Shown: positions 1 to 64,000 of the stretch, piece after piece
How positions within the stretch are numbered: the stretch's first letter is position 1
How the letters are laid out: each line of letters starts with the position of its first letter
Assembly: GCA_019058445.1 (NCBI GenBank)
Contig: JAHPZA010000006.1
Coordinates: 736,001 to 800,000, forward strand
DNA length: 64,000 nt
Source of the DNA: Promethearchaeota archaeon
GTDB lineage: Archaea > Asgardarchaeota > Lokiarchaeia > Sigyniarchaeales > SOKP01
Reading direction: 5' to 3'
Notes under the pieces: generated by a model
Databases searched by the model: none
Told to the model about the DNA's origin: nothing
The model's input: the letters and a program-made list of their open reading frames with translations, nothing else
Program-made: the position numbers and the translations under genes

Positions 1-1
1 A

Positions 2-574
2 GCATTAGGAGAAATCAATTTGGTTAGACATTTTTTTAGCCACTATGGGCCTTATACTTCTTGGAAACCTTTGTCCGAGCAGAAATGGTTTTTTGACTCT
101 GAATTAGCTGGAGGAGGTGTATTACTAGACCTCGGGGTTCATTGTATAGATATCCTCCGCTATATGCTGGGTGAATTTCATGAAGTTGAGGGCTATAGTT
201 GGAACACATCATGCAAAAAAATAAAAAATGAAGATAATGGCAATGTACTCGTTCGTTTCAAGAATAATTCACTTGGCATAATAAGTGTTTCATGGTGTAA
301 TGAACCTATGGAACACCTTGAGTTATATGGAACCAAGGGAACCTTAAAAATCAACCCACACTCCACTAATCCACTCTCATTTGCGCCAAAAAAGTTAAAA
401 AGAAATAAATTTATCAAGAACGCATTAGAATATAAGCCAACAAGCGATATCGCTCAGCATTTATTGATAGATCATTTTATTGACTGTATTTTAAAGGGGA
501 AACAAGAACACCCCGATTTTAATGATGGCAAACGAGCCACCGAATTTGTCTTAAAAGCATATTCATTAAAATAA
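2..574 (+). CDS. Gfo/Idh/MocA family oxidoreductase, C-terminal part (5' truncated by window edge)
   Basis: GGGVLLDLGVHCID motif; frame is open back to position 2; similar to 61524..62660. Confidence 0.85.
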   Translation, partial: ALGEINLVRHFFSHYGPYTSWKPLSEQKWFFDSELAGGGVLLDLGVHCIDILRYMLGEFHEVEGYSWNTSCKKIKNEDNGNVLVRFKNNSLGIISVSWCNEPMEHLELYGTKGTLKINPHSTNPLSFAPKKLKRNKFIKNALEYKPTSDIAQHLLIDHFIDCILKGKQEHPDFNDGKRATEFVLKAYSLK

Positions 575-623
575 TATGAAAAATCTTGAGTTTATTTTTT
601 TTCATTCTTTTTTCATAATAATT

Positions 624-1553
624 CTAAACCATGATATCCTTAAACCTTGGAAATAAAGCAAGCGTATTTTTTTGAAAAATTTTCATAAGAACTTCCCGAT
701 CAAACCCATAATTTTGAAGACCCTCATTCATTAGTTTTACTACCTTTTCGGGTAAAAATGGGTAATCACTGCCAAATACAACTTGAGTTGGTTCTACTAA
801 GTTCATCAGGGAACTTAATGCATATGGGGTTCCGGAAACAGCGGTGTCATAATAAAAGTGTTTTAATTGATTAATTATCTTTTTATTTCCAAAAGTAATC
901 CTCCACGTGATAAAGGGAGCCGTTCCTCCTGCATGGGAAAAAATAAATTGGATATCTGGAAATCGTTTCGTCGCACCTCTATGTATAAGATTAGCAATAG
1001 CTCTTGTAGTATCGAATACAAATTCTAATACCGCAGGTTTAATTATCGTAGGCAGAGTATCTAAAGGTGGCACGTTTGGATGGACGAAAACTACGACTTT
1101 CCTACGATTTAGCTCAAAAAAAAGCTCTTCATAATAATTATCTCCTATATAGATTCCCTTAAAATTTGTAAGTAAAACAACACCATCCAAGTTTAAAGTA
1201 TCCAACGCATATTCTAACTCAAGGATAGATGCTTCTATGTCTGGAAGGGGCAATGTAGCAAAGGCTCCAAATCTATTTGGGTATTTGCTTACTATACTAG
1301 CAGAAATCTCATTACACTGTCGAGCAAGTTTTTTAGTAAATTTACTATCTCCAAAGTAGATTCCTGGCGCAGAAATCGAAGTAATAGATGCAGAAATTCC
1401 TCGGCGATCCATGAAAGCAAGAGTGCTTTCAATATCCCATTGAGGAAATGGTTCACCAACAGCATTTTTTATACCAACTGAAGCTAAAGCAGCAAGATAT
1501 TCTTTTGGTACAATATGATGATGAACATCAATTCTATGAGATTCAATAGACAT
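624..1553 (-). CDS. Amidohydrolase_2 family protein (non-oxidative aromatic decarboxylase/ACMSD-like)
   Basis: IDVHHH, FVHP, SHAGG and FGSDYPF motifs. Confidence 0.85.
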   Translation of the reverse strand: MSIESHRIDVHHHIVPKEYLAALASVGIKNAVGEPFPQWDIESTLAFMDRRGISASITSISAPGIYFGDSKFTKKLARQCNEISASIVSKYPNRFGAFATLPLPDIEASILELEYALDTLNLDGVVLLTNFKGIYIGDNYYEELFFELNRRKVVVFVHPNVPPLDTLPTIIKPAVLEFVFDTTRAIANLIHRGATKRFPDIQFIFSHAGGTAPFITWRITFGNKKIINQLKHFYYDTAVSGTPYALSSLMNLVEPTQVVFGSDYPFLPEKVVKLMNEGLQNYGFDREVLMKIFQKNTLALFPRFKDIMV

Positions 1554-1562
1554 TTTTCCCTT

Positions 1563-2645
1563 TTAATCCAATGTATTTATAGGATAATGTCCATACTTTT
1601 CAATTGCCCTTGGAATCGCTAATATATTAGGGATAGGTACTCCCCATGGTAAACTACAGACGGGACAACAAATATATCTTCCACCAGGAGCCAAGTTCAA
1701 AATGTTTTCTTTTACCTTTTCTTCCACATCAGAGGGAGTTCCTGTAAGTAATTCTCGACTTACATCAATATTAGCACCAATGATAGTAACTTTAGGAAAT
1801 CTCTTTTTAAAATCAATCCAAAATTCAATGTCTAAAGGATGAGACCCATTAATTGCAATAAAATCGATTTCCTTAAAGACTTCATCAATGTACGGTGAAG
1901 TTCCACAATTATGAAGCATAAAGGGAACGTTAATTTTCTTCATCATTCTTTTAATAAATTGTCCCTCATATTTCATTGCGTCTGGAAAGCTCATCATATG
2001 TTTATTAAATGAATACCCTGCGATAAACACATTGGGAGGCATACCCACAATCTCAAGCCAATTTTCATAGATATCCATTTGAGATTCATATATCCTTTCG
2101 CATAGTTTTAACAACAATTCTGGATCGCGGCGCATATCCTTATAAGCTTCAATACCACGCAATTCTTGCACGACAGACCATATACTCAAACTGATTACTT
2201 GTGGAAATTGAGTTTTTTCATTAATCAGTTTTGCTGCTTCTAAGGAATTTTTCCATAGATTATTCTTACCATGGTCAGGAATTTCCAACTTTTCAATATC
2301 TTCTTCGGTTTTACAAATTTCTCCCTGTTTAACCATTAATGTTTGATAATCAAACCATTTTATTACATCTAATCTATTGTTGGCTTCCGCAAATGCTAGC
2401 CCTTCACTCGGACCCGCATATGCAGAGGGAACATTTATAGAATCAGCATTTAAAAATTCAAATGTCTGAATAATGGCATTAGCATATATTTTTGGGGAAC
2501 TATATAATTCTCTCACAGTTTTCCCCGTAACTCGACAAATCATTTGTTCCCCGGCGAAAGCAAGAAACGGAACTTTATCGATTCTTTTTGATCCTGATAT
2601 TGTCCTAAATATTCTATTTACTGAACCAACCCAATCATGACCCAT
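1563..2645 (-). CDS. UROD/MtaA-CmuA family methylcorrinoid methyltransferase (MT2-like)
   Basis: Zn-ligand pattern MLHNCG plus a distal Cys (CPVCSLP), GTPSDVEEKVKE motif; adjacent to corrinoid protein. Confidence 0.75.
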   Translation of the reverse strand: MGHDWVGSVNRIFRTISGSKRIDKVPFLAFAGEQMICRVTGKTVRELYSSPKIYANAIIQTFEFLNADSINVPSAYAGPSEGLAFAEANNRLDVIKWFDYQTLMVKQGEICKTEEDIEKLEIPDHGKNNLWKNSLEAAKLINEKTQFPQVISLSIWSVVQELRGIEAYKDMRRDPELLLKLCERIYESQMDIYENWLEIVGMPPNVFIAGYSFNKHMMSFPDAMKYEGQFIKRMMKKINVPFMLHNCGTSPYIDEVFKEIDFIAINGSHPLDIEFWIDFKKRFPKVTIIGANIDVSRELLTGTPSDVEEKVKENILNLAPGGRYICCPVCSLPWGVPIPNILAIPRAIEKYGHYPINTLD

Positions 2646-2663
2646 TTTATCTCAACACCTATT

Positions 2664-3305
2664 CTAGATTTTAATTAAATTATTTATTTTTTTAACTCCT
2701 TCCCATCCATCTTTAGCAAAATCATCTGCTCCTATCATTTCACATGATTCTTTTGACAGAATTCCTCCGCCAACTATAATTCGCGACGGAATGTTTTCAT
2801 TCTTTAGTAAATTGACTGTTTCCTGCATTTTTGAGATACTCATTGTCATTAAACCACTTATTCCTATAATAACGGGATTTATCTCTTTTGCTTTTCGAAG
2901 AAATTCTTCTGGTGGAACATCCGACCCTAAATCAACAATATCATAACCTTGTCCTTGTAATAATGAGATCACTAAACTTTTGCCTATATCATGGACATCT
3001 CCCTCTGCTGTTCCAATCAAAATTTTACCCTTAGACTGTATTTCGGATTTCTCATTTAATGAATTCATAAGTATTTCAGTCGCAGCATTAAGGGCATCAC
3101 CAGTCATTAGTAAATCTGCAAGAAAAAATTCCTCTTTTTCGTATAAATTTCCCGCTACTTCAGCACCTTTAACGATTGCTTTATTCAAAATTTCTTTGGA
3201 ATTTATTCCTAATTTAATACATTCATTCATTATTTCAATTGCTTTGTGAGGATCTCCTTCCACAATCGCGTTTTTTAACTTTTCTAACAAATCTCCTTCT
3301 TTCAT
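2664..3305 (-). CDS. Corrinoid (cobalamin-binding) methyltransferase protein
   Basis: B12 cap domain, GDVHDIGK, SGLMT and IVGGG motifs. Confidence 0.9.
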   Translation of the reverse strand: MKEGDLLEKLKNAIVEGDPHKAIEIMNECIKLGINSKEILNKAIVKGAEVAGNLYEKEEFFLADLLMTGDALNAATEILMNSLNEKSEIQSKGKILIGTAEGDVHDIGKSLVISLLQGQGYDIVDLGSDVPPEEFLRKAKEINPVIIGISGLMTMSISKMQETVNLLKNENIPSRIIVGGGILSKESCEMIGADDFAKDGWEGVKKINNLIKI

Positions 3306-3315
3306 GATAATTATC

Positions 3316-3633
3316 TTAAATTTTTTTATAATTTAGTAAGAATTCGATAAATAATATTGAAAATACAATATCAACACCTGCAAATAGGTGGGTCAGTAGA
3401 CCGATTTCACCTATAATAAAGTAGATAAGGCTAATAAAGAAATACTCTATCCCGAGATTGGCAAATAAAAATAAAAATGATTGAAGCCAAATCATACTAA
3501 TAGGCACTGTAATCCCGTAAGCGGGGAATGCCGATAAATTAAAAATAGATGTAAGGATAAAACTCAAGGAAATTAAAATATTCCAAGCTGCCCCAATGAT
3601 AAATAAATATTTGTAATGATTTTTCTTATCCAC
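3316..3633 (-). CDS. Small membrane protein, hypothetical
   Basis: About 3 hydrophobic segments; co-oriented and 10 bp from the corrinoid gene. Confidence 0.55.
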   Translation of the reverse strand: MDKKNHYKYLFIIGAAWNILISLSFILTSIFNLSAFPAYGITVPISMIWLQSFLFLFANLGIEYFFISLIYFIIGEIGLLTHLFAGVDIVFSILFIEFLLNYKKI

Positions 3634-3737
3634 TTTTTTGCACTAAAAGATTTCTTTTTAGGTTATATAATATGATCTGAATGTTTTTCTTTATATAGAT
3701 TACCAAAATTTTTTAAGATTATAAATAGTGCTAATAA

Positions 3738-3860
3738 TTATTTCTCTAAATAAATGGTCCATTCCGGTTTCAATATGTAAAATTGATCAATTGCATCTTT
3801 CATAGTTTTTCGGCATATTTCGATTTCTTTCATAGTTATTTTATTGGTGATTTTTTTCAC
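3738..3860 (-). CDS. Possible 40-aa small ORF or gene remnant (MKKITNKITMKEIEICRKTMKDAIDQFYILKPEWTIYLEK)
   Basis: GTG start after purine-rich GAGAAAG, open frame to TAA; too short for the supplied ORF track. Confidence 0.3.
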   Translation of the reverse strand: MKKITNKITMKEIEICRKTMKDAIDQFYILKPEWTIYLEK

Positions 3861-3976
3861 CTTTCTCTATTGAATAGATGTTATTTATACCTATTTAATC
3901 TTTAAATTGATTAAAATCTATTATAAATGATCAATTCTTTTGTCAAAATTATTATAAATAGTAAAAACGAAATTTA

Positions 3977-5614
3977 TTGGGGAATAAAATGAGATTAGAT
4001 CAAATTATTAAAATCATCGCGAAAAATAATCATGATAAAATTGCCCTTGTAGATGTGATGGCGGGCGAGAAGACTATTACTTATGGGGAGTATGAGCAAA
4101 GATGTAATAGTTTTGGTAATTATCTTATTAATGACTTTAAAATTGAGTCCAACGAGAGAATTGCACTTTTGCTCGAAAACAGTATTGAGATCTGTGTGGC
4201 TTATTATTCTATCTGCCGAACATCTGCAATTACGGTTCCACTTAATTTTTTTATGGCAAAAAAGGAGATAGAATACTGTCTAAATGATTGTAAACCAAAA
4301 ATTCTGATTTATGGGAGTAGATTTAAAGATGATATAGATTATTATCGAAAAAAATGTCCTTACATTAAAGAGTTTATTTCTGAAGAAAAATTTGAGGAAC
4401 TTAGCTTAATTCCGTTTACGGAACGGAGATTGAAGCCTCCAAGAAGGCCAACCTCTGAAGATACAGTATTTATTGCTTATACTGGAGGGACTACAGGCTT
4501 TCCTAAAGGAGTTATGCTGACCCATCAAGGACTTGTTGACAATATGGCAAGGAGTGCGGATACCATCTTAAAATCTCTTAAAGAGAGACCTGATTTTAAA
4601 GCAGAAAGCTTGGAAATACTCGAGCAACAAGTAATTATTCCTATTCCTATTTTTCATTTAGCAGCAATGATTGTGTTTTTGATGTCATCCGGAGCTGGAT
4701 ATACAATGTATTTACATAGAGGTTTTCGAGCAGAAAAAATAGCCCAAACAATTGATAAATTTAAGGCAAATCATTTGGTTTGTGTACCTACTAATATTAT
4801 TTCGCTCATAGAATTTTTGGAATCTGAAGAAGCTAAAAAATATGATTTAAGCGGCCTCAAACATTTAACTTATGGTGCAGCACCTATATCTCCAACAGTA
4901 TTAGCTAAAGCTTTAGAATTATTACCGGATACTAACTTCCGACAAGCATACGGACAAACTGAATATTCTCCTGTTATTACTCAACTAACTTCTGAAGATC
5001 ATGAATATGCAAAGAAAAATCCCGAAATTTTAAAAAGTGGTGGTCGACCTTTAGTTGGTACTGAAGTAGCTACTGCTGATGAGAATGGAACTATCCTTCC
5101 TAAAGGTGAAGTTGGACAGGTAATAGCTTCAGGAAAATCTATAATGAAAGGATATTGGAATAAAGACAATTTAACCCAAGATACTATCCGAGAAATTAAT
5201 GGTAAAATATGGTTATTTACAGGTGATATGGGGTATGTAAAAGAGATTGATGGTAGAGATTATTTATTTTTAACGGATCGGGCAAAGGATATGATTGTAA
5301 GCGGGGGAGAAAATATATATCCAAAGGAAATTGAAAATGTTATTTACCGAATTAATGGTGTTAAAATGTGTGCTGTTATAGGTATACCAGATAAGAAGTG
5401 GGGTGAAGCGGTAGTGGCATTAATTGTGCCCAAAAAAGGCGCAACCCTCAATGAAGAACAAATCATAAATTACTGTGGAGAATATCTTGCCAGTTATAAA
5501 AAGCCTAAAAAAGTAATATTCAGAGATAACTTACCCGTTAGTGCACAAGGAAAGATTTTAAAAAGAAAACTAAGAGAAGAATTTTGGAAAGAGGAAAAAC
5601 GACTTATCCACTAA
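3977..5614 (+). CDS. Long-chain acyl-CoA synthetase / AMP-binding enzyme
   Basis: YTGGTTGFPKG, YGQTE, TGD, SGGENIYPKEIE and GKILK motifs; probable ATG start at 3989. Confidence 0.92.
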   Translation: MGNKMRLDQIIKIIAKNNHDKIALVDVMAGEKTITYGEYEQRCNSFGNYLINDFKIESNERIALLLENSIEICVAYYSICRTSAITVPLNFFMAKKEIEYCLNDCKPKILIYGSRFKDDIDYYRKKCPYIKEFISEEKFEELSLIPFTERRLKPPRRPTSEDTVFIAYTGGTTGFPKGVMLTHQGLVDNMARSADTILKSLKERPDFKAESLEILEQQVIIPIPIFHLAAMIVFLMSSGAGYTMYLHRGFRAEKIAQTIDKFKANHLVCVPTNIISLIEFLESEEAKKYDLSGLKHLTYGAAPISPTVLAKALELLPDTNFRQAYGQTEYSPVITQLTSEDHEYAKKNPEILKSGGRPLVGTEVATADENGTILPKGEVGQVIASGKSIMKGYWNKDNLTQDTIREINGKIWLFTGDMGYVKEIDGRDYLFLTDRAKDMIVSGGENIYPKEIENVIYRINGVKMCAVIGIPDKKWGEAVVALIVPKKGATLNEEQIINYCGEYLASYKKPKKVIFRDNLPVSAQGKILKRKLREEFWKEEKRLIH

Positions 5615-5744
5615 AACATTTATATTATTTTATCTTTTCAATCCCTATTATCCTATTCGGACCATTGAGAGTATGTTTACCTGCACCGCTTTTTGCGCAA
5701 TTGTATCATAAAAATCGAAAACAGAATAATTAACATCTTATATT

Positions 5745-6548
5745 ATGAGTGAGAAAAGAAAAAATGAAATCCGGAATTTACTAATATATTTTTCAATTAC
5801 CTATATTATTTCATGGCTAATTTGGCTTTTTCCAATAATCTTTAATTTTTCAAATATAAACCGTTTTGTGTTTTATGCGGGTGGGGTAATTGGTCCGTGT
5901 ATAGGGGCATATTTAACAACTTTAATTACTGAAAAAACGGAAGGCTTCAAAATATTATGGAAAAGAGTATGGAGTTTCAAATTTGATAAAAAGTGGTTGA
6001 TACCAACACTTTTTATGATGCCCTTTATATTTTTGGTTTTAAATTTAATTGCCGGGGAAAACTTTCTAAGTAAGGTATTAACAACAAATCCTTCAAATCT
6101 TATTCTGTGGGCAATATTGTTCTATATAGCAGCAGCATTCGAAGAAGTTGGCTGGCGAGGATACGCTCTTGATAGACTCCAATCAAAAACCAATGCTTTC
6201 TTTTCCAGTCTAATTCTTGGATTAGTTTGGGGCTTATGGCACTTACCGTTATTGATTTATTATTGGCTTTTTCCCATTAGATTTATCTATTTATATCTAA
6301 TTTTTGTCGTCTTTTTATCAATAATGTTTACATTTCTCTATAATAATACAAACAGAAATATCTTTATTGTTACATTTTTTCATGCAATCATAAATGTTCT
6401 ATTAAGTTTCTTCACCCCCTTAAAGATAGCAGATAGAGACATCCTTTATTACTATTTAAATTCAATCATTCTCCTCATGGATATTATTTTAATAATCATA
6501 TTTGGCCCTAAAAAGTTAAAACGAGAGAATGATAAAAATACGTTATGA
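5745..6548 (+). CDS. CPBP (Abi/CAAX) intramembrane metalloprotease
   Basis: EEVGWRG, WGLWH and FHAIIN motifs; multiple TM helices. Confidence 0.9.
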   Translation: MSEKRKNEIRNLLIYFSITYIISWLIWLFPIIFNFSNINRFVFYAGGVIGPCIGAYLTTLITEKTEGFKILWKRVWSFKFDKKWLIPTLFMMPFIFLVLNLIAGENFLSKVLTTNPSNLILWAILFYIAAAFEEVGWRGYALDRLQSKTNAFFSSLILGLVWGLWHLPLLIYYWLFPIRFIYLYLIFVVFLSIMFTFLYNNTNRNIFIVTFFHAIINVLLSFFTPLKIADRDILYYYLNSIILLMDIILIIIFGPKKLKRENDKNTL

Positions 6549-6553
6549 GATTT

Positions 6554-7678
6554 TTAATTTCTAAAATACTTAATAACCATTTTCAGACACTTATTTGAAC
6601 GCGGAATATATTTAAGACCACATAAAATTGAAATATTGAATAGAATAATATGCTTCACACCAACCTTCGCATAGTTTTCAATTTGACCAATTACCTCATC
6701 TGGAGTACCGCTTAGGTAAAAATCACGGCACATTTTTGTAGGGATCTTTTCAAGTATCTGTAGCATTGAATCTTTATCATAATGTGTAGGAATAAATTCT
6801 AAAGTTCCATCAATATTTTCTCCGAGAGGATGTGATAATCCATATGGCTTGAAATCTTCATGATATAAGGGAATTAAGGTATTTTTTGTAATTGGATTTT
6901 TGAGCATTTTATCAACTTCATCCCTTTCCTCATCAGTTATAACTCCCATAATAAGTGCAGGAGTAATCTCATCCATATTTCTGCCTGCTTTCTGTGCGAA
7001 TTTTCGAAGAATCCCTAGTTTTACTTTATAAATTTCTGGTTTTAAAAATATAGGTAACCAACCATCACCCAATCTGCCGGTTATATCTAGCATTCTGTTT
7101 CCACGAGCGGCTATCCATATTGGGGGAAATTTTCCTTTTTTAAAAGGTTTTAATCTGAGGAGGGCATTTTTTAACTTCCAAATATTTCCATCATAGTCTA
7201 TTTTTTCATCACTTTCCCATAACCTTCTAATGATTATAACAGCTTCTTCTAATGTACTCACGGGTTTCTCCCATTTAATTCCGTAAGGAATGGTATTTTC
7301 TTTTTCGCCCGCTCCTATCCCTAGTATTGACCTCCCTCTGGATAATTCATCTAAAGTTAGAAAGGTTTGTGCAAGTACCGCAGGATTCCTTCTAAAAGGT
7401 TCGGTTACTCCTGTTCCAAGGTTAATTTTTTTTGTGTTTAAGGCAGTAGCAGTCATCATAGCAAAAACATCATATATGAGATGGGGGCTGGGATAAACTG
7501 TAGCAAGATCGGTAATCTCTGGAATCCATATAGATTCCGGTACCCAATTTAAGATGTGATCGGCAAAAAATATAGAATCATATCCCTCATTTTCATAGCT
7601 TTTGACTGTGTTGATATTACTTTTAAATGGGGGTATAAAGGTTCCCTCTCTTCCTATCTTTAGATCACTAATGTCCAT
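6554..7678 (-). CDS. LLM-class (probably F420-dependent) oxidoreductase
   Basis: FADH, LGTGVT, LDELSRGRSILGIGAG and GDGW luciferase-like motifs. Confidence 0.88.
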   Translation of the reverse strand: MDISDLKIGREGTFIPPFKSNINTVKSYENEGYDSIFFADHILNWVPESIWIPEITDLATVYPSPHLIYDVFAMMTATALNTKKINLGTGVTEPFRRNPAVLAQTFLTLDELSRGRSILGIGAGEKENTIPYGIKWEKPVSTLEEAVIIIRRLWESDEKIDYDGNIWKLKNALLRLKPFKKGKFPPIWIAARGNRMLDITGRLGDGWLPIFLKPEIYKVKLGILRKFAQKAGRNMDEITPALIMGVITDEERDEVDKMLKNPITKNTLIPLYHEDFKPYGLSHPLGENIDGTLEFIPTHYDKDSMLQILEKIPTKMCRDFYLSGTPDEVIGQIENYAKVGVKHIILFNISILCGLKYIPRSNKCLKMVIKYFRN

Positions 7679-7709
7679 GAAATCACTTTTTATTATTCTT
7701 CAAATTGAA

Positions 7710-9050
7710 TTATAATACTTTCTCAGCTATTTCGGCTACCCGATAACCACTTTCTACAGAACCAGGTGTCCCTATAAGGCCTGGAGTTATGCATGAATCA
7801 CCCACGTTGAATAGATTGGTTATTGGCGTCTCCAATGGCATACCGTAACAAAGCCATGTACGCCCTTCAGGCCATTCATTAATAATGCCGCATGCCCTCA
7901 TTTTTAAAATTCGACCGTACTTTTCGAAATCAGGATAAAATTCCTTAATATCAAGTTTAACCTGCTCCATCTCATATTTTACATCCATAGGGTGGAGAGT
8001 CGATTCGGACTTAGCTGATGTATAAAAAAGATGCTGGCCCGTGGGAACAAGTTCTGGGCAGATATTACTAATTGGGATGACTGTTTTAATTCTTCGAGAG
8101 CCCATTATTATTTCCAATCCATCGTCTATTCCTTCCAGGCAGAGGGGCTTATCGCTTGCGACTAAAACCAGTAAACATGGGCTTGGTCTGAGCTTAATGC
8201 GCATATTTTTAAGATACTCATCATTAAAATGTTCTTTTCCTGCTAAATCTACTGTTGTTTTGGCCCCCGTATTACTGATAACAACCTTACATTTTACTTC
8301 TAGTTGTTCTCCACCTTTTTCAACGATTACACCTGTAGCCCTTCCATCATTGATAATTATTTTCCTCACAGAGCAATTAGTCCATACAGCTCCATTTTTC
8401 CTAACTACATTAGCAAGTTCTTCTGCAATGCTGATGTTTCCATTAGGAGTTATATAAAATTTAGTCATTTCTTGGAAAAGGAAAAATTTTGAAATAGGTA
8501 GCTCCCAGGAGTGAGCCATCATCAATCCTGTACAGAGAGTATCAAAAGCATCGTGCACCTTTTCATTCTCAGTATATTGGAGAAGCCAATCTCGAACAGT
8601 TATAATTTCTTCTTGCTTTATCCCCCGCATTTTTTTATAGTAACCACGCATGATCTTACTTAATTCGACAGGTTTCATTGGACGCTTCTTCTTTTCAGCA
8701 TCTTCCCGCTCGAGTTTATCAATAATGTCAAGGGCTTTTGGTACCCCTATGTCAGGTGGGATTTCATATCTTTTTCCATCAATTCTATAAAACACGCGTG
8801 TTATTGGTCTTAAATTGTCAATATTAATTCCCATCTCCTCAAGTAATTTTATCACCCATCCATCTGGGATAAGAATCGCACCAGTGGGTAATTTGAAACC
8901 TTCATATTCAAAAGTAGAAAATCTGCCTCCTACACGACTTCTACTCTCCACTACAAGTATTTTAAACCCCTTACGGGAAAGAAGGCTTGCTGCTGTTAAT
9001 CCACCCAAACCTGATCCAATAATCACTATATCATAATCATCATCTATCAT
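7710..9050 (-). CDS. Phytoene desaturase/CrtI-like FAD-dependent oxidoreductase
   Basis: IIGSGLGG dinucleotide fold, VGGR, NLFNVGD; ATG at 9050 follows a GAGAGGGG SD-like sequence. Confidence 0.8.
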   Translation of the reverse strand: MIDDDYDIVIIGSGLGGLTAASLLSRKGFKILVVESRSRVGGRFSTFEYEGFKLPTGAILIPDGWVIKLLEEMGINIDNLRPITRVFYRIDGKRYEIPPDIGVPKALDIIDKLEREDAEKKKRPMKPVELSKIMRGYYKKMRGIKQEEIITVRDWLLQYTENEKVHDAFDTLCTGLMMAHSWELPISKFFLFQEMTKFYITPNGNISIAEELANVVRKNGAVWTNCSVRKIIINDGRATGVIVEKGGEQLEVKCKVVISNTGAKTTVDLAGKEHFNDEYLKNMRIKLRPSPCLLVLVASDKPLCLEGIDDGLEIIMGSRRIKTVIPISNICPELVPTGQHLFYTSAKSESTLHPMDVKYEMEQVKLDIKEFYPDFEKYGRILKMRACGIINEWPEGRTWLCYGMPLETPITNLFNVGDSCITPGLIGTPGSVESGYRVAEIAEKVL

Positions 9051-9051
9051 G

Positions 9052-9315
9052 TCATCCCCTCTCGAAGATAACACCTGTTCCCCCCGCAGGATAATTAAAA
9101 TCTATAGCACCAGGTTCACACACTTGACCACAGCTTCCGCATTCTAAACATTTTTCCTTATAGTCATCTCTAATGAATGCAATATTATTCTTTATTCCCC
9201 ATAAATTTACAATGCATATTCTAACACACATACCACATCCATTACATTTATTTTGATCGATTTTAATAAAATCTCCCGTCCCTGGAATATGATTAGTTAA
9301 ATCATTAACGTCCAT
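9052..9315 (-). CDS. FixX-like 2x[4Fe-4S] ferredoxin
   Basis: CNGCGMCVRIC and CLECGSCGQVC; C-terminal YPAGGTGVIF typical of FixX. Confidence 0.85.
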   Translation of the reverse strand: MDVNDLTNHIPGTGDFIKIDQNKCNGCGMCVRICIVNLWGIKNNIAFIRDDYKEKCLECGSCGQVCEPGAIDFNYPAGGTGVIFERG

Positions 9316-9317
9316 TT

Positions 9318-10721
9318 TTATGATCTCCTCCTTCGCTTTTTCTTTTTTGGAAGCAATTCCATCACTTTTGGAAGTGCTTTCATCAATTTCTGAGGATCCA
9401 TCATGTCATCAAGATCATCCTCAAAAATTTTGGCAACAAGCGGAAAGACATATTTCAAGATAAAAGGTAAGGCTTGTGGCATATATGATTTAATATGAGC
9501 TGCAATTTGTCGAACTCGTTTTGTATGTGGCTGTGACCAATCATAAATCCCTCCTAGTGCTTCCATGAGCATTGGTACGAACCAAGTCATCGTTTCTTTA
9601 GGACTAAAGGGTAATGCCTTCCATATATTATATAATTCTTCGCCTGCTTCGAATTCTTCGCCTACACTTGTTTTTTGCCACATCTTATCAAATCTAGAGA
9701 GTTTGTTTTTGGAAGCATCTCCAGATGTAACTGCATCAGCTGCGACTTCTGCAGCTATTTTTCCCGTGACCATTGCTGGATAAATACCTTCCGCTTCGAG
9801 AGGACATGGAAATCCTCCGGCATCTCCAATTAAGATGACACCATCCGTATGTGTATTATACGGATACTGTAACCATGGAAGAAGATGAGATTGTAGCTCC
9901 CTAGGTTTAGCCTCTAATATCCTTAATAATCTTTGGTAATATTTCAGATTAATAACTCTATTTAGATAAAATAAGGGATTTTTATCCCATTTAATTAACC
10001 AATTCCCTAAACCTTGATGAAAGCCATCATTAAAAAAGACTTGATAAGATGCTGGAAATGTAGCAGACCACCACACCGCAAGCGCTTCATCCCCCATAAT
10101 ATCATCGATCTTTTTTGGAGGTGCGTGAAAGTCATACTGGGGAACTAATGTTATCTGGTCTTTTGACCATTTTGTTCTTAACCCACTTTGTTTTGCAACG
10201 ATCGATATAGCCCCATCCGCTCCTATTACAACGGGGGCTTTATATTTTTCTCCATGCTCATCCACAACCCCACAAACTTTGCCATCTTCCTTTAGCAGAC
10301 TCACTACAAGAGTGGAACTTTTCAATTCAGCACCTGCATTAGTCGCAAATTCAGCAATCCATGGGTCAAACTCACTGCGATAACAATTCATCGTAATCCA
10401 GCTTTTCGCGGGTTCATAAGAAACAGATTCAGTGGGGCGTGACATGACATATCCCGCAACTACACCCTCTTCATTAATAAAATAACATCGAGCTGCACTC
10501 CCTGCTCTCATAGAGGGACATTTTTCAGGAGTCAATTCTTTCATCAGATCTGGGAAATCTTTCCACATACGGGGCCCTAAGCCACACCCAGAAGAGTTTT
10601 TTTCTCCAGGTCTTCTACCTCGCTCAAAAAAGATGGTTTTCAATCCTAATTCAGCTGCAGTTTTGGCAGCCATGGAACCTCCTGGTCCACCACCAACAAT
10701 AACAATATCATAGACATTCAA
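9318..10721 (-). CDS. Geranylgeranyl reductase/FixC family flavoprotein
   Basis: VGGGPGG, ERG..PGEKN, GADG and IGDAGG..P..AEGI motifs. Confidence 0.85.
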   Translation of the reverse strand: MNVYDIVIVGGGPGGSMAAKTAAELGLKTIFFERGRRPGEKNSSGCGLGPRMWKDFPDLMKELTPEKCPSMRAGSAARCYFINEEGVVAGYVMSRPTESVSYEPAKSWITMNCYRSEFDPWIAEFATNAGAELKSSTLVVSLLKEDGKVCGVVDEHGEKYKAPVVIGADGAISIVAKQSGLRTKWSKDQITLVPQYDFHAPPKKIDDIMGDEALAVWWSATFPASYQVFFNDGFHQGLGNWLIKWDKNPLFYLNRVINLKYYQRLLRILEAKPRELQSHLLPWLQYPYNTHTDGVILIGDAGGFPCPLEAEGIYPAMVTGKIAAEVAADAVTSGDASKNKLSRFDKMWQKTSVGEEFEAGEELYNIWKALPFSPKETMTWFVPMLMEALGGIYDWSQPHTKRVRQIAAHIKSYMPQALPFILKYVFPLVAKIFEDDLDDMMDPQKLMKALPKVMELLPKKKKRRRRS

Positions 10722-10767
10722 TTTTTTATTCCCTCCCTATAAATAAATAACTTTGGCATTTATTACT

Positions 10768-10790
10768 ATTCTATACTATCACTATAGAAT
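10768..10790. promoter_or_regulatory. Inverted repeat ATTCTATA-N7-TATAGAAT, candidate operator
   Basis: Perfect 8-bp arms next to a TTTAAATA TATA-like box (minus strand, 10791-10798), between the flavoprotein operon and the divergent regulator. Confidence 0.4.
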
Positions 10791-10879
10791 TATTTAAAAG
10801 TTGTTTCAGTTCATCTAAAACATACCAAAATCTTTAAAAAAATGTTTGATTTCAGTTATTAAACTATTTTTGATCATGA

Positions 10880-11590
10880 TTGTTTAACATGAGTGTTAAT
10901 ATGAACTCAAAATCTAAGCGAAACATTGAAAAAGAAATAGTTGAGTGCTTAATCGATAATAATTACGGTATGACCATCTTAGGTATTGCAAATAAGATTG
11001 GTGTTAGTCGAAATACTATATATCGTTATATAGGAATTTTAGAGGGAAAAAATGAAGTCTTTAAACGTCAAGTTGGGTCCTATAAATTGTACTATTCAAA
11101 AGAAGCAAGATTAATTTCACGAAAAATCATATTATCATTTTATAAAGGATTATTAATTGCTCTTAATGATGAAATTCAATTAAATCCTATTCGATTCAAA
11201 GTTTTAGGAAAGAAAATTGCTAGATATTTAGACATACCTTTTGAAATTGAAGATTACCAGAAATTGGTTAACACAGATGAATCAATAAAGTTAAATGATT
11301 TAAAACTGTTTTCTTCTTTACAGCCTTACTTTTCTCTGCTGCATGATAAGATTACTTTAAAAAAAATAATAAAATCACAAGATGGTAAGAGGGTCATCGT
11401 AGATTTTGTAGATTCTGACCTTCTAGAAGAAGAGCTTCCTTATATTTATCATTTTTATATTATCTCAGGAATTGTAGAAGCTAAATTTGCCCAATTTTTT
11501 GATATGAAAGTTAAATGTGATGTCTTAGATTATAAAACATTAAAAGAGGATAAAGAAAATTATATTAGAATATCTTTAGAGTTACCTTAA
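10880..11590 (+). CDS. Winged-HTH transcriptional regulator with V4R-like C-terminal domain
   Basis: GMTILGIANKIGVSRNTIYRYI HTH; C-terminal HFYIISGIVE V4R-like segment. Confidence 0.75.
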   Translation: MFNMSVNMNSKSKRNIEKEIVECLIDNNYGMTILGIANKIGVSRNTIYRYIGILEGKNEVFKRQVGSYKLYYSKEARLISRKIILSFYKGLLIALNDEIQLNPIRFKVLGKKIARYLDIPFEIEDYQKLVNTDESIKLNDLKLFSSLQPYFSLLHDKITLKKIIKSQDGKRVIVDFVDSDLLEEELPYIYHFYIISGIVEAKFAQFFDMKVKCDVLDYKTLKEDKENYIRISLELP

Positions 11591-11786
11591 ATATAAATGT
11601 TACAAAAGATAGAATTCCTACCCTCTCGTGATCGCTCAATTAAATTTCACAACTTTTATTTAATTAATGAGTATAACTTACAACTAAATAATTCTTGAAA
11701 AGTATTTAAATCAATAAAAAGATATTATAACAATCTTTAAAATAATTCAGTTAAGAAGATTTATCATAATTAAAGTCGGAAAAATT

Positions 11787-13250
11787 ATGACTGAAGATAT
11801 ATTATTTCAAAAATTAGTTGAAATTTTTAGCTCAAAATATGTATCAAGAGAACGAAATATTCTAAATAACTATTCCAAAGATTTAAGCTTTTATCCTGAA
11901 AAAGCTCCAAAATATGTTGCATGGCCTACTGATACAAAAAAGATTGAAGAGGTTTTAAAATTAGCTAACGAATTAAAATTTTCTGTTATTCCTATCAGTT
12001 CAAGCTCTGGTCCACGTCATCATGGAGATACTATTCCTCATAAGGATAATACTATTGTATTAGATCTTTCTAATATGAATAAAATTCTTAATATTGACAG
12101 AAAGAACAGAGTAGTTATGATTGAACCGGGAGTTACCTTCGGGAAGTTAATACCGGAACTCCAAAATAAAGGATTAAGATTACTATTACCCCTCCATCCA
12201 CGGGATTCTAAATCTGTCTTAACCAGCGCATTAGAAAGAGAACCAATTACCATCCCCCGTTATCATTGGGACAGCTCCGATCCCTTGTTATGTACTGAAG
12301 TTTTTTTTGGAACAGGAGATCTTTTTAGAACAGGTACAGCAGCAGGTCCAGGAACAATAAAAGAGCAACAAGCAACTGGTCAAGCCCAGGTAAATCCCAT
12401 GGGTCCTACTCAATTCAGTCCTTTCAGAGTTATTCAAGGCGCTCAGGGCAGTTTAGGAGTTGTAACCTGGGCTACACTTAAATTAGAGTTAATCCCAACT
12501 ATTCAAAAAGTGGTTCATATCCAATCAGATACTATTCCCGAATTATTAAATCTTCAGCATGAATTAATAAAATACCGTTTATGCAACGAATTATTAATAT
12601 TAAACAACTTAAATTTAGCTTGTTTAGTTAAAAAGAATGCACAAGAGATAACCGAGCTGAAAAACAAAATAAAGAGATGGAATTTACTTTATATAATTGC
12701 TGGAAGAGGAAAGTTAGCAGAAGATAAAATATCATATTTAGAAGGAGACATTAGGGATATTATAGGAGACCTTGGGCTTAAAGGTTTAATCAGTGAAAAC
12801 ATCATTAATGATAATGATATTTTACAAGTTTTAAGTCAAGCAACACCTGATCCTTGGAGGTTAAAGTTAAAGGGGGGATATCAAGATATATTTTTCCTTA
12901 CGAGTTTTGAAAAAATTACAGAATTTATTTCAATTGTAGAAAAAGAAGTTCCACAAGATTTAGGAATTTACATTCAACCGATTAACCAAGGAACTTCATA
13001 TCACTGTGAATTTGATCTTTATTATGATCCTTCAAATGATGCAGAAAAGACGAATATTAAGGAGAAATTCTTAAAAATTAGTACTAACTTAATGGATTCT
13101 GGTGCCTTTTTTAATAGACCCTACGGAATTTTAACAAAAGAAGTATATAAAAGACATGATGATTCAACTCAGACGGCTTTAAAAAAAGTAAAAAAGATAT
13201 TTGACCCTAACAATGTGTTAAATCCAGGGGTACTATGTTTTGATGAATAA
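11787..13250 (+). CDS. FAD-binding oxidoreductase (GlcD/VAO-PCMH fold)
   Basis: LDLSNMNKI, IEPGVT, GAQGSLGVVT and FDPNNVLNPG motifs. Confidence 0.88.
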   Translation: MTEDILFQKLVEIFSSKYVSRERNILNNYSKDLSFYPEKAPKYVAWPTDTKKIEEVLKLANELKFSVIPISSSSGPRHHGDTIPHKDNTIVLDLSNMNKILNIDRKNRVVMIEPGVTFGKLIPELQNKGLRLLLPLHPRDSKSVLTSALEREPITIPRYHWDSSDPLLCTEVFFGTGDLFRTGTAAGPGTIKEQQATGQAQVNPMGPTQFSPFRVIQGAQGSLGVVTWATLKLELIPTIQKVVHIQSDTIPELLNLQHELIKYRLCNELLILNNLNLACLVKKNAQEITELKNKIKRWNLLYIIAGRGKLAEDKISYLEGDIRDIIGDLGLKGLISENIINDNDILQVLSQATPDPWRLKLKGGYQDIFFLTSFEKITEFISIVEKEVPQDLGIYIQPINQGTSYHCEFDLYYDPSNDAEKTNIKEKFLKISTNLMDSGAFFNRPYGILTKEVYKRHDDSTQTALKKVKKIFDPNNVLNPGVLCFDE

Positions 13251-13341
13251 ATAACCATAAATATTATGACTAATCTTTTTCAAATTCAAGATTAGATTGA
13301 TAAAATTACCTAATTATAGGTAATACGAAGGAGGATAGGAC

Positions 13342-14649
13342 ATGATGGATGATGAGGAATACAAGCATCTGATAAGACGTTGTATCCGCTGCTCTATATG
13401 TAAATGGATTCCACAGCTTCAAATTAAAAGTAAAAAATATGCGACTATCTGTCCCGCTATAGATATGTATAACTTCCATCCCTATAGTGGTGGTGGTAAA
13501 ATAATCCTTGCGCTTGCTTTAGAAATGGAAAAAATTAAACCTTCTGAGGAACTACGCGATATTGTTTATAAATGCACGGAATGTGGAGGCTGTGATGTCT
13601 CATGTAAATTTTTGAATAATTTGGAGCCCTTAGAAATTATAATAAAATTAAGGGAGAAATTAGTTGATTTAGGCTATGGCCCAATGCCTAAGCAACAACA
13701 ATACATTGATTCTGTTAAAAAAAACAATAATCCATATAATGAACCCCATGAAAATAGATTGAACTGGTTGCCAGAGGATATAAATATTGATCCTAATGCT
13801 CAAGTTTTATATTTTGTAGGATGCACTTCCTCCTATAGACGGAAAGAAATGGCAATTGCCGCCTGTAGAGTATTAAATGCTGCAGGAGTTCCATTTAATA
13901 TCTTAGATAATGAGGAATATTGCTGTGGAAGCCCTGTTTTTCGGACTGGTGATATTAACACCTTTAAAGATTTTATGAATAAAAACGTAGATGCAATTGA
14001 AGCTAAAAATATTAAAAAAGTAGTTTTCAGTTGTGCAGGCTGCTACGATACATTTAAAGTTCATTATCCGCTTTATCGTAATTATAATTTTGAAGTTAAG
14101 CATAGTGTTGAATTTTTTAACGAACTAATTGAAAATGGAAAATTATTATTGACGAAAAAAGTACCCTTAACTGTTACCTATCACGATCCTTGTCATTTAG
14201 GGAGAAATGCTGAACCCTACAAGGAATGGAAAGGTAAAGTTGTGAATTTAATGCCTTTGATATCTATTCACGTACCTCCTAAACCTAAACGATGTGGAAC
14301 TGATGGGGTATATGAATCTCCCAGAGAGCTTCTGAAAAAGATTCCCGAATTGAAATTCATTGAGATGGAACGGATTAAAGAATATTCATACTGTTGTGGA
14401 GCGGGGGCTGGTGTAAAATCAGCATTTCCCGAATTTGCTCTCCATACAGCAAAAAATAGGATACAGGAAGCTGAAGATACTGGAGCACAAGTTATTACGT
14501 CTTCTTGTCCCTTCTGTTCGACTAATCTTCAAGATGCAATTCATGAAAGCGATTCTCTATTAAAATATTATGACATAAACGAATTATTAATGATGGCAAT
14601 AGGGATCACTGATGAGAAATTAAAAGAATTTTTGGGGGAAGTTGCTTAA
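13342..14649 (+). CDS. Fe-S oxidoreductase, HdrD/GlcF-like (ferredoxin motifs + two CCG domains); intron-less copy
   Basis: CIRCSIC, CTECGGC, YCCGSP, YHDPCHLGR, YCCGAG and SCPFC motifs. Confidence 0.92.
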   Translation: MMDDEEYKHLIRRCIRCSICKWIPQLQIKSKKYATICPAIDMYNFHPYSGGGKIILALALEMEKIKPSEELRDIVYKCTECGGCDVSCKFLNNLEPLEIIIKLREKLVDLGYGPMPKQQQYIDSVKKNNNPYNEPHENRLNWLPEDINIDPNAQVLYFVGCTSSYRRKEMAIAACRVLNAAGVPFNILDNEEYCCGSPVFRTGDINTFKDFMNKNVDAIEAKNIKKVVFSCAGCYDTFKVHYPLYRNYNFEVKHSVEFFNELIENGKLLLTKKVPLTVTYHDPCHLGRNAEPYKEWKGKVVNLMPLISIHVPPKPKRCGTDGVYESPRELLKKIPELKFIEMERIKEYSYCCGAGAGVKSAFPEFALHTAKNRIQEAEDTGAQVITSSCPFCSTNLQDAIHESDSLLKYYDINELLMMAIGITDEKLKEFLGEVA

Positions 14650-16221
14650 ATGGTCTTAGAAAATGAAATTTTTAAAGATTTTGAAGATATTGTAGGTAAA
14701 AATAATATTAACGATGGAAAAGTAATAACTACGGCGTATGCCTATAATTGGTGTATGGAATTTTTCAATTATATGGAAGATAAGGAACCCAGTCCTTTTT
14801 CTTCTATTCCTAAAGCAGTAATTCTTCCTGCTTCTACTGAGGAAGTAGCTGAAATTATAAAATTATGTAATAAATATGGGATTAAATTTAAGGCCCAAAG
14901 CACAGGATTAGGACCATGGAATCAGCCTTCTACAGACAATTGTATAATTGTGGATCTACGAAGAATGAATAAACTTGTAAAAATTGATGAAAAAAATTTA
15001 TATGCCGTTATCGAGCCATACGTAAGTGGAGCACAGCTACAAGTTGAGGCAATGAAGTATGGGCTTAATTGTCATATGCCCGGAGCTGGTCCTCACGTAT
15101 CTCCTCTGGCAAGTGCTACATCAATGGCGGGTCCAGGTTTTACCTCTCCTTCTACTGGTCATAGCGCAAGAAATGTCCTAGGTGTTGAGTGGGTATTACC
15201 TACCGGAGATATTATGAGATTAGGTGCGATTGGTCTTAAAAAAAAACCTGATTGGTATAATGGTGATGGTCCAGGTCCTAGTTTAAGAGGGATAATGCGG
15301 GGTTGGGTTGGAGCAAAATCAGGAATCGGAGTATTTACTAAGGTCGCGGTAAAATTATTTCCTTATCCTTGCAGTACGGATTTTACTATTACTGGAAAAT
15401 CTCCCAATTACGGATTTAAAATTCCGAAATATTTAAGACTATATGTTATGGATTGTAAGACCTACGAATTTTTGGAAGAGGTTATGCTTAAGGTTGATGA
15501 GGAAGAAATCTCTTTTATGTGCAGTCATTTATCTGGATCAGGTTTAGCGGCAATATTTTCCAATTCATTGCAAGGTTTAATAGGGAAAGCAAAACTCGCT
15601 CAGTTGAAAGTTCCGATAGTTATACTAATTACCGCTCGAACAGACCGTGAATTTGATTACAAGCAAAAAGTTATGGATAATTTGATTCAAGAGTTAAATA
15701 TTAAAGACATTATCGGTAAATCATATTCTCCTGAACCAGTGTTTTATGCTGAGGCTTTACGTTCGAATTTAGGGTTACACGGATTTATTACAACCGGAAG
15801 TTTTCAATCTTCTAAAGGAGGATCTGATACTGCTGCAGTATGTCTTTTAAGTACAAAAATGAACATCCCGTTGAAGATGGAATATATTAAATCGGGGGCA
15901 ATTGGGAACGATTCAGGAAAAGGTGTTTGGATGACCTCCTATGAATCCGGCCACTACTACCATATGGAATCACCGACTATGTTTGATCAAACAGATGACC
16001 ATAGCGTTAAGGGAATGGCGGAGTACATGGAGGCCAGCAATCAATTAGATTTACTAAAACATCTCGGTGCTCCGTTTTTTGTAGAAGGGACCCAGATGCA
16101 TGAGCTATTTGGGCCACATATGTCTAATTACCATATTTGGCTAAGAAAAATTAAACAGGCATTTGATCCCAATAATATAGCAGATAGTGGATTTTATATA
16201 TCACCACACAGTAAAGAATAG
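14650..16221 (+). CDS. FAD-binding oxidoreductase (GlcD/VAO-PCMH fold), copy 1
   Basis: VDLRRMNK, GIGVFTK, FDPNNIADSG; start abuts upstream stop (TAAATG). Confidence 0.9.
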   Translation: MVLENEIFKDFEDIVGKNNINDGKVITTAYAYNWCMEFFNYMEDKEPSPFSSIPKAVILPASTEEVAEIIKLCNKYGIKFKAQSTGLGPWNQPSTDNCIIVDLRRMNKLVKIDEKNLYAVIEPYVSGAQLQVEAMKYGLNCHMPGAGPHVSPLASATSMAGPGFTSPSTGHSARNVLGVEWVLPTGDIMRLGAIGLKKKPDWYNGDGPGPSLRGIMRGWVGAKSGIGVFTKVAVKLFPYPCSTDFTITGKSPNYGFKIPKYLRLYVMDCKTYEFLEEVMLKVDEEEISFMCSHLSGSGLAAIFSNSLQGLIGKAKLAQLKVPIVILITARTDREFDYKQKVMDNLIQELNIKDIIGKSYSPEPVFYAEALRSNLGLHGFITTGSFQSSKGGSDTAAVCLLSTKMNIPLKMEYIKSGAIGNDSGKGVWMTSYESGHYYHMESPTMFDQTDDHSVKGMAEYMEASNQLDLLKHLGAPFFVEGTQMHELFGPHMSNYHIWLRKIKQAFDPNNIADSGFYISPHSKE

Positions 16222-16387
16222 AGGAATGAAGTTGACTAATAAGTATATATTGTGTACGTATGCAATAATAAGCTTTTTAACATTTAAGTTATTCCCAGAT
16301 AAGACTCAGATTTTTAAATTTATAAATTAATACTTATATAATCTCTATAATCAGAATTAAATAACTTTAAAATCAAGATGTAAGTCA

Positions 16388-17726
16388 ATGATTGATGAAA
16401 AAGAATATCAGAAAATGATTAAGCGGTGTCTGCGCTGCTCGATAAATGAATAGAAATTGATTCTTTCATTCGGAATGCAAGTGGATACCGCAAGTTCAGA
16501 TTAAGAGCCAAAAGTACGCGACTGCCTGCCCGGCAATGGATATGTATAATTTCCACCCGTATAGTGGTGGGGGTAAAATAATCTTGGCTTTATTACTTGA
16601 AATGGGCAGAATCAATCCTTCAGATGAGTTGCGGGATATCGTTTATAAATGTACTGAATGCGGGGCATGTGCTATTTCCTGTAAATTTTTAAACACTTTA
16701 GAACCTTTAGAAATAATTATGAAACTACGGGAGAAATTGGTTGATGCAGGATGTGGTCCAATGCCTAAGCAACAAGAATACATTGATTCAGTCAAAAATA
16801 AGAATAATCCTTATAATGAACCTCATGAAAAGCGATTAGATTGGTTACCAGAAGGGATTAAACTCGATCCAAATGCGAAAGTCTTGTATTATGTTGGCTG
16901 TACCTCATCATATAGACGGGAAGAGATGGCAATCGCTTCAGTCCGCATAATGAATGAGGCCCAAGTTCCCTTTACTATTTTAGGTGATGATGAATTTTGC
17001 TGTGGTAGTCCTGTTTTAAGAACAGGTGATACCAAAACATTTCAAGAATTTCTTAATAAAAACCTTGATATGATTGAGTCGAAAGGAATTGAAACCGTTG
17101 TATTTAGCTGTGCGGGGTGTTATGATACCTTTAAAGTCGATTATCCCCTATATCGAAAATATAATTTCCGTGTACTTCATGTCGTTGAGTTTTTTGATGA
17201 GCTACTTGAATCTGGACAATTAAAGCTGATAAATGAAGTGCCTTTAACAGTAACATATCACGATCCCTGTCATTTAGGGAGAAATGCTGAACCTTATGAA
17301 GAATGGGAAGGGGATGTGGTCGATTTAATGCCATTAGTTTCTATAAATATGCCGCCAAAACCCAAAAAAACAGGTGCTAAGGGTATCTATGACGCTCCAA
17401 GAGAGATTCTAAAAAAGATTCCGGGACTAAAACTTATTGAAATGGAACGAATAAGAGAATATTCTTACTGTTGTGGTGCTGGAGCAGGGGTAAAATCAGC
17501 ATTTCCCGAATTTGCACTCAATACAGCTAAAACTAGAGTACAAGAAGCAGAAGATACTGGAGCTAAGATATTGACATCAGCATGTCCATTTTGTTCTACA
17601 AATCTTCAAGACGCAATAAAAGATAGAGGCTCTAAGTTAAAATTCTATGATATAAATGAGCTATTATTAATGGCTTTAGGTTTAGAAACGAAAAGCTTAA
17701 AAAAAAAAATGGCGGAGGTTGCCTAA
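16388..17726 (+). CDS. HdrD/GlcF-like CCG Fe-S oxidoreductase, copy 2; split gene join(16388..16444,16476..17726), 435 aa
   Basis: Exon 1 MIDEKEYQKMIKRCLRCSI plus exon 2 CKWIPQVQIKSQKYATACPAMDMYNF... is colinear with, and the same length as, the 13342..14649 product; the ORF track start at 16536 misses the N-terminus. Confidence 0.88.
16445..16475 (+). other. Candidate archaeal bulge-helix-bulge (BHB) mRNA intron, 31 nt
   Basis: Helix UCGA(16439-42)/UCGG(16470-73), bulges UAA(16443-45) and AAU(16474-76), internal hairpin, exon-exon stem 16423-38/16477-91; canonical cuts restore the frame; in-frame TAG at 16451. Confidence 0.85.
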
Positions 17727-19295
17727 ATGACATTAGATAAAGAGATTTTAACCGAGTTCGTTGAAATAGTTGGAAAAGAAAATATTGACGATGGAGAAGT
17801 TATGACAAATGCTTATGCTTATAATTGGTGCATGGATTTATTCAATCACATGGAAAGTAAACCCGCAATCCCTTTTTCACCTATTCCTAAAGCGGTTGTT
17901 TTACCTTCTTCTACAGAGGAGGTAGCACAAATTGTTAAAATATGCAATAAATATGGCATTAAATTCAAAGCACAATCAACTGGTCTCGGACCATGGAATC
18001 AACCTTCTACAGAGAATTCGATCATTATTGATTTGCGAAGGATGAATAAAATTGTAAAAATCGATGAGAAAAATCTGTATGCCGTCGTGGAACCATATGT
18101 AAGTGGGGCGCAACTTCAAGCAGAAATTATGAAATATGGTCTTAATTGCCATATGCCAGGTGCGGGACCTCAAGTTTCCCCTTTAGCGAGTGCAACTAGC
18201 ATGAATGGTCCTGGATTTACCTCTCCTTCTACAGGGCATAGCGCTCGTAATGTATTAGGGGTTGAATGGGTCTTGCCTGATGGAGAAATCATGAGGTTAG
18301 GTTCACGTGGGCTTAAAAATAACCGTAATTGGTATAATGGTGATGGCCCGGGACCTAGTCTTAGAGGTATAATGAGAGGATGGGCTGGAGCAAAATCGGG
18401 CATCGGTGTTTTCACTAGAGTTGCAGTTAAACTATTTCCATATCCTTGTAGCACTAAATTTAAGTTAAAAGGGTGTTCTCCAAATTATGATTTTGATATT
18501 CCTGATTTTATGAGAGTATATGTGATAGACTGCGGGACATTTAAGTATTGTGAAAAAGCAATGTTGCGGGTAGAAGAAGAGGAAATTTCATTTATGTGCA
18601 GTCATTTATCTGGATTTGCCGTAATGGCAATCTTTGCAACCAGTATTGAGGATTTAATGGATAAAATGGCTATAGGGAGTATGAAAGTTCCCTTAGTCGT
18701 TATAATAGCTGCTCGAACAACTAGGGAATTTGAATACAAACAAAAAGTTATGAGTATGATTTTAGATGAGATGCAATTAACTAACATTATTGGAAGCCTA
18801 TACACACCTAATCCAATTTTTTACGCAGAAGCACTAAGATCAAACTTAGGTCTTCACGGCTTCATTGCTACCGGAGGATTTCAAAGCACTAAAGGTGTTT
18901 GTGATACTGCTGCAATATGCCTCCGAAGTGAACAAAAGAATATTCCATTGAAAAAGAAATATATCAAAACAGGTGCGATCGCAAACGACTTCGGTGAGGG
19001 CCATTGGATGACATCTTATGAATCAGGACATTACTTTCACGTGGAGGCTCCCACGATGTTCGACCAAACGGAGCAAAGTAGTGTGGAAGGCATGGCGGAC
19101 TATATGGAAGCCAGCAATCAGATGGATTTGCTTAAGCATCTTGGAGCACCGTTTTTCGTGGAAGGTGATAAGATGCATGAAACTTTTGGCCCTCATATGA
19201 TGAATTACCATAAATGGTTGAGAAAAATTAAACAAGCGTTCGATCCTAATGATATAGCAGATTCAGGGTTTTATATCTCAAGAAAAGAAAAATAA
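17727..19295 (+). CDS. FAD-binding oxidoreductase (GlcD/VAO-PCMH fold), copy 2
   Basis: Colinear close paralog of 14650..16221; TAAATG coupling to the upstream gene. Confidence 0.9.
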   Translation: MTLDKEILTEFVEIVGKENIDDGEVMTNAYAYNWCMDLFNHMESKPAIPFSPIPKAVVLPSSTEEVAQIVKICNKYGIKFKAQSTGLGPWNQPSTENSIIIDLRRMNKIVKIDEKNLYAVVEPYVSGAQLQAEIMKYGLNCHMPGAGPQVSPLASATSMNGPGFTSPSTGHSARNVLGVEWVLPDGEIMRLGSRGLKNNRNWYNGDGPGPSLRGIMRGWAGAKSGIGVFTRVAVKLFPYPCSTKFKLKGCSPNYDFDIPDFMRVYVIDCGTFKYCEKAMLRVEEEEISFMCSHLSGFAVMAIFATSIEDLMDKMAIGSMKVPLVVIIAARTTREFEYKQKVMSMILDEMQLTNIIGSLYTPNPIFYAEALRSNLGLHGFIATGGFQSTKGVCDTAAICLRSEQKNIPLKKKYIKTGAIANDFGEGHWMTSYESGHYFHVEAPTMFDQTEQSSVEGMADYMEASNQMDLLKHLGAPFFVEGDKMHETFGPHMMNYHKWLRKIKQAFDPNDIADSGFYISRKEK

Positions 19296-19426
19296 ATTTC
19301 TTCTTAAGCTCATTAATCAATCCGATAAAAGAATCCTTATATATTTACTATTTAATTTCCGAACTAAATAAAGACAAACTAAAAAAGAAAAAAGAGATTT
19401 TTAAAGATTATTTTTTTCCGAACAGA

Positions 19427-19975
19427 TTATGATCGATATATCTGGATGTACAACATATTCGAGTTTACGGAATTAAATGATTCATCTCCTATTCTAGCAA
19501 CTGTAATCTCATGGGATCCCTCAGACATTGTAGTATTTGAAAACTGCATTGATAAAGAAGATTCATAGAAATGCGATGGATCGACATCTCCAAGTGAAAA
19601 ACTCGCAAATACATTTGGAACTCTTTTTCCATCTATTATAAAAACAACGGTTACAAATGAAACCCCAAAAATTTCTCCAACACCAGTATAAAGAAAATAA
19701 ACTGCTTCGCCTAAAAATATATTAAATGTAATATTTAACTCATTTATTGGCAAATATTGATTTATTGGATTACAATAAACAGCGCTACATCTTTTAGAAT
19801 CTATTCTTATTATTGTCCCATCAGCTCCATCACTTCCATCATCTCCATCATCCCCATCATCTCCTTTCACAGCCCCAGATTGTACCTGCATAAGTGAATA
19901 TGTTCCAAATCCTAACCCAGACGCCCCAATAATAATTGCTAAGAAGCTTAAAACCTTTAAACTATTTTCACCCAT
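19427..19975 (-). CDS. Membrane-anchored protein with short collagen-like (G-D-D)n linker and beta-rich C-terminal domain
   Basis: N-terminal TM helix, then KGDDGDDGDDGSDGADG. Confidence 0.75.
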   Translation of the reverse strand: MGENSLKVLSFLAIIIGASGLGFGTYSLMQVQSGAVKGDDGDDGDDGSDGADGTIIRIDSKRCSAVYCNPINQYLPINELNITFNIFLGEAVYFLYTGVGEIFGVSFVTVVFIIDGKRVPNVFASFSLGDVDPSHFYESSLSMQFSNTTMSEGSHEITVARIGDESFNSVNSNMLYIQIYRS

Positions 19976-20123
19976 TTTATCATCAACTTTTTTTAAAAAT
20001 TTAGATTGAATCTCGTAATTATTCTTTGGATATTATTTCATTTAAATTTTACAAATAAGTAAGACTTACACTTTTGCAGGATTTATTAGGTAGTGGCTCT
20101 AACTAGTATAAAAAATATAAATA
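19827..20123. repeat. Direct repeat copy 1 (about 295 bp: 5' coding part plus upstream region of surface protein gene)
   Basis: Near-identical to about 21572-21868 by eye. Confidence 0.85.
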
Positions 20124-20165
20124 GTTGCAGGGAAAGGAATAATTATTAAGATTATAATAGTAGAC

Positions 20166-20234
20166 TTTAGACAAATATTTGACCCGAATGCCATAGCCGA
20201 TTCGGGATTTTATATTTCACCTAAAAATGAATAA
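20166..20234 (+). pseudogene. 3' remnant of a third FAD-oxidoreductase paralog
   Basis: Translates FRQIFDPNAIADSGFYISPKNE*, matching the C-termini of the 14650 and 17727 genes; no upstream coding part. Confidence 0.8.
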
Positions 20235-20487
20235 AAAATTCAAATTATTGAATTTTGAGAAATTAAAATATTATTTAAAATCACAAAAAAAATGTTATTT
20301 TTAGGGTATTGCTAGTAGTTTTTCATTCAAATATGTTTTTATTTTATAAGTAAATTACTATTGAACTAAGATTATTATTGATTCCAGCATTTAAATATTC
20401 ATAATCCCATTCAAATAAAACCATTTATTCGCTTAGCATTTATGTCTTCAAGAAATAAAGAAAAAAGAAAAATTTGAATTTAGTATA

Positions 20488-21720
20488 TTAATTGAAATTA
20501 TTTCCGCTTATCGAAGTATATGTACCTTTGTTTAGAATAGGAATATCATTGTCATAAGTGGTATTTCCAACAAGAGTATTATCATCACAAGTGTAATCAG
20601 AGATAAAAAAACCGTAACCATCACCACTTCCGGTATTTCTACAGCAGAAGCATCCATTACCCGATATTGTATTATAATCACAATTTGAGTCTAGACCTAT
20701 TCCAGTTATATTGAAGGAGGCGAAATCATTAATATCTGTAATGGTATTTCCCGAAACTACACAATAACTACTTGTTAACAGATAAACTCCCCCATAATCT
20801 GCATTTGAGACTTGATTCCCTGAAATAGTATTTTGATCTCCGTTGATATATATTCCGGCGCCAGTATTTATAGTATTCAAAATATTATTACCTATAGTAT
20901 TATCATCTCCTTGTACATGAATTCCTGTTTGGCAATTGCTAATTATATTATTGGAAATAGTATTCCAAGATTCATGACAAGAGATCGCGAAATCGGGACC
21001 ATAATCCACGATATTTCCGCAAATTTCATTATAAGTCCCCCACACTTCAATTCCAACATAATTACAATCATATAGAGTATTACCATTAATATGAGCTTTA
21101 ATATTACCACTCAACTGGGAAATGCCTCTATAAACACCGCTGATATAACAGTCTCTTATCCAAACGTTATTTGAATTGATAGAAATACCAATACCATTTA
21201 AAGTATCTCCAATAATTTCTACATTCTCAATATATATGGGATTATCACTCGATTCATCTATGTAGATAATTTTTGTTAATATTGAAAAAAGATCTAGAGC
21301 ATCAATTTTTAAGTTTTGAATAGTGCAAGATTCCGCATCCGTGATTTCAAAAGCTGTACGATCAAAACCACAATCTATAATGGTACTTGCTCCTTGACCT
21401 TGGATTATATAGCTCCCACCTCCATTTATATTAATTTTATTGCTTAAAGTAATATTATCTATAATTGTGATAATTCCTGATTCCATACCAATATCATTTA
21501 ACGCATTAATAATCTCTAATTCCGAAGAACAAAGATATTTTGAAAAATTAACATATCTATAAGTCGTTATACCATCACTTCCATCATCTCCATCATCCCC
21601 CTCATCTCCTTTCACAGCCCCAGATTGTACCTGCATAAGTGAATATGTACCAAATCCTAATCCAGACGCCCCAATAATAATTGCTAAGAAGCTTAAAACC
21701 TTTAAACTATTTTCACCCAT
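20488..21720 (-). CDS. Membrane-anchored parallel beta-helix (NosD/pectin-lyase-like) repeat protein with collagen-like linker
   Basis: Same N-terminal ~50 aa as the 19427 gene; many GI.....N.I.GN repeats. Confidence 0.82.
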   Translation of the reverse strand: MGENSLKVLSFLAIIIGASGLGFGTYSLMQVQSGAVKGDEGDDGDDGSDGITTYRYVNFSKYLCSSELEIINALNDIGMESGIITIIDNITLSNKININGGGSYIIQGQGASTIIDCGFDRTAFEITDAESCTIQNLKIDALDLFSILTKIIYIDESSDNPIYIENVEIIGDTLNGIGISINSNNVWIRDCYISGVYRGISQLSGNIKAHINGNTLYDCNYVGIEVWGTYNEICGNIVDYGPDFAISCHESWNTISNNIISNCQTGIHVQGDDNTIGNNILNTINTGAGIYINGDQNTISGNQVSNADYGGVYLLTSSYCVVSGNTITDINDFASFNITGIGLDSNCDYNTISGNGCFCCRNTGSGDGYGFFISDYTCDDNTLVGNTTYDNDIPILNKGTYTSISGNNFN

Positions 21721-21868
21721 TTTATCATCAACTTTTTTTAAAAATTTAGATTAAATATCGTAATTATTCTTTGGATCTTATCTCATTTAAATTTTACAAA
21801 TAAGTAAGTTACACATTTTTGTAAGATTTATAAGGTAGTGGCTATAAATAGTATAAAAAATGTAAATA
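21572..21868. repeat. Direct repeat copy 2
   Basis: Near-identical to about 19827-20123. Confidence 0.85.
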
Positions 21869-21937
21869 TTAGTTATATCAAGTAATTATTAAATCAACTC
21901 CCAAATAAAAAATTTTTGAAAGTATTTAGAAATTATC

Positions 21938-22294
21938 TCATTCCTTAACCTTTAGCTTAATCCAATCTTCCGTTCCAATTTCTTTTCGCTTTAAAAGTTC
22001 ATTTTGTCTGGAAGCTACTGATTTCATTGCTTCTTCCTGGCTTAAAGACGGATCATAAAAACTTTTAAATAAATCACAGGGCAATTCATTACATAATCCA
22101 CAATGTTCTAAGTTCTTACTATTAACACAACAATCGAACAAGGGACATATATTAACACTCATCTTTTCTGTCCAAAATGGTTTCCCAAGAACATTTCCAC
22201 AGCCAAGGCAATTATTTCCAATATATTCGCAAGCTCCACAATAAAGACCACAAGGAGGAGCTAAATTTTTATCACTCATGATTTTTTGCAACAC
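21938..22294 (-). CDS. Cys-rich DUF3795-like protein
   Basis: APPCGLYCGAC, CLGC, CPLFDCC and HCGLCNELPC pattern; probable ATG start at 22279. Confidence 0.75.
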   Translation of the reverse strand: MLQKIMSDKNLAPPCGLYCGACEYIGNNCLGCGNVLGKPFWTEKMSVNICPLFDCCVNSKNLEHCGLCNELPCDLFKSFYDPSLSQEEAMKSVASRQNELLKRKEIGTEDWIKLKVKE

Positions 22295-22420
22295 CTTTTT
22301 TAGATTATTTTGAAATAAAAATTCATAAAAATAATAAATACTTCAATACTCTGGTAATTTATCATTATTATTAAAAATCTTAAAATTATAATTCAAAATT
22401 AACCTCTCTAACTAGAGTGT

Positions 22421-22834
22421 ATGTTCGAAACAAAATTAGAAAAGGAAAGGATTAGAGGCTTTGCGGGATTAATTGCAAGCGGACTCCTTCCTTTAAATGA
22501 AAAAAAGAAGTTTAAGGAACAATTTGCCAATACTGATCTTAAAATCCTCCTAAATGCTGTAAATGTGAATTTTGCCGCGCTCATTATTATAAAAAATGGA
22601 GTTTTAAGTATCGAAAGTATTCCAAACAAGCCAAAAGAGAATTTAAAAAAGAAAAAATTGGGGTGGGACGCACTATTGGCAATGGATTCTCAAACCTATT
22701 TAGCTTTAGCAATGAATAGATTGCCGATGTCTAAGTTGGGTTTAAAAGTTTTAACAGGAAAAGTAAAAGTAAGAGGCCTTAGAAAATTGCTTGTTTTAAA
22801 AAAGATGCTACTTTTATTGAGTGAAAGTGAATAA
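22421..22834 (+). CDS. SCP2 sterol/lipid-carrier-like domain protein
   Basis: C-terminal LTGKVKVRG.. motif characteristic of SCP2 folds. Confidence 0.55.
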   Translation: MFETKLEKERIRGFAGLIASGLLPLNEKKKFKEQFANTDLKILLNAVNVNFAALIIIKNGVLSIESIPNKPKENLKKKKLGWDALLAMDSQTYLALAMNRLPMSKLGLKVLTGKVKVRGLRKLLVLKKMLLLLSESE

Positions 22835-22897
22835 CTAGTATTATTAAAAAAATGTGAAAGAATTTCTTCCTAATTAAAATTATAAAAATATTAAGAA

Positions 22898-24052
22898 TTA
22901 TGATGTGGGAGTATCTTTCTTTATTAATCTCATCCCAAATAAAAATCGAAGTACGTTTATTTTTCTAATAATTAATATTAATCCCATAATTATCACGAAT
23001 GATACCGAACAAATGATTAAGTATTTTACTGTTGTAGTGAGATCTAAACCGAGCACATAGAAATCTACGACTATTATTACAGATTGGTGGAGAATATAAA
23101 ATGGCAGGACTATATCATTTAAGAATTTTAATGATTTATGATTGAAATTTAAGAACTTTCGTCCTAAATATATGACAGTTATCACCCAACTCCATCCACA
23201 TGTATTACGAAGTAATCCTGTTAGTGGTTCTAAAGAATAGACTCCTGTCCAATCTCCGATGCCAAGAATTATTAATAAAACTATTGCTATAATTGACGAG
23301 GGGATTCCATGCCTTTCTATTGCTTCTCTAAATTCATCATTAGATACAAGCAGAAAACCATATAAAAAAATAACAATGTATGTAAAAATTTGGTATCCCC
23401 CTTGAGGAGGTAGACCTAAAGGTGTAGTAACTTCCTCTACGATAAATATAGGTATTACTAGCAAATATAAAGCACCTGGCTTCTTCAAAAAAGCCCCCCA
23501 TTTTGCTAGTTTCTCTGAATTCTCTTCTTTTCTGAGATATTGAAATAGTTTTAGCAAAATTAACGAGTAAACAAACAGAAAAAACAAATACCACATATGC
23601 CCCCCAAAGAGATTAAAGTTTCCAGTTTCTGGATTGGATGGACCCATATATACTCCATTGAAATAATGGTATAAATAAAACTCAATAAAGGAACCTTGAA
23701 AATCACCATGGGTTACACGGGCAATGTAGACTTGTAGCGCTGCGTGTGTAAACATACCAACGATTAAAGGAATCATAAGGCGTTTAAATCTCTCCTTAAC
23801 ATATTCATTTCCCTTTCTAACGCCCAAAGCATAAAAAGTTCCCATTCCAGCAATGATAAAAAAGAGGGGTATAACCCAGAAATCTATATAATAGATAAGT
23901 AAACTCAACCCTAAGTCCTTTTCCTCATTCTTGATCTCCCAATCCCCATAGTTGAAAGCTCTAGCACTATGAAAGAAAAATATAAGGATGGTTGCCATAA
24001 TTCTTAGCCAATCAAGTTCATAGCTTCTTTCTTTTTTAATGGAATTTTCCAT
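22898..24052 (-). CDS. Acyltransferase family 3 (OpgC/MdoC-like) membrane protein
   Basis: RSYELDWLR..H, FFIIAG, ERFKRL..P, HMWYL and FYILHQ motifs. Confidence 0.88.
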   Translation of the reverse strand: MENSIKKERSYELDWLRIMATILIFFFHSARAFNYGDWEIKNEEKDLGLSLLIYYIDFWVIPLFFIIAGMGTFYALGVRKGNEYVKERFKRLMIPLIVGMFTHAALQVYIARVTHGDFQGSFIEFYLYHYFNGVYMGPSNPETGNFNLFGGHMWYLFFLFVYSLILLKLFQYLRKEENSEKLAKWGAFLKKPGALYLLVIPIFIVEEVTTPLGLPPQGGYQIFTYIVIFLYGFLLVSNDEFREAIERHGIPSSIIAIVLLIILGIGDWTGVYSLEPLTGLLRNTCGWSWVITVIYLGRKFLNFNHKSLKFLNDIVLPFYILHQSVIIVVDFYVLGLDLTTTVKYLIICSVSFVIIMGLILIIRKINVLRFLFGMRLIKKDTPTS

Positions 24053-24186
24053 TCAAAACACGTTAATTGAAATTTAAAATTATGGATACCTTTGATTCAT
24101 ATCTATTTAAAATAGATCTTTATAATCTAAATAAAACAAAGTCTATCAAATAGAAATTAAAAAAAAGTTAATATTTGAGGGTTAGA

Positions 24187-24573
24187 ATGATTCTTCAAAA
24201 TATAGAAGCAATTCAAGCGGGTATATTTTATATAACTGTAGCTGCGATAATCATTTCTTTTTTCCTAAATCTTCTTATATTGCACAAGAAAGCTTGAAAT
24301 TGGTTTGAATCAAAACGATGGGGTCCTCCTTTCCTTATAAGTGTGATCTGGCTGATACTCGGTTTTACAATTAACTGGTTTTTACCTACTTATGGATTTT
24401 TTATTGCTATTCTTGTTAATCTCATCGTAGGTGCTATTTTAGTCATGATTTTCTACGACAGAGGTTTTGGCAAATCATTGGCTTTTGTAATTGTAGTACA
24501 AATCATCGTGGCCATTCTTTTGATTGTTATTATAATTATCTTTGTTGTAATTCTAGTTATTGTTGTGTGGTAA
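24187..24573 (+). pseudogene. Small membrane protein gene interrupted by an in-frame TGA (24295-24297)
   Basis: ATG at 24187 reads MILQNIEAIQAGIFYITVAAIIISFFLNLLILHKKA*NWFESKRWGPPFLISVIWL..., in frame with the 24343..24573 ORF. Confidence 0.55.
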
Positions 24574-24826
24574 ACAACGCATAATAATAATCGAAATATA
24601 ATGATTTTTTTTTTACTCCTATTACACTTGAATTAATAATAACTTTCTTACTTTAAATGAAAGGAGTTTTCTTATCTGATTAAAGTTTTTATCGTTAAAA
24701 TTAAACGATTTGTTATATTTTTATTGATAAGAATTATCTTAAATTTATGATAAAAGATTATATAATAATAGATATGATTTTCTTTCACCATAATTAGATA
24801 TTAAAGCACAATTATAAGTTCGAAAT

Positions 24827-25546
24827 ATGAAGATATTGGTATTTTTGCCCACTTATAACGAAAAAGAGAATATTGGAGCGATAATCGATAATCTAAATCG
24901 ATTAAACTTTGAAAAAGAAATACTAATTGTCGACGACAATAGCAAAGACGGTACTATCGATGTAATAATGAAAAAAAAGAAAGAAACCGAAAATGTGAAC
25001 CTTATAATAAGAACTGGCAAAAAAGGGCGGGGCCTTGCTGGTATTGTCGGATTTAAATACTTTATACAATCTGATTGCGATATATTAGTTGAAATGGACG
25101 CGGATTTTGCGCACCATCCGAAATATATTCCTAATTTCTTAAATTATTTTCCAGATTATGATGTAGTCATTGGTTCTCGCTTAATTACGTCAGGAAGAGA
25201 AGAAGATCGAAAAATAACAAGAAGTTATCTTTCATTATTAGCTAATTTTTTTATTCGGTTTCTATTCGGAATTAATGTTAGAGACTGTACTAGTGGGTAT
25301 AGAGTTTTTAAGAAAGAACTTCTAAAAAAACTCGATTTTGATAATTTTATTTCAGTGAATCCTGAAATAGTCGAAGAATTATTGTATGGATGCGTCCTAT
25401 GTAAAGCAAAGATAAAAGAAATACCTATAATTTATTACGAGCGTATAGGGGGACAATCAAAACTAAATTTAAAGAAGATTTTACTTGTTCTAATTGCTAT
25501 TATTAAAATTAGATTAAGAGGGAGGGCAATTGTTTTAAGACAATAA
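24827..25546 (+). CDS. GT2 polyprenol-phosphate mannose synthase (DPM1-like)
   Basis: PTYNEKENI, VDDNSKDGT, MDADFAH, GSR and DCTSGYR motifs. Confidence 0.9.
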   Translation: MKILVFLPTYNEKENIGAIIDNLNRLNFEKEILIVDDNSKDGTIDVIMKKKKETENVNLIIRTGKKGRGLAGIVGFKYFIQSDCDILVEMDADFAHHPKYIPNFLNYFPDYDVVIGSRLITSGREEDRKITRSYLSLLANFFIRFLFGINVRDCTSGYRVFKKELLKKLDFDNFISVNPEIVEELLYGCVLCKAKIKEIPIIYYERIGGQSKLNLKKILLVLIAIIKIRLRGRAIVLRQ

Positions 25547-25612
25547 TTTAACCTTTGATAATGAGAGCAAAGTAAATTGACCCTAATTATAAAAATCAAT
25601 TAATGTTCAAAA

Positions 25613-27010
25613 CTAATTGATGATTTTCCCTCTATTTGCATATTGCTTACTGAATTCTTTTCTTTTTAAAAAATCAGTCATTTTATATAACAGTAGCATA
25701 CTAACTCCTAATATAATAACTAGAATGAAGTGTACTATCTTATAGCCCGGTATATTAAAATAATAGTGTTTTTCTCCAAAGTTTACAAAATTGATTCCTA
25801 AAAGGCTAATATACCCTACGATAAAGGGCTTATTTCTTTTAATAAACTCCAGACCGGTCGCATCTTGGACTATAAAAGGAACGAAAAGCAAAGTTATTAA
25901 TGGTAGTAAGAAGATCGATAACCTATAGGCAACATAACTAATAAAATACATTGATATGCTTAGTAATCCGAATTTTTGCTCAAGACTTAAATTCCTACTT
26001 ATAATTAATAAAGCAACGATTATATACAATATAATATTTAATATATTATTTACCAAAAATGCATTTTCCCTTGATATTTCAATATCATAATCCTGATAGA
26101 AGCTTAGATAATGTTGTGAAAATCGTCTGTTAAATCTATAATTTTCCTGTCGGACAAATACGTAATAATCTCGAATTAATGAAGGGTAAAGTAAAAATAA
26201 AAAGTTTTGAGCAACAAAAAAGAAGATTATCATAGCGTATTTCTTTAGGTTTGTTTTATTAAATAACTCGTTCTTTTGAATATCATTAAAGAGATATATG
26301 AGAAAGTAAAAAAGCAGATAGGGAAACGTTCCGATAATTAATATGAAAAGATTATACGTAATCAAATAGAATTTTAAATTTTTTTTAAATGGTTTGATTC
26401 TATATTCAATTTCTCGCTTCATAATGTATAGTAATACAACGCTAATAAAGAATTTCGTTTGAGCGTTTCTAAATTGTTCCAAAACAATAAAACCGTTTGC
26501 CATTACGAAAAGAAATAAAAATCTAATCGTTTTCTTTCTCACCTTTAATAATATTAAAATTTTGTTAAATAGTATTATGTAAAGAAACGACAAGATAATG
26601 TTAATAACATAAAACACTCTATAGGCAAAGAATATAGAGGGCAATAAATAAAGCGGGACTCCTATAAATACAGCAAAATTAGGGAGATATTTATAGCCGT
26701 ATTTTACCCCAACGGGTTGGATTTCGTTAAAGGCGTATAAATTCCACGGCTCTTCTAGAACTTTTCCCCCACAATAATACAAATTTGTAAAATCATATGG
26801 TACCCCCACTAGCCATGGTCTTACAAAAATAGCGAAATAGAGCGCCCAACAGAGAATGCAGTAAATAGGGATGATGATATAGAGATTTTCTCTTATGATA
26901 TTGGAATACTTTTCAGAAAAAACATAAAAAAGGGTATATCCCACCAAAAATATAGAAACGAACGTAAAAAATTGAATTGCCATCAATATACTAATATCCA
27001 TGCGAACCAT
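25613..27010 (-). CDS. Polytopic membrane protein, probable GT-C (GT87/DUF2029-like) glycosyltransferase
   Basis: DF..LY...(G)...LY...YKYLP.F loop after the first TM helices; many TM segments; next to a DPM-like GT2. Confidence 0.6.
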   Translation of the reverse strand: MVRMDISILMAIQFFTFVSIFLVGYTLFYVFSEKYSNIIRENLYIIIPIYCILCWALYFAIFVRPWLVGVPYDFTNLYYCGGKVLEEPWNLYAFNEIQPVGVKYGYKYLPNFAVFIGVPLYLLPSIFFAYRVFYVINIILSFLYIILFNKILILLKVRKKTIRFLFLFVMANGFIVLEQFRNAQTKFFISVVLLYIMKREIEYRIKPFKKNLKFYLITYNLFILIIGTFPYLLFYFLIYLFNDIQKNELFNKTNLKKYAMIIFFFVAQNFLFLLYPSLIRDYYVFVRQENYRFNRRFSQHYLSFYQDYDIEISRENAFLVNNILNIILYIIVALLIISRNLSLEQKFGLLSISMYFISYVAYRLSIFLLPLITLLFVPFIVQDATGLEFIKRNKPFIVGYISLLGINFVNFGEKHYYFNIPGYKIVHFILVIILGVSMLLLYKMTDFLKRKEFSKQYANRGKIIN

Positions 27011-27130
27011 CCTTGATAAATGTTAATTACAAAAAATCTTTTAATTTTATTAATTTTCTCAATTTTAGAAATCGCACAGTTGATAGTATTTTAATCCATT
27101 CTGTTTATTTCGAATTTCAACTTAAAATTC

Positions 27131-28882
27131 TCATTTTTTAGTTATGTATGCTAGAATTATATGTAAACCAATGCCTATACCCCATCCTGCTATTGCTATA
27201 GCACTCCAAGGGAATTCAGGAGAAAAGAACACATTGAGAATCACTAAATAGATGCTCACAACGATGTATCCAATCAAATGGAGAAAAGCAGACCAGTTTA
27301 GAAAACCCTTAATTGGCCTCTTGACAACAATATAAATGGCCCCGTGAAAAGCTATTCCGATCAACCACCCCATAGTAGGGTGTATCAGTAATAAAAGATT
27401 TTGACCTCCAATTTCTAGAGCTACCCCTATGATTACCAAGCAAATGATATAAATAAAGAAATGGATTATGAACGACCATTTCCAGAATAAAACTTTGGTA
27501 GATCTTTTTTCCTTCTCTTTGGTTTTACTTATCCGTGTAATGTACATTATTAGAAGATGGATCCCAAGCCCAATTCCCCATCCTAAAATCGGAAAAAGAC
27601 TCCAGGGTGCTCCTGGAAGAAAGACTACATTAAGAATAACAAGATAAATGCTGGTGATAATATAAACTGGCGTATGAAGCAAAGCAGTAATAGCAAAAAA
27701 GCCTTTTACGCGGTTCAAATATACATAATAAATCGCTGCATGAAATGCAATACCAATCAACCAACCCATTGCCGGATGGATTAATAACAATAGGTCTAAT
27801 CCCTGATTTGCTATATATATCCCAATAATAACCAAAGATACAAGGTAAATTAAGAAATGGGTTACTAATGACCATCTCCAAAATATTATTCTTTTTGCTA
27901 TTAAACGTACATCATCATCATGATACTGTTCAGCATATTGTATTCTGACTTTACTCTGGGCCCTTTCGAGGAAATATTCCCATTTTACAGTAAGTAATGC
28001 GTGGATAAGAATTCCCACAGCAGATAAAAGCAGTAAATATATGATTGCCTCCCATGGAAACAATTCATAATATCTTGAGAATATTAAATACCCCATAACT
28101 ATCTGTACATTGAGTAAAATGTAAAAGGTTATATGTAGGATGAACCCTTTTAATACAGCTTTAATAGCTTCTACGTGGTAAAAAAGGACATAGCCAAACG
28201 CATGCCAGGCTAAGAATATCCCCCATGATAAAAAGATTTCTGCTATTATAAGGACTGCCAATTCACCTAACCCCGTTCCTACAAACACATAAACGTTAAT
28301 AATTATAAAAGTAACTATATAATACGTTATATGAACCAATAACATCCAGAAATTCCCAATTTTAACTATTATCTCGTGCTTCAGTCTTTTCTTTGAAAAT
28401 TCCTCATGAGTTAGACGTAATTTATTCCATTGAGCATTAAAAATTTTATTCCAAGTGAAATATCCTATTGCATGATACCCATAAGCAATTCCCCACATGC
28501 CTAATGACCAAGTAAACCAAATGAAAGTCAAGTCTATGAGATTTATTAAAAATAAGTAGAGATTTATGGATATATAGAAAAATGTGTGGTAAGTGAAGGT
28601 CATTATGTAAGGTGACTGTTCTCTAATATAAGTAAGATATTCAGATTTATCATTATACATTATATATGTTAGAGTATGAAAACCTAATCCAAATCCCCAG
28701 CCAAATAATGGATGGAATGGCCAGAAGAATGTAAGTCCAGTAAACCTCCAACTAACCAGCCAAATTGTTATAAGTAAACCATTTACCATGATATAGGTAA
28801 ATAGGTGTAAGGCATAGACAATCCTATTCGTTAAAAATCTTAAAAACCAATTTTTATGTACTTCTATCTCTTCATCATTCAT
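27131..28882 (-). CDS. Membrane protein made of eight tandem 2TM-domain repeats
   Basis: Eight units of H...Y...(W..P..GWG.G..)H; start overlaps the ABC ATPase stop. Confidence 0.75.
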   Translation of the reverse strand: MNDEEIEVHKNWFLRFLTNRIVYALHLFTYIMVNGLLITIWLVSWRFTGLTFFWPFHPLFGWGFGLGFHTLTYIMYNDKSEYLTYIREQSPYIMTFTYHTFFYISINLYLFLINLIDLTFIWFTWSLGMWGIAYGYHAIGYFTWNKIFNAQWNKLRLTHEEFSKKRLKHEIIVKIGNFWMLLVHITYYIVTFIIINVYVFVGTGLGELAVLIIAEIFLSWGIFLAWHAFGYVLFYHVEAIKAVLKGFILHITFYILLNVQIVMGYLIFSRYYELFPWEAIIYLLLLSAVGILIHALLTVKWEYFLERAQSKVRIQYAEQYHDDDVRLIAKRIIFWRWSLVTHFLIYLVSLVIIGIYIANQGLDLLLLIHPAMGWLIGIAFHAAIYYVYLNRVKGFFAITALLHTPVYIITSIYLVILNVVFLPGAPWSLFPILGWGIGLGIHLLIMYITRISKTKEKEKRSTKVLFWKWSFIIHFFIYIICLVIIGVALEIGGQNLLLLIHPTMGWLIGIAFHGAIYIVVKRPIKGFLNWSAFLHLIGYIVVSIYLVILNVFFSPEFPWSAIAIAGWGIGIGLHIILAYITKK

Positions 28883-29588
28883 CTTTTATCCTCGAATGCT
28901 CATGATTTAAAATGTTTCCATCTTCCATTCGGATTATTCTATCAGAGCAAAATTTAAGTCTATCATCGTGTGTCGCAATTAAGATAGTTGTTCCTCTTTC
29001 TTTTGCAATTTGCTGAAAGTATTCGCCAATTATTTTTCCATTTTCAGAATCAAGATTGCCAGTAGGCTCGTCTGCCATGATTAACTCCGGATCATTAATT
29101 AATGCCCTTGCAATTGCAACGCGCTGTCTTTCACCACCGCTCAAATTTTTAGGGAGATGATCTAATCGATGTCCCATATTTAACATGTCTAATATTTCTT
29201 TGCATTTATCTTTATAACCAGCTTTTTCAAGTTGACCAATTTTATACATGATTTCAACGTTTTGTATTACTGTTAATGATTTAACTAAATTAAATGCTTG
29301 AAAGATAAAACCTATTGATTTTCTACGTGTATCAGTCAAAATCTTTTGCCTAGTTTTTTTATCATAGATCTTGTCAGCAAAATAAATTTTACCGGTCGTT
29401 GGACGTAGAAGAAGTCCCATAATAGATAATAAAGTGGTTTTTCCCGCTCCACTAGGTCCCATTAATAATGCAACTTCACCTTTTCTCATCTGGAGGTTGG
29501 ATTTTTTTAAAGCTTTTACTACGACCTCTCCAAGATCATAATCTTTAGAAATTTCTTCCAGCTTTATAATTATATTATTATTACCCAT
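28875..29588 (-). CDS. ABC transporter ATP-binding protein (LolD/MacB type)
   Basis: [25 protein letters not shown] and ATHD motifs. Confidence 0.95.
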
Positions 29589-29618
29589 TTTTTATTCACT
29601 TTTCTCCGTATAATTATT

Positions 29619-30758
29619 TTATCCTTTAAACACTATTGCTGGATCTATTCTGTGCACTTTACTTACGGAAAACAAGGAACAAAGGATTCCTACTCCGAGA
29701 TATGCTAAATAAATAGCAATTGAAGTAAAGAAATCAAGTAATATTGGGATTCCTGCACCACCTCCTAGAGCGCCGAATATAAATGCTAATATAGTACCTA
29801 TAATAAAACTTAAAGTTATTAGGATAAAGACTTGACCAAGTAACATTTTGTTTAGAAATACTTTACTAGCACCTATAGCTTTAAGTGTTCCGAATTCGGG
29901 GATTTTCTCCTGTATTGTTTGATACATTACAACCGTTATTATTATCATGGCTACAAAGAAGCCCAATCCCACCAAAATATAAATTGCTCCCCCTAAGCCT
30001 CCTTCGTTAATAATCATAGTATGTGTATTTTCCTTAAGTTCATCTTTTGTAAAAACTTCAAGTTCTTCGATTAGTTCAAGATCATACATCTCGTCTAAAT
30101 CATCTTGAAAATCATCCATGTCATAATCATCTTCAAGTTCTACACCAATCATACTACTCCAATTACCATAAAACGGGGCAATATTCTGAGCAGTCTCGAT
30201 AGATGCCCAAGCATATGGATTAAACATGAACCTTGTATTTTTACAAAAACCTACAATTTCCATTTTAGCTTCACCGAATTGTACATGATCCCCGATTTTT
30301 AGTTCAGGAAAATCATTCTTTATACTTTCATCTACAATAATCGTGTTTTCCTCTTCAAGGTCATCTACATCCCCTTTTATGATATCCCAGGGCTTAATTT
30401 TTTCACTATTAAGTTCGTACCCAAGTAATGTCACATCCGCAACATAATCTTCAGTCTCAAAATTCGCACCCTGAAATATTAGCCTCTCCACATCATCAAC
30501 ATCGCTCATAGTTTTGATTAGCTCATATGAGGAATCATTTATTGGTTCCCCTTCGAAAAAATTATCCGCATCTTCAGTCAGTACCCACATGTTAAACTCA
30601 AATCTATCGAAGGTATCAGTAGATTGAACTAAAACCCCGTTGTACATTCCAGCACTATATTGTACTAGAAAAATACTAATGGACAAACCCAATAGTATCA
30701 TTATAAATTTACCTTTCTTATGGAATAAATCCCGTATTGTTAAATTAACCATTTTCAT
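29619..30758 (-). CDS. ABC transporter permease (MacB/FtsX family)
   Basis: TM1, large external domain, 3 TM; EFGTLKAIGAS and IDPAIVF. Confidence 0.9.
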   Translation of the reverse strand: MKMVNLTIRDLFHKKGKFIMILLGLSISIFLVQYSAGMYNGVLVQSTDTFDRFEFNMWVLTEDADNFFEGEPINDSSYELIKTMSDVDDVERLIFQGANFETEDYVADVTLLGYELNSEKIKPWDIIKGDVDDLEEENTIIVDESIKNDFPELKIGDHVQFGEAKMEIVGFCKNTRFMFNPYAWASIETAQNIAPFYGNWSSMIGVELEDDYDMDDFQDDLDEMYDLELIEELEVFTKDELKENTHTMIINEGGLGGAIYILVGLGFFVAMIIITVVMYQTIQEKIPEFGTLKAIGASKVFLNKMLLGQVFILITLSFIIGTILAFIFGALGGGAGIPILLDFFTSIAIYLAYLGVGILCSLFSVSKVHRIDPAIVFKG

Positions 30759-30759
30759 C

Positions 30760-31884
30760 TCACCCTCTAAAAATTATTGCTGGATCTGTGTTATGAACTT
30801 TTCTTATGGAAAATAAGGAACAAAAGATTCCAAGAACTAGAGACGCCCCAAATGTCATCAATGTTACTATAGGATTAATACCTACGGGTAAGGCTGAATA
30901 AAATGAAAGTATCGGTGCCAAAAATATCGCTAAAACTATGGATAAACCATATCCAATAGTTACTATAAATATTGTTTGAAGAATTAACATCTTATTAATG
31001 AATGTTTTACTACCACCAAGAGCTTTCAGAGAAACTAATTCAGGGATTTTTTCGACAATTGATTGATATAAAGTGATAGTGATAATGATCATGGCAACAA
31101 AAAATCCTAAAATCGCTACAATTCCAATACTAAATGCTAATCCGAAACCAAACAAGAGATAATCTGAAATTTCCTGTTTCATTTCTTCGGATGAAACCAC
31201 TTTTATCTCATCATCATATCTTTTTAAACGATCTTTCAACTGGTCTACTGAGTAACCATCCTCGAGTTTAATTGCTAAGTATGAACTCTTATTTTCCATA
31301 TGTAGGATTCTTTGAGCAGTTTCATAATTAGTAAAAGCTCTTGGATTTCCCATCACATTATTCTCCTCGCAAAATCCCTTAACCTTTAATTTAGTTTCAA
31401 ACCCACCAACTTTTAATTTTGAATTGACTTCAAGTTCGGGAAAATACTTCTTAACTATGGTATCAATAATAATGCTGTTATTTTTCTTTATATCATCTTT
31501 ATCACAATCAATGCATCCCCAAACATCAAAATATTGAGTCTTTATTTTAAAACCCAATAACCTCACCCCTGTTTCATCGTCCTTATATCGTACACCTAGC
31601 CAATCATCTATGAATTTATCGACATGTTTTACTCCTGAAATGCTTTCTATTTTATCATACATATCATCTTCAACACTGCCACCCATCATAATATTCGCTC
31701 GATTACTTTGGATGATATAACACTCATAATCACCTTCATCGACAACACGGGTGTTCTGGTCAACAGATCCTGTCATCATGCCCATGCCTACGTGTACCAT
31801 TAGTAAACTCACCGTAAGGCCTAGTATCACTAGAACAATTCTGAATTTGTCATGAAATAGATCTTTTATTGTTAAATTTACCAT
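30760..31884 (-). CDS. ABC transporter permease (MacB/FtsX family)
   Basis: Paralog of the adjacent permease; ELVSLKALGGS and DPAIIF. Confidence 0.9.
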   Translation of the reverse strand: MVNLTIKDLFHDKFRIVLVILGLTVSLLMVHVGMGMMTGSVDQNTRVVDEGDYECYIIQSNRANIMMGGSVEDDMYDKIESISGVKHVDKFIDDWLGVRYKDDETGVRLLGFKIKTQYFDVWGCIDCDKDDIKKNNSIIIDTIVKKYFPELEVNSKLKVGGFETKLKVKGFCEENNVMGNPRAFTNYETAQRILHMENKSSYLAIKLEDGYSVDQLKDRLKRYDDEIKVVSSEEMKQEISDYLLFGFGLAFSIGIVAILGFFVAMIIITITLYQSIVEKIPELVSLKALGGSKTFINKMLILQTIFIVTIGYGLSIVLAIFLAPILSFYSALPVGINPIVTLMTFGASLVLGIFCSLFSIRKVHNTDPAIIFRG

Positions 31885-32086
31885 TTAAACCATATTTTTT
31901 TTTAATTAAATTATATGTAAAAACAACAATAGTTTATATTTAAGATTTAAAGAAGCCAGTTTTTATAAATTTTTAATTTATAAAATAGTAATTTTTCTAT
32001 TTTCTTATAAAAACAGCTTTGAATATAAAATAAAAGAGAATTAATAATTACGCAAGAAAATTCTTTAGAGCCACTATTCAAATTTA

Positions 32087-32623
32087 TTAAATTTTATCTT
32101 TCCACACATTAGTAATTTTAGAATATTTTTCTAATGCTTTATTTAACTTGCGCTTTACATTATCAGCCCTAGGGCGTATTTCTAAAATAACTTCATATCG
32201 TCTAATTGCTTCTGGATAATTTCCAAGTAATTCATAGATGACGGCTTTTTCAAAATGAGCCGATAAATGAGTTATATTAATTTTGGTAACTTCATCGAAA
32301 GTTCTTATGGCATCTTCATAATTTTTGAGATCTTTAAGTGCTAATCCTTTATTGTAAAATGCCTTCGTTTGAGTAGCGTCGATTTTTATCGCTTGATCAT
32401 ACGCTTCTATTGCGCTTTCATGGTCTTCGATTTTATCTAAAAGAACACCCTTTTGGTTATAATATTCATAATTGTCTGGATGAGCAATCAAGGCCTCATC
32501 GATATATTCTATTGCTCCTTCATAATCACCAATGCGGTAAAGCTTCAAGCCAGATTTAAATAATTTTTTTCCTTTTTTCTTGTCCACTATTACTTCTGAG
32601 CCTGTTACATTTTTTTTAGACAC
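32087..32623 (-). CDS. Tetratricopeptide repeat protein
   Basis: About 4 TPR units (YNQKG..L, FYNKG.AL, A...Y..A). Confidence 0.85.
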   Translation of the reverse strand: MSKKNVTGSEVIVDKKKGKKLFKSGLKLYRIGDYEGAIEYIDEALIAHPDNYEYYNQKGVLLDKIEDHESAIEAYDQAIKIDATQTKAFYNKGLALKDLKNYEDAIRTFDEVTKINITHLSAHFEKAVIYELLGNYPEAIRRYEVILEIRPRADNVKRKLNKALEKYSKITNVWKDKI

Positions 32624-32704
32624 AGTTCATACCTTTAAATTTTTTATCTATTATTGTGCTAATTAACCTATAATAATAAAATTATAGTTTACTAAATTAT
32701 TATT

Positions 32705-34198
32705 ATGAAAGAAGATATTATAGTAATTGGGGCGGGAATCGGTGGTTTGAGCTGTGCTGCGTTATTGGCTCATGGGGGTCACAAAGTAAGGGTTCTTGAA
32801 AAGAATTCTTATATTGGAGGTGCATGTAGTTCATATAAAAAACAAGGGTATACGCTCGATCGATCTGTGCATTTATTTAGCTTAGGATTAAATGGTCCAT
32901 TTGGGAAAATCTTAAACAGGTTAGGTTTAAACAATTTACAATTCGTCAAAGGAGTAAATAAAAGGACGGCAATGAAATATTATCAAACAGAAGGTTATTA
33001 CCCATCGGATTTTAATGTGAACTCTATGATTAATGCTATGAAACCAAGTACATCTAACGGAGAAAGGAGCGAAAAAGCAACAGAAAATGCAATAATGACA
33101 CGATTAAAAAAGTTAGGAATATCCACTCAAACCTTTAAAGAATTGGGAAAAGTAATGGCAAGCATTTTAACAATGAGAAAGAAAAAACTGATGCAAATAT
33201 ATGAAGATGATTTGACGGTAACACAATATATTAGTCAATTTTCGGAAGATCCTTTCATTCATGGTTTATTTGCCTTTCTTTTAGCAGGAATGTTTGCAAT
33301 TTCACCAAAGCAAGCAAGTGCGGGTGAGTTTGTGCATTGTTTTAAAACAGAAATGACTACAAAAGAAGGGTATCAATATCCTTTAGGAGGTGGATCTCAA
33401 GCTGTTCCGAACGCATTAGCAGAGGGCATCAGAAAATATGGTGGTAATATTCAAACAGATTCTCGAGTTGATTCTATTGTAATTAAAAATGATAAAGTCC
33501 AAGGGGTAACAGTTAAAAATGAAATGATTGAAGCCCCTATAGTTGTTAGCAATTTATCAATTAGAATGACAGTATTAACTTTAGCGGGACGAGACTATTT
33601 TGAGAGAAATTATTTAACAAAAATAGAGAGCTTAAAACCCTCATTATCTTCCATGACATTTAAATTGGCCCTAAAAGAACCATTAATTAAAGACTGGGGG
33701 TGTGTTAACCTCTATCATCCGACATTGGACGATTGGAAAGGGAAATATGGTCCAGGGGCTCCTAAATCAAACGGATTTTTTGGGCCAATTCCTTCGAATA
33801 TTGATCCTTCTTTGGCTCCAAAAGGAGGTCAAGTCGCTATATTTGGAACAATAGTTCCCGCAAAAGTTTCTAATTGGGATAAATGGCAAGAGGTTTATTA
33901 TGCTGATTTAAATGAATTTTTTCCCGAATTAAAAAAGAAACTAAGCTTCATGGATGTATCATTTCCAAAAGATTTCGCGAGAGCGACTGGGAAACCTTTT
34001 GGTCCTGTTGAAGGGTTAGCTTTAACACCAGATCAAACGGGTAAAAATAAACCTTCCTCTGTGTTACCCATTGAAGGATTATATGTAGTGGGAGATACCG
34101 CAGGTACTGATGCTCATGGAATTGGAACACAATTGGCTGCTGATTCGGGGATTAAATGCGCGGATATGCTTTTAGGAAGGATAGAAAAAAACTCATAA
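32705..34198 (+). CDS. Phytoene desaturase/CrtI-like FAD-dependent oxidoreductase
   Basis: VIGAGIGG, LEKNSYIGG, YPLGG and GLYVVGD motifs. Confidence 0.85.
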   Translation: MKEDIIVIGAGIGGLSCAALLAHGGHKVRVLEKNSYIGGACSSYKKQGYTLDRSVHLFSLGLNGPFGKILNRLGLNNLQFVKGVNKRTAMKYYQTEGYYPSDFNVNSMINAMKPSTSNGERSEKATENAIMTRLKKLGISTQTFKELGKVMASILTMRKKKLMQIYEDDLTVTQYISQFSEDPFIHGLFAFLLAGMFAISPKQASAGEFVHCFKTEMTTKEGYQYPLGGGSQAVPNALAEGIRKYGGNIQTDSRVDSIVIKNDKVQGVTVKNEMIEAPIVVSNLSIRMTVLTLAGRDYFERNYLTKIESLKPSLSSMTFKLALKEPLIKDWGCVNLYHPTLDDWKGKYGPGAPKSNGFFGPIPSNIDPSLAPKGGQVAIFGTIVPAKVSNWDKWQEVYYADLNEFFPELKKKLSFMDVSFPKDFARATGKPFGPVEGLALTPDQTGKNKPSSVLPIEGLYVVGDTAGTDAHGIGTQLAADSGIKCADMLLGRIEKNS

Positions 34199-34227
34199 AA
34201 GATTAAACAGATTACTAATTTAAAATT

Positions 34228-36129
34228 GTGGTTTTTTTGATATTAACAGAGTCTAAACCGAAAAAATGGGATAAACAGTATAAAATAGTACTAAGTACGT
34301 TTATAATTGCTTCGTTCCTAGTTATTTTTTTAGAATTATTAACAACACAAACGCTTGTTTGGAGTTATTGGATAGTTTTAGCGGGAATATTTATTATTGC
34401 ACACTATACGACGCACAAGTTTATGTGGAATTTAAATTTTAAAAAAGTATTATTATTATTTTTGATTATCGATATTTCACTAATAACAATAGAAATCTTA
34501 ATAACAGGGAAGTTTATTCAGAGTTTGGGGTTCATACTTTTTTCACTTTTGTTTGTAGGGCATTATTTAGAGGAAGCAATTAATCATTTTTTCAAACAAC
34601 TACATATAAAAAAAATATATAGGGGTATCATTGTTCATTGGACTCTTATAGGTATTGTAATAGTCATTTATATCATATACTTTACTCAAGTTATAACTGA
34701 AAACTATTTCCTCTTGCGGTTTTTAAATTTTATACTCTTGCTAGGATTAATCATTATACTTATAATCACCATAGATCCTTTAATTAGAGTATTTGCCGTC
34801 GGATTTCACAGGAGAAAGTATAGCTTATTTCCAATCAACAGGGTTGAATTACCAGCAATACATTATTTATTAAAGCAGGAGCAAAAATCTATGGAATTTT
34901 CCGAATTAAAAAGAAAAATAAGAGGGATGTTTAATATTTTTATCCCAAAAGGGTACTTTAATGATCAAATGGCCGCATCCCGCATATATTCATTATGTGC
35001 TCTTGGCTTAGCAGATATTGAAAGCAATCTTGTTACCTTAAACGAATCTGGCCAAAAAGAAGTAAAAATTTGGAAAGATACATTAAATAAACAAATAGAA
35101 GCATTTAACAAGATATTAAATAATAACAGCATATTAATAAAGTCATTTCTGGGACTTTTAGCCTTAAGTCTCTTTAAAATTTATTTTGGCTTTCATAATT
35201 CGCAATCTTTGTTTGCAAAAGGTTTTGAGAATTTACTTGATTGTACTGCAGTTATATTAATTGGACTGGGTATAAAATATAAAAAGGAGAAGCTAGTAAA
35301 TATTATTTTAGTTTGTTTGATGATTTTTGCTGGATTTTCAATTTTATTTGGTGCAATTGAAGCTTTTATAAATCCGCACCCTATTTCAAATGTCTATATT
35401 ATAATTCTAATTGCATTAATTTCTATTTTTCTAAATACCTATTTAAGAGCATTAAAGAATTTTATAGGAAAAAAGAATAGAAATTCTTCATTGGTTGCAA
35501 GCGCAATAGATAGTAAAGTGAATGTCATTTTATCTATTGGGGTTATAATAGGAGCTTTATCATCTGAATTCGGGTCATCTATAGGTATGCCAATTTTCTA
35601 CTTAATAGACCCCATTGTTGCTATAATCATATGCATTCTAATTTTTAAAGAGGCGCTTGAGATAATTATTGAGTTTATTACCAGAGAAGTAGAAGAAATC
35701 GAATTTGAAAAGGTTCAAGTGTATTATGAATCATTCTTTAAAGAATATATGATAAAGTGGATTTTCTCAGTTTTGAATGATATTCCGAATTCAGAGTTCT
35801 CTCCCAATAGATTAGATGATTTTTTTTATGAATCTTTGAGAAAAGGTGATGAAATTTATACAGAATTCGCTCATTTTGGTCTTTATGTATATAAAGAGAA
35901 TGGTATTAAATCTATAATTAAAGAATTAATTGTCGATAACTTATTAGTTCAAACAAATAATAACATCATTAAAATAACGAATAAAGGAGAAAATTTTTAT
36001 GAACACTTCTATTCTAAACAATTATTAGAAGATGTCAGAGATCCCTTTGATTTCTTTTTTGAAGAAAAGTTTGGTTTTGATACCTTAAAATGGAGAAAAA
36101 AAGAACTTGAATTAATTTCTAACGTCTAA
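34228..36129 (+). CDS. Multi-domain membrane protein with cation diffusion facilitator (CDF)-like TM domain and wHTH-like segments
   Basis: KIYFG..NSQSLFAKGFENLLD, NSSLVASAIDS and IDPIVAIII resemble CDF; extra N-terminal ~6 TM. Confidence 0.6.
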   Translation: MVFLILTESKPKKWDKQYKIVLSTFIIASFLVIFLELLTTQTLVWSYWIVLAGIFIIAHYTTHKFMWNLNFKKVLLLFLIIDISLITIEILITGKFIQSLGFILFSLLFVGHYLEEAINHFFKQLHIKKIYRGIIVHWTLIGIVIVIYIIYFTQVITENYFLLRFLNFILLLGLIIILIITIDPLIRVFAVGFHRRKYSLFPINRVELPAIHYLLKQEQKSMEFSELKRKIRGMFNIFIPKGYFNDQMAASRIYSLCALGLADIESNLVTLNESGQKEVKIWKDTLNKQIEAFNKILNNNSILIKSFLGLLALSLFKIYFGFHNSQSLFAKGFENLLDCTAVILIGLGIKYKKEKLVNIILVCLMIFAGFSILFGAIEAFINPHPISNVYIIILIALISIFLNTYLRALKNFIGKKNRNSSLVASAIDSKVNVILSIGVIIGALSSEFGSSIGMPIFYLIDPIVAIIICILIFKEALEIIIEFITREVEEIEFEKVQVYYESFFKEYMIKWIFSVLNDIPNSEFSPNRLDDFFYESLRKGDEIYTEFAHFGLYVYKENGIKSIIKELIVDNLLVQTNNNIIKITNKGENFYEHFYSKQLLEDVRDPFDFFFEEKFGFDTLKWRKKELELISNV

Positions 36130-36304
36130 TTGTTTATTTTAATATAAATTGATATAATCTAAGGAAAACCGAGAAAAAATAGGAGTTTATTATATTTTGT
36201 AAAACTAATGTAAAATTAAATAAAAATAGAAATATAGTTATTTAAAAAGCGTTTAAACCAATTAATATACTATTCTAATAAACAATATTCAAAGTGAAAA
36301 TAGA

Positions 36305-37480
36305 TTGGTAAAAAAAGGAATAAAGGATAGAGTTGCGATCATAGGGTGCGATGCTACAAAATACGGGGAATTGTGGGATAAAAGTCAATTTGATTTACTA
36401 TCAGAAGCATGTCAAGGTGCTATTAAGGATGCTGGAATAACTAAAGATGAAATTGATGCTGCGTGGTTAGGAAATTATTATTTTTTTACCGGTCTTTCTG
36501 GAACTACATTAGAAGATTCTCTCAGGTTAGAGGGGAAACCCATTACGAGATGTGAGAATTATTGCGCAAGCGGAATGGATGCATTTCGCAATGCTTGCTT
36601 CGGAGTTGCTTCAGAAGTATATGATATAGCGCTCGCCTGTGGTGTAGAAAAAATAATGGATCAAGGAGGAAGAGGCTTACCCGGAACAACAATTTTTGGG
36701 CATCCTGTTTTACCTCGTCCATCAGCTCCTGCTATATTTTGTTTATTGGCAACGAGATGTTTCCATGAATATGGATGGGGGAGAGAGGATTTAGCACGAG
36801 TAGCTGTAAAAAACCATGAAAATGGGTATTATCATCCCAAGGCACATTTTCGCATGAAAATTACACTAGAACAGGCTTTAAACGCTCCAATGATTGCAGA
36901 TCCTTTGGGAAGATTTGATTGTTGTGCGGTATCTGACGGTTCCGCAGCTTTGATTATAACTCGCCCCGAGCTAGCAGAAAGCTATGCGCATGCTGATGAT
37001 TATGTTTTAGTGAAATCAAATTCTATTTCAGTTTATACAGGAACTCCTTGGTATTGGCCTGATTTTGATTTTACCCATGCCCCAGCCACTGCGAAAGCGG
37101 CTATAATGGCATATAAGGAGGCTGAAATTACTGATCCGAGAAAACAAATAGATTTAGCCGAAGTTCACGATTGTTTCACAATTACCGAACTGTTAAATTG
37201 TCAAGATTTACAATTTTGCGACCGTGGAAAAGCCGCTGAAGAAGTTAAAGAAGGAACTTTTAACTGGGATGGAGAAACTGCAGTAAATCCCTCAGGTGGG
37301 CTTAAATCATTTGGACATCCAATTGGATCTACGGGCTGTCGAATGGTCCAAGAAGTTACGAAACAGCTTCAAGGAAGAGCCGAGGGAAGACAAGTTCCTA
37401 ACGCTAAAATTGGATTGGCCCATAATCTGGGCGGAGCATATGCGGTTTGTTCTGTAACAATATTAGCTCAAAGAGATTAA
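36305..37480 (+). CDS. Thiolase (SCP-x/archaeal-type acetyl-CoA acetyltransferase family)
   Basis: CENYCASG, AEVHDCFT, NPSGGLKSFGHPIGSTG and HNLGG motifs. Confidence 0.92.
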   Translation: MVKKGIKDRVAIIGCDATKYGELWDKSQFDLLSEACQGAIKDAGITKDEIDAAWLGNYYFFTGLSGTTLEDSLRLEGKPITRCENYCASGMDAFRNACFGVASEVYDIALACGVEKIMDQGGRGLPGTTIFGHPVLPRPSAPAIFCLLATRCFHEYGWGREDLARVAVKNHENGYYHPKAHFRMKITLEQALNAPMIADPLGRFDCCAVSDGSAALIITRPELAESYAHADDYVLVKSNSISVYTGTPWYWPDFDFTHAPATAKAAIMAYKEAEITDPRKQIDLAEVHDCFTITELLNCQDLQFCDRGKAAEEVKEGTFNWDGETAVNPSGGLKSFGHPIGSTGCRMVQEVTKQLQGRAEGRQVPNAKIGLAHNLGGAYAVCSVTILAQRD

Positions 37481-37545
37481 TTGCTTAAACCACTTCTAGT
37501 ATTTTAATACCTTAATTAAATCTACTAAAAAAAGGAAATTATTCT

Positions 37546-38229
37546 TTATTTTTTTTGTTCTAATGCCTTTTTCGCGAAGAGTCTTTGCTTTAATTTTACC
37601 AAACCAGTCTCCTCATCGTAATCCAAAATATCTACATTCGCTAATTCGTTCACTGCTCTTATTACAAATGCACCTGCTACACCAGTCGTATTCTTAATTT
37701 CATCTCTTGTCATTGCTTCTTTGTCACCGTGGAGAGTTAGAATAATGCGGTAATGAGCTTGACCTTGCCAGATTTTCTCAATTAAGACAGCGTAAATTGA
37801 TAAAAGCGCTTTTATTCTTTCAAAATTAAATTCGGCTTCTTGACTTTCTTCAGCGATTTTCGCGATTTTACTCAATTCCACCTTTAAACTTTCATATTCA
37901 TCTAACAGTTTCATTTGTTCTTCAGTCATAGCACCAATTTTTTCATCTCTTTCTTTTTTATCTTTCTCTAATTGGATTGTTCCCTCTTCTAATTTCTTTT
38001 TATCCTGTTCTAATTGATTTTTCTCAATTTCCAATTGCTTCTTATCGTTTTCTAATTCATTTGTAGCGTTTTCTAAAGTTGATTTATCGCTTTCAAGCTG
38101 TTCTTTTTCTTTTTCAAGTTTTACTAATTCTTCTTTGGCGGCATTTAAAACTTTAGTAATGTTTTGGACTGCTTCTATAGTCCCATCTATAACTTGTAAT
38201 GTATTTTTTTCTTCGGACATTGAAATCAA
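37546..38229 (-). CDS. Coiled-coil protein with C-terminal winged-helix-like domain
   Basis: Heptads LEKEKEQ LESDKST LENATNE LENDKKQ LEIEKNQ LEQDKKK; C-terminal MTRDEIKNTTGVAGAFVIRAVNEL; probable ATG start at 38220. Confidence 0.7.
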   Translation of the reverse strand: MISMSEEKNTLQVIDGTIEAVQNITKVLNAAKEELVKLEKEKEQLESDKSTLENATNELENDKKQLEIEKNQLEQDKKKLEEGTIQLEKDKKERDEKIGAMTEEQMKLLDEYESLKVELSKIAKIAEESQEAEFNFERIKALLSIYAVLIEKIWQGQAHYRIILTLHGDKEAMTRDEIKNTTGVAGAFVIRAVNELANVDILDYDEETGLVKLKQRLFAKKALEQKK

Positions 38230-38315
38230 ATTATAATTAGCTATTAAAAAATATAAATTTATTTGAGTAGTTATTTAAAAAAAATTTTTATAAATAAATA
38301 CTTCTCTTATTTGGG

Positions 38316-39695
38316 ATGAAAAAAGAAAGTGATGATGAAAAACCTCCTAGTATGACTTTTATGGTTTTTTTCTTATTTTTAGCATTTTGTATTGGTATTT
38401 TATACATTAATAGAACCCAAAGCTATTATTATTATGAAAGAATTAGTTTTAAATCCGCTGGATCGACCTTGTACGCAAATTTATATTACCCTAGTAAGAA
38501 TATAGATTTCCAAGATAACCATCCATTATTAATCTATACTCCTGGTTTTGGAAGTCAAAGAGATATTGATTTAAGAATTACCATGGAATTAACAAAGAGA
38601 GGGTTCTTCGTTGCCGCATTAGATTATCACGGTCTCGGGGAAAGTGAAGGAAGCTTTACAGATATTGATCCCAATACTAATATTCCTGCTGTTGCTCAAG
38701 ATTGTTCTAAATTATTAGATATTTTAGAAAAGATGTCGGTTTATCAGGAGCATATAGATACAGATCAAATCGGGTTAATAGGACATTCTATGGGCGGGAT
38801 GGTTATTTTACAAAACCAAGCGCTTGATAATCGATTTAAAGTAACAGTAGCATGGGCTCCAGTAGTAAGTTTTGAAGGATTCCGAACCATGGGAGATGAA
38901 AGATTTGAAGAGTATCTTCCTAAAAATTTACTGAATGAAAATAATTCAGAGAATTTATTGATAATTCATCATGTTCATGATGAGGTTGTTGATTTCGAAG
39001 AGAATGCTGAATTGGCTCAAGAATTAACGGCATGTAAACTTATAAAAATAACTGAGAGTTTTGGATCTCCTCATCAGCTGATTTCTGAAAAAGTTATTAA
39101 GAAATCGATTAATTGGTTTGAAAAGTTTTTTTTTGATTCTGAAACAAAAAATGGACCAATCAATAGTTCCTACATAATTAACTACATTTTGTTAGTTATA
39201 AGCTTAATAGCATTGTTCTCAACAGTTTTCTATTTTCTGAGTTATATTTCAAGATATTTTGAGTTTAAAAAAGACACAAAAAAAGAACCACCATTCCAAA
39301 TTCTTAAAAAAAAGCCAAAAAAAAAGATAATTATACAAATTATTAAGATCGCTTTTTACTATTATGCATTTTTAATTTCATGGTTTTTTTTCAGGAGGCC
39401 GTTTGGACTGATTGGTCTTTTTTATGTTTCAATTATCGTAATATTTTCATATATATTAATTAAACTAGCAATTTACATGATTAAAGAAAGAGAGAAATTC
39501 AATCTGAATAATTTATTAAAAATTCAATATGATGAAGACGAATTAGTTTATATTATATTATGTACAGTTATTTTTTTAGGATTATACCTCGCGTTTTCAA
39601 TTGTATATCCATTTAATTTTGTGTATTCCCTTTGTTTTTGTTTCTCCTCTGCATTTTATATCCTAAGTTATATTATATCCGCGCTAAAAAATTAA
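38316..39695 (+). CDS. Membrane-bound alpha/beta hydrolase, copy 1, C-terminally truncated (possible pseudogene)
   Basis: GHSMGG nucleophile; diverges from copy 2 after FSIVYPF; homologous ILYPKL sequence persists out of frame at about 39653. Confidence 0.75.
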   Translation: MKKESDDEKPPSMTFMVFFLFLAFCIGILYINRTQSYYYYERISFKSAGSTLYANLYYPSKNIDFQDNHPLLIYTPGFGSQRDIDLRITMELTKRGFFVAALDYHGLGESEGSFTDIDPNTNIPAVAQDCSKLLDILEKMSVYQEHIDTDQIGLIGHSMGGMVILQNQALDNRFKVTVAWAPVVSFEGFRTMGDERFEEYLPKNLLNENNSENLLIIHHVHDEVVDFEENAELAQELTACKLIKITESFGSPHQLISEKVIKKSINWFEKFFFDSETKNGPINSSYIINYILLVISLIALFSTVFYFLSYISRYFEFKKDTKKEPPFQILKKKPKKKIIIQIIKIAFYYYAFLISWFFFRRPFGLIGLFYVSIIVIFSYILIKLAIYMIKEREKFNLNNLLKIQYDEDELVYIILCTVIFLGLYLAFSIVYPFNFVYSLCFCFSSAFYILSYIISALKN

Positions 39696-39746
39696 AAAAT
39701 GCATCATAAAAAGAAATTTTATTAATAAAAACTTCTCTTATGTGGG

Positions 39747-41453
39747 ATGAAAAAAAAAAAAGATGATGAAAAACCTCGTAGTATGACTTTAATGGTTTTT
39801 TTTTTATTTTTCGCATTTTGCATTAGTATTTTATATATTAATAGAGCCCAAAGTTATTACTATTATGAAAGAATTAGTTTTGAATCTGCGGGATCGACAT
39901 TATACGCAAATTTATATTATCCAAGTAAGAATATAGATTTCCAAGATAAGCATCCATTATTAATATATGCTCATGGGATTGGAAGTCAAAGAGATATTGA
40001 TTTAAGAGTTACTATTGAATTAACAAAGAGAGGTTTCTTCGTAGCCGCTTTAGATTATCACGGTCATGGAGAAAGTGAAGGAGAGCTGACGGATATAGAT
40101 TCCGATACAAATATTCCAGCTGTTGCCGAAGATTGTTCTAAATTATTGGATAAATTGGAAAAAATGAGAGTTTATAAGGAGAACATTGACAAAAAACAAA
40201 TCGGATTAATAGGCCATTCTTTAGGGGGAATGATTGTGTTACAAAATCAGGCGCTTGATGATCGATTTAAAGCTACAGTAGCATGGGCTCCATTAGTAAG
40301 TTTTGATCCTGAAGAGCTCGGGATCTCTAAAGGAGATAAATTTGAAGATTACATTCCTGAAAATTTACTAAATGAAAATAATTCCAAGAATTTATTAGTT
40401 ATCCATCATGTTGATGATGAGGTACTCGATTATGAAGATAATGCTGAACTTGTTCATGAATTAACGGGTTGTAAACTTATTAAAATAACAGAAAGTTTCG
40501 GCAGTCCACATCAACTGATTTCTGATAAAGTATTAATAGAATCGATTAATTGGTTTGAAGAGATTTTTTTTGATTCTGAAACAAAAAACGGACCCATTAC
40601 AATTTCATATGTCATTAACTATATTTTGCTTGTGATAAGCTTAATTGCATTGTTTTCAACAGTTTTTTATTTTATGGGGTATGTTTCACGTTATTTTGAT
40701 CTTAAACAGGATGCTGAACCGGAGATATCAGTAAAGAGTTCTAAAGAAAGTTCGAAAAATGAAAAAATTAAACAATGTGTCAAGATTGCATTCTACTTTT
40801 TCGTTTTTATAAGCATATGGTTTTTTTTCACGATGCAATATGGGCTTACTGGGCTTTTTTATGCTTCTCTTGTTATGCTTTCTCTTTATTTGTTTATAAA
40901 ATTAAGTGTATTTTTAGCTAAAGAAAAAAGAGAGAAAGAAAAAATAAATATACTTAATATAATAAAATCACAATATGATGAGGATGCTATAGTCTATACG
41001 ATTGTATGTACTGGAATTTTTTTAGGTTTATATTTAGCATTTTCGATCGTCTACCCATTTGTTTTCGTCTTTCCATCAAATATCCTAAGTATTGTATTGG
41101 CACTTTCAGTATATCCTTTATATTTATGCTTTGAGATATTTTACAGAAAGATTTTATATCCTAAATTATTCTTTATTCACTCTGAGAAATCAAAAACTAT
41201 GATAATAACAACATTAGCAATCATTAACCAGATTATCCTTATTAGTCTAAATCTTTCACTAGCATTTTTACCTGCTGTATTAGTTTTTTATGTGATATTC
41301 TTGCTTGTCATTATTAAAAACTCTATAATCTACGCAAAAACAAAAAATTTTTTGACACTTATCATATCCTCCTTTATCATAATTGAAATTTTCTTTAGCG
41401 CAGCGATCTCTCAAGCTTTAGGGATCTACTCAGTTCTCTATCTATTTCTTTAA
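39747..41453 (+). CDS. Membrane-bound alpha/beta hydrolase, copy 2 (full length)
   Basis: HGIG, DYHGHGES, GHSLGG, HVDDEV and SPH; C-terminal multi-TM domain. Confidence 0.85.
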   Translation: MKKKKDDEKPRSMTLMVFFLFFAFCISILYINRAQSYYYYERISFESAGSTLYANLYYPSKNIDFQDKHPLLIYAHGIGSQRDIDLRVTIELTKRGFFVAALDYHGHGESEGELTDIDSDTNIPAVAEDCSKLLDKLEKMRVYKENIDKKQIGLIGHSLGGMIVLQNQALDDRFKATVAWAPLVSFDPEELGISKGDKFEDYIPENLLNENNSKNLLVIHHVDDEVLDYEDNAELVHELTGCKLIKITESFGSPHQLISDKVLIESINWFEEIFFDSETKNGPITISYVINYILLVISLIALFSTVFYFMGYVSRYFDLKQDAEPEISVKSSKESSKNEKIKQCVKIAFYFFVFISIWFFFTMQYGLTGLFYASLVMLSLYLFIKLSVFLAKEKREKEKINILNIIKSQYDEDAIVYTIVCTGIFLGLYLAFSIVYPFVFVFPSNILSIVLALSVYPLYLCFEIFYRKILYPKLFFIHSEKSKTMIITTLAIINQIILISLNLSLAFLPAVLVFYVIFLLVIIKNSIIYAKTKNFLTLIISSFIIIEIFFSAAISQALGIYSVLYLFL

Positions 41454-41743
41454 GCTTTAATTATATGGATTATTTTTTGAAGTATAGCAAAAGAAGAATA
41501 TTTTAAATATACTCATGTACTAACAATTGAGATTAAAGGATTATAAGACATCTTTTAAGGTAGAAAATAATCGAACTTTTTTTTATTAGCTATTCTATCT
41601 AAATTTTTTTTCTGGTAAGCAGCGAATAAACCTTTAGGATCTAAATGAGACATCTAATTTTTATAAAGAATTCCTATATTTAATATACTAAACTTTCTAT
41701 AATTATTAAAAAATAATAAAAATTTAAAATTAATGCTTAAAAT

Positions 41744-41863
41744 TTAATCCAGCGTACCATCCTTAGGAGGTGGAGCTTCCTTCTCTTTCAATTTTTCTGC
41801 TACTTCCGACGCGATTGGCATTCCTACTAATAATAAAACGGTTCCTAATATCGAAAAACTAAA
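41744..41863 (-). pseudogene. Orphan 3' gene remnant (FSFSILGTVLLLVGMPIASEVAEKLKEKEAPPPKDGTLD*)
   Basis: GC-richer coding-like 39-codon frame (TM helix plus charged tail) with no start at its 5' end, in AT-rich intergenic DNA. Confidence 0.4.
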
Positions 41864-41880
41864 TTAAATTAAAAATTAAA

Positions 41881-42186
41881 TTATTGTTCCATATATTCTT
41901 TGTATAGTTCTTCAAGATATCTTTTAATTTTATGAAAATGATCTTCTCCAGCATCTGTTATTGAGTAATATTTTCGAATCTTCCCTTCAACATTTTTTTC
42001 TTCCATGGCCAGATATCCTGAATTCGTCAATCTTGCTAACCATGGATATAAAGTACCATCAGAAATTTTATAGTCATGCCTAGCTAATTCTTCCTTTAAC
42101 CAAACTCCATAAAATGGCTCTTTTCTTGCATAGTATATGATGTGAGCAATTATAGCTCCTTTTTTAAAACGGGATAATGGGTTCAT
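41881..42186 (-). CDS. PadR family transcriptional regulator
   Basis: YG..L..EL, ISDGTLYP.L..L and RKYYSIT.AG motifs. Confidence 0.92.
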   Translation of the reverse strand: MNPLSRFKKGAIIAHIIYYARKEPFYGVWLKEELARHDYKISDGTLYPWLARLTNSGYLAMEEKNVEGKIRKYYSITDAGEDHFHKIKRYLEELYKEYMEQ

Positions 42187-42215
42187 ATTAACTAATTTTA
42201 AAAAATATTAATTTG

Positions 42216-42232
42216 ATATCGAAATTCAATAA
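42216..42232. promoter_or_regulatory. Degenerate PadR-type operator ATATCGA-AAT-TCAATAA
   Basis: Two mismatches from the perfect site at 42382; 30 bp upstream of the padR start. Confidence 0.4.
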
Positions 42233-42381
42233 TATGAATTTAGAGATTTTTATTTATTTTATACTAAATTTTAAATCCTTATATAAAATAATAAGAACTA
42301 CTTAAAAATATTACTTATTTGTATTAATCAATAATTCATAATCTTTATATACATAGCTAAAACTAATATTATTTAAGATCG

Positions 42382-42398
42382 ATATCGATTATCGATAT
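42382..42398. promoter_or_regulatory. Inverted repeat ATATCGA-TTA-TCGATAT, candidate PadR operator
   Basis: Perfect 7-bp arms 50 bp upstream of the MFS gene, between divergent padR and MFS. Confidence 0.6.
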
Positions 42399-42448
42399 TA
42401 TAAAAAAAAGAAGAAAGAAAATAAATCATACTTCTGAGTTGTTTAATT

Positions 42449-43684
42449 ATGGAGAAAGAAGAAAATAAAACTCAACCCAATCAACGGCTTATCTTCGGAG
42501 TATCTATTCCCGTTTTTATTATGGGATTAGTTTCACTTTTTACCGACATTTCGAGCGAAATGATTCAAAGTATTTTACCTCTCTTTATTCTATCCATCGG
42601 TGGCACAATTTTAATTTTGGGTATTATTTCTGGGGTGACTACAGCATTATCTAACATTTTAAAAGGAGTTACGGGATGGATGAGCGATAAAATAAATAAA
42701 AGAAAACCATTTGTAGTTGCAGGTTATACTATATCAAATCTATCGAAACCATTTATTGGCTTCAGTCCTTCTTGGGAATTTGTATTAGGCCTAAAAGCGA
42801 CAGATCGTATTGGTAAGGGATTAAGAACCTCCTCAAGAGATACGCTTATTTCCTACTATGCTGTAGAGAGAGGTAAGGCTTTCGGTTTACATAGATCCAT
42901 GGATACTTTAGGGGCGGTTATCGGATCTCTGTTAGCATTTCTACTATTATACTTTGCTTGGACATATTCCCAGATAATTTTCTTATCATTAATCCCTGGT
43001 ATTTGTGCAATCATTTTGATTTTAACTGTAAAAGATGTAGATCCTACAAAACTAGATGATACAAAGCTAAGATTCTATGGACATCCTAAAGTAGATAAAA
43101 TCGATAAAAATTTTGTGAAACTGATTATCATCCTTGGAGTTATTGAATTTGCAAGTTTAGATATCGCTTTTCTTATTATTCGCTCAACGGACTATATACC
43201 AGCAGAATCAATATTCCTAATCCCACTATTTTATCTCCTTACAAATATCGTTTATGTTATATTCTCCCCAATAAACGGTTCAATATCTGATAAAATAGGG
43301 AGAAAACCTGTAATTGTTTTAGGTTTATCACTTTTACTGATTTCTTGTATTATATTAGCTTTTCCGATTGAAATTTCTCTTAATTCATTGATTTTGATAA
43401 TTTTAGTTTATTTTCTGTTCGGTTTCTATTTAGCGGCAGTGGATCCGATCTCGAGGGCTTACATAGCTGATTTAGCAGGTAAAAATAAAAGAGGTAGAGC
43501 TTACGGATATTATTATTTATCAGTTGGCCTTATTTCACTTGCTGAGTCTATAATTTTTGCCTTAATCTATGAAATCTATTCATATACGTGGGCATTTATT
43601 TATATTTCAATTATGTTATTCATATGTATAATTGTATTTGTTATGACTGATTTCTCTAAAATAATCGAGAAAAAGGATATTTAA
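42449..43684 (+). CDS. MFS transporter
   Basis: SLFTDISSEM, GWMSDKINKRK, DRIGKGLR and GSISDKIGRK; about 12 TM. Confidence 0.92.
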   Translation: MEKEENKTQPNQRLIFGVSIPVFIMGLVSLFTDISSEMIQSILPLFILSIGGTILILGIISGVTTALSNILKGVTGWMSDKINKRKPFVVAGYTISNLSKPFIGFSPSWEFVLGLKATDRIGKGLRTSSRDTLISYYAVERGKAFGLHRSMDTLGAVIGSLLAFLLLYFAWTYSQIIFLSLIPGICAIILILTVKDVDPTKLDDTKLRFYGHPKVDKIDKNFVKLIIILGVIEFASLDIAFLIIRSTDYIPAESIFLIPLFYLLTNIVYVIFSPINGSISDKIGRKPVIVLGLSLLLISCIILAFPIEISLNSLILIILVYFLFGFYLAAVDPISRAYIADLAGKNKRGRAYGYYYLSVGLISLAESIIFALIYEIYSYTWAFIYISIMLFICIIVFVMTDFSKIIEKKDI

Positions 43685-43742
43685 CTTTTCTTTCTAATCT
43701 AAATTGTTCTCATTTCAATTTCTTTTTAAAACAGTATGAATT

Positions 43743-45464
43743 TTAAAATTGATTACTTAAGCTAACATTTCTATAATTTTTATTTGAACTATAAGCCCAT
43801 AATGCAGTTTCTATGCTTTTACTGTGAATCCATGTTTTAAGAAATTTTAAATATAGGGTTCTTCTAGAATAAAGCTTTTTTGAACAATTATTTAGAGTTT
43901 TGAGAAATTCTTCATTTTCTAATTTCTTAATTGAATAAGTTAACGATCCCATATCATATAGATCCCAATCTTGAGGAAAATTAGCATATATTAATCTATT
44001 GTTTTTTTGATAGTCATTGAACAATCTCGTACCCGGTAAAGGGGTTAATATCGTAGTTTGAATGATATCAATCCGGTTCTTTAAAATATAATTAACCTTT
44101 CTGAACATACTTTCCATAGTTTCTGAATCCGAACCAAAAATAAATGCTCCTAAAACAGCGATTTTATATTTATTAATTTTCTTAAAAGCCTGTTCGTATT
44201 CAAGTTGAAGATTTAATTTTTTATCCATCACCTTTAGCTCTTCAGGATCGGCCGATTCTAATCCTAAAAATACCATCTTGCATCCCGCTTTTCCTGCCCA
44301 TTTCAATACTTCTTCATTGCTGCCAAAATTAAGTGAAGCTTGACAGAACCAGGTCTTATTTAACTTTCTCTCAACCATTCCCTTAAAAAGATTGATTGCT
44401 CTTTCTTCTGCATTTTTACCATACCCAAGGATGTTATCATCAACAAAAAAGATATATCTTTGAGGAATTTGCTCTAATTCATCTAAAACCTCTTCATATG
44501 ACCGTTGTCTATATTTCCTGCCATTAAAAGCACTCACGGAACAAAAATAACAATCCATAGGACAACCTCTTGAAGTTTGGATTGTTCCAAATAAATATTG
44601 ATTACTAAATATCTCCCGATTTGGAACAATAGAGCTTTTGAGGTCTAGATGAACACCTTCATATTTGTTCTTCAAATCATTGTTTAAAAAATCCTTAATA
44701 ACCATGGGCCAAATACTTTCTGCCTCTCCAATTACAACACAATCTACATGTTTTAAAGCCTCATCAGGCCTCATTGATGCATGTATTCCTCCCATAATAA
44801 CTGGAATATTATTATTTCTATAATAAGAAGCAATTTCATATGCTCTGTTTGCCACTGAAGTAAAAGCTGTAATTCCTACCAAATCAGCATCTTCATACTC
44901 AAATTTTTCCATATTTTCATCGATTAATTTAATTTGAAATTCTTGGGGAGTTAATGCTGCTATTATGCCTAAACCTAAAGGTGGAAACCTTGAAGAAGGA
45001 TTAATTGTTAATCCCGATTTATCTTCATTTACAGGATTAATTAATACTAACTTTTTTTTACCTTTTAACAGTTCAAATTTCTTAGATAATAGCTCAATTT
45101 CGAATTCTTTTTTCAAATCTCGAATTAAAATGATTATAGCTAAAAAATAAATTACTAGGCTAACCATGTAAATGAATAAAAATTGAAATAAGGCAATAAA
45201 GCTACCCAAAAGAAAAACTAAACTCATTATAATTGTAGGTATAGAAAAAAATAAAATCGGGATAATATATGGTGTTTTATTATTAATTTTTAAAACTACA
45301 TCTTTATTGTTTATAGTTTCTTTAATCCCAAAAAAATATGGCATCGGATAGAAAAATAGAAAAGAGGGAATAATGATCCAAATGGAATCCAGCATATAGA
45401 ACAAAGTAATTACTATTGTAAAAGCAAGAAAGATGAATAATGGGATAAAATATTTCATTCTCAT
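43743..45464 (-). CDS. B12-binding radical SAM protein with N-terminal membrane domain
   Basis: About 4 N-terminal TM; PPLGL, MGGIHAS, GEAE, TSRGCPMDCYFC, FVDDN, GLES and TPLPGT motifs. Confidence 0.88.
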   Translation of the reverse strand: MRMKYFIPLFIFLAFTIVITLFYMLDSIWIIIPSFLFFYPMPYFFGIKETINNKDVVLKINNKTPYIIPILFFSIPTIIMSLVFLLGSFIALFQFLFIYMVSLVIYFLAIIILIRDLKKEFEIELLSKKFELLKGKKKLVLINPVNEDKSGLTINPSSRFPPLGLGIIAALTPQEFQIKLIDENMEKFEYEDADLVGITAFTSVANRAYEIASYYRNNNIPVIMGGIHASMRPDEALKHVDCVVIGEAESIWPMVIKDFLNNDLKNKYEGVHLDLKSSIVPNREIFSNQYLFGTIQTSRGCPMDCYFCSVSAFNGRKYRQRSYEEVLDELEQIPQRYIFFVDDNILGYGKNAEERAINLFKGMVERKLNKTWFCQASLNFGSNEEVLKWAGKAGCKMVFLGLESADPEELKVMDKKLNLQLEYEQAFKKINKYKIAVLGAFIFGSDSETMESMFRKVNYILKNRIDIIQTTILTPLPGTRLFNDYQKNNRLIYANFPQDWDLYDMGSLTYSIKKLENEEFLKTLNNCSKKLYSRRTLYLKFLKTWIHSKSIETALWAYSSNKNYRNVSLSNQF

Positions 45465-45581
45465 TTTTTAAAACCTCTCATATAGTTAAAAGATATTTCG
45501 GAAGAATATATGAATATTTAATAGTCCATAATTTAATGAATGATTTATAGGGATATAAAGGTAAAATATATTATGTCAATT

Positions 45582-46841
45582 TTATTCATTTGTCCATTGT
45601 TCTGCCAAATAAATTATGACTTCTGCGGCCTTCTGTAAGGCTAATGTCGGAATATATTCTTTTCTTGAGTGAAATAGCAAGCCTCCAGCAAATATATTTG
45701 GTGTTGGTATTCCCTTCTCACTTAATTTAGTCCCATCTGTGCCCCCTCGTATTGAATGAATTTTGACTTCTAAACCTGCTAAATCAATAGCTTTTTTAGC
45801 TAATTTAATAGCCTTTTCCTCCTTTTCCAGAAAGGTTAACATGTTATGATATTGATGTAGAAAATTTAATTCGATTTTTAATCCAGGATAGCGAAGTTCG
45901 TATAGAGTTTTTAAAGTTTCCAAATATTTCATGCGGTTTTGATTATTTTTCAAATCAAAATCTCTAAGTATTAAAGTTGCAGTGGCCTTCTCCTCATTGC
46001 CCTCTAAATTCATCAAATGATAAAATCCTACCCTTTCTTCTGTATGTTCTGGTGATTCTGCTTCAGGTAATTCACTTAAAAATCGACTGGCTATATGGAT
46101 TGCATTTATCATCAAGTTTTTAGCATATCCCGGATGAACATTAAGCCCTTTAAATTTAATGGAAGCCCCCCACGCATCAAAACATTCAATTTCTAATTGC
46201 CCCATTTCAGAACCATCCAAAGTATAGCAATTCTTAGGCAAAAGATTCTTTTTAATTTTTCTTGTACCCCGCCCAATTTCCTCATCAGGCGTGAAGCAAA
46301 TTGTTATCGGCCCATGATTTAATTCGGGAAATTTTTTCCATGCAGCACTGGCAGCCATAATTTCGGCAATTCCAGCTTTATTATCTGCACCTAATAAAGT
46401 ATCTCCTTGGGATGTTATTATATCTAAACCAATATATTCACTTAATTGTGGTGAATCTGCAATATTTAAGCTAAGTTCTTCATTTTGGGAGAAAAGTATT
46501 TCACTCCCATCATAATTTTCATGAATGACAGGTTTCACATCTTTTCCACTTACCGCTTGAGAGGTATCTAAATGAGCAATTAATCCAATTGGTTTGACCT
46601 TTTCAAAACCCTCGCTTGGAGGTAAATTCGCATAAACATAACCAAATTTATCATGTAAAATATCTTCTAACTCTAAATCTTTTAATTCCTTGCTCAATAA
46701 TTTTCCTAATTCCAATTGATTTTCTGTGGATGGAAATGAAGCAGATTTTATATCGGAAGTTGTCCAAATTTTTACATATCTTAAAAAACGTTCCATCGCA
46801 TCTTGTAATAAAAATTTTTGAATTTCTTTAGATATCTTCAT
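45582..46841 (-). CDS. pepT: Peptidase T (M20B tripeptide aminopeptidase)
   Basis: AHLDT, LLGADNKAG, FTPDEEIG, HPGYAK and IRGGTDG motifs. Confidence 0.93.
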   Translation of the reverse strand: MKISKEIQKFLLQDAMERFLRYVKIWTTSDIKSASFPSTENQLELGKLLSKELKDLELEDILHDKFGYVYANLPPSEGFEKVKPIGLIAHLDTSQAVSGKDVKPVIHENYDGSEILFSQNEELSLNIADSPQLSEYIGLDIITSQGDTLLGADNKAGIAEIMAASAAWKKFPELNHGPITICFTPDEEIGRGTRKIKKNLLPKNCYTLDGSEMGQLEIECFDAWGASIKFKGLNVHPGYAKNLMINAIHIASRFLSELPEAESPEHTEERVGFYHLMNLEGNEEKATATLILRDFDLKNNQNRMKYLETLKTLYELRYPGLKIELNFLHQYHNMLTFLEKEEKAIKLAKKAIDLAGLEVKIHSIRGGTDGTKLSEKGIPTPNIFAGGLLFHSRKEYIPTLALQKAAEVIIYLAEQWTNE

Positions 46842-47010
46842 TTTTAACTCTTAATTATTATGTATTTTAAACTAAAAACAACTATATTTAAGAATAACTT
46901 ATGAAAAAAGTATAAAATTTTTTGGGTATTTTCAATAATTAAGAACAAATTAGCTATTATTTATATATTCCAATTTAAATATTACATGTATAGAATTTCT
47001 CTTTAAAAAA

Positions 47011-47757
47011 TTGTTGATTTTAATTATGGTAGAATTAACACCTATAGAAATACTAAATGGCTCAATGTCTATCGTTATGGTCACTATCATTATAATCGTA
47101 GGTATAGCTTTGATCTCGAAATATTTTAAATACAAAAGTAGACCTCTTCTATTTATGGGCATTAGTCTGATATTACTCATATCAGTATGGTTTACGCATG
47201 GATTAGCACTTATTTTAATACTTACAACTGGAAATGGACTATCTCCAGAAATATTTTTCATATGTGAGTATACTCTGATTCCGTGGGCTACATTGGCTTG
47301 GATGGTTGTAATTACTGAACTTATGTACAAGGATAAGCAGAAATTGATTTTATCAATATATGCCATCTTTGGAGTTGTATATACCGTGATTTTTTATTAT
47401 CTCTTGTTTACGAATATTGCATTAATAGGGGAACTAGAAAGTCCAATTGATCCGCATAATGGACCTTTTATGACGGGTTATCTTCTCATTATATTAATTA
47501 ATGTATTTATAACCGGACTTTTATTTTTCCGCGATAGTCGTAAAAGTCAAGATTCGGAAATCCGATTAAAAGGACTTTTATTCTTCTTATCAAGTACATC
47601 ATTAGTGATAGCCTCGATTTTAGATACTTTCCCTTTGAACATCATACTTATAATCGTAGTAAGAGGACTTCTTGTTTTAGCTTCTATAGAAGTATATGGT
47701 GCCTTTTTACTTCCTAATTGGATGAAAAAACTCTTTTTGAAGCAAGAATCTTCTTGA
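47011..47757 (+). CDS. 7-TM membrane protein, hypothetical
   Basis: Seven hydrophobic helices; probable ATG start at 47026. Confidence 0.7.
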   Translation: MLILIMVELTPIEILNGSMSIVMVTIIIIVGIALISKYFKYKSRPLLFMGISLILLISVWFTHGLALILILTTGNGLSPEIFFICEYTLIPWATLAWMVVITELMYKDKQKLILSIYAIFGVVYTVIFYYLLFTNIALIGELESPIDPHNGPFMTGYLLIILINVFITGLLFFRDSRKSQDSEIRLKGLLFFLSSTSLVIASILDTFPLNIILIIVVRGLLVLASIEVYGAFLLPNWMKKLFLKQESS

Positions 47758-47805
47758 TTTTCAGGAGTTTTTCTTTTTTTTTTTAATTCCTATTATTTAA
47801 AATAA

Positions 47806-48654
47806 TTAATATCCAAGAAAATTGGATGTTTTAGAACTCATAGCAAGCTTTATATTAAAATAATTATGAATAACCTCAAATAAGAAATCTATATATTGTG
47901 GTTGAATTTTTATATCTTTAGTCTCATTAAAATAATCTATAATCTTCTTAGTTGTCAGCTCTTCATTCTTTTCTAAGTTTTCATTAAATAAAATAATTTC
48001 TTGGGTTAATGTAAATACTTTTTGAATTTCATTTCTTAATAAAATTAAACTAGATTTTGTATCTTGTTCAGCTAAAAACATTTGTACAATTGTCCTTTCT
48101 ATGTTTATCTTTTTAGGTTTCATGATATCATTCTTATCGTTAATAACTGCATTATCATCAATTATGACGCAATTTTTATACTTTTTCTTATCTTTTTTGT
48201 AGTTTTCTCTTGTTTCCAAAGCTATATTGAGTTCAAACGAGTTTTGAAAGATAAATTTGAAAAAATTACTTAAATGGCTATGTAGAGATTCCATGTTATT
48301 TAGAATCAAGATATCTTTTTTATAAAAAACACCACGGAGAATAAATGTTAGCCAGAGAGCATTAATATTGAGAGTGATCAAATACACATCAATAAGATCA
48401 AGACTGGGAATTTCTGCTTCTACTAAATTATGTTCTAACTCAATTTTAGGAGTTTCAATTTTAAAATCGGTAATAAAACTATCTCTTACTTTCAAATTTT
48501 TATCTATGTAAGCTACAAAAGAATGTGGGCAAATTAAATTTTCAGAGACATTGATTGCTGAAATGCCTCTATCACTCTTAAGGATGAGATTCTCTTCTAC
48601 CTCAATTGTTCCTTTTTTAGTACAAAGAGGACACAAAATTTCAATTTCTACCAT
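47806..48654 (-). CDS. Hypothetical protein with N-terminal Zn-ribbon (CxxC...CxH)
   Basis: CPLC...ICPHSFVAYIDKN. Confidence 0.7.
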   Translation of the reverse strand: MVEIEILCPLCTKKGTIEVEENLILKSDRGISAINVSENLICPHSFVAYIDKNLKVRDSFITDFKIETPKIELEHNLVEAEIPSLDLIDVYLITLNINALWLTFILRGVFYKKDILILNNMESLHSHLSNFFKFIFQNSFELNIALETRENYKKDKKKYKNCVIIDDNAVINDKNDIMKPKKINIERTIVQMFLAEQDTKSSLILLRNEIQKVFTLTQEIILFNENLEKNEELTTKKIIDYFNETKDIKIQPQYIDFLFEVIHNYFNIKLAMSSKTSNFLGY

Positions 48655-48817
48655 GATCTTTTCAAAATTTATGATATTTCTATATTATTTATATCCTTTA
48701 ACCCCGATATAAATGTATTGTGTTTATTTAACTTACTTTTGTGTACTAAAACATATTTTTTTTATTTAGATTTTACTGTTTTATAGGATAAAAGTGAAAA
48801 AATTAGCAAATTTTTAT

Positions 48818-50110
48818 TTATTTAATTTCCTTTAAATCTATACCCTTAGTTTCTACTAAGAATTTATAAATTAGTGGTATATTTACTAATAGAAGCAACG
48901 AAAATATTAGAAAAGCTACTTCTAATGAATAAAAATATGTAATTATACCTGTTATTATTAATCCCGTGGTACCTCCTATTGCGCCAATAACAATTTTAAA
49001 TCCTGTTCCTGTTCCTCTTGCATCAGTAGGGACTAATTCTATGGTAGTTATACTAGTCAGTACCCAGAGCCCCCAGAATGCAATATTCATCATGCTTGTC
49101 CCTATACAAGCCAAAAGTAATGCCGATCCAGGAATTTGGATCCCATTTATTAAGATCATAGCACCTATGAAAAATATTGAACAATAAATATATAATAGTG
49201 GTTTTCTTCCAATTTTATCTGCAAATATGCCAGTAAGAATATATCCAAGAATAACTGCTAAGCTCATTACGGTCACAACTATATTGACGTCGCCTTCATT
49301 CAAATTTGGGCTCTGTGATATAAAGAGTTCTCCTAATGTGATATAAATATAATTCATTGACCAAATAAATGCTAATATCATTAATGAGATATATGCCATT
49401 CGACGTTCAGATTTAAAAATAATATGAAGATTTTTTTTCAGTTGATTAGCCCTTTCTTTTGTGGAAGGTCTATTTGCTTTGGCTTCTTGAAATGTTGACG
49501 TTTCTTTAATTGTTAAAATCACTATTATCCCTAAGGGAATTCCTAATGCAATTGAAAAATATGTCATACCTCGCCAGGCACCCTTAGGGGCACCCTCATA
49601 TATATAAATCGAACGAAATACGGGCATTAATACAGCACCGATTATACCGCCAATTAAGACAATATTTGTCCAAAAAGCTTTTTTCTCAGGAGGTGATTCT
49701 TCGTTAATATATATCAACCAAATATCCGAAGCGGCAAAAATCCCAAGTAAAAATCGATAAATAGTATATTCGACAATATTCCTCGAAAACAGAATTCCTA
49801 CTGAAGAAAGAGCCAAACCAAAAATAGTCATAACTAATAAATGCTTTCTTCCAATTTTATCTGATGAATACCAAACAAGAAAAGCTACATAAGACCCTAA
49901 AGAAGCAATTGCCACTGAAAACGCAAAAATGGAGTTTGCAACATTTTGAGGATAGTCTGACAAGAATTCTTCAACGACTTTAGAAGGAATCACCGCATTA
50001 TAAAAGCCTGTATAAGTATCGAGAATTTGGACAAGAATCATAATGAATATCATATATTTGAAATAGCCTTCAGATCTTACAGTTGAGTTTTCATTATTTA
50101 AATCAGCCAT
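48818..50110 (-). CDS. MFS transporter (sugar porter-like)
   Basis: SDKIGRK, YINEESP, KET, ADKIGRK, ELVPTDARG and VETKG motifs. Confidence 0.9.
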   Translation of the reverse strand: MADLNNENSTVRSEGYFKYMIFIMILVQILDTYTGFYNAVIPSKVVEEFLSDYPQNVANSIFAFSVAIASLGSYVAFLVWYSSDKIGRKHLLVMTIFGLALSSVGILFSRNIVEYTIYRFLLGIFAASDIWLIYINEESPPEKKAFWTNIVLIGGIIGAVLMPVFRSIYIYEGAPKGAWRGMTYFSIALGIPLGIIVILTIKETSTFQEAKANRPSTKERANQLKKNLHIIFKSERRMAYISLMILAFIWSMNYIYITLGELFISQSPNLNEGDVNIVVTVMSLAVILGYILTGIFADKIGRKPLLYIYCSIFFIGAMILINGIQIPGSALLLACIGTSMMNIAFWGLWVLTSITTIELVPTDARGTGTGFKIVIGAIGGTTGLIITGIITYFYSLEVAFLIFSLLLLVNIPLIYKFLVETKGIDLKEIK

Positions 50111-50210
50111 GATTACAACTTTGTCATAAAGCTATATATATCTTCAAGAAATTAGAGTAAAAATCGAGTATGTAAAAATGATATTGAATAATTAAGAGAG
50201 TTTAGATCGC

Positions 50211-51740
50211 TTAATTACCATCTTTTATTATATGTGTAGTGATATCATCTTCATAGCTATACATATGAAATTTATGGGGGCTTAATAGAAAATTCGGATC
50301 AACAGTTTTTTTTATATTTTTGAAAAATTGGCTAAATTCAGGAGTGTATGCGTCAGCTTCGACTATTGATTGTGAAATAGATTCTCCTAACCAATAGTGT
50401 ACCGCACCATATTTCACTTGGTACCTTAATTTTTTATGCCAAATATCCATGGCAATTTGGCGTTGATCCTCAACATTTTCAGCATTAAAACCACCCGCTG
50501 CTACACAGTTTCCATTTGGTAAAAGATGCAAAGATCGCGCGAACAATGAAAAGCTCTGATGTGGAAATTCGCTTTTATGTTCGTTATCAAATTGAATGCT
50601 GGATTGTTCTTTTTCTGATATGGCAGAAATTGGAATTTTATGACAGGTAACGCATGAAATTTTAGGAGGGGCTAAAGAAATGAATTTATTAAAGTAAGTG
50701 TACGAGAATTTTAGATTGTAATCCCAATCCTTAGATAATTCTTCATCTAAATCAATTTCTTGCCATTCAAAAGGTCTAGAGTCATTTTTTAATATCTCAT
50801 CTACTTTTTCAAGATACACATCCATAATTCTCTCGTCAAAAGCTTCAAGAAATATTGAAAAAACGGGTCCCCTCAATCTAGCTTTTTTCGGAGGACGATT
50901 TTTTGCTAACGTGGACAATAGTCGCACTACTGCGAGAGGCACTACATAAAGATCTTGTAGGCCATCACTCACTTCCTTTCGCAATTTATGCATTAATTTA
51001 AAAACGGTGTTATAGTCGTCTTTTTGGAGCATATAGTTCCTAAAGATTCTTATAGGCGCATTGGGAAATAATCTTAAGAACGCTTTAGTTTTAATTCCTA
51101 GTGTTCCTACATCTCCCATAAATAATCCCGTAAAATCAGGTGCAACGCCATATCGACAGAAAGGGGTAGCATATTTATTTGCCGCAGAACCTGTTCTAAT
51201 AATCGTACCCTGTGGATTGGGAAGCACAACCTCAACACCTAAGCATATGTCTGGGACCAAACCATACTTAGTTGACCCAAATCCTGCGGTGCTATTTGAA
51301 AGACCACCTCCTATGGTTGCCGAATATCCACTTCCCGGTCCTATAATTCCAGTAGTTAGACCTTTTGCCTGTAATTCAGAAAGCAATGTTCCCCAAGTAA
51401 CACCACATTCAATCTCGCAATAAAAGTCAGACTCATTAATCTCTATAATTTTATTCATTCTCGTAAGGTCAATGAGGATCCCTCCCTCCGAAACAGATCC
51501 TCCAACTAGATCTGCTCCTCCTCCACGAGGAACCATGTGTATTTTATATTTGTTCGCAATTTTTACAATCTCCGATACTTCTTGTGTTGTTTCAGGCAAA
51601 ATAATAACATCTGCCCATCTATCTGGAAATGCGGGATCCACATTTCGTGAATATGCTGCTTTCATAAAATCCTTATCAGTAATATATTTAGATCCTACAA
51701 TGCTTTCCATTTCTTTATAGGCATTCTTAACTTTTGACAT
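50211..51740 (-). CDS. FAD-binding oxidoreductase (GlcD/VAO-PCMH fold)
   Basis: PRGGG, IDLTRMNKI, ATIGG, GTLGI and VDPNFLLSP motifs. Confidence 0.88.
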   Translation of the reverse strand: MSKVKNAYKEMESIVGSKYITDKDFMKAAYSRNVDPAFPDRWADVIILPETTQEVSEIVKIANKYKIHMVPRGGGADLVGGSVSEGGILIDLTRMNKIIEINESDFYCEIECGVTWGTLLSELQAKGLTTGIIGPGSGYSATIGGGLSNSTAGFGSTKYGLVPDICLGVEVVLPNPQGTIIRTGSAANKYATPFCRYGVAPDFTGLFMGDVGTLGIKTKAFLRLFPNAPIRIFRNYMLQKDDYNTVFKLMHKLRKEVSDGLQDLYVVPLAVVRLLSTLAKNRPPKKARLRGPVFSIFLEAFDERIMDVYLEKVDEILKNDSRPFEWQEIDLDEELSKDWDYNLKFSYTYFNKFISLAPPKISCVTCHKIPISAISEKEQSSIQFDNEHKSEFPHQSFSLFARSLHLLPNGNCVAAGGFNAENVEDQRQIAMDIWHKKLRYQVKYGAVHYWLGESISQSIVEADAYTPEFSQFFKNIKKTVDPNFLLSPHKFHMYSYEDDITTHIIKDGN

Positions 51741-51958
51741 GCATTCCCCTTGATTTTAAAGAATAATTATATTAAAATAGGTAATGAGAAATAATATAAA
51801 TTATTTTCACGTAAAATTTTAAACCTTTTTGAGGAGTATCAATAATAAAATCTTTATTAGTAACAAATTTAGATCCAATAATGTCCTCAATTTCTTATTA
51901 AGCCTTTTTTGTTTTTACCATAAATCTCATGTAAATTTTAATTTCAACGTTATTCTTT

Positions 51959-54529
51959 TTAATGTTCTGTTCTTGAGATAACCTCGTTTTGAATTTCAAG
52001 ACCTAATTCTGTAAAATAGGCGCTATAACCACCAACCTTTACAATCAAATCCGTATAATTATCTGGATTTATTTGAGCATCTCGGAGTAATTCTGTTGAT
52101 ATCACTGTTGGTTGTAATTGAGCGCCCCCCAACTTAAAATAAGTACGGAGTAAATAAATCCATTTTTTACGACTTTTTTGAGTTTTTCCTATCGCAGTAG
52201 GATGAAACTTTATATTAACTGCACATCCTAAAACATCACAATATTCTAATGATGCTACAGAGGTTAATACATTAGTTATACCATTTCTTTCTACATTATA
52301 TGGATTACAACTCGCCGCGTATGGGGTTGCAGCTTTTCTTCCATCAGGAGTAGCAATAGATATGCGCCCATCAATAGTATGGGTGGTCATACTTATGATA
52401 TAAGGCACAAAGGGGCCATTCCGAAAGTTTTTATATTTATAAGTCTCTTTGAATAAACAGGATGAGACATAATGTGCTAAATCATCTACTTCTTTAAAAC
52501 CATTCCCCCATTTACCTTCTAGATTTATTATTTTACGATATAGATCCTTATTTTCCATAAAATTATTATCAATCGCTTCTAACAATTCCTTAAATGAAAA
52601 TATTTTTTCATCAAAAATTAGCTTTTTAAGAACATATAATGAATCTGTTAGATTAGCAATACTATTAATGAATGAAATTCCAGAGAGATCATATTTCGCG
52701 CCCCCTTTTGTTACATCTTTTTTATTTTCCAAACATCCTTCAATAAACGCTGAAATATAGGGGGCGGGTAAATGTTCCGCAAATATTTGATCGCGAAGAT
52801 TTGAGATATTTACGATTAGTTGTATTTGCCTTTCTGCTTGAACTAGAAGTGCGCCTAAAAATTCTTCAAATGAAGTAAATGTATCGGGATCACCCGTACT
52901 TAACCCAAGATTTTTTATTGGTCCCATTAAAGTATTAGAATCGCCATTTCGCAATGTAATATCAAGTAATCGGCAAAGTAGCAAAGCGTTGGCACTCATA
53001 GCACCGGTTTTTCCTGGACATGTCATTTCTACACAGCCCATGATAGCATAATTATAGGAATCCTCTTCTGAAAAGCCCCTTCTTTTCATTGCTTCTATAT
53101 TTATATCGTCATTGAAGATTGAGATGTTTGAACTTCCATTATAAGTGATCTCTATTAATTTTAATAATAGATCATCAGGCGTATTTTCATGAATTCTTAC
53201 AGAGACATTTGTAACTGCTCTTGAATTTCCAGCAGCTTCAATAAATAAATAAGTTAAATCATTTGTACCATCGCTTCCATCAGGTTTTAATCCACCAATA
53301 GTGACTGGTGTGGATCCAAGATACCGATGATAAAAATTACTTAACAAATTCGTCTCAGGACGGATATTTTGAGACATTAATTTGAGTAATAACTCTTCCA
53401 ATAGTTCTCTTGCTTGATTTTGGGTAATTGTGCCTCTTTGAATATCCTTCTTATAATAGGGATAAAATATTTGGTCCATTCTGCCAAGGCAATGGAGATT
53501 AATTGGATGAGCGATTTCAACTGCTGTTTTTACAGTCCAAACTGATTGAACTGCTTGATAAAAACTATCTGCAGGATTGAGAGGAACTTTTCTACAGATT
53601 TCCATTAATAATTTTAACTTTTCTTTATTTGAGGGATCTTTTTCAGAATTATATTTTGCTTCAACAGCTTCAGCTAACCTTTTTGAGAAAATAATAATCC
53701 CATCAATAGCAATTCGTATAGATTCAAAAAAATATTTTGCTTCTTTGGAAAGATTTTCCATGTTGCCAAGTTGTAATTCAATTTCATCTTTTATTCCCAA
53801 CAATCCTTTTTTTAATATCTTTTCATAATCTAAAATTAAATGACCTTGAATACAAGCAATTGTAGAGCATATCGAGATCAGTATTGTCTGTCGTGAGGTA
53901 TTTGAGGGAAATGCTCGGGTAAAATCCAACATTTCTCCTGCAATAAAACCAGATTTAGGTATTGTATCTTCGAGGATATCCACGATGGTCCTACCTTTCC
54001 ATTTTGGAAATAATGTTTTTAATAATAGAGTTCTATCTTTTTTATTGATAATGAAAGGATTAATCTTTCTTTTACCCATAGTTTTTACCTTTAAATTCAA
54101 GGGTTTGGTTCCTGAAGATCTTAGAATCTTATTATTATGAAAAAAGTTACGTAATTGATGTTTCTTAATTAGAAATATAAATGATTTGAACATGGCCTTA
54201 ATTCGAAAATGGAACATTGTACTCCATTTTAATTCCGTTTGGAAAACTTTATTGAAAATTCCTTTTTCAATATCAATAGGGACGCCCAAAAAGAATTCTG
54301 TCCATTGTCCTACGATATTATCATCCGGATCAATATAAGGGACTATATTTTCATATACATGTTTCATAGAAAGAGCAACTCGAACATTCAGAGGAAAACC
54401 ACTTTTTTCAGTCTCAAACCATTTTTCTGTATAATATTTTGCCCTCTGAATTGAAATTTTGGGAACTTCTGTCTGGTATCTTTCCCTTATCCTTTGAATT
54501 CGTGCGTTATTTGAATTTATACCGACCAC
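51959..54529 (-). CDS. Glycyl radical enzyme (PFL2/dehydratase-like family)
   Basis: GRMDQ, GCVE active-site Cys, GKWGN, ATPDGR and C-terminal LIVKVGGYSAYF glycyl loop. Confidence 0.88.
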   Translation of the reverse strand: MVGINSNNARIQRIRERYQTEVPKISIQRAKYYTEKWFETEKSGFPLNVRVALSMKHVYENIVPYIDPDDNIVGQWTEFFLGVPIDIEKGIFNKVFQTELKWSTMFHFRIKAMFKSFIFLIKKHQLRNFFHNNKILRSSGTKPLNLKVKTMGKRKINPFIINKKDRTLLLKTLFPKWKGRTIVDILEDTIPKSGFIAGEMLDFTRAFPSNTSRQTILISICSTIACIQGHLILDYEKILKKGLLGIKDEIELQLGNMENLSKEAKYFFESIRIAIDGIIIFSKRLAEAVEAKYNSEKDPSNKEKLKLLMEICRKVPLNPADSFYQAVQSVWTVKTAVEIAHPINLHCLGRMDQIFYPYYKKDIQRGTITQNQARELLEELLLKLMSQNIRPETNLLSNFYHRYLGSTPVTIGGLKPDGSDGTNDLTYLFIEAAGNSRAVTNVSVRIHENTPDDLLLKLIEITYNGSSNISIFNDDINIEAMKRRGFSEEDSYNYAIMGCVEMTCPGKTGAMSANALLLCRLLDITLRNGDSNTLMGPIKNLGLSTGDPDTFTSFEEFLGALLVQAERQIQLIVNISNLRDQIFAEHLPAPYISAFIEGCLENKKDVTKGGAKYDLSGISFINSIANLTDSLYVLKKLIFDEKIFSFKELLEAIDNNFMENKDLYRKIINLEGKWGNGFKEVDDLAHYVSSCLFKETYKYKNFRNGPFVPYIISMTTHTIDGRISIATPDGRKAATPYAASCNPYNVERNGITNVLTSVASLEYCDVLGCAVNIKFHPTAIGKTQKSRKKWIYLLRTYFKLGGAQLQPTVISTELLRDAQINPDNYTDLIVKVGGYSAYFTELGLEIQNEVISRTEH

Positions 54530-54553
54530 TTATTTAATTAATTAATATTAAAT

Positions 54554-54692
54554 TTAAATATTTGTTAAACGGGCCCTACGAATTTTATCATCTTGAATTT
54601 CCTTAGAGTTGAGTTTTAAAGAAATTTACATAATTGGTTTTAAAAGGTATCAGCAAATAAGCCCCTTAGTTTTTTTCTTTGTTTTTCTTCAT
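54554..54692 (-). pseudogene. Degraded ORF upstream of the GRE, possibly a collapsed GRE-activase remnant
   Basis: AGGAGGAG SD plus ATG; with one A removed from an A7 run it reads MKKNKEKTKGLIC*YLLKPIM*ISLKLNSKEIQDDKIRRARLTNI*. Confidence 0.3.
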
Positions 54693-54747
54693 CTCCTCCT
54701 TTTATTAAAAAAATATAATAAAAATATAGTACTTTTATTCTATAACA

Positions 54748-56340
54748 ATGGCTCTTGGATATCTTGGTTTAGTATTACATGGACACATGCCCTATGTTAA
54801 AAAATCTGGTGTTTGGCCATTTGGGGAGGAAATCCTATTTGAAGCCATGAACGAGACATATATTCCATTTCTTAATATATTGAGAACACTCAAGGATAAT
54901 GGAGTCAAAACAGCTATAACAATTAATATAACACCAATATTAGCTGAACAATTAGCAGATGACTATATGAAACAACGATTTACAGAGTATATGGATGATT
55001 TAATTTCGCGAGCCAAAAATGACATCAAACGATTTGCAGATCATACCCAAAGAAAATTAATTGCAGAATATTATCTAGAGAATTTTGAACATGTATTAGA
55101 CATCTTTTATCATAATTACTATCGAGACATTTTAGGAACTTTTAAATGGCTCCAAGATGAAGGTATGATTGAACTAATAACATGTGGCGCTACACATGGA
55201 TTCTTACCTTTACTAGAGAGTGATTCAGGAATATTTGCTCAGATCCAGACTGCGGTGGATACTCATAAAAAATATTTTCATCGTGAACCTAAAGGAATCT
55301 GGCTTCCTGAATGTGCTTATCGACCAGAAGAACATAAAAATGGAGAATTTAGGGAGAGCATCGACTATTGGCTCCATAATTCGGGTATTGAATATTTTTT
55401 TGTAGATTCACACGGAATTTTGGATGCGGAAATCATAGAACAAAAAAACGACATTGGTTTAAATACCAATTACGGATTTAAATTGAAGACAGGAGTTAAT
55501 GTGTTTGGAAGAAACAATAATACTAGTAGACAGGTATGGGACGCAAAAATAGGATATCCCGGGGATGCTAATTATAGAGAATTTCATAAGAAAGATCATG
55601 ATTCAGGTCTGCATTACTGGAAGATAACAGATAAATCTATTGGACAAAAGGAAAAACAACTTTATGATATCGACAATGCTTTAGAAAAAGTGGAATCCCA
55701 TGCTAATCATTTTATTTCAGTTTTATATGATGAATTAAAATTCTTTAATGCCAAATATAATTTGAATGGAATTATTGTATCTCCCTATGATTTTGAATTG
55801 TACGGTCATTGGTGGATGGAAGGGATAAGCTGGTTGAAGAGAATATTTGAGTTGATTTATTATCACGAAGAAATAGAAATGATTACGATTTCTGAGTATA
55901 TTTCTAAATATAATGGTAATTTTTCAATGATAAACATGAAAGAGAGTAGTTGGGGTGAAGGTGGCCATTTTCAAGTGTGGAAAAATCCCGAACATGGGTG
56001 GGTATGGCCTTATATTAATAATTCAATTAAGCAATTTGAAGATATATTAGCTCAAATTCCAAACCCAAATGAATGGGAAGAAAGAATATTAAAGCAGCTT
56101 GCCAGAGAGCTTTTATTGATGGAAGGAAGTGATTGGCCCTTCTTATTATACACAAAACAAGCTAAGGAATATGCTAACCAAAGATTTCACCATCATCATC
56201 AAAGATTTAATAAACTTTTATGGGCTGCTAAAGATATGAAAGAAAAGAGAAGAATTTCTTTAGGGGATTTAGAGGAAATGGAATTAATAGATTCATGCTT
56301 TCCAAATATTAATATCAATTATTTTAGAAGAAAAAAATAA
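54748..56340 (+). CDS. GH57 1,4-alpha-glucan branching enzyme (DUF1957)
   Basis: LVLHGHMPYV, E..ETYIP, CGATHGFLP, GIWLPECAY, PYDFELYGHWW and SDWPF motifs. Confidence 0.9.
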   Translation: MALGYLGLVLHGHMPYVKKSGVWPFGEEILFEAMNETYIPFLNILRTLKDNGVKTAITINITPILAEQLADDYMKQRFTEYMDDLISRAKNDIKRFADHTQRKLIAEYYLENFEHVLDIFYHNYYRDILGTFKWLQDEGMIELITCGATHGFLPLLESDSGIFAQIQTAVDTHKKYFHREPKGIWLPECAYRPEEHKNGEFRESIDYWLHNSGIEYFFVDSHGILDAEIIEQKNDIGLNTNYGFKLKTGVNVFGRNNNTSRQVWDAKIGYPGDANYREFHKKDHDSGLHYWKITDKSIGQKEKQLYDIDNALEKVESHANHFISVLYDELKFFNAKYNLNGIIVSPYDFELYGHWWMEGISWLKRIFELIYYHEEIEMITISEYISKYNGNFSMINMKESSWGEGGHFQVWKNPEHGWVWPYINNSIKQFEDILAQIPNPNEWEERILKQLARELLLMEGSDWPFLLYTKQAKEYANQRFHHHHQRFNKLLWAAKDMKEKRRISLGDLEEMELIDSCFPNININYFRRKK

Positions 56341-56473
56341 AATTAATAAAATTGTTAAAACGTTCCAATATAACGATAATTTTTCCATATAAATATTTTA
56401 AAATATAGTTATAACCATTTATTAAATAAGTTAATTTTTACTTATTTTTGTCTTAAATACAAGAGGGATTAAC

Positions 56474-58351
56474 TTGGAAAATCTTCGAGAATATATACGT
56501 GAAAAATTTAAAGATCTCTTTGAAAATACGGTAAATTATATTATTATTTATAATACAAAAGGAGTGCTCTTGGATGCTAATGATATCACTTTAAACACAT
56601 TTGGGTATACTAGAGAAGAAATAATCAATAAACCAATTAAGGAATTTATATATATCGAAGATCTAACACAAGCCGTAAAGGCTTTCAAGGAACTTAGAAA
56701 AAAAGGAAAGGTTTCAAAAGCTAACACATATAGAATTAAAAATAAACAAGGTGGATTTCGATATGTTGAAATTCATGGAACACCGATAAGAAAAGATGGT
56801 AAGATTGTTGCTATTTTAGGTTTGGGACATGATCTTACAGAAAAAATAGAAGCTCAACTTAAACTAATAGAATCAGAGGAGAAATTCAGAAGTTTATTTA
56901 AAGGAGGTCCACGTTTCACTTTAGCATGGCAGAAAAAGGAGAATGATTTTATACTAGTTGATTATAATGATACTGCCGAGAGAATTTCAAATGGACAAGT
57001 AAGAAAAGATATAGGAAAATCGGCCTCTGATATGTATTTAATAGAACTAGGTCGACCAGATATTATTGAAGGTCTAAATCGGTGTTTTGAAGAAAAATCA
57101 AATTTTACTACGGAAAAAAAAGTATATGTAGATTTTATGAATGCAGAAAGGGACATTCGAGTAGGATGTAATTTTGTCCCTCCAGATTTAGTGGTAACCC
57201 ATATCGAAGATATTACTGAAAGAAAAAGTGCTGAACTTAAATTAAAAGAATCGGAAGAAAAATATCGTCATTTATATAACAATTCACCTTTTTCCATTGT
57301 ATTATTTGACTTGAAGGGAATAATTATTGATTATAACTCTACTTTAGGAAATTTTCTTGGTTACGAACGGAAAGATATAATCGGTAAAAATTTTCTAGAA
57401 GTTGGTTTATTTAAACCCGAAATGGTGCCAATTCTGAAGAAAAGGCTGATTCGTTATGCCAATGGTGAAAATTTAGATCCTATTGAGCTCCAAATTTATA
57501 AAAAGGACGGTACTCTAGCGTGGGTAAACCCGACTGTTTCTCTTATCCATATCGGTGAAGAGACAGTTATCCACATTATGTTCCAAGATATTACAAAGAG
57601 AAAAGATACAGAAGAAAAACTAAAAGAAACTGAAGAAAACTATCGAATAGCATATGAGAGAGAAAATTTCTATAAGGATCTGTTTATGCATGATACTAGT
57701 AATATTCTTCAATCTATGTTAATGTCATTAGAAATGTGTGAGTATAAAATTAAAGCTATTGACGTTTTTGATGAATTAAAAGATGACATAAATAATTTCA
57801 GAGATCAAATTAATAGAGGGGCAAATTTAGTAAATAATGTAAGAAAATTCTCTGAATTTTATGAGTCAAATAAGCTGTTAAAATTTATGAAAATTAAACC
57901 AGTTTTAGTGGATGCTGAAAAAATAATTAAAAATCTATCGAATCATAAGCAAGTAGATATTAAACATGAGAATCTAAAAGAAGATTTTGTTATAAAAGCT
58001 GATGATTTTTTAATTAATGTTTTTGAAAATGTGTTAATTAATGCCGTGAGACATAATGATAATCAAATCACAGAAATTAACGTAAAATTCTCTGAAATTC
58101 AAGAAAACGGGCATAAATTATTAAGAATGGAATTTATTGATAATGCGAGAGGTATTCCTGACTTTAAAAAAGATACTATTTTTAAAAGAGGGGATATAAG
58201 TGATCGGAGTGTATCTGGTCTTGGTTTAGGTTTATCGCTGGTCAAATCTATTTTAGAGAGATATAATGCAAAAATATGGGTTGAAAATAGAGTTAAAGAT
58301 GACTATACCCAAGGATCCAAATTTGTCTTGCTCTTTCCTTTAAGTAAATAG
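56474..58351 (+). CDS. Cytoplasmic multi-PAS sensor histidine kinase
   Basis: Three PAS/PAC units (DLTE, DITERK, DITKRK); H-box FMHDTSN, N-box NVLINAVRH, DNARGI and GLGLGLS. Confidence 0.9.
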   Translation: MENLREYIREKFKDLFENTVNYIIIYNTKGVLLDANDITLNTFGYTREEIINKPIKEFIYIEDLTQAVKAFKELRKKGKVSKANTYRIKNKQGGFRYVEIHGTPIRKDGKIVAILGLGHDLTEKIEAQLKLIESEEKFRSLFKGGPRFTLAWQKKENDFILVDYNDTAERISNGQVRKDIGKSASDMYLIELGRPDIIEGLNRCFEEKSNFTTEKKVYVDFMNAERDIRVGCNFVPPDLVVTHIEDITERKSAELKLKESEEKYRHLYNNSPFSIVLFDLKGIIIDYNSTLGNFLGYERKDIIGKNFLEVGLFKPEMVPILKKRLIRYANGENLDPIELQIYKKDGTLAWVNPTVSLIHIGEETVIHIMFQDITKRKDTEEKLKETEENYRIAYERENFYKDLFMHDTSNILQSMLMSLEMCEYKIKAIDVFDELKDDINNFRDQINRGANLVNNVRKFSEFYESNKLLKFMKIKPVLVDAEKIIKNLSNHKQVDIKHENLKEDFVIKADDFLINVFENVLINAVRHNDNQITEINVKFSEIQENGHKLLRMEFIDNARGIPDFKKDTIFKRGDISDRSVSGLGLGLSLVKSILERYNAKIWVENRVKDDYTQGSKFVLLFPLSK

Positions 58352-58355
58352 GCTT

Positions 58356-59156
58356 TTAATACCAATCCCATTTATTATATGAATAAGGTAAAAACTCATC
58401 TGGATTAACTTCTGCTATCTTTTCCCCAGGTAACATTATATTATCTGTTTTGAGATATAATGCTCCCAAAACCTTTACAATCTCTATTTCTGCCCATGGG
58501 TCGTGAACTGTGGAGTTAAGCTTAACTTCAGCTTCTCCCATTTCCATAGATTGTGGACTCACAGAAGTTTCTTGTTTAACTAACCACGGATTATAATCAA
58601 AGCCTTCTTTATTAGGAGCTGGAAAATACTTAAAGTTATAATTTACAGTATTTTTTCTTCTCCCTGGAAGTAGGCTAAGTTCTTTAATTATTTTAGCTGT
58701 ATCCGGATCGTTAAATTTACCTGTTAATTTTGCTTTTATTTCAATATTTTTCGTTCCTAACCGCTTAGAAAATGCATATACTTCCTTACCTGTACGTGTG
58801 AGTTTGACATTAGCAATTTTTTTAGGAAAACCAAAAATTTCACGGCCCCCTATCATTGATCTATCATCAGTTACCGGCATAGCTAAATAATAATTACCTT
58901 GTTCACCATTATATTCACAGCGTAAGATAAGAGCTCCTTCATAATAAGGAACACCTTGATTCGTAGATGAATAATTCGCGATAAATGCAAATGCTACAGG
59001 TCTACTTGCTGGCTTAAGCGGCTTAGGGAGTAATCTTTCTACAATCTCAGCTTTAGTTTCCCATAAAACAGTAAGCATTTCTGCATTTTTAAATATAGTA
59101 GTTCTTAATTCCTTCTTTTTTTGTTTAATCTCTTCTAAGGATCTTTTAAAACTCAT
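58356..59156 (-). CDS. Acetoacetate decarboxylase family protein
   Basis: YYEGAL and GGREIFGFPKK (Schiff-base Lys) motifs. Confidence 0.85.
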   Translation of the reverse strand: MSFKRSLEEIKQKKKELRTTIFKNAEMLTVLWETKAEIVERLLPKPLKPASRPVAFAFIANYSSTNQGVPYYEGALILRCEYNGEQGNYYLAMPVTDDRSMIGGREIFGFPKKIANVKLTRTGKEVYAFSKRLGTKNIEIKAKLTGKFNDPDTAKIIKELSLLPGRRKNTVNYNFKYFPAPNKEGFDYNPWLVKQETSVSPQSMEMGEAEVKLNSTVHDPWAEIEIVKVLGALYLKTDNIMLPGEKIAEVNPDEFLPYSYNKWDWY

Positions 59157-59292
59157 ACAAAATCACCATTAACAAAATTTACTCCTTATGTAATATTCAA
59201 TTTAATTGCAAATAAACTATTCAATGGATTTGTACAAATAAATGAAAAAATATTTGTTGATTATTTATTTCTTAGCTTATCTAAAATATAAC

Positions 59293-60330
59293 TCAACTTA
59301 AAAAATAGATTCGTCCATTCTTCTCTAATCTTTTTACCTTACCTTGAAATTCTAAGTAGATTAGATGGCTGATAACTTCACTTATCGCTAGAAATGTGTT
59401 TATTTCACTTAATTCTTCTCCAAAATGGAGTTGAGAAATTCTAAAGGGTGTGAGCGGATTATTTTTGATAATACTTGAGATTTCATGCAATCTGATATCA
59501 TGATGCTTCTTAATCTCCAATATTCTTTCATGCGGATTATAAATCACCTCTTGATGTGCGGGAAAAATGATTTTCGGATTTAAATTATCAATTATATCTA
59601 ATGAGTTTAAATAATAATCTAATATATTGGTTAAATCGTACTCACTTTTAAAAGCTGGATTCATCATGAAACTTCCGATATGGGGTGTTATTCTTGAAAG
59701 GATATGATCTCCCGAAAATAAATACCTATTATTGATATCAAAAATGCAGACATGACCTGCAGCATGACCTGGCGTCCAAATAATTTTTAATTTATTCGAA
59801 TTGAATAAAATTTCGTCATTATCATGCAATAACCGGTCGGGTTTACAATAATTTATTAATCTATAGAAATTTGTAAAAAATTGAATAATTCTGTCTCCTT
59901 TTTCTACACCAATGCCAAATCTTATCATTCGTTCGGCAAGTTCCGTAGCAGACTTTTCGACTTCAAAATTGTTTTTAACATCTGTGCTCCATTCAATAAG
60001 ATCATGGGCGATTTTGTGCATTAAAATCTGCATGTCAGGATTTTTGCGTTTCAAAGTTTTAATGAGGCCTATATGGTCAATGTGCGAATGTGTAACTATG
60101 CAATAATCTAAATCTTTGACAGAAATATCAAATTCCTTGAGACCTGTAAAGAATTTCTTCCTCCAATCAGAAAAATGCAATCCCGCATCGATTAATACAT
60201 TTGAGCCATTGATTTTTAATAGATACATGCATACAAAACTAAGCCCTTCAAATGGGGGAAAATCAATTTTAAATCTAATTACATTATTATCTATTTCGCT
60301 GATTTCAGATTTTAAGTCAAATTTAAACAA
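59293..60330 (-). CDS. Metallo-beta-lactamase fold hydrolase with C-terminal wHTH
   Basis: THSHIDHIG, TPGHAAGH, SGDH and PAH motifs. Confidence 0.88.
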   Translation of the reverse strand: MFKFDLKSEISEIDNNVIRFKIDFPPFEGLSFVCMYLLKINGSNVLIDAGLHFSDWRKKFFTGLKEFDISVKDLDYCIVTHSHIDHIGLIKTLKRKNPDMQILMHKIAHDLIEWSTDVKNNFEVEKSATELAERMIRFGIGVEKGDRIIQFFTNFYRLINYCKPDRLLHDNDEILFNSNKLKIIWTPGHAAGHVCIFDINNRYLFSGDHILSRITPHIGSFMMNPAFKSEYDLTNILDYYLNSLDIIDNLNPKIIFPAHQEVIYNPHERILEIKKHHDIRLHEISSIIKNNPLTPFRISQLHFGEELSEINTFLAISEVISHLIYLEFQGKVKRLEKNGRIYFLS

Positions 60331-60740
60331 ATTTCAAGCCAAAAAATTGAATTGATATATATTCAAATTAAACATCTAAAATAACTTTTATTTTGTCCTT
60401 TGCATCTGATTTTTTCCCTAAACATACAAAAATAAACAATAAAAGAAGAAAAATATAAAAACTACTGAAAATATTAAGTAATTCAACTAATACTTTTAAA
60501 ATTAAGGGTGTATTTTATTTTCAGTAAAAAATAGTAAATAGTAAAAGGAGTTTTTATAACACTTGCTAAAGAGGATTGACGCCAAATTAAAAAATCTCTT
60601 AAGTTTTGGAAAAGGTGGAATTTTAAAAGTAAAAATTAGCCGAATTTTTCAACATTTATATAATTTTCGCGAAGATTTCTTTTGCTTGTTGATAAGATTT
60701 GTTTTCAATAGGGAGATCTAATAAATTTTCGCCTAATAAG

Positions 60741-61427
60741 TTAATCGTTTGGAACAAAACACACAGCACGTATCCATGAACCATCCCCCTCTTTAATATT
60801 AATAGGTAATGCGATGAGATAGACTTCTTTATCAACGATTTTGTCGAGATTAGTCAATAATTCTATAACAATCGGAAAATCTTCCCTATTCTTGAATATT
60901 TTTGGATGGTCTATTAGAGAAGGGTCCGTACTGGGGGTATCCATACCAAGGATTCCAATTTTATTATCTAAAATCCAATTTATTGCGTCCTCTGAAAAAT
61001 GTGGATGATCCATATTAAAATATTTCTCATCAAAAGGATCAAAAAATTTATCCCATCCTGTATGAATTAGAATATTATCACCTTTCTGGACATTTTTTTT
61101 AATAAAATCATCAGGATTATAGTGATCTCCTAGTTTTTTATCCGTGAAATCTAGAACCTTGCACCAACCCATAAATCTATTTAAAGGGATCTCATCAAGC
61201 TTAACTCCTTCATTATTGAGGTGATAAGGAGCATCTATGTGAGTTCCTTGGTGACCAGACATGCAAAAATACTTCATATTTATTCTTTCTTCTTGTCCTC
61301 TATTTCGACCTATAATAAACCAGTTATGAACGATACACCGGGGTTCGGCACTCCAAATTGGAGCACCATTATAGATTGGAACAGATAAATCTATTAGGGT
61401 CATATTCTTAAACATATCTTCTTTCAT
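60741..61427 (-). CDS. Cyclase / kynurenine formamidase family protein
   Basis: HQGTHIDAPYH, GMDTPS and GDGSWIRA motifs. Confidence 0.88.
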   Translation of the reverse strand: MKEDMFKNMTLIDLSVPIYNGAPIWSAEPRCIVHNWFIIGRNRGQEERINMKYFCMSGHQGTHIDAPYHLNNEGVKLDEIPLNRFMGWCKVLDFTDKKLGDHYNPDDFIKKNVQKGDNILIHTGWDKFFDPFDEKYFNMDHPHFSEDAINWILDNKIGILGMDTPSTDPSLIDHPKIFKNREDFPIVIELLTNLDKIVDKEVYLIALPINIKEGDGSWIRAVCFVPND

Positions 61428-61523
61428 ATCAATCTCTTATGAATAGTTTGTTTTATTATGAATTCTAAAGATCTTTATTATCTTAGATTAAGTATCTAAA
61501 TAAAGTTTTTTTATTTTCTTGCT

Positions 61524-62660
61524 TTGAAGAAATTAATCATGTCGAAGAAAAAATTAAGAGTTGGTGTAATAGGATGCGGGAATGCTGCAAAAATCGGGCA
61601 TTTACCAACTTATCAAAAATCCCCCCTCTCAGAAATTATAGCTATTGCTGATCCCTCAGAGGCTCATCTTAAAAAAGTTCAAGATATGTATAATGTTCCT
61701 AAGGCATATAATAATCCTGATGAATTACTAGATGATCCCGATGTAGATGCTGTTAGTATTTGTTCTCCTCACTGGGCTCATCTTAATCAAGTTCTCAGAG
61801 CAGCTAAAAATGGAAAACATATTTTATGTGAAAAACCTCTTGGTTTAAATCTAGAAGAAGTTGATAAAATGATTAAGGCTGTAGAGAAAAATAAAATTTT
61901 ATTTCAAACTGCTACTCAAAAAAGATTTGATTATGGTTTTCAATATCTTAAAGAACAGATTATGAAAAAAACAATTGGAGATATCTTTCACGTTTCAATT
62001 TTTTGGTATCATTCTATGACTGATCTCGGACCAAATCCAAGGAAAGAATTAATTGAAGAAATAGGCATGTGGAGGTTAACAGATGAGCGTTGTGGTGGTG
62101 GAGATTTACTTGATCACGGACCTCATTATTTTGATTTGCTTAGATGGTGGTTTGGTGATATAAAAAGTGTTTACGCTCAAGTTCGGCGGATTAATCAAAG
62201 TAGGGTTAACGAAGATCATATAAATATAATTTTAACATTTAAAAATAAGGACATAACTGCATCTTTTGAACGTTCGCAAGCCATATTTGGAGATCGGTTC
62301 GGAGAAGAAATAGGAAAGATACATGGAATAAAAGGGAATTATTTTTTTGAGGTTCCTCACGCCTATTTCTTAAAACCAATGAAGATTCAACAACAAACTA
62401 GGAGAAAAAGCTTGGAAAATATAGGAAAAGAACTACCTAAGGACGAATGGAATCTTTCTTTCGCACGCGAGGTTCGATCATTTATAAACCAAGCATTAGA
62501 TGTTTCAAACGATGATGTTGGATTTCCAGAAAAATGGATTCCAACGATATATGATGGTAGGGCAGCTTTGGAACTGGTTTTAGCGTCATATGAATCTTCT
62601 CGAACTCAAAAAATAATTAATTTACCCTTAAAAAAATATACACCACCAGTTTGGTGTTAA
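61524..62660 (+). CDS. Gfo/Idh/MocA family oxidoreductase
   Basis: GVIGCG, LCEKP and GGGDLLDHGPH motifs; probable ATG start at 61539. Confidence 0.9.
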   Translation: MKKLIMSKKKLRVGVIGCGNAAKIGHLPTYQKSPLSEIIAIADPSEAHLKKVQDMYNVPKAYNNPDELLDDPDVDAVSICSPHWAHLNQVLRAAKNGKHILCEKPLGLNLEEVDKMIKAVEKNKILFQTATQKRFDYGFQYLKEQIMKKTIGDIFHVSIFWYHSMTDLGPNPRKELIEEIGMWRLTDERCGGGDLLDHGPHYFDLLRWWFGDIKSVYAQVRRINQSRVNEDHINIILTFKNKDITASFERSQAIFGDRFGEEIGKIHGIKGNYFFEVPHAYFLKPMKIQQQTRRKSLENIGKELPKDEWNLSFAREVRSFINQALDVSNDDVGFPEKWIPTIYDGRAALELVLASYESSRTQKIINLPLKKYTPPVWC

Positions 62661-62805
62661 TAAAAAAGTCTCAAAAAAATTCTTAAGTACTGAATTAATT
62701 AATTTGAGGACATGATTTTTACTTTAATTTATACCAAGAGACAATATTTAATAAAATATCTTATACATAGTGTAAGATAATTTTTATTTTGCCTTTTTCA
62801 TTCAA

Positions 62806-63657
62806 TTGAGTAATAATAATTTAATTGAAAAATTACGGAGATTTGAAATGTCATACGAAAAGTATAAACTTCTTAAAATTCGCGTTCATAGGGGTGTTGC
62901 ATTTACCACAATTAATAATCCACCTATCAATCTTATAACCACAGAACTTGTCGCAGAGCTTTCAATGTTTTCTCAAGAAGTCGTAGCGGACGAGAAAGTT
63001 CGGGTTATAGTTTTCGATAGTGCCGATCCCGACTTTTTTCTCGCACATTATGATGTTGGGGAATTGAATGAACTCCCAGATGAAGCACCCCCTAAATCCA
63101 CTGAGCTTCATGAATATAATAAGGTTATTGAAGCTTTTCGTACTATGCCTAAAATATCGATTGGCAAGATCGAAGGGATTGCCCGTGGTGGAGGAAGTGA
63201 ATTCATATTAGGGCTTGATATGAGATTTGGGGCGATTGGTAAGACAATCGTAGGGCAACCAGAAGTTTTAGTGGGTATTATTCCCGGAGGGGGTGGTACT
63301 CAGCGACTCCCCCGCTTGATGGGGCGCTCCCGAGCAATGGAAGTCATTCTTAGCGGAAGCGATCTTTCCGCAGAATTAGCTGAACGTTATGGGTATATCA
63401 ATCGTGCTTTTCCCCCAGAAGAACTGAATTCATTTGTTAAAGTTCTTGCCTATCGGATTGCATCTCTCCCACCAGAGACAATTGCATTAGCAAAAAAAGC
63501 AGTATTAGCTGCTGAAGAATTGCCCATCGTTGAAGGTTTGCTCGAAGAGACATACTTATTCAATCAAGCTGTAGCCTTACCGGCAGCAAAAAAAAGAATG
63601 TCCCTTCTTCTTAAAATGGATGGTCAATCACGCGAAATGGAACGTGGAAGTAGATAA
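62806..63657 (+). CDS. Enoyl-CoA hydratase/isomerase family protein
   Basis: NNPPIN, FFLAHYD, ARGGGSE and QPEV.VGIIPGGGGTQRL motifs; probable ATG start at 62848. Confidence 0.9.
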   Translation: MSNNNLIEKLRRFEMSYEKYKLLKIRVHRGVAFTTINNPPINLITTELVAELSMFSQEVVADEKVRVIVFDSADPDFFLAHYDVGELNELPDEAPPKSTELHEYNKVIEAFRTMPKISIGKIEGIARGGGSEFILGLDMRFGAIGKTIVGQPEVLVGIIPGGGGTQRLPRLMGRSRAMEVILSGSDLSAELAERYGYINRAFPPEELNSFVKVLAYRIASLPPETIALAKKAVLAAEELPIVEGLLEETYLFNQAVALPAAKKRMSLLLKMDGQSREMERGSR

Positions 63658-63840
63658 AATTTCATGAAAAATACAAGTTCTTCTCTAATTTCTTATTTTT
63701 TTATTCAATTTAAGGGAAAGCAGTCATTTTTTTATAAAATCCAATTCAATGAATGTAGTTGATTTGATTAATTAATTATATTTATATTTCCAGCAAATCA
63801 AATATAACTTAATTTTAAAATTTAAATGAGGGTATATTAT

Positions 63841-64000
63841 ATGAAATACGGACGTTTTAAATTTCTTAAAATTCGCATTGATCAAGGAGTTGCATTTGTA
63901 ACAATTGATAATCCCCCTATGAACCTTTTGAATATGCAACTAATAGGCGAATTTAATCGTCTGCAGAGAAAAATTGCTAGAGACGATGAAGTACGGGTAA
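63841..64000 (+). CDS. Second tandem enoyl-CoA hydratase paralog, 3' truncated by window edge
   Basis: MKYGRFKFLKIRIDQGVAFVTIDNPPMNLL...RDDEVRV aligns with the N-terminus of the 62848 protein. Confidence 0.8.
   Translation, partial: MKYGRFKFLKIRIDQGVAFVTIDNPPMNLLNMQLIGEFNRLQRKIARDDEVRV

What the first reader, a model, noticed from the sequence alone, without database searches (positions are those of the whole stretch)
16388..16491. Canonical bulge-helix-bulge intron inside a protein-coding gene (candidate tRNA-endonuclease-spliced mRNA intron in a probable Asgard archaeon)
Seen: the second CCG Fe-S gene starts at ATG 16388 and tracks its paralog (MIDEKEYQKMIKRCLRCSI vs MMDDEEYKHLIRRCIRCSI). 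It then carries 31 extra nt (AATGAATAGAAATTGATTCTTTCATTCGGAA, 16445-16475) with an in-frame TAG and a frameshift, and resumes with CKWIPQVQIKS. The RNA folds by eye into a textbook BHB: flanking helix UGC(16436-38)/GCA(16477-79), 4-bp central helix UCGA(16439-42)/UCGG(16470-73), 3-nt bulges UAA(16443-45) and AAU(16474-76), and intron hairpin AUGAA-U-AGAA/loop AUUGA/UUCU-UUCAU. Established: the archaeal splicing endonuclease EndA cuts after the second nucleotide of each bulge and RtcB ligates. Applying that rule gives cuts at 16444|16445 and 16475|16476, producing TGC TCG ATA TGC AAG TGG (CSICKW, as in the paralog) and a 1308-nt CDS, the same length as the paralog. The BHB mRNA introns I know of are mainly the crenarchaeal cbf5 introns. 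Inference: this is a spliced metabolic gene in a Loki-like genome, which I am not aware of having been described; the literature should be checked. Automated annotation would call it a truncated gene.
Basis: partly seen in the sequence, partly recalled or inferred. Interest (0 to 1): 0.97.

Follow-up and report, generated by a model that had tools for sequence, protein, structure and literature searches.

The report
tRNA-type intron splits Asgard metabolic gene
A 31-base insert that breaks an iron-sulfur enzyme gene of a Lokiarchaeia (Asgard) archaeon has the RNA shape that the tRNA-splicing enzymes cut. Relatives keep it at the same spot with different sequences, so the messenger RNA is very probably spliced, which the papers I could search report for only one archaeal coding gene (cbf5).

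Summary
A 31-nt insert (16445-16475) interrupts a CCG/4Fe-4S gene (16388-17726). Its tandem paralog (13342-14649) lacks the insert. The minimum-energy fold is a canonical hBHBh' motif. Cutting after the second base of each bulge restores CSICKW and a 1308-nt reading frame.

Comparative evidence:
- 22 distinct alleles from MAGs and metagenomes carry an insert of 29, 31 or 34 nt at this site.
- They have about ten unrelated hairpin sequences and two cutting registers. All give CSICKW.
- Exon 2 is under strong purifying selection (dN/dS 0.05-0.17).
- EndA and RtcB are encoded in the genome.

I found no RNA data, so splicing is inferred, not shown.

New points:
- Intron-bearing alleles have a 9-bp exon-exon clamp helix.
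- Intron presence is patchy on the gene tree (6-8 changes).
- The intron travels with a 5' module (upstream DNA, exon 1, intron and about 20 nt of exon 2) that is far more similar between lineages than the gene body.
- I verified seven other mRNA introns of 21-32 nt in this genome. One is a clean, recent insertion.

This scan has noted BHB mRNA introns before, in this genome and in others. The papers I could search report only cbf5 and one 5' UTR case.

The parts
16222..16387 (+). AT-rich upstream part of the '5' module' (probable own promoter and short leader). TATA-like runs lie at about 16320-16342.
   Evidence: The 166-nt gap after the upstream gene is 89% conserved with the intron-bearing orthologs of G002 and G003, and 78% with G003's second intron-bearing copy. 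The promoter assignment is an inference from reading the sequence.
16388..16444 (+). Exon 1: 19 codons, MIDEKEYQKMIKRCLRCSI. It holds the first two Cys of the CxxCxxC cluster motif.
   Evidence: The peptide is conserved in all intron-bearing alleles. Pfam Fer4_8 starts at residue 12 of the intact paralog.
16425..16433 (+). 5' strand of the exon-exon clamp helix (GGUGUCUGC). It pairs with 16481-16489.
   Evidence: Minimum-energy fold. Kept in the alignment fold with one compensatory pair. Exon-exon duplex energy averages -17.5 kcal/mol in intron-bearing alleles against -7.1 in intronless ones.
16436..16438 (+). Outer helix h, 5' strand (UGC). It pairs with GCA 16477-16479.
16439..16442 (+). Central 4-bp helix H, 5' strand (UCGA). 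It pairs with UCGG 16470-16473.
16443..16445 (+). 5' bulge UAA. Predicted cut at 16444|16445.
   Evidence: Unpaired in the minimum-energy fold. The rule of cutting after the second bulge base is as stated for cbf5 in PMC2738675.
16445..16475 (+). The 31-nt BHB intron. It contains the in-frame stop TAG 16451-16453 and shifts the frame.
   Evidence: It is 27/31 and 30/31 identical to the G003 and G002 introns, while about half of the synonymous sites differ.
16446..16469 (+). Intron hairpin h' (AUGAA-U-AGAA, loop AUUGA, UUCU-UUCAU).
   Evidence: Other lineages have unrelated hairpin sequences at the same place.
16470..16473 (+). Central helix H, 3' strand (UCGG).
16474..16476 (+). 3' bulge AAU. 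Predicted cut at 16475|16476.
16476..17726 (+). Exon 2: 416 codons plus stop, CKWIPQ... with two CCG domains.
   Evidence: dN/dS is 0.05-0.08 against G002 and G003.
16481..16489 (+). 3' strand of the clamp helix (GUGGAUACC).
13342..14649 (+). Intronless tandem paralog (435 aa). It gives the reference for the uninterrupted junction CSICKW.
   Evidence: Its ortholog in G003 does carry an intron.
14650..16221 (+). Upstream FAD_binding_4 (GlcD-like) flavoprotein gene of the duplicated FAD/Fe-S/FAD unit.
17727..19295 (+). Downstream FAD_binding_4 (GlcD-like) flavoprotein gene. Its start abuts the stop of exon 2.

Best explanation
The 31 nt at 16445-16475 are an archaeal bulge-helix-bulge intron inside the coding sequence of a GlcF/HdrD/TfrB-like CCG iron-sulfur subunit of a Lokiarchaeia (Promethearchaeia) MAG.

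Inferred steps:
1. The pre-mRNA is transcribed from the AT-rich region upstream.
2. Exon 1 (codons 13-16) and exon 2 (codons 2-5) pair into a 9-bp clamp. The clamp presents a canonical hBHBh' motif.
3. The splicing endonuclease EndA cuts after the second base of each 3-nt bulge (16444|16445 and 16475|16476).
4. RtcB joins the exons and probably circularises the 31-nt intron.
5. The mature mRNA encodes a 435-aa protein whose first cluster motif CxxC|xxC is rejoined.
6. Unspliced RNA would give only a 21-aa peptide ending at the TAG.

Shown here: the structure, its conservation with changing sequence, selection on both exons, and the presence of the enzymes. Inferred: the cleavage and ligation themselves.
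For: (1) Anatomy. The minimum-energy fold equals the canonical BHB, z = -4.0. The excised product matches the paralog in residues and in length.

(2) Comparative. 22 distinct alleles carry a 29-, 31- or 34-nt insert at this site with about ten unrelated hairpins: 10 loci from genomes and 11 new intron variants from metagenomes. There are two registers, UCGA/UCGR with bulges UAA/AAU and CUCG/CGRG with bulges AUA/AAA. The cut rule gives CSICKW in all. L111 against L160 shows a compensatory A-U to G-C change in the hairpin. The minimum-energy folds of L017, L033, L048 and L063 keep H, the 5' bulge and the hairpin.

(3) Selection. Exon 2 dN/dS is 0.05-0.17 with dS 0.6-0.9 among intron-bearing orthologs. 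The intron is 27/31 and 30/31 identical to the G003 and G002 introns at pS of about 0.5. Exon 1 keeps EY..MI..CLRCSI in all alleles. In G003 both tandem copies are interrupted.

(4) Exons are adapted. Exon-exon duplex energy averages -17.5 against -7.1 kcal/mol.

(5) Machinery. EndA scores TIGR00324 89 bits against a cut-off of 59.6, and RtcB scores 574 bits.

(6) The same kind of insert splits other genes of this genome with exact Pfam continuity, for example Prismane profile 457|458.

(7) The insert is genomic.
Against: There is no RNA evidence of any kind.

Only one EndA homologue was detected. PMC5829648 reports an (alpha-beta)2 enzyme for Asgard archaea, and I did not find a beta subunit. 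The genome is 92.6% complete.

In one allele (L032) the central helix has a U-U mismatch. In some alleles the 3' bulge is not a clean 3-nt bulge in the minimum-energy fold.

Group-B alleles have no canonical start codon upstream of the internal ATG of exon 1.

An intronless paralog exists in this genome, so loss of this copy would not necessarily be lethal.

In a prokaryote, translation of exon 1 could compete with folding of the BHB. How this is avoided is unknown.
Confidence: 0.85

Rival explanations
1. The 5' end of the gene is dead. The insert is an unspliced lesion. Either the copy is a pseudogene or it is translated from the first in-frame ATG of exon 2 (16536) as an N-terminally truncated protein.
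For: An intronless paralog lies 3 kb upstream. The ORF finder calls 16536-17726 as a 396-aa ORF. No RNA data exist.
Against: Exon 2 dN/dS is 0.05-0.08 over dS 0.6-0.9. Exon 1 and the 20 codons between 16476 and 16535 stay open and conserved in 22 alleles. A product starting at 16536 would lack C14, C17, C20 and the CP cysteine of the first cluster. The intron is far more conserved than synonymous sites, and its hairpin covaries. In G003 both copies carry the insert.
Confidence: 0.05
2. The BHB is real and is cut, but mainly as a regulatory switch. Splicing is conditional or inefficient, so the intron, its early stop codon and the module's own promoter set how much full-length protein is made.
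For: Most variants place a stop 3-4 codons after the 5' splice site. Intron-bearing alleles have their own upstream region instead of translational coupling to the upstream flavoprotein gene. In Haloferax, removal of the HVO_1309 5' UTR intron matters for expression (PMC7714728).
Against: Nothing here measures splicing efficiency. An early stop is also what a selfish or neutral intron would show in an AT-rich sequence. This reading refines the best explanation rather than replacing it.
Confidence: 0.07
3. Programmed translational bypassing: the ribosome hops over the 31 nt, as in T4 gene 60. An alternative form is termination followed by reinitiation.
For: A stop codon and a hairpin follow the take-off region.
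Against: No matching take-off and landing codons flank the gap in any register. The only AUG near the 3' end (16475-16477) is out of frame and opens a 9-codon ORF. The conserved features are the two 3-nt bulges and the 4-bp helix, which bypassing does not need.
Confidence: 0.02
4. Assembly or sequencing artefact.
For: None found.
Against: A contig from another sample spans the site with 0 differences. Nine other genomes or MAGs and 17 metagenome contigs carry inserts at the same site.
Confidence: 0.01

Closest known systems
BHB intron of the cbf5 (pseudouridine synthase) pre-mRNA in Crenarchaeota (Watanabe 2002; Yoshinari 2006; Yokobori 2009, PMC2738675)
   Same: A short intron inside a coding sequence, flanked by a BHB. 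The predicted cuts fall between the second and third bulge residues. It depends on the tRNA splicing endonuclease. Its presence is lineage-specific, with gain and loss. Annotation pipelines miscall the gene.
   Different: The gene is a metabolic CCG Fe-S subunit, and the phylum is Asgard/Lokiarchaeia. The motif here is a canonical hBHBh', whereas most cbf5 motifs are described as unconventional (PMC2738675). There is an extra 9-bp exon-exon clamp. Presence is much patchier (6-8 changes in 65 genes). The intron is linked to exchange of the gene's 5' end. cbf5 splicing has been shown experimentally; this has not.
BHB intron in the 5' UTR of Haloferax volcanii HVO_1309 (Schwarz 2020, PMC7714728)
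   Same: An mRNA substrate of EndA outside tRNA and rRNA, with a small intron (46 nt).
   Different: That intron lies in the untranslated leader and does not interrupt the reading frame. It was shown by circRNA-seq and in vitro cleavage.
Archaeal tRNA introns at canonical position 37/38
   Same: The same hBHBh' geometry, 3-nt bulges, 4-bp helix, similar size, and the same enzymes (EndA, RtcB).
   Different: The host RNA is a translated message, and the outer helix is made of codons instead of the anticodon stem. No tRNA or Rfam family matches here.
Eukaryotic HAC1/XBP1 unconventional mRNA splicing (Ire1 plus tRNA ligase/RtcB)
   Same: Non-spliceosomal removal of a small frame-changing mRNA intron by an endonuclease and the tRNA ligase. 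(From my own knowledge; RtcB in HAC1 splicing is cited in PMC5829648, ref 5.)
   Different: Ire1 recognises twin stem-loops, not a BHB. That splicing is stress-regulated and cytoplasmic.

Membership tests
Archaeal BHB (EndA-type) intron | Two 3-nt bulges on opposite strands separated by a 4-bp helix | tested here: met
   The minimum-energy fold has bulges 16443-45 and 16474-76 and H 16439-42/16470-73. The same holds in 21 of 22 alleles by automatic parse and in the 22nd (L118) by hand.
Archaeal BHB (EndA-type) intron | Flanking helices h and h' (canonical hBHBh') | tested here: met
   h is UGC/GCA plus a 9-bp clamp; h' is a 5+4-bp hairpin. In the register-2 alleles h is only 2-3 pairs, partly G-U.
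Archaeal BHB (EndA-type) intron | Cutting after the second bulge base yields a functional exon junction | tested here: met
   CSICKW and a 1308-nt CDS are restored here. The same holds for all alleles, in two registers and three lengths.
Archaeal BHB (EndA-type) intron | Structure conserved through sequence change | tested here: met
   About ten unrelated hairpins, and a compensatory pair between L111 and L160. The clamp shows U-A to C-G in L063.
Archaeal BHB (EndA-type) intron | Host encodes the splicing endonuclease and the RNA ligase | tested here: met
   EndA at G000:C9:770343-770864 and RtcB at C1:114713-116020. The EndA subunit architecture was not resolved.
Archaeal BHB (EndA-type) intron | Spliced RNA and excised (circular) intron exist in vivo | not testable with these tools
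   No RNA run was listed for this DNA.
cbf5-type pre-mRNA intron | Located in cbf5 at the catalytic Asp codon, in Crenarchaeota | tested here: not met
   The host gene has CCG x2 plus Fer4_8, and the organism is Promethearchaeota. It works like the cbf5 intron but is not a member of that intron family.
GlcF/HdrD/TfrB-like CCG iron-sulfur subunit | N-terminal 4Fe-4S dicluster domain plus two CCG domains, partnered with FAD_binding_4 flavoproteins | tested here: met
   Pfam PF02754 (two stretches) and PF13183, with neighbours PF01565. No NCBIfam equivalog reaches its cut-off; the best is TfrB at 215 against 385 bits. The substrate is unknown.
Mobile intron with homing endonuclease | An endonuclease ORF inside or beside the intron | tested here: not met
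   The intron is 31 nt. The flanking genes here are flavoproteins. DNA inserted next to the module in relatives encodes a multi-HTH 984-aa protein, a 208-aa protein with no Pfam family, or a 235-aa ORF that looks like a membrane protein by eye; that ORF was listed but never scanned against Pfam. No nuclease domain was found in the two that were scanned.
Programmed translational bypass (T4 gene 60 type) | Matched take-off and landing codons around the gap | tested here: not met
   Read directly from the sequences: none in any allele.

The most novel reading that the evidence does not exclude
This intron is one member of a sizeable and evolutionarily active population of BHB mini-introns, mostly about 30 nt, in protein-coding genes of Lokiarchaeia. 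On this reading, splicing of messenger RNA by the tRNA machinery is routine in this Asgard lineage. Introns are gained cleanly and recently: the prismane gene's 32-nt insert is absent from 16 relatives. They are lost repeatedly. They can also move between gene copies and between species together with their exonic pairing partners; at this gene that unit is a 5' module of promoter region, exon 1, intron and about 20 nt of exon 2.
Probability: 0.55. Interest if true: 0.95.

Novelty: new variant of a known kind. Interest (0 to 1): 0.86.

Why it matters
In the papers I could search, endonuclease-type splicing of an archaeal coding sequence is reported for one gene only (cbf5, Crenarchaeota), plus one 5' UTR (PMC7714728, PMC2738675).

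[quoted passage not shown] It is backed by 22 alleles, and I verified seven sibling introns in the same genome.

If RNA data confirm it, three things follow:
- Interrupted protein genes and obligatory mRNA splicing exist, and turn over quickly, in the archaeal lineage nearest to eukaryotes.
- Gene callers systematically truncate or split such genes in Asgard MAGs. This distorts metabolic reconstructions. Here the product would lose an Fe-S cluster.
- The linkage between the intron and an exchangeable 5' module, together with the clean recent insertion in the prismane gene, gives concrete material for asking how BHB introns are gained. That question is still open even for tRNA introns.

Tried and rejected
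RNA evidence. No RNA holder was listed for 16200-16800 or for 16330-17726. Read laying could therefore show only DNA contigs.

Genome-wide census by BHB geometry plus "excision restores a long ORF". This was not enriched over decoys with shifted cuts, whatever the exon-length, energy or codon-score filter. Chance BHB-like sites next to gene boundaries dominate in this AT-rich genome. The codon-score filter even rejected the true site.

Requiring the BHB to be the minimum-energy fold. This was too strict for a census: 7 of 90,147 candidates passed, and 3 of those 7 restore ORFs.

Paralog-continuity test by blastp. This was again not enriched overall, but it confirmed the EF-2 and BKACE-like introns. 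I therefore give no total count, only "at least eight, including this one".

Other checks:
- An automatic BHB parse picked a wrong alternative for L118. I corrected it by hand.
- No Rfam family or tRNA overlaps the site.
- No EndA beta subunit was found.
- blastn-short of eight introns against the genome found no related copies, so this is not a repeat family.
- No homing endonuclease or recognisable integrase or transposase was found beside the module. Pfam was run on the 984-aa and 208-aa ORFs. The 235-aa ORF was never scanned against Pfam.
- The IS200/IS605 omega-RNA circular RNA paper (PMC12558985) proved irrelevant.
Full report
**1. The observation**

The window is G000:C6:736001-800000 of a 4.6-Mb, 10-contig genome that is 92.6% complete.

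ATG 16388 opens 19 codons, MIDEKEYQKMIKRCLRCSI, and then reads N, E and a stop (TAG 16451-16453). From 16476 a 416-codon frame reads CKWIPQVQIKS... to the stop at 17724-17726. The tandem paralog 13342-14649 (435 aa) reads ...RRCIRCSICKWIPQLQIKS... without a break. The DNA alignment of the two shows one 31-nt gap.

It adds a 9-bp exon-exon helix, 16425-33/16481-89. Energy is -21.9 kcal/mol against -11.8 +/- 2.5 for shuffles, and 0 of 200 shuffles fold as well.

Strict BHB geometry occurs at about 4.6e-5 per position and length in this genome. Of 90,147 relaxed candidates, only 7 have the BHB as their minimum-energy fold, and this site is one of them.

A contig assembled from another sample spans 16250-16567 with no difference.

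**2. The gene and the organism**

Both paralogs have two CCG domains and an N-terminal 4Fe-4S dicluster domain. Each is flanked by FAD_binding_4 (GlcD-like) flavoprotein genes in a duplicated FAD/Fe-S/FAD unit, 11787-19295. No NCBIfam equivalog reaches its cut-off; the nearest are TfrB, LdhH, GlpC and GlcF. The substrate is therefore unknown.

The intron falls between the second and third cysteine of CxxCxxC. A protein started at the first in-frame ATG of exon 2 (16536) would lack every ligand of that cluster.

Orthologous loci come from MAGs titled Promethearchaeota or Promethearchaeia, that is Lokiarchaeia. The DNA occurs in sediment metagenomes.

**3. Comparative evidence for a spliced intron**

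In 40 related genomes, and in 64 loci fetched from one genome per species, ten gene copies carry an insert at exactly this site and 55 do not. A pattern scan of metagenome contigs added 17 more contigs with 11 distinct intron sequences.

Altogether there are 22 distinct alleles with introns of 29, 31 or 34 nt and about ten unrelated hairpin sequences. Two registers occur:
- H = UCGA/UCGR with bulges UAA and AAU or AUU.
- H = CUCG/CGRG with bulges AUA and AAA, AAU, UAA or GAA.

In every allele, cutting after the second bulge base gives ...RCSICKW... (L118 parsed by hand). L111 and L160 differ by a compensatory A-U to G-C change in the hairpin. The single-sequence folds of L017, L033, L048 and L063 keep H, the 5' bulge and the hairpin.

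Exon 2 is full length in all copies. Its dN/dS is 0.05-0.17, with dS 0.6-0.9 between this genome and G002 or G003. Over that same distance the intron is 27/31 and 30/31 identical, and its changes are confined to the apical loop. Exon 1 keeps EY..MI..CLRCSI in all alleles. In G003 both tandem copies are interrupted.

EndA (202 aa, TIGR00324 89 bits against a cut-off of 59.6) and RtcB (574 bits) are encoded in the genome. PMC5829648 reports that Asgard archaea have the broad-specificity (alpha-beta)2 EndA. I found only one subunit.

**4. New anatomy: an exonic clamp**

All intron-bearing alleles pair GGUGUCUR (codons R-C-L of exon 1) with YGGAUACC (codons W-I-P of exon 2). L063 has a compensating variant.

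Exon-exon duplex energy averages -17.5 kcal/mol in intron-bearing alleles against -7.1 in 56 intronless ones (Mann-Whitney p = 5e-5). These rows are related, so the p-value overstates the case. Synonymous codon choice around the junction therefore goes with the intron.

**5. Patchy distribution and a travelling 5' module**

On a tree of exon 2 proteins, intron presence needs 8 changes, and at least 6 are forced by well-supported branches. Several close sister pairs differ in the intron:

| Intron-bearing | Intronless | Note |
|---|---|---|
| L032 | L035 | 95% nt identity |
| L033 | L038 | 97% nt identity |
| L048 | L088 | |
| L063 | L062 | |
| G003 par1 | this window's par1 | |

In each pair, homology at that level starts at the 3' splice site.

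The 95 nt that hold exon 1 and the intron are 87-95% identical among L032, L033, L037 and L048. The stretch upstream of that is 73-85% identical. The gene bodies of these loci are only about 75% identical.

The first 15-24 nt of exon 2, which form the 3' strand of the clamp, go with the module. L033 differs from L038 at 4 of its first 15 nt, against 3% overall. L017 differs from its ortholog at 7 of 24 nt, but from this window's intron-bearing copy at only 1 of 24.

Upstream of the module lies different inserted DNA in each lineage:
- G041: 4.0 kb holding a 984-aa multi-HTH protein and a 208-aa protein.
- G003: 1.33 kb holding a 235-aa ORF that looks like a membrane protein by eye. I did not scan this ORF against Pfam.
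- L033: 316 nt.
- L063: 511 nt following a decayed copy of the old exon 1 plus 18 nt of exon 2.

I infer that the intron moves between paralogs and species by recombination, together with both strands of its exonic helix. I found no endonuclease gene beside the module in the ORFs I scanned. The mechanism is unknown. The alternative, repeated loss from an ancestral intron-bearing state, is not excluded.

**6. Not alone in this genome**

Notes from earlier readers of this scan pointed to many such introns, so I tested what my own scan found. Pfam or paralog continuity across the predicted junction supports these:

| Gene | Location in G000 | Length (nt) | Support |
|---|---|---|---|
| Prismane/CODH family | C6:396802-396833 | 32 | profile 3-457 \| 458-512 |
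| Oxidored_FMN | C6:165873-165902 | 30 | Pfam |
| ChlD-like | C9:269043-269072 | 30 | Pfam |
| Obg-like GTPase | C6:1272337-1272367 | 31 | Pfam |
| Thiolase-like | C6:181163-181183 | 21 | Pfam, weaker |
| BKACE-like | C3:396671-396701 | 31 | paralog continuity |
| EF-2 | C10:684116-684145 | 30 | paralog continuity |

The prismane intron is a clean 32-nt insertion. It is absent from all 16 relatives that hold the gene, including same-genus G003.

The GTPase intron occurs with compensating hairpins in G002, G006 and G008. It is absent in same-genus G001 and G005.

The introns share no sequence with each other or with anything else in the genome.

A statistical census failed, because chance BHB-like sites at gene boundaries swamp the signal. 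I give no total.

**7. Literature**

PMC7714728 (2020) states that, apart from the HVO_1309 5' UTR intron, the only other BHB intron in an archaeal mRNA is that of crenarchaeal cbf5. PMC2738675 says that no pre-mRNA splicing was confirmed for genes other than cbf5. It also gives the same rule of cutting between the second and third bulge residues.

Five full-text searches found no report of BHB introns in Asgard protein genes. A 2026 preprint treats Asgard tRNA introns only.

**8. Verdict**

This is very probably an mRNA intron spliced by EndA and RtcB (confidence 0.85). It lacks only RNA-level proof.

It works like the cbf5 intron but is not a member of that intron family. It adds a clamp helix, rapid turnover, module exchange and a multi-gene context. 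This scan has flagged BHB mRNA introns before, in this genome and in others.

Noticed in passing
G000:C6:396802-396833 (outside the window; locus L108 403-434, minus strand): A 32-nt BHB intron sits in a Prismane/CO-dehydrogenase-family gene, with exact Pfam continuity (457|458). It is a clean insertion absent from all 16 relatives that hold the gene, so it is probably a recent gain. A synonymous CCT to CCA change completes the outer helix.
   Followed up: yes
G000:C6:1272337-1272367 (locus L106 338-368): A 31-nt BHB intron splits the P-loop (GKP|SSGKST) of an Obg-like GTPase. It is present with compensating hairpins in G002, G006 and G008, and absent in same-genus G001 and G005.
   Followed up: yes
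G000: C9:269043-269072, C6:165873-165902, C6:181163-181183, C3:396671-396701, C10:684116-684145: Further BHB inserts of 21-31 nt lie in ChlD-like, Oxidored_FMN, thiolase-like, BKACE-like and EF-2 genes. They are supported by Pfam or paralog continuity across the junction.
   Followed up: partly
L063 940-988: A decayed copy of the original exon 1 plus the first 18 nt of exon 2 (with a TAA) lies about 440 nt upstream of the new exon 1 and intron. It is a footprint of how the intron-bearing 5' end was installed.
   Followed up: partly
L104 1372-4949 (G041:C41): In G041 a 4-kb insertion separates the upstream flavoprotein gene from the intron-bearing CCG gene. It carries a 984-aa protein with several HTH domains (resolvase- or transposase-like HTH hits) and a 208-aa protein with no Pfam family. 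It is absent from the 95%-identical locus of G042.
   Followed up: partly
window 11787-19295: A tandem duplication of a FAD / CCG Fe-S / FAD unit. The first Fe-S copy is intronless here, but its ortholog in same-genus G003 carries a 29-nt intron.
   Followed up: yes
intron variants at the CCG site: Most variants place an in-frame UAG or UAA as the third or fourth codon after the 5' splice site, inside the 5' arm of the hairpin. This may be a device to stop ribosomes on unspliced RNA, or it may be chance in AT-rich sequence.
   Followed up: no
whole genome G000: ARAGORN finds only 23 tRNA genes in 4.6 Mb, and 19 of them are called with an intron. This suggests a heavily interrupted tRNA set that standard tools largely miss.
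   Followed up: no
G000:C9:770343-770864: Only one EndA homologue (202 aa) is detectable. No beta subunit was found, although Asgard EndA is described as (alpha-beta)2.
   Followed up: partly

Follow-up and report, generated by a model that had tools for sequence, protein, structure and literature searches.

The closest described counterpart of the element reported here is the BHB intron of the cbf5 pre-mRNA of Crenarchaeota, which is cut between the second and third residues of the bulge (Watanabe 2002; Yokobori 2009, PMC2738675). According to a 2020 report, cbf5 is the only further BHB intron known besides an intron located in the 5' UTR of Haloferax HVO_1309, a case indicating that an mRNA can be a substrate of EndA (PMC7714728). 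In tRNA introns, the canonical hBHBh' motif combines two opposite 3-nt bulges with a 4-bp helix H and the flanking helices h and h' (Marck and Grosjean 2003, cited in bioRxiv 10.64898/2026.10.13.758758). In the literature that we searched, nothing was found on mRNA introns in Asgard archaea, and the only BHB intron described within a coding sequence was that of cbf5. A short frame-changing mRNA intron can also be excised independently of the spliceosome, as in HAC1/XBP1, where Ire1 acts together with a tRNA ligase or RtcB and where the exons, once cut, are believed to stay together through pairing with each other.

A 31-nt insert in an Fe-S subunit gene and its predicted fold

The window, by which we mean the whole stretch of DNA that was analyzed, covers 64,000 nt (G000:C6:736001-800000) of an archaeal genome of 4.6 Mb with ~32% GC, whose close relatives are titled Promethearchaeota (Asgard). 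Between 11787 and 19295, it contains a tandem duplicated module, each unit being made of a gene for a CCG-domain/4Fe-4S subunit and then of a gene for a FAD-binding oxidase. The second Fe-S gene, which begins with the ATG at 16389, is interrupted after codon 19 by 31 nt (16445-16475) that lie between TCG ATA and TGC AAG, right before the third Cys of a CxxCxxCxxxP motif; this insert causes a frameshift and introduces an in-frame TAG, and the ORF proposed there by gene callers is only 396 aa long, starting from the ATG at 16536. Rfam and tRNA scans of the window gave no match, and no homing-endonuclease gene adjoining the insert was found in the list of ORFs between 12000 and 18500. Translational bypass or frameshifting over these 31 nt was considered as a separate candidate and rejected, as there are no matching take-off and landing codons (AUA precedes the gap and GAA precedes UGC).

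A preliminary description of this DNA had proposed that exon sequences on the two sides of the insert pair over 11 bp, with 3 G-U pairs, and thereby extend a BHB stem. Inspection of the sequence and RNAfold predictions both bore this out: 16423-16433 (GCGGTGTCTGC) and 16481-16491 (GTGGATACCGC) can form 11 antiparallel pairs, three of which are G-U (16428-16486, 16431-16483 and 16432-16482), and folding of 16415-16500 placed this 11-bp stem outside a canonical hBHBh' motif (Table 1), with an MFE of -28.4 kcal/mol (z -3.3) and none of 200 shuffled sequences being as stable. The BHB criterion for flanking helices is met, with a 3-bp h helix plus the 11-bp outer stem on one side and a 9-bp h' helix on the other. 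When the rule that cuts fall between the second and third bulge residues (the 2|3 rule) is applied here, ...RCLRCSICKWIPQ... is restored, collinear with the tandem paralog and with 80 intron-less orthologs. Among the 67 stems with 11 bp or more (G-U allowed, loop of 20-60) that the + strand of the window contains, the one joining 16423-16433 to 16481-16491 is the most stable (-16.3 kcal/mol vs -12.9 kcal/mol for the next one). We also scanned the whole genome for BHB motifs able to rejoin open frames; the candidates (22,379 raw, 954 after filtering) had a flat length distribution and were mostly false joins of neighbouring genes.

Table 1. Coordinates of the predicted intron, of the paired elements around it and of the two Fe-S subunit genes in the window
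Feature	Position	Strand	Basis or remark
Exon 1	16389..16444	+	Start codon to 5' splice site; MIDEKEYQKMIKRCLRCSI; first two Cys of the CxxCxxCxxxP 4Fe-4S motif
Outer exon-exon stem, 5' strand	16423..16433	+	G of AAG, CGG TGT CTG, C of CGC; CGG and CTG rare
Unpaired GC of second Arg codon (internal loop)	16434..16435	+	RNAfold; used as internal control
h helix, 5' strand UGC (Cys codon)	16436..16438	+	Pairs with GCA 16477-79
Central 4-bp helix H, exon strand UCGA (from TCG ATA)	16439..16442	+	RNAfold
5' bulge UAA, 3 nt	16443..16445	+	Predicted cut 16444|16445
31-nt BHB intron (predicted)	16445..16475	+	Excision restores S-I-C-K-W exactly as in the paralog
Intron hairpin h'	16446..16469	+	5 + 4 bp, one bulged U, 5-nt loop
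Helix H, intron strand UCGG	16470..16473	+	RNAfold
3' bulge AAU, 3 nt	16474..16476	+	Predicted cut 16475|16476
h helix, 3' strand GCA	16477..16479	+	RNAfold; then bulged A at 16480
Outer exon-exon stem, 3' strand	16481..16491	+	G of AAG, TGG ATA CCG, C of CAA
Exon 2, CCG-domain Fe-S subunit gene	16476..17726	+	To stop codon; PF02754; Fer4_8 only partial without exon 1
Intron-less tandem paralog	13342..14649	+	435 aa, CCG + Fer4_8; intact; ~3 kb upstream

The same description had called the codons of this region GC-rich for the genome. The codons that it quoted are the right ones, and 10 of the 14 codons end in G or C vs a genome GC3 of 0.243 (P = 2.7e-4); in this genome, CGG and CGC account for 4.7% and 5.3% of Arg codons, CTG for 3.6% of Leu codons, TCG for 6.6% of Ser codons and CCG for 9.6% of Pro codons. 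Synonymous resampling of the same peptide according to genome codon usage gave a mean of 6.5 pairs out of 11, with a probability of 1.4e-4 for obtaining 11/11. The first paralog of the host genome (13342-14649) has no intron, and the codons and the junction (13398|13399) given for it in the preliminary description are correct; around this junction, it has moved to common AT-rich codons. The weaker pairing that had been attributed to it was recovered when folding energies were compared: the equivalent region of the paralog folds at -10.0 kcal/mol (z -0.9) vs -28.4 kcal/mol (z -3.3) for the intron-bearing gene, while only 4 of 11 positions pair between 13377-13387 and 13404-13414, the duplex reaching -2.8 kcal/mol.

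We also looked at how the outer stem affects the predicted fold of the BHB core. Within 201 nt of sequence, the native core was predicted to form with a probability of 0.27; when only the outer stem was recoded with synonymous codons, this probability fell ~40-fold, to a median of 0.0066, the native value being reached in 4% of the recodings, and it was 0.0015 with the paralog's codons.

Insert, codons and pairing across orthologs

Orthologs were collected through whole-genome searches (135 family members and more distant relatives), through a protein search with contig look-ups and from one metagenome match, giving a set of 100 distinct genes, of which 20 are intron-bearing and 80 are intron-less. 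A search for related loci in genome contigs gave seven loci, six of them identical to genes already obtained from the genome searches, and, among the matches listed for the metagenome pattern TGCTCGATA-N(24-48)-TGYAARTGG (at least 120 loci), one was a true ortholog (L192) and nearly all others were chance matches. An insert was detected at exactly the same codon in 20 of the 100 genes, spread over at least five genera of one family, and no intron was found in the other families and classes that were searched. Public gene calls for the intron-bearing orthologs are N-terminally truncated (394-396 aa) and lack PF13183, because callers begin at the first ATG past the intron, and databases therefore under-report the first Fe-S motif of these proteins.

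One may ask whether the insert is an intron at all, or whether it inactivates a paralog that is decaying or forms a translational bypass gap, the stem having arisen by chance: an intact intron-less paralog lies 3 kb upstream, so that the gene could be dispensable, and a stop codon comes soon after the break together with a hairpin, as in known bypass elements such as that of T4 gene 60. This explanation appears hardly credible when confronted with an insert that occupies the same codon in 20 distinct genes from at least five genera, with an exact BHB geometry and with the fact that G002, G018, G019, G021 and G072 show one match each at E <= 1e-150 with the query used, this match being the intron-bearing copy. 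Moreover, the reading frame and coding capacity of exon 1, including all its Cys, are conserved in 20/20 intron-bearing orthologs, a conservation that favours a removed intron over an inactivating insertion. The preference for a functional intron over a random inactivating insertion, already expressed in the preliminary description, is thus supported, on the basis of sequence comparisons and without an observation of splicing.

The inserts can be grouped into about six types (A, 31 nt; A', 29 nt; B, 31 nt; C, 31 nt; D, 34 nt; E, 29 nt). No alignment is possible between the interiors of types A, B, C, D and E, yet each has a hairpin next to the bulge, the h' hairpin of types B to E being kept by quite different sequences. 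Helix H reads UCGA/UCGR in types A, A' and E and CUCG/CGRG, shifted by one base, in types B, C and D, and the 2|3 rule gives the same in-frame protein from both helix registers. With two registers, a single consensus helix H for all intron types was impossible; formal pair counting covered the exon stem and h only. Types A, A' and E form a canonical BHB; in types B, C and D, the 5' bulge, H and h' are retained but the h helix is weak on its 3' side. Helix H contains a U-U mismatch in L070 of G128 (CUCG/CGUG) and a G-G mismatch in L258 (UCGG/GCGA), and these two introns may be decaying, unless the endonuclease tolerates a mismatch in H. Given the weak h of types B, C and D and the H mismatches of G128 and L258, not every copy need splice efficiently. 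In G003 (G003:C194; L030 and L057), both Fe-S paralogs have an intron, of 31 nt and 29 nt.

Equally stable stems in intron-less orthologs would have refuted the idea that selection maintains the structure for the intron, and such stems were not found. At the 11 stem positions, intron-bearing genes have a mean of 9.6 pairs (18/20 have at least 9) vs 6.3 pairs in intron-less genes (none above 9), a value that equals the codon-usage null, and register-free duplexes between exon 1 and exon 2 have an energy of -17.5 kcal/mol in intron-bearing genes (n=20) vs -7.0 kcal/mol in intron-less genes (n=80; best -14.3 kcal/mol). The extent of 11 bp that had been claimed holds in the gene of the window, but only the inner 9 bp are conserved across orthologs; as the two terminal pairs are held in only 55-60% of the intron-bearing genes, we take the conserved element to be 9 bp long. 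Four intron-bearing genes tolerate a mid-stem mismatch (U-U or U-C), and G021 (type D) has an intron with only 6/11 pairs and a duplex of -5.3 kcal/mol (-10.7 kcal/mol in its relative L255). Since G021, as well as L255, pairs weakly despite the presence of an intron, the long stem is not indispensable.

Codon choices differ accordingly between the two groups of genes: the Arg codon is CGG in 16/20 intron-bearing genes (and AGG in two more) vs 5/80 intron-less genes, the Pro codon is CCG in 16/20 vs 13/80, the Leu codon is CTA or CTG in 16/20 vs 8/80, the Ser codon is TCG in 20/20 vs 14/80 and the Cys codon is TGC in 20/20 vs 40/80. Synonymous entropy was 0.15 bits in intron-bearing genes vs 1.27 bits in intron-less genes for the codons of the BHB core, 0.93 vs 1.63 bits for those of the outer stem and 0.93 vs 1.06 bits for flanking codons. 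For the unpaired Arg codon between the stem and h, it was 2.09 vs 2.12 bits, intron-bearing genes using CGC (7), AGA (6), CGA (3), CGT (3) and CGG (1); that this unpaired codon varies freely argues against a mere lack of time for change. The earlier inference that selection maintains the RNA structure therefore gains support from the finding that the synonymous variation of paired codons is suppressed in intron-bearing genes only.

Covariation across the orthologs that carry the insert, a check suggested in the preliminary description, pointed in the same direction. In the alignment of the 20 sequences, 90% of the cells are paired vs 23-50% when the partner is slid by 1-3 columns, and compensatory double changes at two pairs are found in four cells, which 0/500 shuffles reach. 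C-G was replaced by A-U three times (columns 6/75), through a change from CGG/CCG to AGG/CCT in G132 (type B) and in L257 (type E) and to ACA/CCT in G021 (type D), and U-A was replaced by C-G once, through a change from TGT/ATA to TGC/GTG in G021. The other result that would have spoken against the inference, a lack of compensatory pairing among orthologs with the insert, was thus not obtained either. Pairing and double changes give moderate support to a conserved helix, as the sequences are related and as the events are few, which is because these sites are also coding.

A gene tree from which the junction region was left out needs 7-8 changes of intron state. In seven tree-independent pairs made of one gene with and one gene without the intron, six differed in the predicted way, none in the opposite way and one was tied (sign test p = 0.031), so that the expectation of a stem constraint that is specific to intron-bearing genes was met. 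The explanation that we favour, and that we regard as probable in the absence of RNA evidence, is that the 31-nt insert is a tRNA-type (BHB) intron in the mRNA of a CCG/4Fe-4S oxidoreductase subunit and that the stem is an outward extension of h, whose synonymous codons (CGG, TGT, CTR; TGG, ATA, CCG) are under purifying selection while the intron is present. Because relatives keep the stem only when they carry the intron, it looks selected to aid splicing. Whether the codons adapted to the intron or whether the intron persisted only in such a codon context cannot be told.

The stem might also have been selected for another role, such as slowing or blocking ribosomes on unspliced RNA, stabilizing the mRNA or acting as a regulatory hairpin, with only an indirect link to the intron. 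It lies 34 nt past the start codon and persists in the spliced mRNA as a -22.5 kcal/mol hairpin, so that it must affect translation. Furthermore, an AT-rich spacer precedes all 10 intron-bearing genes for which the upstream sequence was read (here 16222-16388, 167 nt; also L035, L039, L043 and L057), in place of an overlap with the preceding gene, which hints that these genes are expressed in another way; of the intron-less orthologs that were read, about half share an overlap with the end of the FAD-oxidase gene upstream, as though translation were coupled. Still, we find such a role quite improbable, considering that the stem is coaxial with the BHB, whose h helix it lengthens, that it is gone when the intron is absent in 6/7 contrasts and that recoding it collapses the predicted BHB folding. 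If the stem serves splicing, as we favour, the -22.5 kcal/mol hairpin that is left in the spliced mRNA and the rare codons are plausibly costly, and such a cost would account for the decay of the stem after intron loss.

Variation of the gene 5' end

Several sister genes (L060/L062, L070/L071, L083/L088 and L057/window 13342-13420) are near-identical downstream of the stem and sharply different in exon 1 and upstream of it. L060 and L062, for example, show 25% differences in their first 17-20 codons, then 0-2% over the rest of the gene, and the upstream DNA of sister genes is unrelated or only 85% identical. When the type B cassette is compared between clades, 30-34/36 nt of exon 1 and 28-29/31 nt of the intron are identical (~83-94%) while exon 2 is ~74% identical; upstream identity over 169 nt is 64-81% (108/133 to 118/169 nt), and the last ~100 nt upstream of exon 1 are highly conserved in appearance, as judged by eye from alignments. 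These comparisons of sequences suggest that the 5' end of the gene (upstream DNA, exon 1 and intron) may have been exchanged between lineages by recombination, with a breakpoint at the intron; chimeric MAG contigs as a source of the 5' differences are not excluded for short contigs.

In the type B genes L035, L060 and L070, there is no ATG, GTG or TTG in the frame of exon 1 between the upstream TAA and the ATG of M-I-K-R-C, and conserved E-D-E-Y codons precede this ATG in type B genes (~30 nt upstream of the stem). Exon 1 of type B is either only 10 codons long or translated from an unusual start codon.

Because the 5' cassettes share ancestry and seem to recombine, the contrasts between intron-bearing and intron-less genes are not fully independent and their p-values are optimistic. 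For the same reason, part of the association between stem and intron could be due to hitchhiking: all intron-bearing genes would have received, by descent or by recombination, a single ancestral 5' cassette whose good pairing was accidental and which ran from the upstream DNA through exon 1 and the intron to the first codons of exon 2, and the stem would then mark descent and not function. The differences between sister genes, which are almost confined to the first 17-20 codons (as between L060 and L062), their unrelated or much more diverged upstream DNA and the persistence of type B exon 1 and intron across clades beside a more variable exon 2 are all compatible with this scenario. It nevertheless seems unlikely to us as a full explanation, since these same cassettes show five synonymous codons at the unpaired Arg position and varying Lys and Gln codons at the ends of the stem, whereas the paired positions remain occupied by codons that this genome seldom uses. 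In addition, pair-preserving double changes do occur, intron-less genes sit exactly at the codon-usage null and the interiors of intron types A, B, C, D and E are unalignable, from which we infer that the cassettes are old.

A broader scenario, conceivable if rather doubtful, is that the evolving unit is the recombining 5' cassette itself (AT-rich upstream region, exon 1 and BHB intron), passing from one lineage or paralog to another with the intron as its downstream breakpoint, and turning a coupled operon gene into an independently expressed and splicing-dependent one. The half of the stem located in exon 2 would then be a resident sequence that the incoming exon 1 must match, complementarity deciding which exchanges survive.

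Proposed splicing and relation to known systems

Returning to a BHB intron whose outer stem aids splicing, we propose that, in this AU-rich transcript, the stem would clamp a weak BHB core into the form that is recognised by EndA. EndA would then cut between the second and third residues of each bulge (16444|16445 and 16475|16476), as inferred from the 2|3 rule. After cleavage, the stem, predicted to be a duplex of about -22 kcal/mol, would hold the short 5' exon to the 3' exon, such a holder being needed because an mRNA has no tRNA body, and RtcB may finally join the two exons, by which CxxCxxCxxxP would be restored. The genome encodes an EndA of 202 aa (PF01974, PF02778 and TIGR00324 at 89 bits for a cut-off of 59.6; one copy found) and an RtcB (PF01139, E = 2.6e-172); no second EndA paralog (beta subunit) was found in the genome with the EndA protein as query.

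These results provide comparative evidence for a functional intron, for which selection extends to the coding sequence itself and retains rare codons for the sake of an RNA structure. They also lead to a testable rule, according to which an mRNA BHB intron needs an exon-exon clamp as it has no tRNA body, and to a signature, namely complementary exon flanks that are built from rare codons and that vanish upon intron loss, which could separate real mRNA introns from broken genes in MAGs.

Like the cbf5 intron, the intron predicted here is a short BHB intron within a coding sequence, with a lineage-specific presence or absence and a variable interior beside a conserved adjoining exon, a conservation that was attributed to the keeping of the motif in the case of cbf5 (PMC2738675). 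Unlike the cbf5 intron, it is found in a different gene (CCG/4Fe-4S oxidoreductase subunit) and in a different phylum (Promethearchaeota, Asgard), its exon pairing runs 11 bp beyond h on rare synonymous codons and its presence or absence tracks the inferred recombination of the gene 5' end; furthermore, the splicing of cbf5 was experimentally shown, whereas it is only predicted here. Archaeal pre-rRNA processing stems and HVO_1309 similarly place a BHB within a long helix made by distant flanking sequences, with EndA cutting and RtcB-type ligation (PMC7714728). Their helices are however non-coding, whereas both strands of the stem described here are coding, so that the helix must be paid for in synonymous (and rare) codons.

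With tRNA introns, the predicted element shares a 4-bp helix H, the helices h and h' on either side of it and a pair of opposite 3-nt bulges; it differs in that the mature body holds tRNA halves after cleavage, whereas, by inference, only the exon-exon stem can do so in this mRNA. HAC1/XBP1 splicing, unlike the case described here, is a eukaryotic system in which the endonuclease Ire1 recognises two stem-loops instead of a BHB; our comparison implies no homology. Thus, the intron itself belongs to an already known class, and what is new is that exon codons are held on rare synonymous choices that build a long clamp and that track the presence of the intron.
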